Shown: positions 1 to 48,646 of the stretch, in pieces
Numbering within the stretch: position 1 is the first letter of the stretch
How the letters are laid out: every line of letters begins with the position of its first letter
Assembly (NCBI GenBank): GCA_039831155.1
Contig: JBDONT010000010.1
Span: 1-48,646 of the forward strand
DNA from: Nautiliaceae bacterium
GTDB lineage: Bacteria; Campylobacterota; Campylobacteria; Campylobacterales; Nautiliaceae
Reading direction: 5' to 3'
Length of the DNA: 48,646 nucleotides
Translations under genes and position numbers: made by a program
Notes under the pieces: generated by a model
Seen by the model: the letters and a program-made list of their open reading frames with translations, nothing else
Told to the model about the DNA's origin: nothing
Database searches by the model: none

Positions 1-125
1 AACCCTTTAATCAAATCTAAAAGATATGAATTAAACCAAATGTTCGTTATGAAATTTGGACTTGGAGTTGACGAATGAAAATTTTTTGCTATAATATCTC
101 AGACACAAAATTTTGGGTATGTCTC
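1..125 (+). mobile_element. Right end of a probable IS256-family insertion sequence (transposase C-terminus 1..78, terminal inverted repeat 103..125)
   Basis: Frame +1 is open from the window edge to TGA at 76-78 (NPLIKSKRYELNQMFVMKFGLGVDE*). The reverse complement of 103-125 is GAGACATACCCAAAATTTTGTGT, resembling IS256-type GAG...TTTGTGT termini. The adjacent lipoprotein ORF runs into it and stops. Confidence 0.55.
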
Positions 126-317
126 TTCTGTTCCGTGAGCAGTTGTAAGTTTATCTACTTTTAAAAATCTCATAACAAGCTTGCCACCGCTATAAATATC
201 AACAACTCCATTAACTCCCGTTATATTTTGGATTGAGCGTCCAAATTTATTTTGTTGTTCTTGCGTACATCCTGTAAATAATAAAATTAATGTTACAAAA
301 ATAAAAAGTTTTTTCAT
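99..317 (-). pseudogene. Lipoprotein, probably 3'-truncated by the IS end
   Basis: Signal peptide II and lipobox (MKKLF...LLFTGC), AAGGA RBS. The last codons (ETYPKFCV*) are encoded by the putative IS terminus. Confidence 0.55.
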
Positions 318-380
318 TTTTTTCCTTTGTTTATGTTTAGTTTAACTTTAAATGGTTTAAGTATATCAAAAAGGAAAGAT

Positions 381-1052
381 ATGGTCTTATTGGAAGATGT
401 ACATAAGAGCTATAAAAGTGGAGAAGTTGAGGTAAAAGTATTGGAAGGGCTTAATCTTTATATTGAACCGGGAGAGTTTGTGGCTTTGATAGGTCCAAGC
501 GGTAGCGGTAAAACCACAATACTTAATATAATAGGGGCACTTGATAGGGCTGATAGCGGTAAAGTTGAGGTTGCTGGTGTTGACATTACCGATAAAACCG
601 AACAGGAACTGACAAAATTCAGAGCGGACCATTTAGGGTACGTTTTTCAGGATTTTAACTTGATAGAAGTGTTCAGTGTGTTTGAAAATGTTAATTTTCC
701 TCTTAAAGTCATTCATAAGAAAAGAGACGACGAAAAAGTGAAAAACCTCCTAAAAGATATAGGAATGAGCGACCAGATAAACAAATTCCCCGACCAGCTA
801 TCCGGCGGACAGAAACAAAGGGTTGCGGTGGCAAGGGCACTTGTAACCGACCCGCTTATAGTTTTAGCCGACGAGCCTACTGCAAACCTTGACAGTGTGA
901 CAAGTCATAAAGTGATTGAGCTTATGCGTAAAATGCAGCGTGAATTCAATACGACTTTTATATTTTCCACACACGATACGCATCTGATTGATGAGGTTGA
1001 CAGGGTGCTTTACTTGCAGGACGGAAAAATTATAAAAGACGAAAGGAAGTAA
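381..1052 (+). CDS. ABC transporter ATP-binding protein (LolD/MacB-like)
   Basis: Walker A GPSGSGKT, signature LSGGQ, ADEPT. The start is moved to ATG 381, which follows an AAGGA RBS. Confidence 0.93.
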
Positions 1053-1053
1053 A

Positions 1054-2262
1054 ATGGAAAGTTTTAAAATTGCGTTTCGTAACCTCATCAGGATGGGAAG
1101 AAGAACGTTTCTTACCGGGTCGCTTATAGCGATAGGCGTCGTATTTGTAGTGCTATACATTACATACGCAGAGAGTTTTAAAAATTCAATGATAGCACAG
1201 ATTACTGACAGCGTAATGGGCGAACTTCAAATTCACAAAAAGGGATACGTATCAAGCCTCGATGCATTACCTCTTGATAAAAACATGGGACCGAAAGTCG
1301 TTAAAAAAATAGAAAAGAAGCTAAATTCGATGCCCGAAGTGTATTCATACAGCGAAAGGTTGAAATTCGGAGGAATGATAAGCAACTATACCGATTCCAC
1401 GAATATAAGGCTTAACGGAATAGACCCTGAAATGGAAGCGAAAACTCTGCCTCTTCTTAAAGAGCGTTTAACCGGACATCTTCCTAGAGTTGGTGAAATC
1501 GTAATTCCCGAACTTATTTCAAAAGGGCTTCATCTTAAAATCGGAGACGTCGTGGTGCTTGTGGCTACGAACAAAAACGGAAGTATGAACGCAAAAACGC
1601 TGAAAATCAGTGGAATTGTAGGTATTGTTTCAGGTCCCGGAGGAAGAGACGGGTATATTAACCTAAAAGATGCCAGAAAACTTTTAAGAATTAAAAAGGC
1701 TGAAGTTAACGAAATAGTTATAAAACTTAAAAACCCGGATATGCTTCAAAAAGCAAACAAAGAACTTGTTAAATTTGTAAAAAGCGTGCAAAAACCTAAA
1801 CTTGAAGTGCATACGTGGGTAAAACTTTCGCCTTTTTCAAATATTGTTAAAATGCTTGATTTAATGACGTTCAGTATTGAAATTATTCTTATATCAATTG
1901 TGCTCGTATCTATTCTAAATGTAATGATTATGAGCGTATATGAGAGAATTAAACAGATAGGGACTATGAAAGCGATGGGTACTCCTAAAAGTTTTATAGT
2001 GTCTATGTTTGTAAACGAAGGTATGCTTTTAGGAGTTTTCGGATTTATTATAGGAGTTGTTTTAAGTGTTGTTTTAGTTTTTGTAATCGGAGATATTCAT
2101 TACAGCTTCGGAAGACAAAGCAATTTGGTGTTGGTCCCGGTAATCGACTGGGGGAGTGTCGTGAGTGTCGGAATTATGGTTATGATTATTTCAATACTCG
2201 CAAGTCTTTATCCTGCCGTTAAGGCGGCGAGTCTTAAACCTATTGACGCTTTAAGAAGTTAA
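1054..2262 (+). CDS. ABC transporter permease (FtsX/LolE-like)
   Basis: N-terminal AFRNLIR..RRT TM segment, large periplasmic loop, SVYERIKQIGTMKAMG motif, C-terminal TMs ending YPA..AASLKPIDALR. Confidence 0.92.
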   Translation: MESFKIAFRNLIRMGRRTFLTGSLIAIGVVFVVLYITYAESFKNSMIAQITDSVMGELQIHKKGYVSSLDALPLDKNMGPKVVKKIEKKLNSMPEVYSYSERLKFGGMISNYTDSTNIRLNGIDPEMEAKTLPLLKERLTGHLPRVGEIVIPELISKGLHLKIGDVVVLVATNKNGSMNAKTLKISGIVGIVSGPGGRDGYINLKDARKLLRIKKAEVNEIVIKLKNPDMLQKANKELVKFVKSVQKPKLEVHTWVKLSPFSNIVKMLDLMTFSIEIILISIVLVSILNVMIMSVYERIKQIGTMKAMGTPKSFIVSMFVNEGMLLGVFGFIIGVVLSVVLVFVIGDIHYSFGRQSNLVLVPVIDWGSVVSVGIMVMIISILASLYPAVKAASLKPIDALRS

Positions 2263-2291
2263 AAATGAAAATTAAAAATTAAGGATGGAAG

Positions 2292-2990
2292 ATGAAAAAA
2301 CTATTGTTAGCGGTATTAATTCCCGTGTTTTTATTGGCGGGAAACATACTTGAAGAAATTGACAAAAACTTAAATCCTACGAGTTTTGAGGCGTATAAAA
2401 AACTTATAAACATCGAACCCGACGGCAGCAAGAAAGAGTTTTTAATGTGGATGATTAAGAAAAACAAGGACAAAATCGCAACTCTCTTTTTAAAACCTGC
2501 AACCGACAACGGAAGGGTGATGTTAAGGCTGGGGGATAATATGTGGCTTTATATTCCGGGAATTGCGAAACCTTTAAGAATAGCCTCCGCTCAAAGCGTA
2601 ACGGGGGGAGTGTTTAACAACAGCGATATAATGAGGGTTGATTATGCCGTTGAATATAAAGTGAAAAAACAAGAAGGGGATTTGCTTTATCTTAAAGCCA
2701 GAAACGAAGACGTGGCGTATGAAAAAATTATTATGAAAATAGATTTAAAAAGAAAACTTCCTCTTAAACTTGACTGTTACGCCGGAGGGATTTTAATTAA
2801 AACGATTGAATACGGGAAAATCACCGATTTCGGAAACGGAATAGTAAGACCGGCTGTAATGATGACGACATCGCCGCTTCAAAAGGGATATAAAAGTATT
2901 ATGGTTTGGGCGAAAATTAAACCGAGAAAGCTTAAAGACGAATATTTTACGCTTGAATTTATGCCGCATCTTAATGAAATAAGAAAATAA
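2292..2990 (+). CDS. Outer-membrane lipoprotein-sorting (LolA-like) protein
   Basis: Signal peptide and DNMWLYIP...LRI...GGVFNNSD motif. This is the usual partner of this type of ABC cluster. Confidence 0.8.
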   Translation: MKKLLLAVLIPVFLLAGNILEEIDKNLNPTSFEAYKKLINIEPDGSKKEFLMWMIKKNKDKIATLFLKPATDNGRVMLRLGDNMWLYIPGIAKPLRIASAQSVTGGVFNNSDIMRVDYAVEYKVKKQEGDLLYLKARNEDVAYEKIIMKIDLKRKLPLKLDCYAGGILIKTIEYGKITDFGNGIVRPAVMMTTSPLQKGYKSIMVWAKIKPRKLKDEYFTLEFMPHLNEIRK

Positions 2991-3001
2991 ACGGAAAGGA
3001 A

Positions 3002-4033
3002 ATGAGCGTGCAAAAAACAATTGTTTCGTTTTTTTTAATCAGCTTCATTTTTATGTCTCCTTCAAATGCGGGGGAGTTGGATAACATTGACATATCACTT
3101 GATTTGGGTGACGTTGACAAACCTTACAGTTACAAGGGGTATTTCAAGCTGGAATTTTATTACATTGACGATAAGGAAAAATATACGATAATTAAAGGCG
3201 AGCTGAATTTTGAGGGTGATTACAAAAAGGATAAGTGGTATTTTAAAGGAAACTGGAGCGGATATTACACGCACGACAAATACGACACTTCAAAATACGG
3301 CATAGTTAATGAACTGTATGTAAAATACGGAGACGTAAACAAAAATATAACTGTCGGTAAAGAACTTTTAAAATGGGGAAAAGGGTATGCGTATTCAGCG
3401 GTTAGTTTCTTTACTCGTGCGAAAAACCCTCTATATCCCGAAGATTTGAAACAGGGGTATGAATTAGTGCATTTTAAAACGATAGATACGCTGAATTTGA
3501 CGATAAAAAACTATTCGCTGGATTTCATATATATGCCTTCAAACAATTCAATAAACTCAGACTTGCAAAAATCCCAAAACTGGGGAGCTAAACTCTATAT
3601 GCTTTACGAAAACACCGATATAGATTTTATGTTTGAAAAAAGCAACTTCTATCCCGACAAATACGGGGCGGATTTTTCGTTTAACATTTTAACCGAACTT
3701 GAAGTGCACGGGGAGTATGCGTTTGACGAAGATGGAAAAAATTCTTATCTTTTGGGGTGTAAATACGCAAGCAAGTATGATTTTACCCTCACGGGCGAAT
3801 GGTACAAAGACTGGAATGAAAATAAATTTATTTACGCCAAAATATCTCAAAAAGATTTTTATATCGATTATCTGACGGCTTATGTTACGGGTATTAGAAA
3901 TTATACGCAAAATGTAAATTCACTGCTTTTAGGACTCAGTTACGATTTCAAAAACAATTTCGTGCTTACTTCCGAATATCTGACATCTACAAAACAAAAT
4001 CAGGCAAAACTCTCACTTATTTATTACTTCTGA
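3002..4033 (+). CDS. Putative outer-membrane beta-barrel protein
   Basis: Signal peptide, aromatic-rich alternating pattern, NELYV / VGKELLKWG, terminal aromatic YYF. Confidence 0.7.
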   Translation: MSVQKTIVSFFLISFIFMSPSNAGELDNIDISLDLGDVDKPYSYKGYFKLEFYYIDDKEKYTIIKGELNFEGDYKKDKWYFKGNWSGYYTHDKYDTSKYGIVNELYVKYGDVNKNITVGKELLKWGKGYAYSAVSFFTRAKNPLYPEDLKQGYELVHFKTIDTLNLTIKNYSLDFIYMPSNNSINSDLQKSQNWGAKLYMLYENTDIDFMFEKSNFYPDKYGADFSFNILTELEVHGEYAFDEDGKNSYLLGCKYASKYDFTLTGEWYKDWNENKFIYAKISQKDFYIDYLTAYVTGIRNYTQNVNSLLLGLSYDFKNNFVLTSEYLTSTKQNQAKLSLIYYF

Positions 4034-6037
<2,004 letters not shown>

Positions 6038-6086
6038 TTTTTAAATGTTATAAAATTTTGTTATAATAAATAAAAAAAGGCTTTAA

Positions 6087-6295
6087 ATACAAGCTGTATT
6101 TGATATGCGAGTAGAAGAGTTTGATGATAAGTTTTTTGAAATGTTAAAAACTAAATTTAAAAACGCTAAAATCAAAATTATTATTAAAGAAGATGAAACC
6201 GAGTATCTATTAAAAAATAAAGCGAATAGAGAATTTTTAATGAAATCTATAGCTGGACTTAAAAAAATGAAATTGTGAAGTTAAAAGATATTTGA
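6087..6295 (+). pseudogene. YefM-like antitoxin, degenerate
   Basis: Manual translation: (I)QAVFDMRVEEFDDKFFEMLKTKFKNAKIKIIIKEDETEYLLKNKANREFLMKSI, with a DETEYLL..ANR motif. ATA sits at the expected start. A probable frameshift lies in the A run at 6261-6267, and the alternative frame ends at TGA 6293-6295 overlapping the toxin ATG. Confidence 0.75.
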
Positions 6296-6546
6296 TGATA
6301 GTTTTTACCAAATCGTGTTTTGAAGATTATTTTTAGTGGGAACAGAATGATAAAGGAATCTTTAAAAAGATAAACGCTTTGATTAAAGAATGTCTTAGAA
6401 ATCCTTTTTCGGGACGTGGGAAACCCGAACCTTTAAAAAACGAGCTTTCAGGATTTTGGTCAAGGCGTATAGATAGTGAACATAGATTGGTTTATAAATA
6501 CGAAAATGAAAAATTATATATAATTTCTGTGAGATACTATGTATAA
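6295..6546 (+). pseudogene. yoeB: Txe/YoeB-family toxin with premature stop
   Basis: MIVFTKSCFEDYF*WEQNDK...PFSGRGKPEPLKNELSGFWSRRIDSEHRLVY...RYYV. In-frame TAG at 6334-6336. Confidence 0.92.
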
Positions 6547-6558
6547 AAAAGGATAAAA

Positions 6559-6852
6559 ATGCCGACTAAAACGGTTGTGGAAAATGATGTAGAGATAATA
6601 ATGCCTAAACTTTATAAAGTGATGCTTTTGAATGATGATTATACGACGTTTGATTTCGTAATAGAGATTTTAAAAAAAGTTTTTCATAAAAGCGAGGAGG
6701 AGGCTATTAATCTCACTTTAAAAGTGGATAGAGAAGGGAGTGCGATTGTCGGGGTTTACCCTTACGAAATAGCTCAAATGAAAGTGGAAAGAACCCACGC
6801 ACTTGCACGTGAAGCCGGATATCCATTAAGAGCAGTATTAGAGGAGGAATAA
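6559..6852 (+). CDS. clpS: ATP-dependent Clp protease adaptor
   Basis: YKVMLLNDDYTTFDFV motif, directly upstream of clpA. Confidence 0.96.
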   Translation: MPTKTVVENDVEIIMPKLYKVMLLNDDYTTFDFVIEILKKVFHKSEEEAINLTLKVDREGSAIVGVYPYEIAQMKVERTHALAREAGYPLRAVLEEE

Positions 6853-9015
6853 GTGGAGATAACTAGGAATTTAAGGAATATTTTAAACGAAATTGTAAAT
6901 GAAGCGAAAAGAAGACAAAACGAATATATTACCGTCGACCACGCTTTTTATGTGTTGTTAAAAGATGAAAATATTAAAAAAATTTTAGAAGATGTCGGGG
7001 TTGATGTGGATTATATAAGAATGGGGCTTGATTATTATCTTGACAGATATATAGAAAAAGTGCCCGTTAAAGTAACTCCGACAGAAACTCTTGCTTTTCA
7101 TAAAGCAACGGAGAGAATGATAAACCATATTCAAGGAATTCGTAAAAACGTAGCAGATGAGATAGACTTTTTTATAGCTCTTTTAGAAGATGAGACGAGT
7201 TATACTCATCAGCTTTTAAGAGAGTTTGGAATTCACAGGGTAGAAATAGTTGAGTATATTACGGAAAGTGAAGTTGAAACGAAAGAGAATAAAAAAGAGT
7301 CTCCTTTAAAAGAATTTACAACCGAGCTTACCTCTATTGCAAAAAAATTTGACGACGTAATAGGCAGGGAAAAAGAGATAGAAAGAGTTATGCATGTTCT
7401 TGCAAGACGTAAAAAAAACAATCCTATCTTAGTAGGAGAACCGGGAGTTGGGAAAACGGCTATTGTTGAAGGACTTGCGAAAAAAATAGCTTTAAATGAA
7501 GTTCCAAAAGCCTTAAAAAACAAAAAAATATACTCTTTGGATTTGGGAGCTTTAATAGCCGGTACAAAATACAGAGGCGAATTTGAAAAAAGAATGAAAC
7601 TTATTTTGGATGAACTTAAAAAAGAAAAAGAGCCTATTTTGTTTATTGATGAAATTCATATGATTGTAGGAGCCGGGGTTGCCGGGAATGGGAGTATGGA
7701 TGTGGCGAATCTGCTAAAACCAGCACTTGCCAGGGGTGAGATTAGATGTATAGGTGCTACGACTTATGAAGAGTATAAAAACCATTTTGAAAAAGATAGA
7801 GCCTTAAACAGAAGATTTCAAAAAATAGATATAAAAGAACCAAGCATTGAAGATACTGTTAAGATTTTAAAAGGATTAAAATCTAAATACGAAGAGTTTC
7901 ACGGTGTGAGATATTCCGAAGAGGCTATTAAAAATGCGGCTGTTTTGGCTAAAAAGTATCTTAGAGAGAAATTTTTACCCGATAGTGCGATTGATTTGAT
8001 AGATGAAGCCGGAGCTAAATTTAAACTAAAAGGTAAAAAGCTGATAACAAAAAGCGATATAGAAGGAGTTGTTGCAAAACTTGCGAATATTCCTAAAGAA
8101 AGCACTTCGAATAACGAAATAGAAAAATTAAGACATCTTGAAAATAATTTAAAAGCTAGGGTTTTTGGACAGGATGAAGCTATAAAAGAGCTTGTAAAAG
8201 TGATAAAAAGAAAAAAAGCAGGACTAACTCGTGAAGATAAGCCTATAGGAAGTTTTCTTTTTGTAGGACCTACGGGTGTGGGTAAAACTGAAATTGCAAA
8301 ACAGCTTGCAGATATATTGGGGATTAACTTTTTAAGATTCGATATGAGCGAATATCAGGAAAAACATTCTGTCGCAAAACTTATAGGCTCGCCTCCCGGG
8401 TATATAGGATATGAAAAAGGAGGGCTTTTAACGGAAGCCATAAGAAAAAATCCTCATACCGTGCTTTTACTTGATGAAATAGAAAAAGCACATCCGGATA
8501 TCGTTCAAATTTTACTTCAGGTTATGGATAATGCGACGTTGACCGATAATGACGGAAGAATAGCTGATTTTAGAAATGTAGTATTGATTATGACAAGTAA
8601 TTTAGGAGTAGGAGAAGGTAATAATCCGGGATTTTTGCAAGAATTTAGCGAATTTAAAGAAGAGGCGATTGATAGGTTTTTCGCACCGGAATTTTTAAAT
8701 AGGCTTGATGCGATTGTGAGGTTTAAACCTTTAAGTCGCGAGAGTGTAATGCTTGTAGTTGATAAGTTTATAAACGAATTGCAGGATAAGTTGAATTCAA
8801 AAAAAGTTAAATTAACGCTAACTAAAAGAGCGAAAGAGGCTTTGGCTAAAAAAGGGTATTCTCCAAAACTAGGAGCCCGTCCACTTGCTAGAGTGATCGA
8901 AGAGAATATTGTTGAGCCTTTGAGTGATGAAATACTTTTTGGGGATTTGAAAGGGGGAGGAGAAGTGAGAGTCGATTATGTAAAAGATAAATTCAATCTA
9001 AAAGTAAAAAAATGA
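6853..9015 (+). CDS. clpA: Clp protease ATP-binding subunit ClpA
   Basis: Two AAA+ modules (GEPGVGKT, GPTGVGKT), no ClpB middle coiled coil, clpS-clpA-aat context. Confidence 0.93.
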   Translation: MEITRNLRNILNEIVNEAKRRQNEYITVDHAFYVLLKDENIKKILEDVGVDVDYIRMGLDYYLDRYIEKVPVKVTPTETLAFHKATERMINHIQGIRKNVADEIDFFIALLEDETSYTHQLLREFGIHRVEIVEYITESEVETKENKKESPLKEFTTELTSIAKKFDDVIGREKEIERVMHVLARRKKNNPILVGEPGVGKTAIVEGLAKKIALNEVPKALKNKKIYSLDLGALIAGTKYRGEFEKRMKLILDELKKEKEPILFIDEIHMIVGAGVAGNGSMDVANLLKPALARGEIRCIGATTYEEYKNHFEKDRALNRRFQKIDIKEPSIEDTVKILKGLKSKYEEFHGVRYSEEAIKNAAVLAKKYLREKFLPDSAIDLIDEAGAKFKLKGKKLITKSDIEGVVAKLANIPKESTSNNEIEKLRHLENNLKARVFGQDEAIKELVKVIKRKKAGLTREDKPIGSFLFVGPTGVGKTEIAKQLADILGINFLRFDMSEYQEKHSVAKLIGSPPGYIGYEKGGLLTEAIRKNPHTVLLLDEIEKAHPDIVQILLQVMDNATLTDNDGRIADFRNVVLIMTSNLGVGEGNNPGFLQEFSEFKEEAIDRFFAPEFLNRLDAIVRFKPLSRESVMLVVDKFINELQDKLNSKKVKLTLTKRAKEALAKKGYSPKLGARPLARVIEENIVEPLSDEILFGDLKGGGEVRVDYVKDKFNLKVKK

Positions 9016-9719
9016 TAAAAGTAAACGAAAATCCACCTTTGTATCTTTTGGACGATTTTACTTTTCCAAACCCTTTTGAGAGATTTGAAGACGGATTTGT
9101 AGGGGCTAGTTACGATTTGCATCCTAAAAGGCTTCTTGCCGGATATTCGCAGGGTTTTTTCCCCTGGTATCAGGATGACGAGGGGCTTTTTCACTGGTTT
9201 GTATTGGATGAGAGAATGCTTTTAAAAACGGATGAGGTTAAAAAAACGAAAAAACTTCTTCAAAAACTAAGAAGTCCTAAGTGGGACTTTAGAATAAATA
9301 CAAGATTTAAAGACGTAATAAGACATTGTGCCAATGTTAAAAGAAAACACGAAGACGGAACATGGATTAACGACGCTTTTATAGACGCTTATACGAAACT
9401 TTATGAGCTTGGGTTTGTAATTTCGGTTGAGAGTTATTATGAAGGGGAGTTGGTAGGTGGATTTTATGGGGTTGCGATAAATAAATATTTCAGTGGTGAG
9501 AGTATGTTTCATTTAAAGTCCGATGCCAGTAAACTTGCACTTATTTATTTTTGTGATGTTTTAAAACAGCACGGAGTTGAGTTTATAGACTGTCAGGTAC
9601 CTAGTGAGCATTTGGGTTCTATGGGTGGGAAAGTGTATAAAAAAGAGGAGTTTATTCCGATGATTTGGAAAGCAAGTGGATTTAACGAAAACGGAGATAT
9701 GAGGGATTTGGGTGAATAG
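9012..9719 (+). CDS. aat: Leucyl/phenylalanyl-tRNA--protein transferase
   Basis: [35 protein letters not shown] motifs. Confidence 0.95.
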
Positions 9720-11589
9720 ACTAAAAAACAGCGATTCTCCTTATCTTTTGGCTAACGCTACAAATCCGGTTGCTTGGTATCCTTGGTGTGAAGAAGCGTT
9801 TGAGAAGGCAAAAAAGGAAAATAAACTTATATTTCTTTCGATAGGATATTCAACTTGCCACTGGTGTCACGTAATGGAAAAAGAGAGTTTTAAAAATAAA
9901 GAGATAGCCGAAATTTTAAATAGATATTTCGTAAGCATCAAAGTAGATAAAGAAGAGTATCCGGATATAGATAAAAAGTATCAAAAAATTTATCATATAA
10001 TGCATAATCGTCCGGGAGGGTGGCCTCTTACTGTGATAATGACTCCTCAAGGGGATGTTTTTTACTCTGCAATCTATATTCCTCCCCATTTTTCGCAGTT
10101 TGGTTCCGGGTTAAAAGAGATTCTTTTGGATATTGTAAACGATTGGCAGATAGAACCTTCTAAAATATTAAAAATAGCTCAAAATCTGAAACGTTATTTG
10201 GTTTCAAAGCCTTCAAAAAAAGTTGAAATTTCAAAAGATGTAGAAAATGATATAAAAAGTTTCGTAAAAAATTTGGATTTTAAATACGGAGGGATAAAGG
10301 GAACTCCTAAGTTCCCTATGGAGAGTATGCTTAATTTATTAATTGATGTTTATCAGTTGAGTGAAGATGAAGAGATTTTGGAGTTTTTAAACGTGACTTT
10401 TTTAAATATGGCAAAAGGTGGGATTTTTGACCAGGTAGAGGGAGGGTTTTTTAGGTATTCGACCGATTCAAAATGGGAAATTCCACACTTTGAAAAGATG
10501 CTTTATAATAACGCTAATTTACCTTTTGAATTTTTAAGAATGTATGAAGTTACTCAAAATTTGTTTTATAAGGATGTGGCTTTTAGAAGTTTGGATGAGA
10601 TGTTAAAAAAATATAGAGACAATAATTTTCTTTTTTTCAGTGCTAGTGATGCCGATATCGACTCAAAAGAGGGGGCTTATTTTGTTTATGATTATGAAGA
10701 GGCGATTGAGGCGTTTGAAGAGTTTGATAATAAAGACGAGCTTTTGGAGTTTTTCGGCGTTAAGAAGTACGGTAATTTTAACGGAAAAAATCATTTAACT
10801 ATAAAAAGCGATAAATTTCCTAAAAATTATAAAAAAGCTTTGGAAAAATTACAAGAGATTAGAGAAAAAAGAAATTTCCCTTTTATAGACACTAAAAAAA
10901 TAGTCTCTTGGAATTCTATGATAATTAGCACTCTTTTTAAAGCCGGATGTTTTAAAAAGGAGTATAAACAAGAAGCTCTAAAGAGTTTAAACACTTTACT
11001 TGAAATTATGTACGATGATACTTTGTATCACTCTTATAATAAAGATTTAAGCAAAAAAACTCCTTCTTTATTGGAAGATTACGCTTATTTGATAAGGGCT
11101 TTGATAGATGCTTACGAAACTACTTTTGAAAAGGATTATTTACAAAAGGCTAAGTTGTTTTTAAAAGAGGTTGAGAAGTTTTATAAAAAGAAGTGGTATA
11201 TGAATAAAACCTTTACGGTTGAAGCCGATTTTAGCGACAGTGCCTATGCGTCTTCTTTGAGTGTTTTGGCTGCTGATTATTTAAGAATAGGTACTATTTT
11301 ATATGATTTGGATTTATATTCAAAAGGAGAGGAGATAGTTAAAGAAGGAAGCTTTTATATTCAAAATTACGCTCCTTATTATCCGAGTCTCACTAAGGCT
11401 TATTTAATGCAAAAATACGGGGTTTTTGTAGTGAATATGCCAAAAATTGAGTGTTTGGGGTTTTATCCTTATTTGGAGAGAAAAGAGTCTGATGAGTATG
11501 AATTATGTTCCGTTAGAGGATGTTTTTGTAGGGGGAGTTTGAAAGATGTAAAAAAAACTATAAAAACCATAAAAGAACTAAACTTATAA
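9712..11589 (+). CDS. Thioredoxin-domain protein YyaL/DUF255 family
   Basis: MNRL...[39 protein letters not shown] motifs. Confidence 0.93.
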
Positions 11590-12633
11590 CATACGAAAAA
11601 AGAAAATAGGAGATTGAATATTTGTGAAATTCTAAAACGGAGTTTTTTGCGAATCTTATGGCTATGATATTTGCTAAAGAAGCTATAAAAAAGTCGTTTG
11701 CGGCTATATTTACCCCGTAGGCTACAGGTAGATAATCGTGTGTAAATTTGGTTATAAAAATTGCAGCCGGGACGTTGGAGAAGAGTTAAGATAAAAAGAC
11801 GCTTAAATTAAAGATGTTTAAATAGTTATAAGAAAAGCCTTTCATGAAATTTTGGAATGTTTCTAAACGGCTTAACAAATTAAAATCTATAAACATTAAA
11901 GCAAAAGTTAAAATTAAAAAATAATCAAACTCCTTAAAAACCCTTTGGCAGATAAAAAAATAAACACTTATAGTGTATCTTAAAATCGAAAATTCAAGAG
12001 AAACTATAAAAATAAAAAACATAACCAAAGAGATAAAGAAGAGTTTTTTATCGAAATTTTCTTTTTTTACGGGGTTTAAAAAAATCTGCTTTTTAGGAAA
12101 CAAAGCATAACTATACGTCACTAATAATAGAAAAAAAGGTAAAAAAACAATTCCCATTCCCATTTTTGAAATAAAATCAATTACGCTTATATCTATTTGT
12201 CTAAAAAGATAGATGTTTTGAGGATTTCCACAGAGTGTAAGCATACTTCCTACATTTACTGCCATAGCTTCAAAAACTATAAGTTTTGTTAAGTTGTTTT
12301 TTTATTTGGGATGATATGCTTAAGGTAAGTGGTACTATTATAAAAAGAGTTATGTCGTTTGTTAAAAACATTGACAAAAATGTACTTATAATAACTAAAA
12401 TAAGTGCTAGATTCCTTTCATCGGATAATTTTTTTGCTATTTGAGTTGAAAAATATTCAAACATTCCGGATATTTTAATGGCAGTGGTTATGAAAAGTAA
12501 AGCTGTAAGTGCTCTTATGGTTTTAAAGTCTATCGCAAAATAGAGGTCTTTAAAAGAGGGCTTTAGTTTAAAGCTTAAAATAAAAAAAGAGATAAAAAGC
12601 TAAAAAAAGCCACTCTTTTTTTAGAAGTTTCAT
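11558..12633 (-). pseudogene. Anion permease (ArsB/NhaD/SLC13, YbiR-like), fragmented
   Basis: Collinear pieces in different frames: MKLLKKEWLF, IDFKTIRAL, SMFLTNDITLFIIVPLT, AVNVGSMLTLCGNPQN, and SNVPAAI...SLANIIA beyond an internal stop. The start overlaps the luxS stop. The 3' end is approximate. Confidence 0.85.
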
Positions 12634-13163
12634 TTACCTAAAATTTTTACTTTCGAAGTGTCGATATTGCATTCGTTCGGGATTTTTTTAAGGTTTAAAG
12701 CAAGTTTGTCGTTATCCATAATTACAATTTCATTATTTAAAATGTGCTTTGCCACTTTTTTCGCACCTTCAAGAGAGTGCATATAGCAGCTTCCACACTG
12801 GTATACGTTGGCTTCCGGGATGGTGTCTGTATTTAGGATGTTTTCCATAGATTTTTTCCAAGTTTCGATTATTTCCTCATCTTTTGGTTCTCCTATTACG
12901 CTCATATAAAATCCCGTTCTGCACCCCATAGGAGAGATGTCTATTATTTCGTAATTAGGCAGATTGTCTCTCATAAATCCGGCAAAAAGATGTTCAAGAG
13001 TATGCATTGCCTTTTCGTCTATTATTTCAACGTTCGGTTTTGCGAATCTTACGTCATATACGGTAATTATATCCCCTTTTGGAGTTTTTACCTTTTTTGC
13101 TACTCTAAGGGCCGGAGATGGCATTTTTATATGGTCCACTAAAAAACTGTCAAGCATTGGCAT
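12630..13163 (-). CDS. luxS: S-ribosylhomocysteine lyase
   Basis: MPMLDSFLVDH, HTLEHLFAG, ISPMGCRTGFY motifs. Confidence 0.98.
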   Translation of the reverse strand: MPMLDSFLVDHIKMPSPALRVAKKVKTPKGDIITVYDVRFAKPNVEIIDEKAMHTLEHLFAGFMRDNLPNYEIIDISPMGCRTGFYMSVIGEPKDEEIIETWKKSMENILNTDTIPEANVYQCGSCYMHSLEGAKKVAKHILNNEIVIMDNDKLALNLKKIPNECNIDTSKVKILGK

Positions 13164-13219
13164 ATTAATCCTTTTTTATTTGCAATTATACACCATTTTT
13201 GATAAAATTCCGTTTCTAG

Positions 13220-13290
13220 TTCTCACCTCTTTATTCCTTGGTAGGGTTGCACCAAAAGGTGTTAAAGAAGAGGGAGGCTAAACCCGAACC
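13220..13290 (+). promoter_or_regulatory. rpsB leader (S2 autoregulatory RNA, t44-like)
   Basis: GC-richer 5' UTR with GGGTT pairing potential to AACCC and a GGGAGGCTAAACCC motif like known rpsB leaders. Confidence 0.6.
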
Positions 13291-13319
13291 AAAAAAAACA
13301 AATAATTCAAGGAGAAATA

Positions 13320-14156
13320 ATGCCGTGTAATGTAACAATGAAAGACTTATTAGAGTGTGGTGTACATTTTGGTCATCAAAAGAGAAGATGGAATCCGAAA
13401 ATGAAAAAATATATTTTCGGTGTAAGAAAAAATATTTATATTATCGACCTTCAAAAAACATTAAGACACATTAAATATGCTTACAATGTAGTTAAAAACG
13501 CTGCAGAAGAAGGAAAAACTATTCTATTTGTAGGTACTAAAAAACAAGCGGTAGACGCTATTAAAGAACACGCTACAAGATGTGGAATGCCATATGTAAA
13601 CCACAGATGGCTTGGTGGAATGGTTACAAACTTCAAAACTATTCAAAAATCAATTAGAAAACTTGAAATCATTGAAAAAATGGAAGAAACCGGACAAATT
13701 AATCTTTTAACTAAAAAAGAAAGATTAATTTTAGCTAGAAGAAAAGCTAAACTTGAAAAATTCATCGGTGGTATTAGACATATGAAAAAAATTCCTGATA
13801 TGCTTTTCATTATCGATACTGTAAAAGAAAAAATCGCAGTTGGTGAAGCAAATAAACTTGGTCTTCCGATTGTCGCACCTGTAGATACAAACTGCGACCC
13901 TGATTTAATCGACTATCCAATCCCAGGAAACGACGATGCGATTAGAAGTGTTAATCTATTCTGTAAAACAATTGCCGATGCGATTATCGAAGGAAAAGAA
14001 TTAGCGGCAAAAGAGGAAGAAGGTGGAGTAGAGCCTATTTCTCAAGAAGAAATCGCAGAGGAAGTAAAAGAGATTAAAGAAGAAGCAAAAGCTGAAGAAA
14101 AAACTGAAGAAGAAATTAAAGCTGAAACTGAAGAAATTAAAGCTGAGGAGGCGTAA
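13320..14156 (+). CDS. rpsB: 30S ribosomal protein S2
   Basis: [34 protein letters not shown]. Confidence 0.99.
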
Positions 14157-14157
14157 T

Positions 14158-15081
14158 ATGGCAAATATAACTGCTGCAATGGTAAAGGCGCTTAGGGAAA
14201 AAACAGGCGCCGGAATGATGGATTGTAAAAAAGCTCTTGTAGAAGCTGAAGGTAACGAAGAAAAAGCTATTGAAATCTTAAGAAAAAAAGGTCTTGCAAA
14301 AGCAGCTAAAAAAGCAGATAGAAACGCTGCTGAAGGTAGAGTTGAAATTTATATCAGTGACGATTACAAAAAAGGAAGTATTGCAGAAGTTAACTGTGAA
14401 ACCGACTTCGTTGCTAAAACTGACGAATTTATCGAATTTGTTAGCGAAACTGTAAAAATTATCAATGTAAACGACATTGCAGATGTTGAAAGCTTAAATA
14501 AAGCTCCTTTTGGTGAGGGAACTTTTGAAGAAGAGCTTAAAGTTAAAATCGCAAAAATTGGTGAAAATATCGTAGTTAGAAGAATTGCGACAATTAAAGC
14601 TCCGGAAAACGGAATCGTAAACGGATACATTCACGCCGGTGGAAAAGTTGGTGTACTTGTAGCAGCTGTGTGTGACAGTGAAAAAACTTGCGAAGCAATT
14701 AAAGGCACTTTAAGAGACATAGCAATGCATATTGCTGCAATGAAACCTCAATACTTAAACCCAGAAAGCGTACCGGCTGATGTGATTGAAAAAGAAAAAG
14801 AAATTGCAAAAGCTCAACTTCTAAAAGAAGGTAAACCGGAAAACGTAATTGAAAAAATTATCCCTGGTAAAATTAAAAGATTCTTTAGTGATGTATGTGT
14901 AACAGAACAAGAATACGTAAAAGCAGAGAAAAAAGAAACAGTTGCCCAGGCTTTAAGCAAAGCGGCAAAAGCTGTAGGTGGAGAAGCTAAACTTGTTGAC
15001 TTTATTAGATTTGAAGTTGGCGAAGGTTTAGTTAAAAACGCTTGCAATATGGCGGATGAAGTAGCAGCGGCTCTATCTTAA
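14158..15081 (+). CDS. tsf: Elongation factor Ts
   Basis: LREKTGAGMMDCKKAL, EVNCETDFVA. Confidence 0.99.
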   Translation: MANITAAMVKALREKTGAGMMDCKKALVEAEGNEEKAIEILRKKGLAKAAKKADRNAAEGRVEIYISDDYKKGSIAEVNCETDFVAKTDEFIEFVSETVKIINVNDIADVESLNKAPFGEGTFEEELKVKIAKIGENIVVRRIATIKAPENGIVNGYIHAGGKVGVLVAAVCDSEKTCEAIKGTLRDIAMHIAAMKPQYLNPESVPADVIEKEKEIAKAQLLKEGKPENVIEKIIPGKIKRFFSDVCVTEQEYVKAEKKETVAQALSKAAKAVGGEAKLVDFIRFEVGEGLVKNACNMADEVAAALS

Positions 15082-15096
15082 GCCTCTGCTTTTTTA
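15063..15096 (+). terminator. Probable intrinsic terminator of rpsB-tsf
   Basis: AGCAGCGGCT / AGCCTCTGCT imperfect stem followed by a T run. Confidence 0.55.
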
Positions 15097-15191
15097 TTTC
15101 TATTGCATTTAGTGCCAGGTGATTTTTTTAAATCCTTTAAAGGTTTTTTTATGTTTTAAATATTTTGTTATAATTTCTTAAAAAGGCCGTT

Positions 15192-15836
15192 ATGTTAAAA
15201 GTTAGAAATCTTACCCATTCTTTTGATTATCTTTTATTTGAAAACGTTAATTTAGAAATTAAACCGAAAGAAAAAATAGCTATCGTTGGAAGCAGTGGGA
15301 GTGGAAAATCGACTCTTCTTCATATTTTATCTTCGTTTTTAAAGCCAAATGCTGGGGAAGTTGTTATAAACGATAAAAATATTTACTCTTTAAAAGAAAA
15401 AGATTTAATTGAAATGAGAAAAAAAGAGATAGGGATTATCTTTCAGTTCCATTATCTTTTTAATACCTTTACGGCTCTTGAGAATTTAAAGGTTGCCGCT
15501 ATTTTAAGTAAAGAGAGTGTGGAGTTTGAACTTTTGGAGAGATTAAAAATAAAAGATGTTATAAATCAAAACATCCAAACCTTAAGCGGAGGTCAGCAGC
15601 AAAGAGTAAGTATAGCAAGAGTGCTTACTAAAAAACCTAAAATTATTTTTGCAGACGAACCTACCGGAAATTTGGATAAAGAAAATGCATATGAGGTTAT
15701 TGAAATTTTAAAAGAGTATTGTGATGAAAACGAGGCTTCTTTAATTACCGTAACTCACGATATGGATATCGCTAAAAAATTTGATAAAGTGTATGAATTA
15801 AAAAATAAAAAGCTGGTTTTAAATGGAGATAATTAA
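15192..15836 (+). CDS. ABC transporter ATP-binding protein (LolD-like)
   Basis: GSSGSGKST, LSGGQQQR, ADEPTGNLD. Position between tsf and fliR as in Campylobacter. Confidence 0.9.
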   Translation: MLKVRNLTHSFDYLLFENVNLEIKPKEKIAIVGSSGSGKSTLLHILSSFLKPNAGEVVINDKNIYSLKEKDLIEMRKKEIGIIFQFHYLFNTFTALENLKVAAILSKESVEFELLERLKIKDVINQNIQTLSGGQQQRVSIARVLTKKPKIIFADEPTGNLDKENAYEVIEILKEYCDENEASLITVTHDMDIAKKFDKVYELKNKKLVLNGDN

Positions 15837-16587
15837 CTATTTAACGCCCGTTAACGTAGTTACTTATTTACTTTTATTTGTGAGGATTAGTTCTTTTTTG
15901 TCTTTTTTGCCTTTTTTTAATTATACTACTATTCCTATGAGTGCGAAGGCTGCTTTTGCTTTTTGGCTTAGTATAGTGCTTTTTCCTTTGACTCCTAAAT
16001 TTTCTTATGAGATTAATTTTATTAATATTGTATTGAGTGTTTTAAATGAAGTTGCGTTTGCTTTTTTTGTAGGGACGGCTTTAGGGCTTATTTTTGATAT
16101 TTTAAGATATGCGGGAGAACAGATAAGTTTTGTCATGGGGTTTACTATGGCAAACGTCCTTGACCCGAATGCCGGAGTACAAACCACTATAGTTTCGCAG
16201 TTTCTTATTTGGGTTGCTGTTTTGGTGTTTTTGAGTTTCGGTGGGGATAGGCTTGAGATTATGTTTTTGGCAAAAAGTTTAACGATGTTGCCTTTTGGGG
16301 AGTTTTTTAATTATAAAAATGTTTATGAATATTTTATCATTTATATGGGCAAATATTTTTTGATAGGAATTGCTATGGCTTTTCCTATTATTGCGATTTC
16401 TTTAATGGGGGATATAATTTTTGGAATGATAATGAAAACTATGCCTCAATTTAACTTGCTTGTTATAGGATTTCCTATAAAAATTACGTTGGCGTTTTTG
16501 GTTTTAACGGCTATTTTAGCATCTATGATGCAGGTTTTTTCTATAAATATAAAAGAAGCCTTTGATGTGGTTTTAGGCTTTATCTAG
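15823..16587 (+). CDS. fliR: Flagellar export apparatus protein FliR
   Basis: Polytopic membrane protein with AGEQISFVMGF...DP and PQFNLLVIGFPIK. Confidence 0.95.
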   Translation: MEIINYLTPVNVVTYLLLFVRISSFLSFLPFFNYTTIPMSAKAAFAFWLSIVLFPLTPKFSYEINFINIVLSVLNEVAFAFFVGTALGLIFDILRYAGEQISFVMGFTMANVLDPNAGVQTTIVSQFLIWVAVLVFLSFGGDRLEIMFLAKSLTMLPFGEFFNYKNVYEYFIIYMGKYFLIGIAMAFPIIAISLMGDIIFGMIMKTMPQFNLLVIGFPIKITLAFLVLTAILASMMQVFSINIKEAFDVVLGFI

Positions 16588-17098
16588 CTAATCTGTAATC
16601 TGTTGATAAGATTCTTAAATGATTAAAAAACGAATTAAAATTGGCTATTAAAAATCTATCTTCGCTTATCATTAGATATTCGAAGTTTTTGTAAAAGGCC
16701 GAATAAGAGTAATTCGCACTTCCGGTAATTAAATACGTATTGTCTATAATAGTCGATTTTACGTGCATTTTTGCTTTTTCTCCGTTTTTGTAACTTTTTC
16801 CGGATAAAAGATATACGTGGATATTTTGGATGGTTGCTAGTGATGGAATAACGGAATATTTATATCTGGCTTCTTTTTTATCGGCTATTATGGTTATTTT
16901 TACTCCGTGGGCTGCTGCTATTTTAAGGGCTTTTGCTATTTTTTTATTTGTGAACGTATAAATAGTCATTTTTATGTTGTTTTTTGCGTGAGAGAGGAGA
17001 TAACATACTCTTTTTTCTGCGACTTTTCCGTCTTGTGGCATAAAAAAGACATCACTTGCAAATAAAAAAACACTAAAAAATATGAGTAATTTTTTCAA
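16580..17098 (-). CDS. Exported phospholipase D-family nuclease (Nuc-like)
   Basis: Signal peptide and a single HxK(x4)D motif (MHVKSTIID) plus TGSANYS. Confidence 0.88.
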   Translation of the reverse strand: MKKLLIFFSVFLFASDVFFMPQDGKVAEKRVCYLLSHAKNNIKMTIYTFTNKKIAKALKIAAAHGVKITIIADKKEARYKYSVIPSLATIQNIHVYLLSGKSYKNGEKAKMHVKSTIIDNTYLITGSANYSYSAFYKNFEYLMISEDRFLIANFNSFFNHLRILSTDYRLAR

Positions 17099-17145
17099 AA
17101 TTTCTCCTTTTTTAATATAATTATAATAAAAAAATGAGGTTTGCT

Positions 17146-18423
17146 ATGAAAATTCTTCTGATTACGTCAAATTCAACTATAGAAAAACTTTTTATTTTAA
17201 GTGCTGAGAAAAAAGGCGACGAAGTTGTTGTGTGTACGTCCGATAATTTAATAGAAGATGAGTTTAAAGCTGTTTTTATTGATAAAGACTCTTATTCTCA
17301 AGAACTTTATGAAAAATTGAAATCTTTATCTCCGGAAGCTAAATTTGTGCTTATCGTATCTAAAAAAGATGAAAAGCTTGACGGGTTTGATGATTATTTA
17401 ACTAAACCTTTTTTACCTACGGATTTGATTGAGATGTTGGAAAAACTTCCTCAAAAAGGTGGAAGTATATCTTCTAATAACGAAGATATGGATATAGAGA
17501 GCTTCGATGAATTTAAAGATTTGGAGCATAATGATTTTGATGATGAATTTGATTTTGAAGAGTTTTCTTTAGAAGATGAAAAAGAACATTTTGATAATGA
17601 ATTGATGGAAGATGAAATTGTAGGTGATGACGGTTTTGAAATAAGTGAAGACGAACTTGAAAAAGAAGCACCTGATAGTGATATTGAAGAAGAATTTGAG
17701 ATAGATGAAAATGAGTTAAAAGATGAACCTTTATCAGAAAATGGCAAGGTTGATGAAATGGAAGTTGATTTGGAAGCTTTGGAAGATAATAAAAATTTGG
17801 ATATTTTAGAAGATGAAGTAATGCTTGATGATGAAAAGGTAAAAGAGTTTGCCGACTCTTTACAAGAGATTGATAATTCTTTAGAAGAAATTGAGGAAGT
17901 TGAAGAGATAAATGACGATAAAGCTATGCAAGATGATTTGAAGTTGGAAGAATCTAATAGTGAAAATCAGGAAGATGAAACGGTTGGAGATATTTCACAA
18001 GATATTGTAGAAAATAGTGATGATAGTACGCTTGAAGATGAAATGTTAAAAGAAGATGTAGAAAATGAGGATATTAAAGAAGATTTTGAGGATGAAATTA
18101 GTATTGAGAATGAAGATGTTGAAAAGATAAAGAGCGAAGAAAATATCGAAGATGAAAAAGAAGACGAATTTAGTGATATTGATGAATATGAACTGGCCAG
18201 TGCTTTGGGAGAAGAGATGGAAATTGATGAAAAACCTCAAGAGAGTGTTGAGAATGAAGAAGAGACTCAACAAAATGTAAAAGAAATTGAAAAAGAAGAT
18301 TTTGTAGAAGAACCTAAGATGGGTTTGGAAGAAAAGACTCTTGGAAATATCTTAAATATTAACTGGGAAGAGCTTAAAAAAGCAAAAGCAAAAGTAACTA
18401 TAACAATAGATTTTGGAGATTAA
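17146..18423 (+). CDS. Highly acidic protein with N-terminal receiver-like domain
   Basis: N-terminal MKILL...DYLTKPFLP followed by a long D/E-rich region. A highly acidic protein lies between fliR and gmk in Campylobacter. Confidence 0.8.
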   Translation: MKILLITSNSTIEKLFILSAEKKGDEVVVCTSDNLIEDEFKAVFIDKDSYSQELYEKLKSLSPEAKFVLIVSKKDEKLDGFDDYLTKPFLPTDLIEMLEKLPQKGGSISSNNEDMDIESFDEFKDLEHNDFDDEFDFEEFSLEDEKEHFDNELMEDEIVGDDGFEISEDELEKEAPDSDIEEEFEIDENELKDEPLSENGKVDEMEVDLEALEDNKNLDILEDEVMLDDEKVKEFADSLQEIDNSLEEIEEVEEINDDKAMQDDLKLEESNSENQEDETVGDISQDIVENSDDSTLEDEMLKEDVENEDIKEDFEDEISIENEDVEKIKSEENIEDEKEDEFSDIDEYELASALGEEMEIDEKPQESVENEEETQQNVKEIEKEDFVEEPKMGLEEKTLGNILNINWEELKKAKAKVTITIDFGD

Positions 18424-18424
18424 A

Positions 18425-19051
18425 ATGAATGGGAAAAACGGAAGTATTTTAGTAGTTTCAGGTCCTAGTGGAAGTGGTAAAACATCGCTTGCCAGAAAAG
18501 TTTGTGAAGAGTTTGGAGATAGGGCGTATTTTAGTATCTCAAGTACTACGCGTCCTAAAAGAGAAGGCGAAGAAGAAGGAGTTGATTACTATTTTTTAAC
18601 TAAAGAGGAGTTTATAAAAGATATTGAAGACGGATATTTTCTTGAATGGGCAGAAGTTCACGGGAATTTTTACGGAACCAGCAAAAGACAGATAGATAAG
18701 GCTTTAGGTGAAGGTAAGATAGTATTTTTAGATATTGACGTACAAGGGTATGAACTTGTTAAAAAGGCTTATCCGGATATTACTACCGGTATTTTTGTAA
18801 CTACTCCTAATGAAGAGATATTAAAACAAAGACTCTTAAATAGAGGTACGGAGACTGAAGAGAGTTTAAAGGTTAGAATGTTTAACGCGTTACAAGAGAT
18901 GAAAAAAATCCCGGAATATGATTATTTGCTTATAAATGATGATTTTGATGAGGCTAAAGAGTTTTTAAAAAGTGTTGCAATTGCTAGTTTGATTAAAGTG
19001 AGCAAATATGATATCGATAAATTTATAAACGAATGGAAAGGAAATAAATGA
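18425..19051 (+). CDS. gmk: Guanylate kinase
   Basis: [39 protein letters not shown]. Confidence 0.97.
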
Positions 19052-20670
19052 AAAAAAGAGTAAGTAATATTTTAAGAGAACATCTAAACGAGCATCCTCC
19101 GATTCAAAAACCAAGAGAGAAAAAGTTCGGTCATTTTGCAGTACCGGTTTTTAAATATGCAAAAATAAACAAACAAAATCCCGTTGAGTTTGCTAAAAAT
19201 TTATGTGAAAAGCTTAAAGGTTGCGAAGAATTTGAGAGTGCGGAGCCTTTGAGCGGGTTTGTAAATATTAAGCTTAGCGATAAATTTTTAGATGAATTTG
19301 CAAATAGAGTAATTGAAGAGAAAGATACTTTTGCTAAAGGTAGCGGAAAAGAAAAAATACTTCTTGAATACATTTCAGCCAATCCTACGGGACCACTTCA
19401 TATAGGACACGCAAGAGGAGCGGTGTTTGGAGATGCCTTAGCACGTATAGGAAGACACGTAGGGTATGATATAGTGACTGAATATTATGTAAATGATGCC
19501 GGGCGTCAGATTAATCTTCTTGGACTTTCCGTATATCTTAGTGCAAGAGAAATTTTAGGACTTAGCGTTGAGTGGCCGGATGAATATTATAGAGGTGAAT
19601 ATATAAAAGATTTAGCAAAAGAGGCTATAAGTGAATTTGGAGAAGAGTATTTTAAAAAACCTGTAGAAATTATAGAAATTGATGGAAAAAAAGAAGCTAA
19701 ATTTGAAGATGAGAGACTAAGTCTATGGGCAAAAGACAAGATGCTTGAAGAGATTAAAAAAGATATAAAAGCCCTAAACGTTACACTGTTTGATAATTGG
19801 GTTAGTGAGAGAAGTCTTTATAAATATTGGGATGAGGTTAGAAAAATTCTTGAAGAGCACAATGCTTTATATGAAAAAGACGGGAAAATCTGGCTAAAAA
19901 GTAGTGAGTTTAAAGATGAAAAAGATAGAGTTGTAGTTAGAGAAGACGGGCGTCCAACTTACTTAGCAGGGGATATTATTTATCATTGGGATAAATTCAA
20001 AAGAGGCTATGATAGATACATAAATATCTGGGGAGCGGACCATCACGGATATATTGCAAGGGTAAAGGCTGCTATTAAGTTCCTTGGATTTGAGCCTCAA
20101 AAACTTGAAATACTTCTCTCTCAAATGGTTAGACTCCTAAAAGGTGGAGAGCCTTATAAAATGAGCAAAAGGGCTGGGAATTTTATATTAGTTAGAGATG
20201 TAGTTGAAGATGTTGGGGCTGATGCACTTAGATTTGTGTTTTTAACAAAAAAAGCCGATACTCATCTTGAATTTGACGTTGATGATTTAAATAAAGAGGA
20301 TGCAAGTAACCCAAACTATTATGTAAACTACGCTCATGCAAGAATTAGAAGTATTTTTAGAAACAAAGGAATTGAATATGACGATGTTAAGGGAGTTGAG
20401 TTAAAAAATCTTACAGAAGATGAGAAGGATTTATTGTTTTTAGCTCTTCAGCTTCCATATGTACTTGAAGATGCGTTTAATGCAAGAGAGCCACATAGAC
20501 TTACAAACTTTTTAATTGAACTGGCAAGTGAATTTCATAGGTTTTATAATAAAAACAAAGTGATTGGAAGTGAAAGAGAAGATATTAGACTAAAAATTTT
20601 AGCAGTTGCTGGAAACATTATTAAACTTGGTCTTAGTCTTCTTGGAATTAAGGCTAAGGAGAGAATGTAG
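19048..20670 (+). CDS. argS: Arginine--tRNA ligase
   Basis: [35 protein letters not shown]. Confidence 0.98.
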
Positions 20671-21092
20671 TGAAGGCGTTAATTAGTGAGTGTATGCTAG
20701 GAGTTGCGTGTAGGTATGATGGAAAATCTAAGCCTTTGAGTGATGAGATTTTAAATAAACTAAGAGAAAAATATGAGCTTGTTCCTTTTTGCCCGGAAGC
20801 CTTTTCTCTTCCAACGCCTCGCCCTCCTGCAAGGTTTGTTGGTGATAGGATAATTGATATAAACGGAGTTGATAAAACCAAAGAGTTTTTAGCTGGGGCA
20901 AAAGAAGCCCTTAGGATTTGCAAAGAAAAGAGGATAAAGATATTTATCGGAAAAGAGAAATCTCCAAGCTGTGGAGTTAAAAAAACAAGTGCTTATGTTA
21001 ATGGGTGTGAATGTAAGTGCGATGCACCTGGACTTACAAGCAAAATTTTAAAAGAAAACGGAATTGAGCTTATAAGTGAATGGGATTTGTAA
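20670..21092 (+). CDS. DUF523 / 2-thiouracil desulfurase-family protein
   Basis: SECMLGVACRYDG, CPE...PTPRPP, KSPSCG. Confidence 0.9.
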   Translation: MKALISECMLGVACRYDGKSKPLSDEILNKLREKYELVPFCPEAFSLPTPRPPARFVGDRIIDINGVDKTKEFLAGAKEALRICKEKRIKIFIGKEKSPSCGVKKTSAYVNGCECKCDAPGLTSKILKENGIELISEWDL

Positions 21093-21102
21093 AGGAGAAG
21101 GG

Positions 21103-21906
21103 ATGAAAAAGTTATTGTTTTTTTTTGTATTGGTGTTTTTAGTGGGGTGTGCTAGTCATATTTATCCGGCAAAAGTTGAGAAAAAAAGTGCTACTTTAGA
21201 AAAAGTTAATAATATTGATAATTTGCCTCAACAGCCTTTCACCGATAAAGTAATAGCCATAGTGGCACCGGAAATTCATTTTATAAAAGATGAAGATAAA
21301 AGTACTTTTGATATTGATGATATTTTTACGAAGACTTTAAAGTCCAAACTTTCCGTTTATATGATATCGGATATAGAGGAGCTTTTGTTGAAAAAAGGTT
21401 TTAAGATTAAAGGTCCTTATGATTCTTTTGATGAAATTACTTATGAAGATAAGAAAAAGACTTATTTGGCGTTTGTTCCAAAAGTTTATTTATATATCAA
21501 AAAAGAGACAAAAGACAGATACTGTGCTATGAATTATTGTTTTGAGAGGGGAGTTTTAAAAATAAGTGGAAATGTGAAAATTATTTTGGAAGAGCCTTTA
21601 ACAAAGCAGATTTTTATGGTTAAAAATATTAAAATACAATCTTTTTCTCAAGAGTATGAGTATGGCAGTCCTTTTGTTTTTAATTTGAATTCTCAAAACT
21701 CTTTAAATCAAATCGGTCTTTTAAATCAAAGAAATATTCCTCTTCAAAAAAGAGTTGTAATTGATAATACCCAAAAAGTTTTAGCCGACCTTTTAAATAA
21801 GTTTTATCACTCTTTTGTTTCTCAAATGATAAAATATATAGATAAAGAAGAAATTTTAAGCTACGCAAAAGATATTAAACATTTAAAAGCTCAAAAGAGA
21901 TATTAA
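21103..21906 (+). CDS. HpaA-like (neuraminyllactose-binding hemagglutinin family) lipoprotein
   Basis: Lipobox LVGC, KKGFKIKGPYDSFDEITYEDKK, EPLT motif. Start at ATG 21103 after an RBS. Confidence 0.7.
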   Translation: MKKLLFFFVLVFLVGCASHIYPAKVEKKSATLEKVNNIDNLPQQPFTDKVIAIVAPEIHFIKDEDKSTFDIDDIFTKTLKSKLSVYMISDIEELLLKKGFKIKGPYDSFDEITYEDKKKTYLAFVPKVYLYIKKETKDRYCAMNYCFERGVLKISGNVKIILEEPLTKQIFMVKNIKIQSFSQEYEYGSPFVFNLNSQNSLNQIGLLNQRNIPLQKRVVIDNTQKVLADLLNKFYHSFVSQMIKYIDKEEILSYAKDIKHLKAQKRY

Positions 21907-21909
21907 AGA

Positions 21910-22578
21910 CTAGGAAAGCTCGTAAAGCTCTCCTTTTTCTAAATGTATTTGTCTGTATTTTATATTGAATGTTTGAGGTAGAGAGTGAGAAGCTATAAGG
22001 ATTGTTATGTTTTTTTCTCTGTTTGCCATAATAAATAAATCCATTACTAAACTTGCCGAATATTCATCGAGTCCCGAAATGGGTTCGTCTGCCAAAATCA
22101 TAACCGGGTCGTGAATTATGGCTCTTGCAATTGCCGCTCTTTGCTGTTCACCTCCGCTAAGTTCGGCCGGATATTTATCAAGTTTATGAGCTAGATTAAC
22201 TTTATCTAAAAGTTGTATTGCTTTATTTTGGGCATTTTTTTTATCTATACCTATTATTAGCAAAGGGAGCATAACATTTTTTAATATAGTCCATTCCGGT
22301 ATTAATTTATAATCTTGAAATACTACTCCTAGATATTTTCTCAAATAAGTGAGCTTTGATTTTTTTATTTTATAAAGTTCTATTCCACCTACGTTTAAAG
22401 AACCTTTAATTATCGGAATTTCTCCGTATAAAGATTTAATAATTGTAGTTTTTCCGCTTCCGCTGACTCCGGTTAAAAATACAAAATCTTGTGTATTAAT
22501 TTTGAAATTAGCATTTTTTATAACCGGGATTTTATTATATCCGGTGTATAAATTTTTTGCTTCTACAAGGATTCTCAT
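21910..22578 (-). CDS. ftsE: Cell division ATP-binding protein FtsE
   Basis: FVFLTGVSGSGKT, GVVFQDYKLI, LSGGEQQR, downstream of trmB as in Campylobacter. Confidence 0.85.
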   Translation of the reverse strand: MRILVEAKNLYTGYNKIPVIKNANFKINTQDFVFLTGVSGSGKTTIIKSLYGEIPIIKGSLNVGGIELYKIKKSKLTYLRKYLGVVFQDYKLIPEWTILKNVMLPLLIIGIDKKNAQNKAIQLLDKVNLAHKLDKYPAELSGGEQQRAAIARAIIHDPVMILADEPISGLDEYSASLVMDLFIMANREKNITILIASHSLPQTFNIKYRQIHLEKGELYELS

Positions 22579-23675
22579 TTAAACAACCTTTTTAATTCCA
22601 GATGAGCTAAATAATTTTCTTTTATAGGAGCCGGTTTTTTGAAATATTGAGGCTTCTCTTTATTTAGGATGTAGATGTGTTCCGGTCTATTGAAATTACC
22701 GATAGTAGCTCTTATAAGCTCTTTTTCATCGTCTATTTTAAACACTTTTTCTATATGTATTACGAAGTTGTCGTATATTTTAGGTTTAAAATCCAGATTT
22801 ATAAGTTTTCTTTCAAAGCTGAAATCAAAATTTTCTTCTAGTTTAGGAGATATTTCGTGATTTATCATATAAATATCGTAGATGTTTTTATTCATTTTTC
22901 TCCATCTGTCTTCGTATTTGCTTGATATCTCATAAGGGATGTTTTTTTTTACTTTTAAATCTATCTCTTTAAAACTTAAAAACTCCTTTAAAGAATATTC
23001 GAAGTAGTTTTCACTATCTGTCCTTAGGTGTAAAAACCCATCTTTTTGTAGAGTTCTTATCGATTCTTTGATGAAGTCTTTGTTTATTACTCTTCTGTGA
23101 GGTTTTTTATCCCACGGTACCGGGAAATGTACATAAATGGAGTGAAGATTGTTTGAAGGGATTTTACTTAAAATAATTCTTGCGTCGTGATTTATTATTC
23201 TTATGTTTTCTATTTTTTCGTGAATACATCTTTTTAAGACCTGTTCGATTGAAGGTTTATGGATTTCTATTCCTAATATTGTTTTATCGGGATATTTTTT
23301 TGCCAAATGAATTAAGTGTCTACCGCTTCCAAACCCCACTTCCACTATATCTATATCACTTAGGTCGTCTTCTATCGAAAGTAGGTTTTGATTTGGAATT
23401 TTCTCTTTTATTCCGTTTATGTTTTCAAATAAAACATTAGCTTCGTTTAATTTTACAAAAGCTAAGTATGCTTTTTTTATTTCACTTATAAGTGGTCTTG
23501 TAATTTTGTCGTATTTAACTAAATAGCCGTTATCTTTTTTTAACACTTTTATTAAAAAAGTGGCTTTTTTAGTTTTTACGCCTATTAACTCTTCTGCTTT
23601 GAATAAAAATTCAACATCGTCTACTTTTATAGGAAAATCTGTTTTTTTAAGTTTGTCTATTACTATATGCGGCAT
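22575..23675 (-). CDS. trmB: tRNA (guanine-N7)-methyltransferase
   Basis: VEVGFGSG, GIEIH, HFPVPWDKKPHRR, LRTD. Confidence 0.95.
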   Translation of the reverse strand: MPHIVIDKLKKTDFPIKVDDVEFLFKAEELIGVKTKKATFLIKVLKKDNGYLVKYDKITRPLISEIKKAYLAFVKLNEANVLFENINGIKEKIPNQNLLSIEDDLSDIDIVEVGFGSGRHLIHLAKKYPDKTILGIEIHKPSIEQVLKRCIHEKIENIRIINHDARIILSKIPSNNLHSIYVHFPVPWDKKPHRRVINKDFIKESIRTLQKDGFLHLRTDSENYFEYSLKEFLSFKEIDLKVKKNIPYEISSKYEDRWRKMNKNIYDIYMINHEISPKLEENFDFSFERKLINLDFKPKIYDNFVIHIEKVFKIDDEKELIRATIGNFNRPEHIYILNKEKPQYFKKPAPIKENYLAHLELKRLFK

Positions 23676-24841
23676 TAGTAACTAACCTTTACTTCTATTG
23701 GATTTGAGATAAGTCCGTATTTGTCTACGGAGTATATTTTGTATTGGTATGTTTTTTTGTGCTGAATGTTCGTATCTGTGAAAACGTTTGATTTAGTAAT
23801 ATATTTTTGCTTTCCTTTTATAATCAAATATTTTACCGCACGGTTATCCGGAGATGATAGGAGAAGTTCTATTTTGTTGTTTAAAATATTTGTAGAAACT
23901 AGAGGTTTTGCCGGTATTGGCAGACTCTCTCCTAAAACTTCCGGAGATTTATCAAGTAATGATTCCGTATCGTGAATACTTACGGCGGTTATTTTGTAGT
24001 ATTTTTTTGCTCCGTCTTTATTTACTTTATCTATAAAAAAGGTTGAAGTTGTTTTGGCTATGGGTTTGAATCCGAAAAGCTCTTTTTCATATATTTTATA
24101 ATATTTGGCATTTTTTACTTTTTTCCATGTAAGTTGTATTTTTTTCGGTAGGTTGTGTGAGGCTTTTACATCTTGAACGATTGGTGGTTTAGGATAGGTT
24201 GAAACTTTTAAAATATTGGAAGGTAAAGATTTTAGTCCGTCAAAACTGTAAGCGATAATTCTATATTTGTATGTTTTCCCGTCTTTTAGATTTTTGTCTA
24301 TATATTCTACGTTGTATCTTGGTGTAAGGTTTGCTATGTTTTCCCATTTGGTGGATTTGTCGTTAAATTTTTGGATTATATATCCTTTTACTCTTTCATT
24401 TTTATGAGGTCTGAAGATTATTTTCACCATTCCTTTATTTAGGGGTTTTATCTCAAGTGGAATTACTTGAGAAATTGTAGGAAGGGTTGTTTGGGATGTT
24501 ACTATGGCAAGTGAGGGGATACCTTTTTTATCGAATGTTGCTATTCTGTATTTATAAAAAGTAGTCGGTTTTAAGTCGGTATCGACGTAAAGAGATTTAA
24601 AAGGATCTTTTATGGTTTTTAGCATTTGCCATTTTTTTGTTTTGAAGTTATATCTTTGTATGTAGTATCCGGAAATATTTTTTACTACACTCCATTTTAA
24701 TGCCATTGCGTTTCTGTCCGGATAAGCTTTGAAGTCGGTCACTTTAGGTAGATTCGGATTGGATTTCGGTGCCGGTTTATTGTTTATTGCACAGCCGGTT
24801 ATAATTATTAAACTTGTCAGATAAATTATCAATCTCTTCAT
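23675..24841 (-). CDS. Fibronectin type III repeat lipoprotein (FlpA-like)
   Basis: Lipobox ITGC from ATG 24841 and repeated W...Y.I.R...D..L....Y.Y.I FN3 patterns. Confidence 0.88.
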   Translation of the reverse strand: MKRLIIYLTSLIIITGCAINNKPAPKSNPNLPKVTDFKAYPDRNAMALKWSVVKNISGYYIQRYNFKTKKWQMLKTIKDPFKSLYVDTDLKPTTFYKYRIATFDKKGIPSLAIVTSQTTLPTISQVIPLEIKPLNKGMVKIIFRPHKNERVKGYIIQKFNDKSTKWENIANLTPRYNVEYIDKNLKDGKTYKYRIIAYSFDGLKSLPSNILKVSTYPKPPIVQDVKASHNLPKKIQLTWKKVKNAKYYKIYEKELFGFKPIAKTTSTFFIDKVNKDGAKKYYKITAVSIHDTESLLDKSPEVLGESLPIPAKPLVSTNILNNKIELLLSSPDNRAVKYLIIKGKQKYITKSNVFTDTNIQHKKTYQYKIYSVDKYGLISNPIEVKVSY

Positions 24842-25706
24842 TTTGAATTCCTTTTGGTAAATTTTGTATAAAATCATCAAATAACGGTGCAATTATACTA
24901 AGTTTTTTCCCTCTTGGATGAATAAAATATATTTCCCTTGCGTGAAGCATTACGCGAGGAGTTTTTTGGTCTTTTTTTCCATAAGTCGTATCTCCTAGGA
25001 TATATCTTCCAAGTTTTGTCAAATGTACTCTTATCTGATGAGTCCGGCCGCTAAATAGTTTTGCTGCCGTTAGGTTTTCAAATATTGGAATAAAAAGGGT
25101 TTTTGCTTCTTTTCCGTTGGGAACTATAGCCATTTTAAGTCTGTTTTTAGGGTTTCTGGCAATTGGGGCGTTTATGCATTTAGCTTCTTTTAAAGGTTCG
25201 TTTAAAAGCATTAAATAGTATCTTCCCATCGATTTGTCTTTTAGTTGGTTGCTTAAAAATTCGTGGGTTTTGTTGTTTTTGGCAATTACCAAAGCCCCGC
25301 TTGTCTCTTTATCTATTCTATGGACTATTCCGAATCTCTCATCTCCTGCTATTGTAGAGAGTGAAAAGCCTTTTTCTTTTAGCCAGTCAACCAGTGTCGC
25401 TTCTTTGTAGCTTGGAGCCGGATGAACTACAATACCCGGTGGTTTATTGATAACCAGCAAATCTTCGTCTTCATATAATATAGGTATTTCAAAATCGGCT
25501 TTTTTAGGGGTAAATTCTTCTTTTTGAGGGAAGTTTATTTCAATTACGTCGTTTTCTTTTAATTTAATGCCGCCTTTTTTTATTTTTTTACCGTTGATTA
25601 GTACGGCTTCTTTTTTTATTAGCTGTTCTATTTGGTTTCTTGAAATGTTTAACTCTTTTGATAAAAATTTATCTATCCTTTGAGCTTCTTTACTTATTAA
25701 TTTCAA
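24777..25706 (-). CDS. rluD: RluA/RluD-family pseudouridine synthase
   Basis: N-terminal S4 domain, NKPPGIVVHP, HRIDKETSG, GRTHQIRVH. Confidence 0.9.
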   Translation of the reverse strand: MKLISKEAQRIDKFLSKELNISRNQIEQLIKKEAVLINGKKIKKGGIKLKENDVIEINFPQKEEFTPKKADFEIPILYEDEDLLVINKPPGIVVHPAPSYKEATLVDWLKEKGFSLSTIAGDERFGIVHRIDKETSGALVIAKNNKTHEFLSNQLKDKSMGRYYLMLLNEPLKEAKCINAPIARNPKNRLKMAIVPNGKEAKTLFIPIFENLTAAKLFSGRTHQIRVHLTKLGRYILGDTTYGKKDQKTPRVMLHAREIYFIHPRGKKLSIIAPLFDDFIQNLPKGIQNEEIDNLSDKFNNYNRLCNKQ

Positions 25707-25758
25707 TAAATAACCTTTTTTGTTACAATTTTATCAAAATTTAATTTTAAACGTAGGG

Positions 25759-25787
25759 TTGACAAAACCGAACATTTTAACTAAAAT
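25759..25787 (+). promoter_or_regulatory. Sigma70-type promoter of rho
   Basis: TTGACA-17 nt-TAAAAT, 50 nt upstream of the ATG. Confidence 0.6.
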
Positions 25788-25836
25788 CGCAAAATTAAAA
25801 ACTACAATTAACTACAAAACTCTTACAAGGATATTT

Positions 25837-27138
25837 ATGGAACAAGAAACTACCACTAAAAAACAGAGAACTCATATACCGGTTGAAGGGTATACTATAG
25901 AGGATTTAAGAAGTAAAACTACCGAAGAACTTATTAAAATAGCTACCGAACTTAGCGTTGAAAATCCGCAGGAATATAAAAGACAAGATTTGATGTTTGA
26001 GATACTTAAGGCTCAAGTTCAACAGGGAGGATATCTGTTATTTACCGGAATTCTGGAAATAATGCCCGACGGTTACGGTTTTTTAAGAAGTATAGGGGGA
26101 AATTTTGAAAACTCTTTAAATGATGTTTACGTATCTCAAACTCAAATCAGACGTTTTGCACTTCGTACGGGGGATATTGTAACAGGTCAGGTTAGACCTC
26201 CAAAAGACCAGGAAAAATATTACGCTTTACTTAAAATAGAGGCAATTAACTACCTTCCACCGGAAGAAGCGAAACAAAGACCTCTTTTTGATAACTTAAC
26301 TCCTCTTTACCCTCAAGATAAAATAAAACTTGAATACGAACCTACAAAATTAACCGGTAGGGTTCTTGATTTGTTCGCACCTATTGGAAAAGGTCAAAGA
26401 GGGCTTATAGTTGCTCCTCCAAGAAGTGGTAAGACGGTATTTTTAAAAGAGATAGCACACGGAATTACAAAAAATCATCCGGAAGTTGATTTAATGGTTT
26501 TATTAATAGACGAAAGACCGGAAGAAGTTACCGATATGCAAAGAAGCGTAAAAGGTGAGGTTTACTCTTCAACTTTTGACAAACCGGCTCAAAACCACGT
26601 AAGAGTTGCAGAACTTGTAATAGAAAAAGCGAAAAGAATGGTTGAAATGGGTAAAGATGTTGTAATTTTACTTGATTCAATTACCCGTCTTGCCAGAGCT
26701 TATAATACCGTAACACCGGCAAGTGGAAAAGTACTTAGTGGTGGAGTTGACGCAAACGCTCTTCATAAGCCTAAAAGATTTTTCGGGGCTGCAAGAAACA
26801 TAGAAGAGGGTGGAAGTTTAACGATTATTGCAACTGCCTTAATTGAAACCGGTTCTAAAATGGATGAGGTTATTTTTGAAGAGTTTAAAGGTACGGGTAA
26901 TATGGAAGCGGTGCTTAGCCGTAGAATTGCAGATAGAAGAATTTATCCGGCAATTGATATTTTAAAATCAGGTACCAGAAAAGAGGAGTTACTGCTGACT
27001 CCGGAAGAACTTGCCAAGGTTTGGGCTATTAGGAATATTATTAGTGAAATGGATGAGGTTGAAGCACTTAAACTTATGTACTCAAAAATGCTAAAAACCA
27101 AAAACAATCAGGAGTTTTTAAGTATTATAAATGAATAG
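25837..27138 (+). CDS. rho: Transcription termination factor Rho
   Basis: [44 protein letters not shown]. Start at ATG 25837 after AAGGA. Confidence 0.99.
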
Positions 27139-27871
27139 ATGCGGGATTTTTGATAGTGGAGTAGGAGGCTTAAGCGTAGCCTCCGAAATTTTAAAATCTA
27201 AACTTTTTGATGAAATTATCTATTATGGAGATACTGCCAGAGTCCCTTACGGAAACAAAAACGAATCTACAATCATCAGATATTCTCTTGAAGCTTTGGA
27301 ATTTCTTAAAAATTTTGACATTAACTTTTTAATAGTCGCTTGTAATTCGGCAAGCTCTGTTGCTTTGGAAGAACTTAAGAAAGAGGCTTCTTTTCCGGTT
27401 GTAGGGGTTATTGAAGCCGGAGTTAAAGCAGTAGAAAAAGAAAAAAAAGATTCTAATATTCTTCTAATAGGTACAAAAAGAACAATATCCTCAAATAAAT
27501 ATCAGGAGATGTTAAAAAAAAGAGGATTTAAAAATATTATAGCAAAACCTACACCTCTTTTAGTGCCGTTAGTGGAAGAGGGGATAGTTGAGGGAAAAAT
27601 AGTTGATGAGGTTTTTGATTTTTATTTTTCGGATATAAAAAAAGAAGAGATAGATATTGTGATTTTGGGGTGTACTCATTATCCTTTTTTATCTAAAAGT
27701 ATAGGAAATTATTTTTATAACGCAAAGCTGATTCATTCCGGTCAGGCTATAGTTGAAATGTTGGAGAATGAGTATGGATTAGAAAAAAAAGAAAAAACAA
27801 CTATTGAATGTTTTGCGAGTGATAATGTCGAAGAGCTTAGAAAAAAAGCGAAAGAGTGGCTTGAAGGTTAG
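27131..27871 (+). CDS. murI: Glutamate racemase
   Basis: [23 protein letters not shown]. Confidence 0.97.
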
Positions 27872-28503
27872 TTTTTTTCAAGTTTAAATATTTGAGGTTT
27901 TAATACGATTTCTTGCACTACCAGATGTTTTGGAGCATTTATTATATATTTTACTATTTGGGCTATGTCTTTTGGTTTTATGTGAGCCATTTCTTCGGAT
28001 GAGGGTTTGAAGTAGGTATTGTTGTGAAAATTTGTAAGTGTCAAATCGGGAATAATAGTGCAAACCTTGACTCCGGATTTTCTTACCTCTTCAAAAAGAG
28101 AGTTTCCAAAGTGTCTAAGGGCGGCTTTTGTAGCAGCGTATACAACTCCTTGACGTGCCGGATAGGTTGCCGAAGTTGAAGAGATATTTATAATAAAGCC
28201 TCTGTTTTTTTTAATTTCTTTTAAATGGTTTTTGGTTAAAATCATAGGGGCTAAAAAATTTACGTTTATCATCTCTTTTATTTGTTCTATTTTAATATCT
28301 TCAAATTGACCGAAATAGCCGACCCCGGCATTATGAATAATACCTATTATATTTTTGAATTTTAATTTTTCCACTTCTTTTATATTGTTTAAATCGGTAG
28401 AATAAGAGCAGTTTCTGCAAATATCTATAATTTCAAATTCTTTTAACTCCTCTTTTATCGCTTTTCCTATGCCACTGCTAGCACCGGTTAGAATAATTTT
28501 CAT
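27868..28503 (-). CDS. Short-chain dehydrogenase/reductase
   Basis: TGASSGIG, HNAG, YAATK. Confidence 0.93.
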   Translation of the reverse strand: MKIILTGASSGIGKAIKEELKEFEIIDICRNCSYSTDLNNIKEVEKLKFKNIIGIIHNAGVGYFGQFEDIKIEQIKEMINVNFLAPMILTKNHLKEIKKNRGFIINISSTSATYPARQGVVYAATKAALRHFGNSLFEEVRKSGVKVCTIIPDLTLTNFHNNTYFKPSSEEMAHIKPKDIAQIVKYIINAPKHLVVQEIVLKPQIFKLEKN

Positions 28504-29138
28504 TTTTCTTCTTTTAAGAGAGATTTTAGCTTTTCTTTATTGGTAACTTTTATCGATTTTTCACAGTAGCAGATAATTTCTTGTGCTTTTAGTTTACTTA
28601 AAATTCTGCTTAAGGTTTCGGCACTCATTCCAAGCTCTTTTGCTAAAAGATATTTTTTCTTTTTGACAAATTTTTGAGGGAAATTTAAAAGCGTATAAAT
28701 AACTCTTTTTGTTGCGTCGTATTTTTGGAGTTTATTAAATTCAATCTCTTGCATAATCTGGTTGCTTAGCATTTTTATGATTCTGTCACTAAAAGGAGGG
28801 TTTGAAATAAGAGGTTTAAATTTTGTAAAGTCTATTTTTACTATTTCGCACTCACTTTCGGTTTTTGCGTTTAAACAGTAAGGTCTGTTTTGAATTTGAG
28901 AGATAAGACCGAAGATGTCTCCACATCCGAATTGGCTTTTTGGGATAATGTTTCCTTTTAAATCCACATCGTACATTAGTACGTTGCCGTGAATAATACC
29001 ATAGAAATAGTTGTCTTTTTCACCTTCGTAAAATATTATCTCTTCTTTTTGGTATCTTTTAAAAGAGGCGTAAGAGGAAATCTCCTCAAGTAAAGAGTCT
29101 TCTATATTGAAAAAAAGGGAGAGTTTTTTGAGTTTCAC
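28500..29138 (-). CDS. Crp/Fnr-family transcriptional regulator
   Basis: cNMP-binding domain (IFYEGE, GDIFG) and HTH LGMSAETLSRILSKL. Confidence 0.92.
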   Translation of the reverse strand: MKLKKLSLFFNIEDSLLEEISSYASFKRYQKEEIIFYEGEKDNYFYGIIHGNVLMYDVDLKGNIIPKSQFGCGDIFGLISQIQNRPYCLNAKTESECEIVKIDFTKFKPLISNPPFSDRIIKMLSNQIMQEIEFNKLQKYDATKRVIYTLLNFPQKFVKKKKYLLAKELGMSAETLSRILSKLKAQEIICYCEKSIKVTNKEKLKSLLKEEK

Positions 29139-30391
29139 GACTCTTCTATTCTTATGAAGTTAATAGGTTTTATCACAAAATCAAGAGTTTCAATCTCTTT
29201 TATCGCTTTTTTGATATCTTTTTCTATAGATTTGTGAGTTGCAAAAAGTAATTTTACGTAACCGTTTTTAGGTTTTTGTAAAAAGCTTTCGATTGAAATA
29301 TTGTTTTTAGCTAAGATATTTGCTATTTTTTCAAGAACTCCTAATCTGTCGTTTACGGCTATTCTTAAGTAGTATTTTGTTTTTATCTCTTCTATCGGTT
29401 TTAGGGAGAGTTTTTGTTCTTCAAGAGGCTTTTTGTATCCTAGCATGGGATTTACATTTCCTCTTGCAATTTCAATTATATCGCTTATAACTGCACTTGC
29501 TGTCGCATCTCCCCCGGCTCCCGGACCGTAATACATCGTCTCGCCTACTACATCGCCAATTACGCTTACTGCATTCGTAACGCCGTCAACTTTTGCTATC
29601 ATTTGAGAGTTTTTAATAAGAGTCGGATGAACTCTTAATTCTACTTTATTATCTGTTTTTTTAGCAATTCCTAAGAGTTTTATTTCATATCCGAATTCTT
29701 TTGCAAACTCAATATCCGTTAAATTTATATTTTCTATACCTTCAATTAAAATATCTTCCGGTTTAGCGTCTATATTGTAAGCAATACTTGCTAAAATCAA
29801 CAGTTTATGAGCTGCGTCATATCCTCCTACGTCAAATGTAGGGTCTGCTTCTGCGTAACCTAATTCTTGAGCTTCTTTTAAAACTTCTTTATAGTTTCTT
29901 CCTTTTTTCATTTCGGTTAGAATGTAGTTGCAAGTTCCGTTTATGATACCTTTTATCTCTTCTATATGGTTTGCACTAAGCCCGTCACGCAGTGCTTTAA
30001 TAATAGGAATTCCACCGGCTACACTAGCTTCGTATTCAAAAGGGGTTGAAGCCAGTTTTTGAAGTTCGAATCTATGGTATGCCAAAAGTGCTTTATTTGC
30101 AGTTACTACTGCTTTTTTGTTTTTTAGAGCGTCTTTTACAACTTCGTAAGCCTCTTCAACTCCACCCATAAGCTCAACTACTATATCGATATCCGGGTCT
30201 TGAGTAACTTTTTTATAATCGGTTACAAGTTCTATGTTTACGTCTCTTTTTTTGTTTAGATTTCTTACAACTCCTCTTTTTACTACTATCTCCTGACCGG
30301 CTCTTGCACTTATTACGTCTTGATTTTTCTGAATATTTTTAACTACACTCTCTCCAACCGTTCCAACTCCTACTATTCCTATCTTAACCAT
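29135..30391 (-). CDS. hom: Homoserine dehydrogenase
   Basis: [29 protein letters not shown]-terminal ACT domain. Confidence 0.97.
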
Positions 30392-31595
30392 TATTTTCCT
30401 TTAACTCTTTTAAAAAATGCTTTATATTTTTTGCGGCTTGACGAATTCTTTTTTCGTTTTCAATTAAAGCAATTCTTACATAATCATCCCCATATGCTCC
30501 AAATCCGATACCAGGGGATACTGCTATATGAGCTTCTGTGAGTAATCTTTTTGAAAACTCTAGACTTCCTAGATGTCTTGCGACTTTAGGAATTTTAGCC
30601 CATACGAACATACTAGCTTTTGGTTTTTCAATCTCCCATCCGGCATTTGCGAAACTTTCTATTAATACGTCACGTCTGTGTTTATATGTGTCTACTATAT
30701 CTTTTACTAAGTGTTGGTAATCTCTAAGGGCTACTGTAGCTGCTACTTGAATAGGCGTAAACATTCCGTAATCAATCCACGATTTATATTTTTGAAGTGC
30801 ACCTACTAAAACCGGGTTTCCTACTATAAATCCTACTCTCCATCCAGCCATATTGTAGCTTTTAGAAAGGGTAAAGCTCTCAACTGCTACTTCTTTGGCT
30901 CCTTTTGCTTCAAAAATACTAGGAGTTTTGTATCCGTCAAACGTAATATCTGCATAAGCTATATCGCTTATTATAAATAAACCTTCTTCTTTTGCAAAAT
31001 CAACGGCACGTTGATAAAATTCTTTACTTACAGTTACGGTAGTAGGATTGTGAGGGAAGTTTAATACTAAAAATTTAGGTTTTGGTACGGCTTCAATCAT
31101 AGCATGTTTTAGCTGTTCGAAGAATTCATCTTCTTTTAGTTCGTATTTTTCGTTATAGGTTAATTTTACTTTTCTAACACTAGCTCCGGCTAACATAAAA
31201 GCGTATGAATGAATAGGATATGTCGGGTCTGGAACTATTGCCACATCACCTACGTTTGTAATAGCCTGGGTTAAATGAACGTATCCTTCCTTGCTTCCCA
31301 TTGTTACAACCGCTTCGGTTTCCGGGTCGAATGTGACGTTGTAGCGTCTTGCGTACCAGTTACAAATAGCTTCTCTTAGTTTATAAATTCCTTTGCTTAC
31401 CGAATATCTGTGGTTTTTAGGTTTTTGAGCCGCTTCTATTAATTTATCTACAATAGGTTTTGGGGTAGGACCATCCGGGTTTCCCATAGAAAAGTCTATA
31501 ATATCTTCTCCCGCACGTCTTGCTTGGAGTTTTAGTTCGTTTATTACTGCAAATATATAATTTGGGAGTCTTTCTATTCTTTCAAAATGGTTCAT
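30384..31595 (-). CDS. PLP-dependent class I/II aminotransferase (AlaC / LL-DAP aminotransferase-like)
   Basis: [26 protein letters not shown]. Confidence 0.92.
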
Positions 31596-32362
31596 TGTAT
31601 TCCTTTTACATATATTCCACGCTTAAAATTGACTTTTGAAAAATTGTCTTTTACTTTAATATATTTACATTCCTGCGGTATATTCAAATTTATATTTTGT
31701 TGAGAAATTTCTTTTGCAATTATATTTAAAATATTTAAATTTTTATCATAAAAAACTATATAAGGGTACCAATTATCATATTTTGATGTAGTAATTGATA
31801 TTTGTTTAAAACCGTTCGGATTTAACCAGTAAAGACCTTTGGCGTTAATTAATTTTATTTTATCCGAAACTATTCGGATAGCTTCTTTTTTTTCATCTTT
31901 GCAATCTAAGTAATAAGTGTAGTTTTTGTTTTTTATAATTGATTTTACTTTGCATCCTTTTTGAGATATCGTTTGCAAAAATAATAAAGGGTCTATATAA
32001 TGAGCCGATTTCATTTCAATCGTTATTTTAAAAGAGTTTGTTTTTGAAATTGTTGTCGGATAAAAGTAGTAGTAGCCTAAAGTGTTTAAAGTATCATATA
32101 AAGTTTTTGTATTAAAAATAGGATTGTTATTTAAAAATATGAAAGTCGGATGAATGTATTTGGGTTTTTCAAAAAAAATATCTAAAAGACCGTTATTTTG
32201 TAAATAGGAAATTATTTTTTCTAAAGAGGTTTTTTTGTTTAAAATAGGAATTAAAAGAGTTTGATAAGTGTTGAATTTTTCTTTCCCTATTAAGTTTTTA
32301 ATTGCAATCGTATTATTTGCAAAAAGAAAAGAAGCTAAAAAACTTATTAAAAGTTTTTTCAT
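31592..32362 (-). CDS. Conserved exported hypothetical protein
   Basis: Signal peptide, overlaps its neighbours in the operon, [12 protein letters not shown] motif. Confidence 0.75.
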
Positions 32363-33129
32363 CTCTCAAACCTGTTCGGTTTTTTCATTATAGTTATATT
32401 ACCGTCTTTTAAAAGAACTCGTATGATTTTTTTCGTATCGGGAAAAAGGGTTTTATTTCCATATGAAATAGTTATATTTCCATGTCCGAATTTAATATAC
32501 CAATTACTTCCCTTTAAAATTTGTTCGTGAGAAGTTAATTTTTCCGTAGATTGATTCGTGTCTATATTTAAAGCTTTAAACCATACTTTTTCATTAGGGA
32601 CTATAATTACCTCTTTAGGATAAGATTTTGATTTACGGATAGTTTTTGATATGTTGGTTTCTTGTTTGTAGATTAATGTTTCGCTTTTATTAGTATCGTT
32701 TATTTCAAAGGATTTTTTCGTAAAGGAAAAAGAAGAGTTATTTTCTTGCTTGTTTAGATTATGTTTTATGATTTTGTCTTTTGGAGAACCGTTATTTTTA
32801 GAATAGGTTTTATATAATAAAAATCCTCCTATAGATAGCAATATAAAAGCTAGGAAAAATAAAAAATAGGTATTATTTTCTTCTTTTATAATTTCTTGGG
32901 TATATTTATTTTCTTTGGAAACTTTAAAAAAGTCGTTATATTCTTGTATTAAGTCGCTTAGGTCGGTTTTAAATTCTTTTTCTATTATTTTAATAAATCC
33001 TAAAAACTTAACACGCGGAATTTTCTCAAACTCTTTATTTTTTATGTACCTTAGAGAAATAGGGGAAATTTTTGTTTTTTTACTTATTTCTTCTATTTCA
33101 TATTTATCAAAAAATTCTTTAGCATTCAT
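32359..33129 (-). CDS. RodZ-like HTH membrane protein
   Basis: N-terminal HTH (EEISKKTKIS...GFIKIIE), single TM segment, periplasmic C-terminus. Confidence 0.75.
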   Translation of the reverse strand: MNAKEFFDKYEIEEISKKTKISPISLRYIKNKEFEKIPRVKFLGFIKIIEKEFKTDLSDLIQEYNDFFKVSKENKYTQEIIKEENNTYFLFFLAFILLSIGGFLLYKTYSKNNGSPKDKIIKHNLNKQENNSSFSFTKKSFEINDTNKSETLIYKQETNISKTIRKSKSYPKEVIIVPNEKVWFKALNIDTNQSTEKLTSHEQILKGSNWYIKFGHGNITISYGNKTLFPDTKKIIRVLLKDGNITIMKKPNRFER

Positions 33130-33781
33130 TTACAATCCTATCAATTAATATTCCGGCAGCTACCGATACGTTTAGAGAGTCGAAGTTGTTTTTCATATTT
33201 ATGGTTAATATTTTATCAAGTTTTTCTTTTACTTTTTTTCTTAAACCTTCACCTTCATTTCCCATAATAAGAGCTACTTTTTCGGCTTTTACTTTACACT
33301 CTCCACCAAAATCGGCACCGACTATCAAGTAACCTTTTGTTTTTAGGATATTTATAAGTTCTAATATATTGTGAAAAACAACTATCTTCATATCTAAAGC
33401 CGCTCCGGAGCTTGTTCTTATAACTTGAGGCCATTTTAGTTCTTTTATGCTGGTAATTATAAGCAAATCTATTCCTAAAGCATAAGCACTTCTTGTAATA
33501 GCTCCGATATTTCCCATATCGGTTACGTTATCCAGGATTAGTATTTTTGAGCCGTTAATTTCCCACTCTTGAGGTTTGAAATCTATGCTTGCAAAATAAC
33601 CTTGATGGTTTTGATTTTTACTTAATTTTTGAGCCGTTTTATTATCGATAAATTTAATATTAAATTTTTTTAGGTTATTTCGTTCTTTTTTATCAAGTTT
33701 TTTTGAAATTAATAGCTCTTTAACAATGTCGGGGTGATTTTTTATTATGTATTCTACTATTCTTTTTCCATATACTATCAT
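33119..33781 (-). CDS. rlmB: 23S rRNA Gm2251 methyltransferase (TrmH/SpoU family)
   Basis: NHQG, LDNVTDMGNIGAITRS, GNEGEG, SLNVSVAAG. Confidence 0.9.
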   Translation of the reverse strand: MIVYGKRIVEYIIKNHPDIVKELLISKKLDKKERNNLKKFNIKFIDNKTAQKLSKNQNHQGYFASIDFKPQEWEINGSKILILDNVTDMGNIGAITRSAYALGIDLLIITSIKELKWPQVIRTSSGAALDMKIVVFHNILELINILKTKGYLIVGADFGGECKVKAEKVALIMGNEGEGLRKKVKEKLDKILTINMKNNFDSLNVSVAAGILIDRIVNEC

Positions 33782-33810
33782 AGTTGATATTTTACCATAA
33801 AAAAGTTGAA

Positions 33811-34602
33811 TTATTTTTCGCTATTTAGCAGTTTATATATTTCTTTTGCACTTTTGTCTGAAATTTTGGCTAAAAGTTTTGATTTTTCTTTAAGAGGCAG
33901 TGGAAGGTTTAAAATATCATCATAAGATAAGATTAATTGTTTTTTTGCTTTTTCTTTGTCAATTACCACTACCCATTCGCCTTTTGTATTTGAAAGTTTT
34001 ATATCTTTTACTTTTGCTTTGATGTATGTTTCGTGTATCTTTGTTAGTTCTTTAGCTAAAAATATTTCTCTATCGGGAATTAATTCTTTAAGTTCTTTTA
34101 TTAATTTTTCTATTCTATGTGGGGATTCGTAAAGGATGGCTATTTTTTCAGAATTAATAATCTCTTTTAGCTTATCCGTGCGTTCTTTTCCTTTGTGAGG
34201 TAAAAACATCCAAAAACAAAACTCCCCCTCAAACCCACTTGCAACATATGCGGTAAGTGCGGCGTTGGCTCCCGGGATTATGGTGTATGGAATATCGTTT
34301 TGTTGGCAAAACCGCACCAGTTTACTTCCCGGGTCGCTAATTCCCGGCATTCCGGCATCACTTACATATACGCAGTTTTTTGTTTTTAGAGTTTGGGGAT
34401 TTAGTTTTGAGATGATTTCATTTTCATTGTGAGAGTGCATTGATATGAAATCTTTATTTAAAGGAATTTCTAGGAGATTTAGAAGTTTTTTAGTAACTCT
34501 TGTGTCTTCACACAAGATAATTTGAGCCTCTTTTAGAGCTTCTGTAGCTCTAAAAGAGATGTCTTTAAGATTGCCTATTGGAGTAGGAACTAGACTTAGC
34601 AA
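33811..34602 (-). CDS. rsmI: 16S rRNA C1402 2'-O-methyltransferase
   Basis: PTPIGNLKDIS, CEDTR, SDAGMPGISDPG, YESPHR, KELTKIHE. Confidence 0.96.
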   Translation of the reverse strand: MLSLVPTPIGNLKDISFRATEALKEAQIILCEDTRVTKKLLNLLEIPLNKDFISMHSHNENEIISKLNPQTLKTKNCVYVSDAGMPGISDPGSKLVRFCQQNDIPYTIIPGANAALTAYVASGFEGEFCFWMFLPHKGKERTDKLKEIINSEKIAILYESPHRIEKLIKELKELIPDREIFLAKELTKIHETYIKAKVKDIKLSNTKGEWVVVIDKEKAKKQLILSYDDILNLPLPLKEKSKLLAKISDKSAKEIYKLLNSEK

Positions 34603-34803
34603 TTATGCAAGACCGTATTTTTTCTTAAATTTATCTACTTTACCACCTCTGTCGATGTTTCTTTCTTGTCCTGTAAAGAATGGATGACATTTATCACAAA
34701 CTTCAATTCTTAATGTGTCTTTAGTTGATAAAATTTCAAATTGATGTCCACAAGTACAAGTAACTTGACATTTTACGTATTCAGGATGGATACCTTTTTT
34801 CAT
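34603..34803 (-). CDS. rpmE: 50S ribosomal protein L31 (Zn-binding type)
   Basis: [22 protein letters not shown]. Confidence 0.98.
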
Positions 34804-34907
34804 TCATTATCCTTTTTATTGTTTTAATAGAAAATTAGTTCGAAATTCTACTTTGTTTTCCTTAAGTTATCCTTAAATTAAGTAATCTTTAAGAAAAGGA
34901 GAGGGGC

Positions 34908-36743
34908 TTAGTTTTTAGTTTTAAGATACCTTTTGTTTTCTATTTTTTCTATATCTCCCATTTGGTCTAAATAATCCAGATATGCTACAATATATTTTCT
35001 GCTCATTGGCATATGTTCTTTAAATTTTTTGATATCGATATAACCTTCTTTTTCTATAATTTCCCTCATTTTTTTAAGGGCTATGTTTATGTTTTTATCG
35101 GTTACGAAAAGGTTATGGGCAAGTCTTATTACTTTTTTGGATGTTGTGAGTTTTTTCATAGCGTTATCGCCCACTTTTCTGTCGATATTTAATTTTTCGT
35201 AGATGTTATAAGGAGCATCGGGGGTGAGTCCTGAATTATCAAGCAGCTGGTAGAGTCTGTGTTCTACCGATTTTGTGATATCCACTTCTCCTAAATCTTT
35301 TCTTTTATATATGTTGTCTTCTTTTATTAAATAACCCTCTTTTACAAGCTCATCAAGTACGCTTTTTATAAGTTCCGTACTTGCCCATTTTAGTCTTAGT
35401 TTAAGTGATGCCGGGGAGAGGAATGCCAATCTGTTTTTTTCGTAGGTTTCTTTTATCACTTTTTCAATCTCTTCTTTTACTTCAATTGAGAAGATATTAT
35501 AGTTTTCCTCATCTATGAATACGTTATCAAGCTGTTTTGCAATTTCCAAAGCTTCTTTTGGAGAGAGGTTAAATCTTTGATAGCTTTGAAGTAGCCCAAA
35601 TCCCCTTTTGTGATTTTGAATGAGTATTTCAAATGACGTTTTAAAATCTTTTTTGTTTAGGGCTTTAAGTAAAGAGAGTTTTTTCTTTTTCTTAATAGGG
35701 TCGCTTATAGGGTTTAATACTTCTCCACCTCCGACAACGCGACCGTTATGAAGAATTACAAAAGGGTCTTCAAATACTAAAAAGGCCTTTTCTTCAAGTT
35801 TTATAGTTGCGTATCCTTTTTTTTCTTCCGGGTTAAACATTAATAATTTCCCTGGAATTCTTTTTGCACCACTTATAAATAAAACTTCCATATTGTGAAA
35901 AAGCTCTTTTCCTTCTACAGGCTTTACGAATACGTCGATTAATTTAAATCCTCTTAAATATCCTTTGGTTGAGAGGAGATACCCTTTTTTGAATTCTTTA
36001 TGGTTGATGTTCAAATTTATAGCAACCCTTTGGTGAGTATAAGCTTCTTCTACGTCTTTTCCGTGGACTTGGAGGTTTTTAACGGTTGTTAGAGTTTTTG
36101 TTTCGTTGATATAAATTTTGTCTTTAAGTTTTACTTTTCCACTTAGAACCGTTCCCGTAACAACCGTACCGATACCTTTTAGTGAAAACACTCTGTCGAT
36201 ATAGTATCTGAAAAATTTAGAGTGGGTTATGTTTCTTGGAGGCAGGTTAAACAGGTAGTCTTTCAGTTTTTCTATACTTTCTTTATCGTAAATAGAAGTT
36301 TCGAAAATTTCAAGCAAATGCAGGTTTTTATATTTTGCAATTAAATCTCTGATTTCGTTTTTTCTTTTTTCGATTGTATCTTTGTCGGCCAAGTCGCATT
36401 TTGTAAGGGCCACTATTATGTTTTTGACTTTTAGAATGTTCAGTACTTCCAAATGTTCTATCGTCTGCGGCATTACGCCCTCATTTGCGTCTATTGCAAA
36501 AAGAGAAGCGTCAAATCCGAATGCTCCGCTAATCATATTTTTAACAAGTTTTTCGTGACCCGGGACGTCAATGAATGCGATGTTTACGTCGCCTCTTTTC
36601 ATATTCGTAAAGCTTAAATCAATGGTAATTCCTTTTTCTTTTTCTTCTTTCAGTTCGTCCCCGTTATAGCCTGTCATGGCTTCAATAAGGGATGTTTTAC
36701 CGTGGTCTACGTGACCGGCTGTACCTATAATAATATTACGCAT
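34908..36743 (-). CDS. selB: Selenocysteine-specific elongation factor
   Basis: GTAGHVDHGKT, GITIDL, DVPGHE, C-terminal winged helix with SRKY..AYLDYLD. Confidence 0.97.
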   Translation of the reverse strand: MRNIIIGTAGHVDHGKTSLIEAMTGYNGDELKEEKEKGITIDLSFTNMKRGDVNIAFIDVPGHEKLVKNMISGAFGFDASLFAIDANEGVMPQTIEHLEVLNILKVKNIIVALTKCDLADKDTIEKRKNEIRDLIAKYKNLHLLEIFETSIYDKESIEKLKDYLFNLPPRNITHSKFFRYYIDRVFSLKGIGTVVTGTVLSGKVKLKDKIYINETKTLTTVKNLQVHGKDVEEAYTHQRVAINLNINHKEFKKGYLLSTKGYLRGFKLIDVFVKPVEGKELFHNMEVLFISGAKRIPGKLLMFNPEEKKGYATIKLEEKAFLVFEDPFVILHNGRVVGGGEVLNPISDPIKKKKKLSLLKALNKKDFKTSFEILIQNHKRGFGLLQSYQRFNLSPKEALEIAKQLDNVFIDEENYNIFSIEVKEEIEKVIKETYEKNRLAFLSPASLKLRLKWASTELIKSVLDELVKEGYLIKEDNIYKRKDLGEVDITKSVEHRLYQLLDNSGLTPDAPYNIYEKLNIDRKVGDNAMKKLTTSKKVIRLAHNLFVTDKNINIALKKMREIIEKEGYIDIKKFKEHMPMSRKYIVAYLDYLDQMGDIEKIENKRYLKTKN

Positions 36744-38082
36744 TTTTAATCCTGCATGAGATTATCGAATTAATAATTTTTGCAAGTTTTTCTATTTCGT
36801 CATCTAAAATACTTCTCATATCAAGTACGAATTTTTCGTTTTCTATTCTACCTATTACTAAATTTTTTCTCATAATTTCTTCCCACGTTTTCGCATTACC
36901 CTCAACTTCTACTATAATAGTGGGAATTTTTTGATTAGGCATAGTACCTCCACCTATATAAGTATAAGATTCTTTTATATGAGCTTTAAAGTTAAAAGTA
37001 AGAGAGAGTAATTTTTTAGCTTTTTTTCGTAAATGGTCCTGAGTTTGAAATATGGATTTTAAAGTCGGAATTTTATCGTATTCTTCTTTAATATAGGCAA
37101 GTGCGGTGGCTTCTATTAAAGATAGCGTAATTTTATCGACTCTAAACATTCTTAGAATTTGGTTTTTTTTAAGTTGGTCGATTAATTCTTTTTTTCCTAA
37201 AATTATTCCGGCTTGTACACTACCGAATAATTTATCTCCGCTAAAACTTATAAGAGCGGGATTTAATTTTATAATTTCCGAAATAGGAGGTTCGTTTGCA
37301 CTTAAATTATAAGGAAGTTCTGGAATATAAGCACTTCCTATATCGTAATAGTCTAAAATATTATATTTGGAGGCTAAATTTATTATATCTTTTAAAGAAG
37401 CTTCTTCACTGAAACCTTCTATGGAGTAATTTGATTTGTGAACTTTCATAAGTATCGAAGTGTTTTGTGTAATTGCTTCTTCATAGTCTTTAATTTTAGT
37501 TTTATTCGTTGTACCTACTTCTATTAATTTAGCTCCGCTTGCTTTCATAACTTCCGGTATTCTGAAGCTCCCCCCGATTTCTACAAGTTCTCCTCTTGAA
37601 ACTATTACTTCTTTATCTTTTGCAAACGTGTTTAAAATTAAAAATACGGCTGCCGCATTATTATTTACTATTAACGCACTTTCCGTTCCGAAAAGAGCAC
37701 TTAAAAGTTTTTCGCTATGGTGGTATCTGTCTCCTCGCTTCCCTTTTTCTATATCATATTCTAAATTGCAGTAACGAGTGGAACGTTTTTTTGCATAGTC
37801 GAATATTTCAGGATTTATTAAACTTCTGCCTAAATTAGTATGAACTGTAATTCCGGTTGCGTTTATTACGTTTACTATTGAAGGTAAAAGAAGTTCGTTC
37901 GCTTTAAGCTCTATTTCTTTAATAATCGCTTCTTCGTTTATCTTTTTTATTTTTTTATTTTTTATATCTTCTCTAAGTTTGTTTAAGGTTGTATTGATTA
38001 TAGGTTTTAGGATTTTTTTTGGAATGTGAGATAGCTTTTGTTCGATTTTATCCACTTTGGGAATTTTTCTAAAAAGATTCAT
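36736..38082 (-). CDS. selA: L-seryl-tRNA(Sec) selenium transferase
   Basis: INATG..HTNLGRS, VNNNAAA, SRGELVEIGGSFRIP, FSGDKL. Confidence 0.98.
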   Translation of the reverse strand: MNLFRKIPKVDKIEQKLSHIPKKILKPIINTTLNKLREDIKNKKIKKINEEAIIKEIELKANELLLPSIVNVINATGITVHTNLGRSLINPEIFDYAKKRSTRYCNLEYDIEKGKRGDRYHHSEKLLSALFGTESALIVNNNAAAVFLILNTFAKDKEVIVSRGELVEIGGSFRIPEVMKASGAKLIEVGTTNKTKIKDYEEAITQNTSILMKVHKSNYSIEGFSEEASLKDIINLASKYNILDYYDIGSAYIPELPYNLSANEPPISEIIKLNPALISFSGDKLFGSVQAGIILGKKELIDQLKKNQILRMFRVDKITLSLIEATALAYIKEEYDKIPTLKSIFQTQDHLRKKAKKLLSLTFNFKAHIKESYTYIGGGTMPNQKIPTIIVEVEGNAKTWEEIMRKNLVIGRIENEKFVLDMRSILDDEIEKLAKIINSIISCRIKNA

Positions 38083-38164
38083 TTTTTGCCTTTGTGTAAT
38101 GCCGCCGGCATTTTTGAGAATTATAGCAAATTATTCGAATAAAAAAAAAAGAAGAAAAAAAGGT

Positions 38165-39031
38165 TTATTTATGGATAATATTAATCGCTTTTTCTTTAAA
38201 TTCTTTTAATTTAGCAATTAAATCGCTAAAAATAGAATTTGTATTATGACCTTTTCTTATTTCACTTTCAAGTTTGGAAATTTCTTCTTTTAGCATTTTG
38301 TAAGTTGTTGTACTTGTACTTGTATAACCTAGTGCTTCAGCTATTACTAATTGATGTTTAGCTTCTTCTAGGTATTTTAAAGCTTGTTTTTTGTCTTTAG
38401 AGATAATTTTGCTTGCTTCTTGAGTTAGAGCCTGAGCTTTGATTAATGGAATAGGGATAATTGTGTCAACTTCAACTAATGTTGAAAGTGCCATAGCAAG
38501 TACGTCTTTTGCTTCTTTAATTTTTCCTTCATTAATATATTTAATCGCAAGATTTAAAGCTGCCGGATATGTAGCTAAAGGCAAGTTGATAGTTTTAATG
38601 TCAATTTCACTTCTTAAAGAGTTTAATACTTCTCTTGCTTGAGGAAGTTTGTTTTCTTCTACTAATATTTTAGATTCTTTAACTAAATCTTTGATTTTTT
38701 TTACGTCTCCTACAAATTGATATGCGTTTATTTGTGTGTCAACAGGTAATAAGTAAGGTGCGTTAGGAGCGTTTAATACTACACTCAATTCTCCTACGGC
38801 TTTTTTTAAAGACTCAATAGCCTTTTTTGTGTTTTTACCGTTTAAGTATATAATAGCGTCTTGTGTGTATTGAATCGCTTTTATAGCTTCTTTTATTAAT
38901 TGAGTGTTTTGAGCTTTTTGTTCGGCTTTAATTACGGCATTTTTTGAAACCGCATTAGTTTTTGCATCCGTTGCTAAAGCATTAGTTAGTAATAAACCGC
39001 TTAATGCTACTGAAACTAGTAATTTATTCAT
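38165..39031 (-). CDS. YfdX-family exported protein
   Basis: Signal peptide, SEI...NLPLATYP, L..ALSTLV...PIPL, AEALGY. Confidence 0.85.
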   Translation of the reverse strand: MNKLLVSVALSGLLLTNALATDAKTNAVSKNAVIKAEQKAQNTQLIKEAIKAIQYTQDAIIYLNGKNTKKAIESLKKAVGELSVVLNAPNAPYLLPVDTQINAYQFVGDVKKIKDLVKESKILVEENKLPQAREVLNSLRSEIDIKTINLPLATYPAALNLAIKYINEGKIKEAKDVLAMALSTLVEVDTIIPIPLIKAQALTQEASKIISKDKKQALKYLEEAKHQLVIAEALGYTSTSTTTYKMLKEEISKLESEIRKGHNTNSIFSDLIAKLKEFKEKAINIIHK

Positions 39032-39061
39032 TTTTCCCTCCTTAAATGTTTTAGTAATGCT

Positions 39062-39091
39062 ATTATAATAATTAAGTCGATTAATGTCAAG
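39062..39091 (-). promoter_or_regulatory. yfdX promoter overlapped by a HAIR-like (HspR) operator
   Basis: Minus strand TTGACA-17 nt-TATAAT. The overlapping CTTGACA-N7-ACTTAAT resembles HAIR (CTTGAGT-N7-ACTCAAG). Confidence 0.55.
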
Positions 39092-39254
39092 TATTATGAA
39101 TTGAATTAGCTCAAAATTAATTTTTATTTAAAGTTTTTTCATTAAAGATATAAGAAAAAGTTATTTTAAGAGAATCTTAAGTTTTTTTATATAAGATATT
39201 GAAAGAAAATCCTTGATTTCGGATTTTCTTTTTATTAATTCAAAAGGAGAAATT

Positions 39255-39599
39255 ATGAGACGCTTTGCAAAAATGTTGGTAGCAGGGTTGCTACTTGCAA
39301 GTGTCAGTGCCAGTGTAGCAATGGCGGACTACAATAAAGGGCTTAAGTATTTTCAAAGATACATTAAAAAAGCCCATAAAATTAAATCTCCGGATTTATT
39401 AAAAAAAATCGGAGTTAAAACATTGGATGATTTAAATGCACTTTTTAAAGATAATGCAAAGTCTTTAATTGAAAAGTTAAAAGCGGCAGGTCTTAAAGAT
39501 GAAGCTAAAGGTGTTGAGAAAATTGCTAAAAAGCATAAATTGAAAGATTTAAAAGATTTCTTTATCGGAGTATTAAACGGTAAACTTCCGGCTGGCTGA
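39255..39599 (+). CDS. Small exported hypothetical protein
   Basis: AAGGAG RBS, signal peptide ending VAMA, Lys-rich mature part. Confidence 0.75.
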   Translation: MRRFAKMLVAGLLLASVSASVAMADYNKGLKYFQRYIKKAHKIKSPDLLKKIGVKTLDDLNALFKDNAKSLIEKLKAAGLKDEAKGVEKIAKKHKLKDLKDFFIGVLNGKLPAG

Positions 39600-39609
39600 A
39601 GCTAATATT

Positions 39610-39637
39610 AAGGGCACAGGTTGTGCCTTACGTTTTA
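39610..39637 (+). terminator. Hairpin / probable terminator
   Basis: AGGGCACA-ggt-TGTGCCTT stem 11 nt after the stop, followed by a T-rich tail. Confidence 0.5.
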
Positions 39638-39683
39638 ATTTGATTTTTTTTTACATATAAAGTAAAATTTTAATCCTTCAAAA

Positions 39684-39782
39684 GGAGGGGATGTGACCCT
39701 GGTGGGCACCCCGGGCTTCAAACCCGGTGGGGCGGCAGGTGTCTGTCTGCCCGGAAGGTTCGATTCCTTCCCCCTTCCGCCA
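39684..39782 (+). tRNA. selC: tRNA-Sec (anticodon UCA)
   Basis: 99 nt. Acceptor GGAGGGG/CCCTTCC plus GCCA, anticodon arm CCGGG-CT TCA AA-CCCGG, long variable arm, T arm GAAGG-TTCGATT-CCTTC, near selAB. Confidence 0.97.
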
Positions 39783-39832
39783 AACTTCAAAAATACCGCT
39801 ATTTCGCATTTTTTAAAAATCAAACTAAGCAT

Positions 39833-39908
39833 TGTCAGCTGTTTTCACACGTTTTTGACTGACAGTATAACTGACAGTTCATATATTAATAAATTTTATT
39901 ATGTCAGT
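39833..39908. repeat. Four CTGACA motifs (two direct ACTGACAGT, two inverted), candidate integrase arm-type sites
   Basis: TGTCAG 39833-38, ACTGACAGT 39858-66 and 39870-78, TGTCAGT 39902-08. Confidence 0.5.
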
Positions 39909-39913
39909 AATTT

Positions 39914-40978
39914 TCAAAAGGTATATTTGTGATAAATTTTTACAATATTTACATTGAATCCTTTTGATGTTAAGTCATCTTTTCTTTTAACAAGTGAATC
40001 CAAATCTCCATGGACAAGAAATATTTTGGAGTTTTTGTTGTTTGAAAGCCAGCAGTCTATATCTTTTGCATCTCCGTGAGCTGAAAATATATGAAAAGTT
40101 TTGTATTTTAAGTTGACGGTGTGATTTTTATCATTTATATTTATAGGGTTTTCACCGCATTGTATTTTACCGCCGAAGCTTAGAGGACTCTGATACCCTA
40201 CAAACAGCAGTAAAACATCTTTTCTTGACACCAGTCTCGGAAGGAGTCTGAGAGAATTCGCCGTATTTATCATCCCGCTGGTTGAGAGGATAATAACGGG
40301 AGGTTTGAGGCTTTTTATATATCTGTTTTTTAAAAATTCACTGCTTCTGAAATATGTGTTTTCAAGTGTCGGAATTGCTTTTTTATTGTCAATCCAGTTT
40401 GGGTTGTTTATGTATAAATTCGTAATTTTACTTGCAGTGGGTGAGAGCAGATAGATTTTTGTGTTTTGAGGGATAAGCCCTTTTTGAAACAGCAGACCGA
40501 TTTCATAAAGTATTTTTTGAGCTCTGTCCAGGGCAAAAACCGGTATCCAGATTATTTTGGTGTTTATGTTTTTGATTTTTGTTTTTTTGTAAAATGGGAC
40601 AGTTTTAAATAATTTGGTTACATAATTTACTGAACTTAATGTTTTTGAATGTTTGTTTTGCATTTCAAGCATAATTTTACTGAGTTTTGCCGTAGGGGAG
40701 GTCATATATATTTTCCCACGGAAACCTTTTTTGTAAAGTTTTAGCAGTCTTCCTATGTGGTCCGTATGGGCGTGGGTGATTATTACCGCGTCAATATTTT
40801 TAACACTGAAAGGTATATCGTTTTTTCCGTTTATATGAGCTCCTGCATCGATTAAAATTTTGGTGTTTTTGTATTGCACCAAAGCCATGGTGCCGTCAAC
40901 TTCCCCGGCACCGCCGTAGTACGTTACGCTTACGGCAAAAAGATTTACCCAAAAAAGTATTAATATTAAAAATCTCAT
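39914..40978 (-). pseudogene. MBL-fold beta-CASP nuclease with signal peptide, apparent in-frame internal deletion
   Basis: IDAG, THAHTDHIG, IPVFALDRAQ, TSGM, VGYQ, FSAHGD and LVHG are present. The GH..GS, SGD and ESTYG motifs expected between the MBL core and IPVF are absent. Confidence 0.7.
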
Positions 40979-41306
40979 TTGATTTTAATCTGCTTTTGGG
41001 TTTTAATAAACATCTCAACCCTTCCTTTGTATTCTTTAATCACACCTTTGGCACATATGGTTTTGCCGTTGAAATTAAGATTGTTAAAATTATCCTTGTA
41101 TCTGCTCCATATAATAAAAGTCATTTTCTGATTCGGATAATTTCCGTCGAGGTTTATAAAAATATGCCCCTTTTTGTGATGATAAATTTCGTAAACCTTT
41201 CCGCATACTTCTCCGCATATTCACCAATATGGCTTTTTGCTTCAGTAGTAGTGTATGTCGCAAAAGCAAAATAAAAAATCCCCAGCAGTAAAATAATCTT
41301 TTTCAT
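40975..41306 (-). pseudogene. Exported OB-fold nucleic-acid-binding protein, frameshifted
   Basis: MKKIILL...EAKSHIGEYA, then a frame change near 41212 to EVCGKVYEIY...FINLDGNYPNQKMTFIIW...GKTICAKGVIKEYKGRVEM. The restored stop overlaps the MBL start (ATGA). Confidence 0.8.
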
Positions 41307-41315
41307 CCTTTTCCT

Positions 41316-41417
41316 TTATTTTAATTTTTTGATGTCGTTTTTAAATTCTAAAAAATTTGCCTTTATTTTTGGATAAAACAGCAAAAATATCAATCCTACA
41401 ATTAACAATTCTACCAT
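41316..41417 (-). CDS. 33-aa single-TM peptide
   Basis: AAGGAGGT RBS, MVELLIVGLIFLLFYPKIKANFLEFKNDIKKLK, fills the operon gap between its neighbours. Confidence 0.55.
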   Translation of the reverse strand: MVELLIVGLIFLLFYPKIKANFLEFKNDIKKLK

Positions 41418-41420
41418 AAT

Positions 41421-41774
41421 TTACCTCCTTTGATATTTTTCTATGATATAGTCAGCTTTGCTTTTTAGGTTTTCTTTTTCCAGTATCTTTGTTTGAATTT
41501 CATTTGGTTCAAATTGTGTTTTTTCTTCCGGTTTGTTTTCATTTTCCTTTCTTTTATTTTTATATTTGATTATTAAATACACGGCGACTAAACTTATAAA
41601 AAACACTCCCCATTTCATAAGAAAAAGCAAAAATTTATTTTCAATTAAACTTCTCAAATCTTCAATAAAAAACCAAAATACAACATCAAAAAACAAAATA
41701 AATCCGATTAAAAACAGTTTTTTTCTGACTTTATAGAAGTAATAAACTAACAGTGTTTCTTTGATTATTCTCAT
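41421..41774 (-). CDS. Hypothetical 2-TM membrane protein
   Basis: Two hydrophobic segments and a charged tail. The start overlaps the upstream stop. Confidence 0.7.
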   Translation of the reverse strand: MRIIKETLLVYYFYKVRKKLFLIGFILFFDVVFWFFIEDLRSLIENKFLLFLMKWGVFFISLVAVYLIIKYKNKRKENENKPEEKTQFEPNEIQTKILEKENLKSKADYIIEKYQRR

Positions 41775-42001
41775 CAGAAGCTCCCGATTCCTAATGCAAC
41801 AAGCAGTGCCATAATGGTTTTGTTTTTATATTCGCCTATGAGTCTGTCTTCTTCGTCTTTAATTATTGTTTCAAGTTCTTCTTTGGTTAGGTCGTTTATA
41901 TCGATACCTTTTTCGGCCAGTCTTGCTTTTGTTCTAAGCAATGCTTTTGTTCTTATGTGAGTTTTGATTTTTGTTTGAAGGTTTTTAATTTTGAGTTTCA
42001 T
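41774..42001 (-). CDS. Small hypothetical protein with C-terminal hydrophobic tail
   Basis: AAGGC RBS, helical body, ends IMALLVALGIGSF. Confidence 0.7.
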   Translation of the reverse strand: MKLKIKNLQTKIKTHIRTKALLRTKARLAEKGIDINDLTKEELETIIKDEEDRLIGEYKNKTIMALLVALGIGSF

Positions 42002-42027
42002 AACTGCCTTTCATTTGGATTTATGCA

Positions 42028-42059
42028 ATTATAAAACTCAAGAGTGACAAAAAATGTCT
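42028..42059 (-). promoter_or_regulatory. Promoter with palindromic operator (copy 1)
   Basis: Minus strand AGACATTTTTTGTCA-11 nt-TATAAT, upstream of ATG 42001. Confidence 0.75.
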
Positions 42060-42080
42060 GATTAAATCAATTTTATTAAT

Positions 42081-43052
42081 TTACATTTCTTTTAATATAG
42101 CTTCTAAATCTTTTTTAAATTCATTTTTTAATTCTTCAGATTCTAATATTATTATATTAGGTATCCATTTTTTTATAAAAGGCAGAATTTCCATAGGTTG
42201 GGTGTAGGTCAGTTCAAAAATAACTCCTTCGTCGTTTTCTTCGATAAATTTTTGGGATGAGAGGAATTTTTTCATATCTTTTCTAAAATAATGAGCCACT
42301 TCTTTTTTTGCAAGCAATCTTGCTTTTTTAGGCTCCACTCCGTATAGAGTTAGTGAATTTTGTATATTTTGCAGGTATTTTTCATATTTTTCGACTGAAT
42401 TTTTTTGAAATTTTTTTTCTTTAAGTTTACCGTTTTCTTTGATGAAAACAGGCTTGACGTCTTTTATAAAAGATATTCTTAAAAATCTGAATTTTTCGTT
42501 TTCATCTTCACACGCAAGATACCAGTTGTTATCGATAAATACCAATTTTATAGCTTTTACTGTCAGCGTTTCTTCATCTTTGATTATTTTCAGGTATTTG
42601 TGTTCTTTTACGGCATTTTTTATTTTGGAAAAAAGTTTTTCTTTTGTTTTCAAATCCTCCATAATAGAGTTTTTGAAAATAAAGATGTTTTTTTCTGATT
42701 TAATGAGTTTTTTGGCTTTTTTTCTTGTTTCATCTTCAAGGTTTTTTAAATATTCCGGGTTTGTTTGGGATAAATCTTGTAAAATAAAACTTATATCATC
42801 GCTTTTTGTCAGAATTTCGAATATTATATCGGCGGTATCGTTTATTTTGTAGCATGTTTTTTTGTTTTTGAAATCTTTTTGTATGACATCTTCGCCAAAA
42901 TATTCTGCAAGTCCGTCGAGAATATCCTTAACTCTTCTTTCTACCTGGTCGAGATTTAAAATCTCTTTGATTTCCAAAGGGGTAAAACACTGTTTTGCAG
43001 ACATTAGCAGTTTCAAAACATCAAAAGCCTCTTTTGCTTTTTTATGAATCAT
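42081..43052 (-). CDS. wHTH-WYL-WCX transcriptional regulator
   Basis: N-terminal HTH, KLVFIDNNWYLAC...FRFLRISFI WYL domain, C-terminal IKKWIPNIIILES. Confidence 0.92.
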   Translation of the reverse strand: MIHKKAKEAFDVLKLLMSAKQCFTPLEIKEILNLDQVERRVKDILDGLAEYFGEDVIQKDFKNKKTCYKINDTADIIFEILTKSDDISFILQDLSQTNPEYLKNLEDETRKKAKKLIKSEKNIFIFKNSIMEDLKTKEKLFSKIKNAVKEHKYLKIIKDEETLTVKAIKLVFIDNNWYLACEDENEKFRFLRISFIKDVKPVFIKENGKLKEKKFQKNSVEKYEKYLQNIQNSLTLYGVEPKKARLLAKKEVAHYFRKDMKKFLSSQKFIEENDEGVIFELTYTQPMEILPFIKKWIPNIIILESEELKNEFKKDLEAILKEM

Positions 43053-43077
43053 ATTAATTCCTTAAATAAATTTATTT

Positions 43078-43109
43078 TGCCATTTTTTGTCATCATAAAT
43101 GATTACAAT
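43078..43109 (+). promoter_or_regulatory. Promoter with palindromic operator (copy 2)
   Basis: TGCCATTTTTTGTCA-11 nt-TACAAT, upstream of darT. Confidence 0.75.
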
Positions 43110-43133
43110 TTTATCATAAATTATTGAGAAAGG

Positions 43134-43661
43134 ATGGTCATGGGAAAAATTACTGAATTATTTGTAAAAGAACATTTAGAAAAAAACGGTATCAAAAGTT
43201 TATGGCATTTTACAGATCTCTCAAATTGGGAATCAATTAAAAAATATGGGATTCAGTCATTATTTAGAATAATCAAAGATGATATTAAGGTTTCTCGTTT
43301 CGGTGCAAATGCTTTATCTCATGATTTGGATTATTATAAAGGATTAGACAGATATGTTCATTTGAGTTTTACAGATGACCATCCTATGTATCATATTGCA
43401 AAAAAGGAAAAAAGAATAATAAATCCGATTTGGATAGAAATTGATATAAATGTTTTATTTGATAAAAAAGTATTGGTTTGTAAAGGTGTCGCAAACAAAA
43501 CAAACAGTGTTTTATTAAATTTAGCCGGTGTGTTGAACTTTGATTTTGATAAAATGTTTCATGATGATTTTGAAATAAGAAAAGAAGCAAGAAAAGCGGA
43601 AATACTTATATACGATTGTATTGAGACTAAATATATAAAAGGAGCTTATTATGGCAAGTAG
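43134..43661 (+). CDS. darT: DarT-family (DUF4433) DNA ADP-ribosyltransferase toxin, likely DarT1
   Basis: LWHFTDLSNWESIKKYGI, YVHLSF...HPMY, catalytic-type AEIL..D.I, overlaps the NADAR-type gene. Confidence 0.85.
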   Translation: MVMGKITELFVKEHLEKNGIKSLWHFTDLSNWESIKKYGIQSLFRIIKDDIKVSRFGANALSHDLDYYKGLDRYVHLSFTDDHPMYHIAKKEKRIINPIWIEIDINVLFDKKVLVCKGVANKTNSVLLNLAGVLNFDFDKMFHDDFEIRKEARKAEILIYDCIETKYIKGAYYGK

Positions 43662-44325
43662 ACCGGCATTTATAGCAACTAAAAATGATAAACTTGTAGA
43701 AATTATAAATGTGGAATTTGAATATTTTACCGGATTTGCCGCTGTTCAAAAAGCAAAAACGAGAGATTCTTTTCATAATGCCATCAGAGAACATGGATAT
43801 GAAAAAATACTTGAAGTTTCTACTAATTCCGATAACGAATTAGGCTGGCAATTAAGCGCTTTTAATTTAATGACGGATTATGATGGAGAGAAAATTCCGC
43901 TTGAATGTGCTTTTCAGGGCAGTAAGGTATTTGAATACGGAGGGCCATATACGGATATATTCAAAAAAACAAACATAGAAGCCAAAAAAGACAAAAGACT
44001 CAAAAATTCCGGTAAAGTTATTAAATTTAGATATGAAGGAAACGAGTGGGAAACCGAACCTCAGACCGCATTTTACGACTGGTTGTATATTTCAACGGTA
44101 TATAAAAATTACCCGCACTTGATAGAAGAACTTGCAAATTATGAAGTTTTTACCGATATAGCCTTTAATCCGAAAAAATCAGTCAACTGCCAGGCAAAGA
44201 GCTGTGCTATTTTGGTATCATTGTATCATATAGGCAAACTTGAAGAGGCTTTGTCTTCAAAAGATAATTTTTTGAGAATTGTTTATGGATATAAAGAAAA
44301 ACCAAAACAGGGGAGTTTGTTTTAA
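43651..44325 (+). CDS. DarT1-associated NADAR-type antitoxin (ADP-ribosylhydrolase)
   Basis: MASRP, GFA..QK, LEVST.S, LSAFNL, ECAFQGSKVFE.GGPY.D, FYDWLY, FTDIAFNP..S.NCQA. Confidence 0.82.
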   Translation: MASRPAFIATKNDKLVEIINVEFEYFTGFAAVQKAKTRDSFHNAIREHGYEKILEVSTNSDNELGWQLSAFNLMTDYDGEKIPLECAFQGSKVFEYGGPYTDIFKKTNIEAKKDKRLKNSGKVIKFRYEGNEWETEPQTAFYDWLYISTVYKNYPHLIEELANYEVFTDIAFNPKKSVNCQAKSCAILVSLYHIGKLEEALSSKDNFLRIVYGYKEKPKQGSLF

Positions 44326-44338
44326 AATTCATATAAAT

Positions 44339-44370
44339 TGACATTTTTTGTCCTTGGTAACTAATATAAT
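44339..44370 (+). promoter_or_regulatory. Promoter with palindromic operator (copy 3)
   Basis: TGACATTTTTTGTCC-11 nt-TATAAT, upstream of ATG 44401. Confidence 0.75.
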
Positions 44371-44400
44371 TTTAATATAACAACTTCCAAAGGAGGTCTT

Positions 44401-44739
44401 ATGGGATATTGGTTTGGAGAATTTAGCAATTGCACTTCTTGGAGAAAAACACCTGTTAAGATTGGCAATACCTGGTATACTCCAAGCGGAGAGAGGATAA
44501 GAAATCCTAAAGCTTATTTTACCAAAGTTAGAAGAAACGGCAGATATTGGGAAAATAATACGGGCTGGAAAAAATCCAATAAATTCTGTGAGCGTGAATA
44601 TGATGATTTTGATTATAATTTTGAAAACTATGATAATGAAGATTATGATTACAATGATAATTCATACGAAGAAGAACGCTGGGATTTGCGTGATATTTAC
44701 GGGGATTTTTATGATGATGAGTTTGATGATTATGAGTAA
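44401..44739 (+). CDS. Hypothetical protein with basic/Trp-rich N-half and D/E/Y-rich C-half
   Basis: AAGGAGGT RBS, its own promoter, 112 aa. Confidence 0.75.
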   Translation: MGYWFGEFSNCTSWRKTPVKIGNTWYTPSGERIRNPKAYFTKVRRNGRYWENNTGWKKSNKFCEREYDDFDYNFENYDNEDYDYNDNSYEEERWDLRDIYGDFYDDEFDDYE

Positions 44740-44794
44740 TACTAAATATGCTGTTTTTAATATTGTGAAAAAAGGAAAAATTTTTATAGATGTT

Positions 44795-44803
44795 TGATAT
44801 AAT
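44795..44803 (+). promoter_or_regulatory. Extended -10 promoter for the retron transcript
   Basis: TGATATAAT (TGn-TATAAT) ends 7 nt before the 5' inverted repeat. Confidence 0.7.
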
Positions 44804-44809
44804 TATATA

Positions 44810-44953
44810 AGCCTAGATATTGATGTCTGTGCTGTAATCGGCACAGGTCTATAAAAGTTAACACTTGTCTTCGCAATTTTAAAAGTGAAAGTAAAAAGTG
44901 AAATAGAGTAAGTAAATCTATCATTGCTTCGAATCCTAATGAATATCTAGGCT
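44810..44953 (+). ncRNA. Retron msr-msd non-coding RNA
   Basis: Perfect 12-bp terminal inverted repeats AGCCTAGATATT (44810-21) / AATATCTAGGCT (44942-53). Candidate branching G at 44822 after TT. Hairpin GTCTGTGCTG-taat-CGGCACAGGT. Ends 18 nt before the first copy of the RT GTG. Confidence 0.85.
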
Positions 44954-45014
44954 GTTTGAAAAAGGGAATAAGTGGAAAAGTTATTTAAATATATAAATCT
45001 TTATATTATAAAAA

Positions 45015-45114
45015 NNNNNNNNNNNNNNNNNNNNNNNNNNNNNNNNNNNNNNNNNNNNNNNNNNNNNNNNNNNNNNNNNNNNNNNNNNNNNNNNNNNNNN
45101 NNNNNNNNNNNNNN
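45015..45114. other. Assembly gap (100 N) flanked by a 127-bp exact duplication
   Basis: 44888-45014 is identical to 45115-45241. Confidence 0.95.
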
Positions 45115-45198
45115 AAAGTAAAAAGTGAAATAGAGTAAGTAAATCTATCATTGCTTCGAATCCTAATGAATATCTAGGCTGTTTGAAAAAGGGAATAA

Positions 45199-47064
45199 GT
45201 GGAAAAGTTATTTAAATATATAAATCTTTATATTATAAAAAATGCAAAAAATAAAAAGATAAAGCCTCTAACTAATATAAATAAATTGTATTATTTCGCA
45301 TATTTTTGCGATGATAAATTTATAACATTTGAAATTCCTAAATATAACGATAAAAAAAGAACAATATATACCACTAAATATAAAACTCATAAAATTATCT
45401 TAGAAGCTATAAATGAATATTTATATGAGAAAGTGAAACTTCCAAGATATGTTCACGGATATGTGAAAAAGAAAAATGTAGTTACAAACGCCAAAGTTCA
45501 CGTAGGTAAAAAATATGTTTTTAAAGTTGATATTAAAGATTTTTTTCCTTCAATTCACAAAGGTAAAATAATTTGGGCATTAAAAAATTATCTTAATTTA
45601 GATGAAAAACAGGCTTTTTTAATTGCTTCATTGGCTACTGTTAAAATTGATGGTAAAGAATTTTTACCTCAAGGCTTTCCAACTTCCCCAGTGTTATCTA
45701 ATCTGGTTTTAAAAAGAGTTGATAGAAGATTAATTGGGATAGCAAAAAAATATCATATAAAATATACAAGATATGCAGATGATATTACTTTTTCAAGTGA
45801 TAAAAATATTTTTGATGAAAATTTTATAAATGAGGTAGAAAAAATTTTAAATAAAGACGGTTTTAAACTGAATTATGAGAAAATAAAATTATTAAAAAAG
45901 GGCTACAGACAAACGGTAACCGGTTTGGTTGTAAATGAAAAACTCAATGTAAAAAGAGAATATGTTAAATTATTAAGAACACTTTTATTTTATCTTGAAA
46001 AAAATATTGAACAATATGGAAAAGGGGAAGGAATAAAAAAAGCTCAGATATTATTTGAAGAAAAAAGTAACTCAAAAAAAGATTTATTAAAAGTAATTGA
46101 AGGAAAACTTGCATATTTAAAGAATATAAAAGGAGAAGATGATTCAACATATAAAAAATTAAAAAGTAGATATGATAAGATAACCGGAAAAAATAAAACT
46201 AATTGCATTAATCATAATCCAAAAAAAGTTGTAGAAATTCTAAGTAAATTTTCAAATGATGAAGATTTAAAATTTGTTCTTCACAAATGGAGAGGAAGTG
46301 CTAATTTTACTTATGATGAATTTATAAAAAAAGTGAAAAATAAATGGAAAGAATATGAAAAAGAATTACATAAATTAAATTATAAATTAAATGCTAAAAT
46401 TTATAATTTTTTACTACATCCAAATCCTAAATGGGGAAATAATAAAGAAATAGAATATGGATGGTCATCACATAATTTAATAGAATGTTTTAGAAATATT
46501 CAAGACCCTTTTGATTGTGAATTAAATGATGGAAATGGTAGAAAATTTGAAGATATTATCAAGTTATTTAAAGAAGAAATTAGATTAAATGGAGAAAAAC
46601 TACTCAAATTAATTGATAATATAATCAAAGAAAATAATTTAAAATCAGAAAAAAAAGATTTAAAAGAAAGAGAAAAGCTCTACGAAATGAAAGAAACTTA
46701 TATAGATACTCAATGGTTTAAGATAGGTTTAGAAAGATTATTTCAAGGAATAAAAGAACATGGCAAAACTAATAAAATTGAATTACAATTTGAAGAGTTT
46801 GATGATTTTTATGAATTATATATTATTAATATAGATTCCAATGCAAATAAAAATCATAAAGAATTGATAGGAGGAGATTTTTCTTTTATTAAAGAAGCTT
46901 TTTGTTCAGTTGTAGATTGGAGTATTATTTGGAAATATAATAATCAAATTTGTAAGTTTGATGTTTTTAAAAATGAAGAAAAATTTCAAAATAATTATGA
47001 TTTTAGAGGATTTACACATAAAATAAAAATATATAAAAGAGTTATGAATGATTTTATTAGTTGA
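45199..47064 (+). CDS. Retron-type reverse transcriptase with a roughly 280-aa C-terminal histidine-kinase/GHKL-like extension
   Basis: NAKVH (region X), DIKDFFPSI, LPQGFPTSPVLSN, YADD, QTVTGLVV (region Y). The C-terminal YIDTQWF..GLERLFQGIKEHG / LYIINID / GGDF..IK / GFTHKIKI resembles HATPase_c boxes (inference). Confidence 0.9.
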   Translation: MEKLFKYINLYIIKNAKNKKIKPLTNINKLYYFAYFCDDKFITFEIPKYNDKKRTIYTTKYKTHKIILEAINEYLYEKVKLPRYVHGYVKKKNVVTNAKVHVGKKYVFKVDIKDFFPSIHKGKIIWALKNYLNLDEKQAFLIASLATVKIDGKEFLPQGFPTSPVLSNLVLKRVDRRLIGIAKKYHIKYTRYADDITFSSDKNIFDENFINEVEKILNKDGFKLNYEKIKLLKKGYRQTVTGLVVNEKLNVKREYVKLLRTLLFYLEKNIEQYGKGEGIKKAQILFEEKSNSKKDLLKVIEGKLAYLKNIKGEDDSTYKKLKSRYDKITGKNKTNCINHNPKKVVEILSKFSNDEDLKFVLHKWRGSANFTYDEFIKKVKNKWKEYEKELHKLNYKLNAKIYNFLLHPNPKWGNNKEIEYGWSSHNLIECFRNIQDPFDCELNDGNGRKFEDIIKLFKEEIRLNGEKLLKLIDNIIKENNLKSEKKDLKEREKLYEMKETYIDTQWFKIGLERLFQGIKEHGKTNKIELQFEEFDDFYELYIINIDSNANKNHKELIGGDFSFIKEAFCSVVDWSIIWKYNNQICKFDVFKNEEKFQNNYDFRGFTHKIKIYKRVMNDFIS

Positions 47065-47605
47065 AGATACTCAAGTAAGATTAAATGGAATCAACTGTTT
47101 GAAAAATATCGAAATTGTTGATTATTTTGACAAATTAAAATTTAAAAATTATGAAATTATTTGTGTTCATAAATCTATAAAAAATTTTAATGAAAAAATT
47201 TTAATGGAATTAGATAAAAAAGTTGTGATTTTTAGTGGAGGAATTGAGGGATATTATTTTAAAAATAAAAATTTTTTAGAAATTGATGTTGATATTTTTT
47301 ATCAAAATTTTTGTGTTTTTATTGAGAGTAAAGAATTATTTAGTTTAATATATGGAAAAAATTATAAATTGAAAACACTTTTAGAATTTTACGATAGAAT
47401 TTCTTTTTTTGAGAAAAATAATGAAGAGTATTTGTCTTTTAAATTTGTAAAAGAAACTCATTATGAAAAAATTATAAATGTTTTCAATTTAGAAGAAATT
47501 AAGTTAGATTTAATTATTGAAAAACAAGAACTTATAAAATATAAAAAATACATTTATCACTTAATACAAAAGATGGCAAATGAAAACTTTATTAGTAATT
47601 CCTAA
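47048..47605 (+). CDS. Receiver-like (pseudo-REC) protein
   Basis: MILLVED beta1, IICVH at the usual phosphoacceptor strand, VVIFSGG beta4. Overlaps the RT 3' end by 17 nt. Confidence 0.65.
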   Translation: MILLVEDTQVRLNGINCLKNIEIVDYFDKLKFKNYEIICVHKSIKNFNEKILMELDKKVVIFSGGIEGYYFKNKNFLEIDVDIFYQNFCVFIESKELFSLIYGKNYKLKTLLEFYDRISFFEKNNEEYLSFKFVKETHYEKIINVFNLEEIKLDLIIEKQELIKYKKYIYHLIQKMANENFISNS

Positions 47606-48646
47606 TAATAAAAAAGATTTTTATAATACAGAAAAATTTAATGACACATATTATATCAGTTTAAAATTTGAAGATAACTTTGAAAAAGAACTCCAAAAGA
47701 GAATTAAAGAATTAGATAAGAAAGAATTTGATGTTATTTTTATAAAAGAAAGTTTAGGTCCTACTTGTTTAGATTTTACAGGTATAAAACTTGCTTGGTA
47801 TATTAGATTGCTTTCTAATAAACATAAATTTAAGCCTATTATAATACTTTCTAATTTTGATGCAGTTTTAATAAAAAAAATTACTTTTTTAGGTGATATA
47901 TTATTTACTCAGGGAGTTTATTTAATAGATGAATTTATTGAGGGGAGATTTACTCCTTTAAAAGATTATAAAAACTTTATAAATTTAGTAAAAATTCCGT
48001 TACCACTCGAATATAATTCAAATCACGATTTATCTAATGATTGGGCATTATATGTTTGGGCTAAAAATTTTGATGTAAAAATGGATAAATTATTCAAAAA
48101 GTTTGAAGAAAAATTTTATTTTCAATATTTAAAAGCAAAGTATGAACTTGAAGTTAAAAAACAAAAAGTTGAATTGAAAAATCAAAATTTAAAGATATTA
48201 GCAATAGACGATAAAAAAGAGTGGGGAGAAATTTATAAAAAAGTTGAAATAGAATTTTATAATATTCAAGATTGTAAATTTAATGAAAATATAATAGAAG
48301 ATTATGATATGATAATTTTAGATTTAAGATTAAGAAAAAAGGATTATAAAAAAGAACAAAAAATTCAAAATTATTATAGTTATAAATTAGTTGAGAGGTT
48401 TTTACAAACTAATCCCGCTGTGTGGATAGTAATATTTAGCTCCTCAAAGAATGCAGAAATAATTCAAGAATTTAAAAAATTTCCAAATGTAATTGACTAT
48501 ATTAAAAAAAATCATCCAGAAGATAAAGAAAATAATATTTTAGATTCTATAAATAAATTCAATAAAGCATTTGCTTGGGTAAAAGAAAATAAATATTTAA
48601 AAGAAATTTGGCAAATAAAAAGAGAAATAGAAGATATTTTAGAACA
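47580..48646 (+). CDS. Tandem receiver-domain protein, partial (runs off the window, absent from the ORF track)
   Basis: Manual translation is open for 355 codons from ATG 47580. A degenerate REC (DVIFIK...DFTGIKLAWYIR...PIIILS) is followed by the linker NHDLSNDWAL and an intact REC (KILAIDD, DMIILDLRL, IVIFSSS, DYIKK). Confidence 0.85.
   Translation, partial: MKTLLVIPNNKKDFYNTEKFNDTYYISLKFEDNFEKELQKRIKELDKKEFDVIFIKESLGPTCLDFTGIKLAWYIRLLSNKHKFKPIIILSNFDAVLIKKITFLGDILFTQGVYLIDEFIEGRFTPLKDYKNFINLVKIPLPLEYNSNHDLSNDWALYVWAKNFDVKMDKLFKKFEEKFYFQYLKAKYELEVKKQKVELKNQNLKILAIDDKKEWGEIYKKVEIEFYNIQDCKFNENIIEDYDMIILDLRLRKKDYKKEQKIQNYYSYKLVERFLQTNPAVWIVIFSSSKNAEIIQEFKKFPNVIDYIKKNHPEDKENNILDSINKFNKAFAWVKENKYLKEIWQIKREIEDILE

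Follow-up and report, generated by a model that had tools for sequence, protein, structure and literature searches.

A probable msr-msd RNA gene upstream of a fused reverse transcriptase–HisKin-conflict gene in a Nautiliaceae bacterium

The stretch of DNA analyzed here, 48,646 nt from a Nautiliaceae bacterium and referred to below as the window, contains at positions 44810–44953 an element of 144 nt that is bounded by inverted repeats and followed by a gene for a reverse transcriptase (RT). This arrangement poses a question: is the element the msr-msd noncoding RNA (ncRNA) gene of a retron, a type of bacterial defence against phages built on a reverse transcriptase, as a first-pass annotation made from the sequence alone had proposed, or does it serve the RT in another way, or have nothing to do with it? 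Judged from its sequence and that of its neighbours, we consider it likely that the element is the msr-msd ncRNA gene of a clade-8, type XI-like retron, 19 nt upstream of its RT. Very probably, it belongs to a retron RNA family predicted only recently, of which it would be a shortened, divergent member in a new host phylum. All coordinates are those of the window, and the parts of the element and the genes that follow it lie on the + strand.

The spacing between the element and the RT gene has to be read through an assembly artefact at 45016–45241, which consists of 100 N (45016–45115) and a 127-nt duplicate of 44888–45014. The duplicate is exact (44888–45014 equals 45115–45241), and its two copies flank the N. 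Locus L082, on a metagenome contig whose RT is 99% identical, is contiguous across the gap site, and in three of four public runs, which were used as assembled contigs (two from RNA libraries of one sample and one study, two from DNA), the loose end after 45014 continues into the post-duplicate sequence, ATGCAAAAAATAAAAAG... The duplicate, the contiguity of L082 and the loose ends together place the RT start at the GTG at 44972 (equivalent to 45199), 19 nt past the repeat. The true 5' end of the gene (44972–45015) is identical to 45199–45241 and has an AAGGGA ribosome-binding site upstream.

The 5' arm of the repeat (a2, 44810–44821, AGCCTAGATATT) was identified both by reading the sequence and with a repeat finder, and the 3' arm (a1, 44942–44953, AATATCTAGGCT) is the exact reverse complement of AGCCTAGATATT, so that the perfect 12-bp repeat enclosing 144 nt is present as first described. 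Pairing between the arms reaches 15 nt at 93% over a G-G mismatch (G44822/G44941). The inner GATATT of a2 is conserved family-wide, and a1 is preceded by a G-A-A/G-T-A-T-C context that is conserved in homologues. The window, with 31.5% GC, holds seven perfect 12-mer inverted repeats spaced 60–300 nt (six of them distinct), for which 200 first-order Markov simulations gave a chance expectation of 5.65 ± 3.56 and at least one repeat in 98.5% of cases. The 12-bp repeat alone is thus within chance, and the case for the element therefore rests on its position and homology. These counts also speak for a reading in which the inverted repeat has no connection with the RT and is a chance occurrence in AT-rich intergenic DNA, a terminator or the pair of ends of a small mobile element. 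We regard this as extremely improbable, given that the genome has a single RT and the repeat sits exactly upstream of it, that the element is single-copy (its other matches are A-rich stretches of at most 29 nt), that a scan found no terminator-like site, that the top window match of a covariance model of homologous RNAs (R1, described below) falls here, with a stem compensated relative to that of locus L117, and that L082 has the same msr part and the same two arms around a differing interior. Two whole-element readings were rejected separately: a mobile element, because the element is single-copy in the genome, and a diversity-generating retroelement, because the genome holds no second copy of the template; the RT, moreover, belongs to the retron clade.

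Between the arms, the candidate priming (branching) G, G44822, follows a2 as had been proposed and is the G of an AUAUUGA motif aligned by R1; across the 25 best R1 rows, each a separate locus, the TTGA within it shows conservation of at least 90%. The msr hairpin H1 (44825–44848), read as GUCUGUGCUG-UAAU-CGGCACAGGU with a conserved U.G wobble, was also recovered: in the fold, it has 9–10 pairs, 2–3 of them G.U, and a UAAU loop. The H2-equivalent region (44849–44885) is AU-rich and degenerate, and R1 pairs it in the window only at C44849-U44850 with A44884-G44885. It is followed by AGTGAAAGT (44884–44892), part of a direct repeat with two copies of AAAAGTGAAA and, in the R1 alignment, the counterpart of the family motif GATGAATGT, which we take as the presumed msr/msd border. 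The presumed msd, or template (44893–44941 within these putative borders), is A-rich, weakly paired and strain-variable. The whole 144-nt RNA folds at -39.4 kcal/mol, compared with -23.35 ± 3.15 kcal/mol for shuffled sequences (z -5.1; 0 of 200 as low), and the fold is dominated by the closing stem and the 44825–44848 hairpin. The first-pass annotation had listed two further small stems, AAGT/ACTT (44855–44866, a mini-hairpin within the H2-equivalent region) and ATAGA/TCTAT (44903–44921); both occur in local minimum-energy folds, but neither surrounding region folds better than shuffles (44847–44893, z +0.47; 44893–44941, -4.7 kcal/mol, z -1.05), and a canonical stable msd hairpin therefore appears to be missing. 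Rfam searches returned no family at E ≤ 10 on the element (43000–46000 of the window searched) and no match at the gathering score in eight homologous loci.

A further question is what kind of RT the element precedes. The gene, at 45199–47064 in the assembly, encodes a 621-aa protein in which Pfam, PADLOC and PDB matches indicate a retron-clade RT (RVT_1, residues 46–233) fused to a HisKin-conflict domain (PF22561, residues 338–612, E 1.4e-36). The predicted translation carries the retron-specific motifs NAxxH (as NAKVH) and VTG and the catalytic YADD (in RYADD), and all three fall in invariant alignment columns. The best PADLOC models are RT-Protease_XI (292 bits), RT-TIR_XII (261 bits) and RT-Toprim_I-C (227 bits), all matching the RT part only; the RT-Protease_XI match spans profile positions 20–336 of 506, and Pfam gives only RVT_1 and HisKin-conflict, with no protease domain. 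NCBIfam retron models score 182–228 bits, all under their cut-offs. The nearest solved chains by sequence are those of retrons Ec67 (4.2e-29) and Ec86 (4.4e-25), and a Foldseek search with the whole-protein AlphaFold model (pLDDT 89.6) led to Eco2 (3.3e-19) and Eco7 (TMt 0.82), with DRT9 and DRT2 RT structures among the more distant fold matches. A model of the C-terminal 287 aa (pLDDT 91.0) matches the kinase cores of CpxA, DesK and YycG; 32 PDB chains were matched at E ≤ 0.001 (CpxA best, 4.2e-5), with low TM-scores of 0.30–0.46. The available part of Mestre et al. 2020 (PMC7736814) describes clade 8 RTs fused to Toprim, TIR or protease domains, and the kinase core is a further fusion partner for this clade. 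By its predicted protein sequence, this is a clade-8, type XI-like retron that lacks the protease.

RT-HisKin fusions are common: of 7999 candidate proteins that were scored, 2282 reached E ≤ 1e-10, and both domains are present in each of the 76 best relatives. A profile scan of one genome per species yielded 80 loci. A perfect long-range repeat of 10–14 nt was found upstream of the RT in 10 of the 15 loci whose match reached the kinase part, and in the remaining five the best repeat was 8–9 nt long, intragenic or pure A/T. Those 10 loci were carried forward, and inspection brought out a shared order of a2, AGATATTGA, a hairpin UGCUG...AAUCGGCA, a second hairpin, GATGAATGT, a variable region, CATACAnAAAGArTATC and a1. 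A MAFFT alignment of whole elements (A2) aligned the ends only; therefore, the 5' domain was modelled alone, and a1/a2 pairing was assessed by duplex folding. The alignment of 5' domains (A3) comprises 14 loci upstream of RT-HisKin genes, with the window excluded, and RNAalifold found in it 15 pairs, 11 of which show compensatory changes. From A3, the covariance model R1 was built, with 113 positions and a rough calibration.

In the 48.6-kb window, searched with filters off, the top match of R1 falls on the element (44789–44897, + strand, 19.5 bits) with a marginal E of 0.05, and the next match scores 14.5 bits. R1 aligns AGAUAUUGA, the near-invariant AUAUUGA with G44822 as its G, and H1 with its U.G wobble. 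A search of 87 loci (681 kb) with R1 returned 32 matches with E ≤ 1, and 25 loci were matched at E < 0.01, in every case upstream of the RT gene and in its orientation; L082 scored 23.4 bits. In the alignment A4, which was fitted to R1 so that its pair counts are inflated, 96.5% of cells are paired, compared with 73.0% in shuffles (0 of 500 reach the observed value) and 37.5–59.1% in slid controls, and double changes occur in 13 of 15 pairs. H1, the hairpin at 44825–44848 in the window, covaries in the family, with double changes in six of eight pairs and 96.4% of cells paired, and H2 covaries as well. For the arms, the 32 nt before the conserved G were folded against a site 220–370 nt downstream. 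All 25 model-positive loci form a long a2/a1 duplex (-19 to -36 kcal/mol) whose core sequences differ between loci, and in 23 of the 25 it is unmatched by any of 30 shuffles; the window duplex has z -5.7, with 0 of 30 shuffles as good. An inverted repeat is thus conserved in homologous loci, and the originally proposed msr-msd layout is supported by the retron-clade RT, the R1 homology, the covariation of H1 and H2 and the retained a2/a1 duplex.

By the relatives of its housekeeping genes, the host is Nautiliaceae-like. The RT was found in none of 29 genomes of the same family, and of 401 Campylobacterota genomes, 18 were matched at E ≤ 1e-20. Besides the window's own genome, only one of them (G417) was matched through the kinase part, at 41% identity and with one in-frame TGA. 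Its locus, L117, has a 212-nt element (R1, 22.8 bits, E 0.0094) with an H1 that is short like that of the window and has a UAAU loop, and the gene order is also as in the window: ncRNA, RT-HisKin, a homologue of a 185-aa ORF and iREC. Between the window and L117, three of the 12 a1/a2 pairs are changed on both sides and all are still Watson-Crick, and in H1 a G-C pair of the window is replaced by A-U in L117. The DNA of two RT relatives of 70% identity (P0002 and P0003) was not found in the genome scan and one metagenome scan, which together returned only a 31% match and the near-identical L082.

Where would transcription of such an element begin? An extended -10 element, TGATATAAT (TGn + TATAAT), was read by eye at 44795–44803, and a start ~7 nt downstream of this predicted promoter would fall at 44810, in agreement with the original proposal that the transcript begins where the repeat does. 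A sigma-70 scan does not list TGATATAAT, because the scan demands a -35 box and there is none here. The element TGATATAAT is identical in L082 though the flanking bases on both sides differ. L117 fits less well: there, a TGnTATAAT sits ~45 nt upstream of a2 and not next to it. The motif TAnnTTTG, which we take to be the Bacteroidota -7 promoter element, occurs 2–7 nt upstream of model position 1 in 11 of the 25 homologous loci (mostly Bacteroidota) and 16 nt upstream in a twelfth; as background, 2.3% of random 44-nt stretches contain it. A predicted start at the 5' arm is compatible with finding, at this same position, a promoter element suited to the host. A 599-nt contig present in the two RNA-library runs covers 44305–44903 with no break, and so no sign of a start, at 44810; DNA carry-over is possible in such libraries. 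The mean depth of the 44305–44903 contig in the two RNA libraries is 48.2 and 114.6 (neighbours, 11.7–12.9 and 25.9–35), and the DNA runs have no such excess (17.7 vs 25–46 and 30 vs 31–44); since there is one depth figure per contig, which is no measure of expression, we draw nothing from this difference.

Another important question concerns the size and folding of the presumed template. The msr/msd border was set at GATGAATGT or, in the window, at AGTGAAAGT, which was possible in 14 of 20 loci, the six without the motif being dropped. The msd interval so defined is 48 nt in the window (RNA fold, -0.098 kcal/mol per nt), 78 nt in L082 (-0.088 kcal/mol per nt) and 102–194 nt in the 12 other loci (-0.127 to -0.256 kcal/mol per nt). 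Within these putative borders, the presumed msd of the window is the shortest measured and among the weakest-folding. The cDNA of 44870–44941 folds at -1.9 kcal/mol (z +0.22), and the expectation of a short, T-rich and weakly paired msDNA was, with borders so placed, borne out by the comparison with homologues. A weak stem, AAGUAA/UUGCUU, is common to the window and L082 and resembles one in L002.

The same interval varies between strains. The window and L082 are identical at 44810–44897 (a2 and msr) and in a1, and within 44898–44935 they are set apart by a 30-nt insertion in L082 and by several substitutions. Over the RT region, the two are 99.07% identical. In all four public runs, contigs break within 44874–44917; positions 44887, 44893 and 44913 are sites of insertion or deletion, and 44903 is joined in tandem back to 44888. 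This msd polymorphism between strains accounts for the 100-N scaffold gap, and its confinement to the msd points to the template itself as the target of selection or slippage.

Such a template might be thought to yield a product of another type. According to one alternative, the A-rich tract would template a noncanonical, unbranched, repetitive or homopolymer-like T-rich DNA in the manner of DRT2 or DRT9 and not a classical msDNA. The purine-rich template is built of short repeats (AAAAGTGAAA twice in the window; AATAGAGTAAG twice in L082) whose copy number differs between strains, and the more distant DRT9 and DRT2 fold matches of the RT point in the same direction. However, NCBIfam Drt3a, Drt4 and Drt2 score only 61, 44 and 37 bits, against the 182–228 bits of the retron models; the a1/a2 stem with a priming G is a retron-specific layout; and the homologues have an ordinary mixed-sequence msd of 102–194 nt. 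We therefore hold a DRT-style product to be very unlikely.

According to a second alternative, the conserved RNA would be a cis-acting leader or scaffold for the RT-kinase, acting, for instance, in translation autoregulation or complex assembly, and would not be reverse-transcribed into branched msDNA. Both the window and L082 appear to be without a stable msd hairpin, and a1, 19 nt from the start codon, adjoins the ribosome-binding site; in addition, the available part of Toro 2026 (PMC13712802) states that msDNA synthesis by the lineages it describes (see below) is still to be determined and that experimental validation is required. Set against this, the RT keeps the catalytic YADD together with NAxxH and VTG, the near-invariant G at the end of a2 corresponds to the priming geometry of retrons, and, in the portion of Khan et al. 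2024 (PMC10849725) that was accessible, some ncRNAs from clade 8, type XI are among those validated as producing RT-DNA. A leader or scaffold role is thus, in our estimation, an unlikely one, and an msr-msd gene is the reading that we retain.

Downstream of the RT, the locus continues as a cassette. A 185-aa ORF (ORF185, 47048–47605) lies between the RT and the iREC gene and has no Pfam or PADLOC family; weak homologues occupy the same position in L117 (E 3e-7) and L011. The next gene (47580–48646, cut by the window end) encodes an iREC and receiver-like protein with PF22563 iREC at residues 12–116 (E 2.5e-13), which in L082 has a full length of 522 aa. Its middle part is receiver-like (ILAIDD ... 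MIILDLRL), with a Response_reg match under the cut-off (E 0.12), and homologues lie downstream of the RT in 21 other loci, plus L117. For the C-terminus of this protein, Pfam gave no domain. As side observations, this helical C-terminus contains RNGFVH, an Rx4H motif read by eye, and shows a weak structural match to a four-helix bundle (TM 0.38), which is a lead toward HEPN. Upstream of the element lies an island with a WYL regulator (42081–43052, four genes away), a DarT1/NADAR pair and a 112-aa acidic ORF; WYL, DarT1, NADAR and the 112-aa ORF were considered as retron parts and rejected, as they are absent from homologous loci.

On the basis of the sequence features, homology, covariation and gene order described above, a course of events can be proposed in which the transcription start, priming, the msd borders, DNA synthesis and the phosphorelay are predicted steps. 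Transcription would probably begin from the extended -10 at 44795–44803; the 12-bp a2/a1 stem would close the RNA and set G44822 beside the 3' end of the template; and H1 (44825–44848), with the adjoining conserved sequence, would be the handle recognized by the RT. Priming would use the 2'-OH of G44822, and the RT would copy ~50 A-rich nt (from 44941 back to ~44893); the resulting DNA, short, T/C-rich and poorly self-paired, would be joined to the RNA. The complex of RT, RNA and DNA may then sense phage interference, and the kinase module could hand the signal on to the receiver protein through ATP-dependent phosphotransfer; the effector would be the helical domain at the C-terminus of that protein. 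The full picture, a minimal retron with a strain-variable purine-rich template of ~50 nt, an unstructured T/C-rich DNA and a phosphorelay from the kinase to iREC/receiver, possibly with a HEPN-like (RNGFVH) effector, is a tentative one that we consider possible but doubtful. If it is true, a two-component phosphorelay would for the first time be seen as the output of a retron, and changes in msd repeat number might tune or evade phage triggers. Unless an unusual DNA product or a phosphorelay is confirmed, the retron paradigm is unchanged.

The locus is nevertheless informative in several respects. To our knowledge, no retron group is less well understood than the type XI-like one. As a natural minimal version, with 144 nt, a 12-bp closing stem and one solid hairpin, the element marks the parts that the RT probably needs, and the conserved cassette of RT-kinase, small ORF and iREC-receiver makes phosphotransfer signalling by a retron a testable hypothesis. 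It is also, in all likelihood, an independent rediscovery, from sequence alone, of an RNA family that was predicted, only computationally, in 2026, and the two Campylobacterota loci, with stems compensated relative to each other, are members outside Bacteroidota.

Our literature search on retrons with a histidine kinase, receiver, iREC or HisKin found one relevant work, Toro 2026 (PMC13712802), and no experimental work on RT-HisKin retrons. The available part of that report describes a lineage, TXI_C2like, that is protease-less, has a variable C-terminal extension and occurs exclusively in Bacteroidota; its enriched neighbours include WYL, iREC and HisKin-conflict. Its candidate ncRNA, described there from computational work on 37 loci, has three stem-loops and a1/a2-like repeats and lies 38–388 bp upstream of the RT. 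The window has a protease-less clade-8 RT with a C-terminal extension, HisKin-conflict and iREC, as in TXI_C2like; the host differs, being a member of Campylobacterota (Nautiliaceae), whereas the lineage is reported, in the text at hand, from Bacteroidota only. The RNA family modelled by R1 is likely to overlap the TXI_C2like candidate RNA, a comparison made by description only and with the accessible text. Relative to the conserved family layout, the outer stem (GTTCTTTGAAA / TTTCAAAGAAC) is absent from the window, H2 is degenerate and the msd is ~48 nt.

With canonical type XI, the retron shares clade 8 and the best PADLOC model (RT-Protease_XI, 292 bits, RT part), but it has HisKin-conflict in place of the trypsin-like protease domain. 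The accessible text of Mestre et al. 2020 (PMC7736814) reports no recognizable ncRNA for type XI, and that of Khan et al. 2024 (PMC10849725) predicts ncRNAs with the criteria applied here, namely a priming G, a repeat of >8 bp and hairpins in the vicinity of the RT. Eco2/Ec67, a type I-C retron with a clade-8 RT-Toprim, is the nearest structure by sequence (4.2e-29) and by fold (3.3e-19), and it likewise joins the RT to a C-terminal effector or signalling domain in a single polypeptide; its C-terminus, however, is a Toprim nuclease where a kinase core is found here, and its ncRNA belongs to another family. With Ec86 (Eco1), the locus shares the order of a2, priming G, msr hairpins, msd and a1, followed directly by the RT on the same strand. 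The msd hairpin of Ec86 is long and stable, whereas the presumed msd here is short and, as DNA, essentially unpaired. Finally, the pairing of a C-terminus that, in the structural model, is kinase-core-like (TM 0.30–0.46) with a receiver-like downstream protein recalls the CpxA, DesK-DesR and YycG pairs; it differs from two-component kinases in having no sensor or transmembrane part, the predicted kinase being fused to the RT instead.

The window contains a 100-N scaffold gap (45016-45115; 45016-45241 with the duplicate behind it), which lies between exact 127-nt duplicates (44888-45014, identical to 45115-45241) and whose break position falls inside a strain-variable A-rich repeat. The duplicate provides a second copy of the a1 arm, the 3' inverted repeat of the ncRNA, and of the RT 5' end, and, together with the gap, gives rise to a spurious short ORF at 44972.

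In the variable region of the homologue L009 (3630-3790), the 3' half of msr hairpin H1, hairpin H2 and GATGAATGT occur once more in diverged form; part of the msr is duplicated internally here. Upstream of one RT, at L053, R1, the covariance model of the ncRNA 5' domain, yielded two weak matches (3077-3179, 24.6 bits; 3476-3604, 23.9 bits), possibly representing tandem ncRNA copies or a remnant.

A palindrome, GTGCA-N7-TGCAC, is conserved 25-40 nt upstream of the ncRNA (L007, L009, L022, L034, L046 and others), and in many Bacteroidota-type loci it lies a short way ahead of a promoter-like TAnnTTTG element. The palindrome resembles an operator site for a regulator.

At 42081-44325 of the window, the surroundings are those of a defence island, with genes for a WYL/WCX regulator on the minus strand (42081-43052), for DarT1 (43134-43661) and for the NADAR antitoxin of DarT1 (43651-44325), none of which showed linkage to the retron in the homologous loci examined. 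They are followed by a 112-aa ORF (44401-44739) whose product is basic at the N-terminus, while its tail is extremely acidic and rich in aromatic residues (D/E/Y/F). This ORF matched no family in Pfam, NCBIfam or PADLOC, is 99% conserved in the near-identical metagenome contig L082, and was not found at homologous retron loci; speculatively, it could encode a DNA-mimic-like protein.

The only other Campylobacterota RT-HisKin found was L117 (G417:C8:27538-29421, minus strand), whose gene carries one in-frame TGA and may be a broken copy or reflect a sequencing error.

L082 encodes a full-length iREC protein of 522 aa (5382-6950). Its middle segment is receiver-like and bears DD and D motifs, and RNGFVH (Rx4H) occurs in its C-terminal domain, which is helical. 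The only lead from structure comparison is a weak similarity to a family of four-helix bundles (TM 0.38).

Follow-up and report, generated by a model that had tools for sequence, protein, structure and literature searches.

A retron reverse transcriptase with a C-terminal HisKin-conflict kinase module, encoded next to receiver-domain genes in a Nautiliaceae bacterium

The C-terminal ~290 residues of a retron reverse transcriptase (RT) from a Nautiliaceae bacterium form a highly divergent histidine kinase module, which belongs to the HisKin-conflict family (Pfam PF22561). The fused protein, referred to here as RT-HisKin, has 621 aa and is encoded at 45199..47064 (+); the span 46189..47064 corresponds to aa 331-621 plus the stop codon. 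Together with the receiver proteins encoded directly downstream, RT-HisKin is probably an anti-phage signalling switch. On balance, we consider it rather likely that RT-HisKin, an upstream msr/msd RNA, ORF2, and an iREC-REC(-HEPN) protein form a retron-coupled two-component system, in which a retron sensor would act through His-to-Asp phosphotransfer on a HEPN effector. The window analysed is the complete contig JBDONT010000010.1 (48,646 nt), and its relevant features are as follows.

42081..43052 (-): WYL/WCX-domain protein, likely island regulator (Pfam WCX 5.6e-6, WYL 1.9e-5; PADLOC WYL 3.6e-20)
44810..44953 (+): retron-type non-coding RNA (msr/msd region) with inverted repeats a1 (44810-44824) and a2 (44939-44953)
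45015..45114 (no strand): scaffold gap of 100 N, located between the copies of an exact 127-bp duplication (44888-45014 = 45115-45241)
45199..46188 (+): retron reverse transcriptase domain, aa 1-330 (Pfam RVT_1, PADLOC, motifs)
46189..46608 (+): His-bearing helical subdomain, aa 331-470, with the invariant H362 (nt 46282-46284)
46579..47046 (+): predicted kinase ATP-binding (CA, Bergerat-fold) subdomain, aa 461-616 (VIA and Foldseek), with the degenerate boxes G517 (46747-46749), N544 (46828-46830), GGDF 558-561 (46870-46881), and GFTH 604-607
47048..47605 (+): ORF2, receiver-like, 185 aa, overlapping the RT-HisKin stop codon (LLVED...VHKS...FSGG)
47580..48646 (+): ORF3, iREC + REC, 355 aa, truncated where the contig ends

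HisKin-conflict membership and relatives

The title of PF22561 in Pfam is "Histidine Kinase domain observed in conflict contexts". This profile matches aa 338-612 of RT-HisKin over positions 2-303 of its 303 positions (E 1.4e-36); the score is 127.1 bits, where the cut-off is 27. An E-value of this size excludes a chance set of motifs. The initial annotation, made from the DNA letters and their translations, had read the extension as a divergent histidine kinase on the basis of a motif series, and all of these motifs occur in the 621-aa ORF in the order given: HNPKKV (339-344), ILSKF (347-351), LKFVLHKW (357-364, which includes H362), WF (506), GL (510), LFQGIKEHG (514-522), IELQF (527-531), LYIINIDS (540-547), GGDF (558-561), IK (564), DWSI (573-576), and GFTHKIKI (604-611). 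The reading as a divergent histidine kinase is borne out by PF22561, a family that Pfam itself names a histidine kinase.

Among 1.84 billion representative proteins, 239 relatives reached E<=0.001, of which 126 also reached E<=1e-10. In the 73 relatives that were scanned for their N-terminal module, this proved to be ankyrin in 42, RVT_1 in 12, and DUF6804 in 4, with none recognisable in 15. At the level of representative clusters (n=153), 75 have an ankyrin sensor and 29 have an RT. PF22561 scored over its cut-off in 5/401 genomes sampled from the phylum, including the genome under study.

RT-HisKin has the lowest PF22561 score of the members scanned (127 bits). Its two closest relatives score 131 and 129 bits, and the other 71 members 134-308 bits. 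In a FastTree phylogeny, RT-HisKin and these two relatives share a long branch with a length of 1.04 and a support of 100; the tree is midpoint-rooted and thus gives no order for the sensor fusions. Several positions that hardly vary in the family deviate from its consensus in RT-HisKin (R464N, F500T, C572V, E577I).

No link to canonical kinases was found at the sequence level. HATPase_c and HisKA gave no Pfam match to RT-HisKin at E<=0.1, and none to any of 26 family members even at E<=10. When PDB sequences were searched with a profile built from an RT-less, Ank-poor alignment (A2), nothing relevant was found, the best match being a Holliday-junction resolvase (E 0.038); the profile from alignment A1 was dominated by ankyrin columns and thus uninformative. 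A single-sequence search of the PDB gave no match, and PADLOC v2 has no model for the kinase domain, ORF2, or the partner protein.

Retron components, genomic surroundings, and partner genes

The RT-HisKin fusion belongs to a retron. Pfam RVT_1 matches aa 46-233 (E 1.7e-21), and the retron RT models of PADLOC match at 1e-60 to 1e-87, with RT-Protease_XI at the top (1.8e-87, aa 27-346), followed by RT-TIR_XII and RT-Toprim_I-C. The RT motifs are NAKVH (97), QGFPTSP (158), YADD (192, the catalytic site), and VTG (240); these include NAxxH and VTG, which section 15 of PMC13712802 gives as hallmarks of retron RTs. RT-HisKin does not have the trypsin-like protease that type XI retrons carry C-terminal to the RT: the best PADLOC model covers aa 27-346 only, Pfam finds no protease family, and the extension is PF22561.

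Upstream of the RT, the 15-nt inverted repeats a1 and a2 are 93% complementary, with their arms 114 nt apart. The enclosed msr/msd-like region folds at -40.5 kcal/mol (z -4.3), a value equalled by 0/200 shuffles. Its 5' hairpin is kept in a Helicobacter RT-HisKin locus (L015), where the stem has a G-C to A-U change; this comparison is based on three sequences, two of them nearly identical. No Rfam family matches the upstream RNA. Pattern scans of DNA for the msr hairpin gave no match with the strict pattern, and only the Helicobacter locus and one metagenome contig with a relaxed one.

The exact 127-bp duplication on both sides of the 100 N identifies the gap as a scaffold join. The join leaves the kinase region (46189..47064) untouched, and in a 99% identical metagenome contig (L047) a2 leads directly into the RT start, with neither gap nor duplication. 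The coverage by RNA-library contigs (one sample) is limited to 45115-46019 and 47543-47779, which is no proof of transcription; the kinase stretch 46059-47474 lies outside these contigs, which has no bearing on its expression.

The GC content is 0.21 compared to 0.32 for the genome. DarT/NADAR and WYL genes adjoin the system, and a tRNA-SeC gene is found upstream. We count the GC content, these neighbours, the tRNA-SeC gene, and the low number of genomes with the family as a mobile defence context. The WYL/WCX protein is likely to regulate the island; in another locus (L013), too, the gene after the HisKin partner is of WYL/WCX type, and WYL is enriched beside this RT lineage according to section 15 of PMC13712802.

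Of the two downstream genes, ORF2 has a His at the receiver acceptor position. It has no Pfam or PADLOC match. BLASTP relates it to ORF2 of the Helicobacter locus (28% identity, 8e-8) and to residues ~50-200 of Ank-type partner proteins (1e-6 to 4e-6). Its structural neighbours in the Atlas are Response_reg clusters with TM 0.43-0.48, which serve as a lead only.

ORF3 carries an iREC domain at aa 12-116 (nt 47613-47927; Pfam PF22563, E 2.5e-13) and a canonical REC domain at aa ~205-330 (nt 48192-48569) with D210, D248, S286-288, and K309. This REC domain has a complete acidic pocket, with D248 as the acceptor Asp and K309 as the Lys. Among 122 partner proteins, the acceptor Asp and the Lys are each conserved in 122/122 and the acidic pair in 106-107/122; D210, D248, and K309 of ORF3 fall in the invariant columns. 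The initial annotation had considered, as one of two options, a pseudokinase scaffold that holds the receivers inactive. Not every receiver domain is an inactive one: besides its iREC domain, ORF3 has this REC domain with an intact acidic pocket, acceptor Asp, and Lys.

The end of ORF3 that would carry HEPN is missing here because the contig, and with it the window, ends within the gene, and no other contig continues it. The 99% identical metagenome copy has the full-length form of 522 aa, which ends in RNGFVH, and two ORF3 homologues (P0277, 76% identical, and P0278, 74% identical) have RNNFIH at their end. In 117/122 partners, the motif R-x4-H lies within the C-terminal 130 aa, with the RN form in 107. 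HEPN_Apea of Pfam was found in 1/12 partners scanned (3.6e-7, 31 bits; cut-off 24.4). Judged from these sequence patterns, the full-length partner may well carry a C-terminal HEPN RNase effector.

In 4/4 other genomic loci, the HisKin-conflict gene is directly followed by an iREC + Response_reg gene. The RT-type Helicobacter locus shows the same ORF2/ORF3 split as found here, with one ORF2-like gene between the HisKin-conflict and the iREC + Response_reg genes. An iREC-REC partner beside the HisKin gene is also present in the metagenome copy.

Fold, histidine, and nucleotide pocket of the kinase module

The kinase module contains a Bergerat-fold ATP-binding domain according to its predicted structure (AF2 model, pLDDT 93.6, pTM 0.91; pLDDT 90.0 for the other model). 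When the predicted model was compared with solved structures by VIA, its residues 131-286 (aa 461-616) superposed on CA domains of histidine kinases with Z 8.2-11.0. The best match was ZraS (Z 11.0, rmsd 2.9 A over 129 residues), and the 50 best matches listed were all CA domains of histidine-kinase type or the related PDK/BCKDK kinases. Foldseek returned 30 matches at E<=0.001, and all among those listed were a histidine kinase or PDK2. The GHKL/Bergerat sandwich proposed in the initial annotation is thus recovered in the model.

H362 is invariant in 132/132 aligned relatives and is the sole invariant column, as had been anticipated. The surrounding family motif is K-Y-T-T-H-x-W-D; RT-HisKin has K-F-V-L-H-K-W-R and thus divergent flanks. 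The expected "His helix" holds only in part. H362 is located inside a helical bundle, but in both models it follows a short helix of 3-4 residues and precedes a loop, and in neither is it found on helix 1 of a two-helix dimerisation hairpin, as in a canonical DHp domain. The His-bearing subdomain on its own matched nothing below E 1.7 in Foldseek and only generic helical bundles in VIA (best Z 6.5), with CheA P1 (Z 5.8) within the noise.

A local hhalign comparison with 30 canonical kinases was colinear at a probability of 3.5% and is therefore used as a residue map only. On this low-confidence map, the His, N, G1, and G2 elements follow each other in the order of kinases, as the initial annotation had assumed. 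The position of the Mg-binding Asn (N-box) is G517, which equals D503+14 when the helix register is also considered, in agreement with the Gly noted earlier. The degenerate DxG likewise reappears, with N544 at the position of the adenine-contacting G1 Asp, where the family has Q, H, or N. The N-box position varies within the family: among 132 sequences it is E in 54, Q in 26, and G in 11, and Asn is found in the two closest relatives only.

With both pocket positions non-canonical throughout the family (on the same low-confidence map), the module might be a pseudokinase scaffold or a phosphatase, which retains the fold and the His and binds, perhaps dephosphorylates, the receivers while not hydrolysing ATP. 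The REC domain would then be phosphorylated by another donor (e.g., acetyl phosphate), or the signal would be passed on by conformation alone. The failure of HATPase_c profiles in all 26 members speaks for this alternative, as does the degenerate state of two of the three receiver-like domains (the acceptor His of ORF2, and iREC, which is inactive by Pfam definition). It is difficult, however, to explain an invariant His and universally conserved REC Asp and Lys residues without phosphoryl chemistry. In addition, residues in the region of the nucleotide pocket are conserved (G559 in 128/132, D560 in 108/132, S547 in 126/132, D503 in 124/132), and the E or Q that 80/132 members have at position 517 may still bind Mg. 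We consider this alternative rather unlikely.

The Bergerat fold is common to all GHKL ATPases, and the module could also be an ATPase switch of this type, in which ATP binding alters the conformation, in the manner of MORC, Hsp90, or MutL, and H362 has a structural or otherwise catalytic role instead of being phosphorylated. The loop position of H362 in the models would be compatible with this, and the longest structural alignments are to PDK2 and BCKDK, which are Ser and not His kinases. The best structural matches, however, are CA domains of histidine kinases rather than MORC, Hsp90, MutL, or GyrB, and the REC domain of the obligatory neighbour has all residues of a phospho-acceptor site. 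This possibility appears improbable to us.

A Toprim-type nuclease effector (type I-C), a reading which came from PADLOC RT-Toprim_I-C alignments reaching residue 541, or a chance set of motifs has a next to negligible probability, given that Pfam finds no Toprim, that the extension and four RT-less relatives have 0/5 PADLOC matches, and that the predicted fold is that of a kinase CA domain.

Proposed signalling and comparison with known systems

For the preferred reading, a retron-coupled two-component system, the following sequence of events can be envisaged. By analogy to other retrons, the RT-msDNA complex may serve as the sensor of phage infection. A change in this complex would switch the fused kinase, using ATP, between phosphorylation and no phosphorylation (or dephosphorylation) of D248 in the REC domain. 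The phosphorylation state of REC would gate the C-terminal HEPN RNase, which might then bring the growth of the infected cell to a stop. In the sister architecture, ankyrin repeats would take the place of the RT as the sensor.

To our knowledge, known retron defence couples RT-msDNA to an effector directly or by fusion. We see about equal chances for and against a retron type of its own, as yet uncatalogued, in which RT-msDNA does not directly carry or neutralise a toxin but controls a fused non-canonical kinase with atypical nucleotide-binding residues and, through it, a phosphorelay to a REC-HEPN RNase, the RT being interchangeable with ankyrin sensors on a kinase-REC-HEPN chassis. If true, retron sensing would for the first time be linked to two-component phospho-signalling, and read-out by a phosphorelay would be a new signalling principle for retron biology. 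The system also offers a tractable case of nucleotide handling by an extremely divergent kinase that is apparently devoid of the canonical N-box Asn and G1 Asp. Since the ankyrin-sensor form of the chassis is the commoner one, results would also apply to a broader defence family that is as yet uncharacterised.

Existing records make the system less surprising. The kinase domain is in Pfam, and a table in a 2026 survey gives its link to type-XI-like retrons as a co-occurrence with the RT lineage. Our literature search found no description of a retron-kinase-receiver system and no mechanism or experiment for any family member. Within the literature searched, HisKin-conflict is named in one paper only. 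An earlier description of the system is possible, for example by Burroughs and Aravind, whose 2020 article in J Bacteriol reportedly contains the first description of the HisKin-conflict family. The parts of the eLife 2020 and 2021 papers that were available to us contain no account of the system. Table 2 of PMC13712802 lists WYL neighbours as well as HisKin-conflict and iREC clusters, the latter two with 12 loci each, for the RT lineage TXI_C2like. A term search in the available text of Mestre et al. (2020; PMC7736814) on the 13 retron types gave neither "kinase" nor "receiver".

Compared to systems with PF22561 and PF22563, the one described here shares the full-length HMM match, the invariant His, the location of the kinase behind a variable sensor, and the iREC-REC gene as the next one downstream. 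It differs in that RT-HisKin and its two closest relatives are the most divergent members scanned, in the Gly at the probable N-box position, and in the split of the partner into ORF2 and ORF3.

Canonical sensor kinases with HisKA/DHp and HATPase_c domains have in common with RT-HisKin a REC-domain partner and, on the low-confidence residue map, the His/N/G1/G2 order, and the predicted CA subdomain superposes on that of ZraS (9jfj), CpxA (4biu), and AdeS (7cch) with Z 10.6-11.0 and rmsd 2.7-3.3 A. In contrast to these kinases, RT-HisKin has no similarity at the HMM level and no DHp hairpin, its N-box Asn and G1 Asp appear to be replaced, and a fused reverse transcriptase provides its input in place of a membrane or PAS sensor.

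PDK2 (188 residues, Z 8.2) and BCKDK (179 residues, Z 9.2) align by VIA over a longer stretch, which spans part of the N-terminal helical bundle, but with an rmsd of 4.4-6.5 A and no sequence similarity. These kinases phosphorylate Ser on another protein, and we know of no REC partner for either of them.

With the retrons of type XI (RT-protease), XII (RT-TIR), and I-C (RT-Toprim), RT-HisKin shares the arrangement of a functional domain C-terminal to the RT in one polypeptide. An msr/msd-like RNA is present here, whereas type XI is described as having no recognisable ncRNA in the consulted part of Mestre et al. (2020; PMC7736814). Unlike in all three types, the fused domain is a signalling kinase and the presumed HEPN effector is part of a separate REC protein.

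Kinase domain fused to the retron RT

The 621-aa ORF at 45199..47064 (+), termed RT-HisKin, consists of a retron RT domain (aa 1-330) and a C-terminal extension (aa 331-621). The initial annotation described this extension as a divergent histidine kinase, and all sequence strings quoted there were found in the ORF, with the order and spacing claimed. The assignment is borne out by a full-profile Pfam match and by a kinase ATP-binding fold in the predicted model. Residues 338-612 match PF22561 (E 1.4e-36; 127 bits vs. a cut-off of 27; profile positions 2-303 of 303), a family with the Pfam title "Histidine Kinase domain observed in conflict contexts". The RT extension is a divergent member of this catalogued family. 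RT-HisKin and its two closest relatives have the lowest PF22561 scores scanned (127-131 bits; 134-308 for the other 71) and are united by a long branch (length 1.04, support 100).

Searching with aa 331-621 against 1.84 billion representative proteins yielded 239 relatives at E<=0.001. The domain reaches the C-terminus in nearly all of the best 150 of these, and PF22561 is present in 73/73 best relatives scanned, which carry N-terminal ankyrin (42), RVT_1 (12), DUF6804 (4), or no recognisable modules (15). Local phmmer labels for 153 proteins distinguish ankyrin fusions (75), RT fusions (29), and others (49).

An AlphaFold2 model of aa 331-621, based on a 132-row alignment, has a pLDDT of 93.6 and a pTM of 0.91. 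In the PDB, Foldseek found 30 matches with E<=0.001; those listed are histidine kinases (CpxA at 8e-5, YycG, DesK, HK853, AdeS, CusS) and PDK2. With VIA-align, 50 of 48,161 chains were matched at Z>=8; all 50 rows listed are histidine-kinase-type ATP-binding domains or related PDK/BCKDK kinases, the top match being ZraS (Z 11.0, rmsd 2.9 Å, 129 residues, model residues 131-286). The RT extension is thus predicted to have the Bergerat fold. H362, located within LKFVLHKW (nt 46282-46284), is invariant in 132/132 full-coverage relatives and is the sole invariant column among them. Because this fold is predicted and H362 is invariant, the kinase assignment holds on both points at which the initial annotation had considered it vulnerable.

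The domain departs considerably from canonical kinases. HATPase_c and HisKA profiles match 0/26 family members, even at E<=10, and a PF22561-family profile found no kinase among PDB sequences. When the family was compared by hhalign with 30 canonical kinases from the source and related genomes, the probability was just 3.5%. This low-probability alignment is colinear: it pairs H362 with the H-box His, D503 with the acidic residue at the start of the N-box helix, and G517 (D503+14) with the Mg-binding Asn, in agreement with the earlier proposal that Gly occupies the N-box Asn position. Among 132 relatives, position 517 is E in 54, Q in 26, and G in 11. The two closest relatives, at 62-63% identity, have N there, whereas RT-HisKin and the 99% identical metagenome contig L047 have G. 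Judging from the in/out alternation of the strand, position 544 may be equivalent to the G1 Asp; it is Q in 75 and H in 53 of the 132, and N in RT-HisKin and its two close relatives. Conserved pocket residues are G559 (128/132), S547 (126/132), D503 (124/132), and D560 (108/132).

The proposed "His helix" stands with respect to the invariant His but not with respect to a canonical DHp helix. The His-bearing subdomain was also modelled alone (pLDDT 90.0), and in both models H362 lies off any long DHp helix, between a preceding helix of 3-4 residues and a following loop. The lone subdomain resembles generic helical bundles only (best structural Z 6.5); CheA P1 reaches Z 5.8, which is under the noise level quoted for helical proteins, and Foldseek gave no match below E 1.7.

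Genes downstream of the RT-HisKin gene

47048-47605: ORF2, 185 aa, overlapping the RT-HisKin stop
47580-48646: ORF3, iREC followed by a receiver, cut by the contig end

ORF2 lacks a Pfam or PADLOC match. It has homologues in ORF2 of the Helicobacter RT-HisKin locus L015 and in the first ~200 aa of ankyrin-type partners, the partners being iREC-REC proteins encoded next to HisKin-conflict genes. Its LLVED...VHKS...FSGG pattern may represent a receiver-like domain with His replacing the acceptor Asp, to which structural neighbours in the Atlas point weakly.

The iREC domain of ORF3 matches PF22563 (E 2.5e-13). The receiver that follows it contains D210, D248, and K309, columns without variation across 122 partner proteins; a separate alignment likewise gave the acceptor Asp and the Lys in 122/122. 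The iREC-REC linker (aa 147-160, 48018-48059) is strongly conserved as S-N-H-D-x-x-N-x-W-x-x-x-x-W, with H149, N153, W155, and W160 invariant in the 122 partners. The continuation of ORF3 is absent from the other contigs of the genome. The full version in L047 (522 aa) has RNGFVH at its end, and homologues with 76% and 74% identity have RNNFIH. R-x4-H occurs in the last 130 aa of 117/122 partners, the remaining five being 376-514 aa long, and 1/12 partners scanned reaches Pfam HEPN_Apea. Based on the iREC/REC domains, the RNxxxH-type ends, and the HEPN_Apea match, the partner is probably a (REC-like)-iREC-REC-HEPN protein, its HEPN terminus being suggested by the motif and one HMM match.

The HisKin-conflict gene is directly followed by the iREC-REC partner in 4/4 other genomic loci examined; in L015, one ORF2-like gene intervenes. 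In two ankyrin-type loci (L012 5217-6459 (-), L014 3600-4863 (-)), a pair comprising an HTH protein and an AbiEii-family nucleotidyltransferase toxin comes after the partner gene.

Retron, assembly, and genomic island

The RT motifs NAKVH, VTG, and YADD are retron motifs. The nearest PADLOC retron models are RT-Protease_XI, RT-TIR_XII, and RT-Toprim_I-C, with the match confined to the RT part. Directly 5' of the RT is a structured RNA (fold z-score -4.3) with 15-nt inverted repeats at its ends (44810-44824 / 44939-44953). Its 5' hairpin is kept in the distant L015, the two stems differing by a G-C to A-U change.

The sequence is an entire contig (G000:C32) of a 43-contig, 1.53-Mb genome. It contains 100 N (45015-45114) between exact 127-bp duplicates (44888-45014 = 45115-45241), so that the RT start and the 3' portion of the retron ncRNA are present twice. 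This is an artefact of scaffolding, joining two overlapping contig ends outside the region for aa 331-621, since L047 is continuous across it. Due to the duplicated start, gene callers may wrongly call another RT start at 44972.

The presumed msd region (~45140, equal to ~44913 in the left copy; L047 5080-5130) shows length polymorphism. Other samples have an A-rich insertion of 5 or 22 nt at ~45140, made of repeats of a ATAGAGTAAG unit, so that the msDNA stem or loop would differ between near-identical elements. DNA contigs from two studies carry the whole stretch with 22 differences, including the 5- or 22-nt insertion at 45140 and, as in L047, an extra GTG at 45198. Contigs from two metatranscriptome libraries (one sample) match exactly at 45115-46019 and 47543-47779, a match being no proof of transcription.

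The retron module has a GC content of 0.21 vs. 0.32 for the genome. It belongs to an island downstream of tRNA-SeC that also holds DarT/NADAR and a WYL/WCX protein:

34908-38079: selB and selA, adjoining tRNA-SeC
39684-39778: tRNA-SeC
42081-43052 (-): WYL/WCX protein
43134-44325: DarT (PF14487, 8e-14) and DarT1-associated NADAR antitoxin (PF22397, 8e-84), immediately 5' of the retron; same order in L047
44401-44739: 112-aa ORF between the NADAR gene and the ncRNA, its C-terminal half very acidic and Asp/Glu/Tyr-rich; no match in Pfam, NCBIfam, or PADLOC; kept in L047 (4582-4920)

The low-GC defence island starts after tRNA-SeC, with GC falling from 0.30 to 0.21, which suggests an integration site at this tRNA gene. 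A WYL/WCX protein also directly follows the iREC-REC partner in the RT-less HisKin-conflict locus L013 (5919-6869 (-)); the association of WYL may therefore be with the kinase-REC chassis and not with the RT. PF22561 exceeds the cut-off in 5/401 genomes sampled from the phylum (source genome counted) and in 0/14 control genomes. Its distribution is sporadic.

Proposed phosphorelay and relation to known systems

The locus may be a retron-phosphorelay system. This proposal builds on what was observed: membership in the PF22561 family, the fold of the model, an invariant His, a REC domain whose active site is intact, and a gene order that is conserved. The RT-msDNA complex would be the sensor, a role played by ankyrin repeats in the sister architecture. 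It would switch the fused kinase and so determine whether D248 of ORF3 is phosphorylated; this state would then gate a HEPN RNase, with abortive infection as the outcome. The degenerate nucleotide-binding positions favour the principal alternative, in which the domain would be a pseudokinase or phosphatase scaffold. We give more weight to the fact that the His, the REC Asp, and the REC Lys are all invariant, and we prefer an active His-Asp relay, which we regard as reasonably probable.

None of the kinase domain, ORF2, and the partner is represented by a model in PADLOC v2, and a term search of the text of Mestre et al. (2020) found neither "kinase" nor "receiver". Among the main texts searched, "HisKin-conflict" was found in PMC13712802 alone (a 2026 mSystems survey), so an earlier description may exist elsewhere. 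The portions of that survey covered discuss no mechanism. Pfam already contains both families, that of the kinase domain and iREC, and according to Table 2 of the survey, clusters of HisKin-conflict and of iREC, at 12 loci each, are enriched, together with WYL, around "TXI_C2like", a type-XI-like RT lineage without protease.
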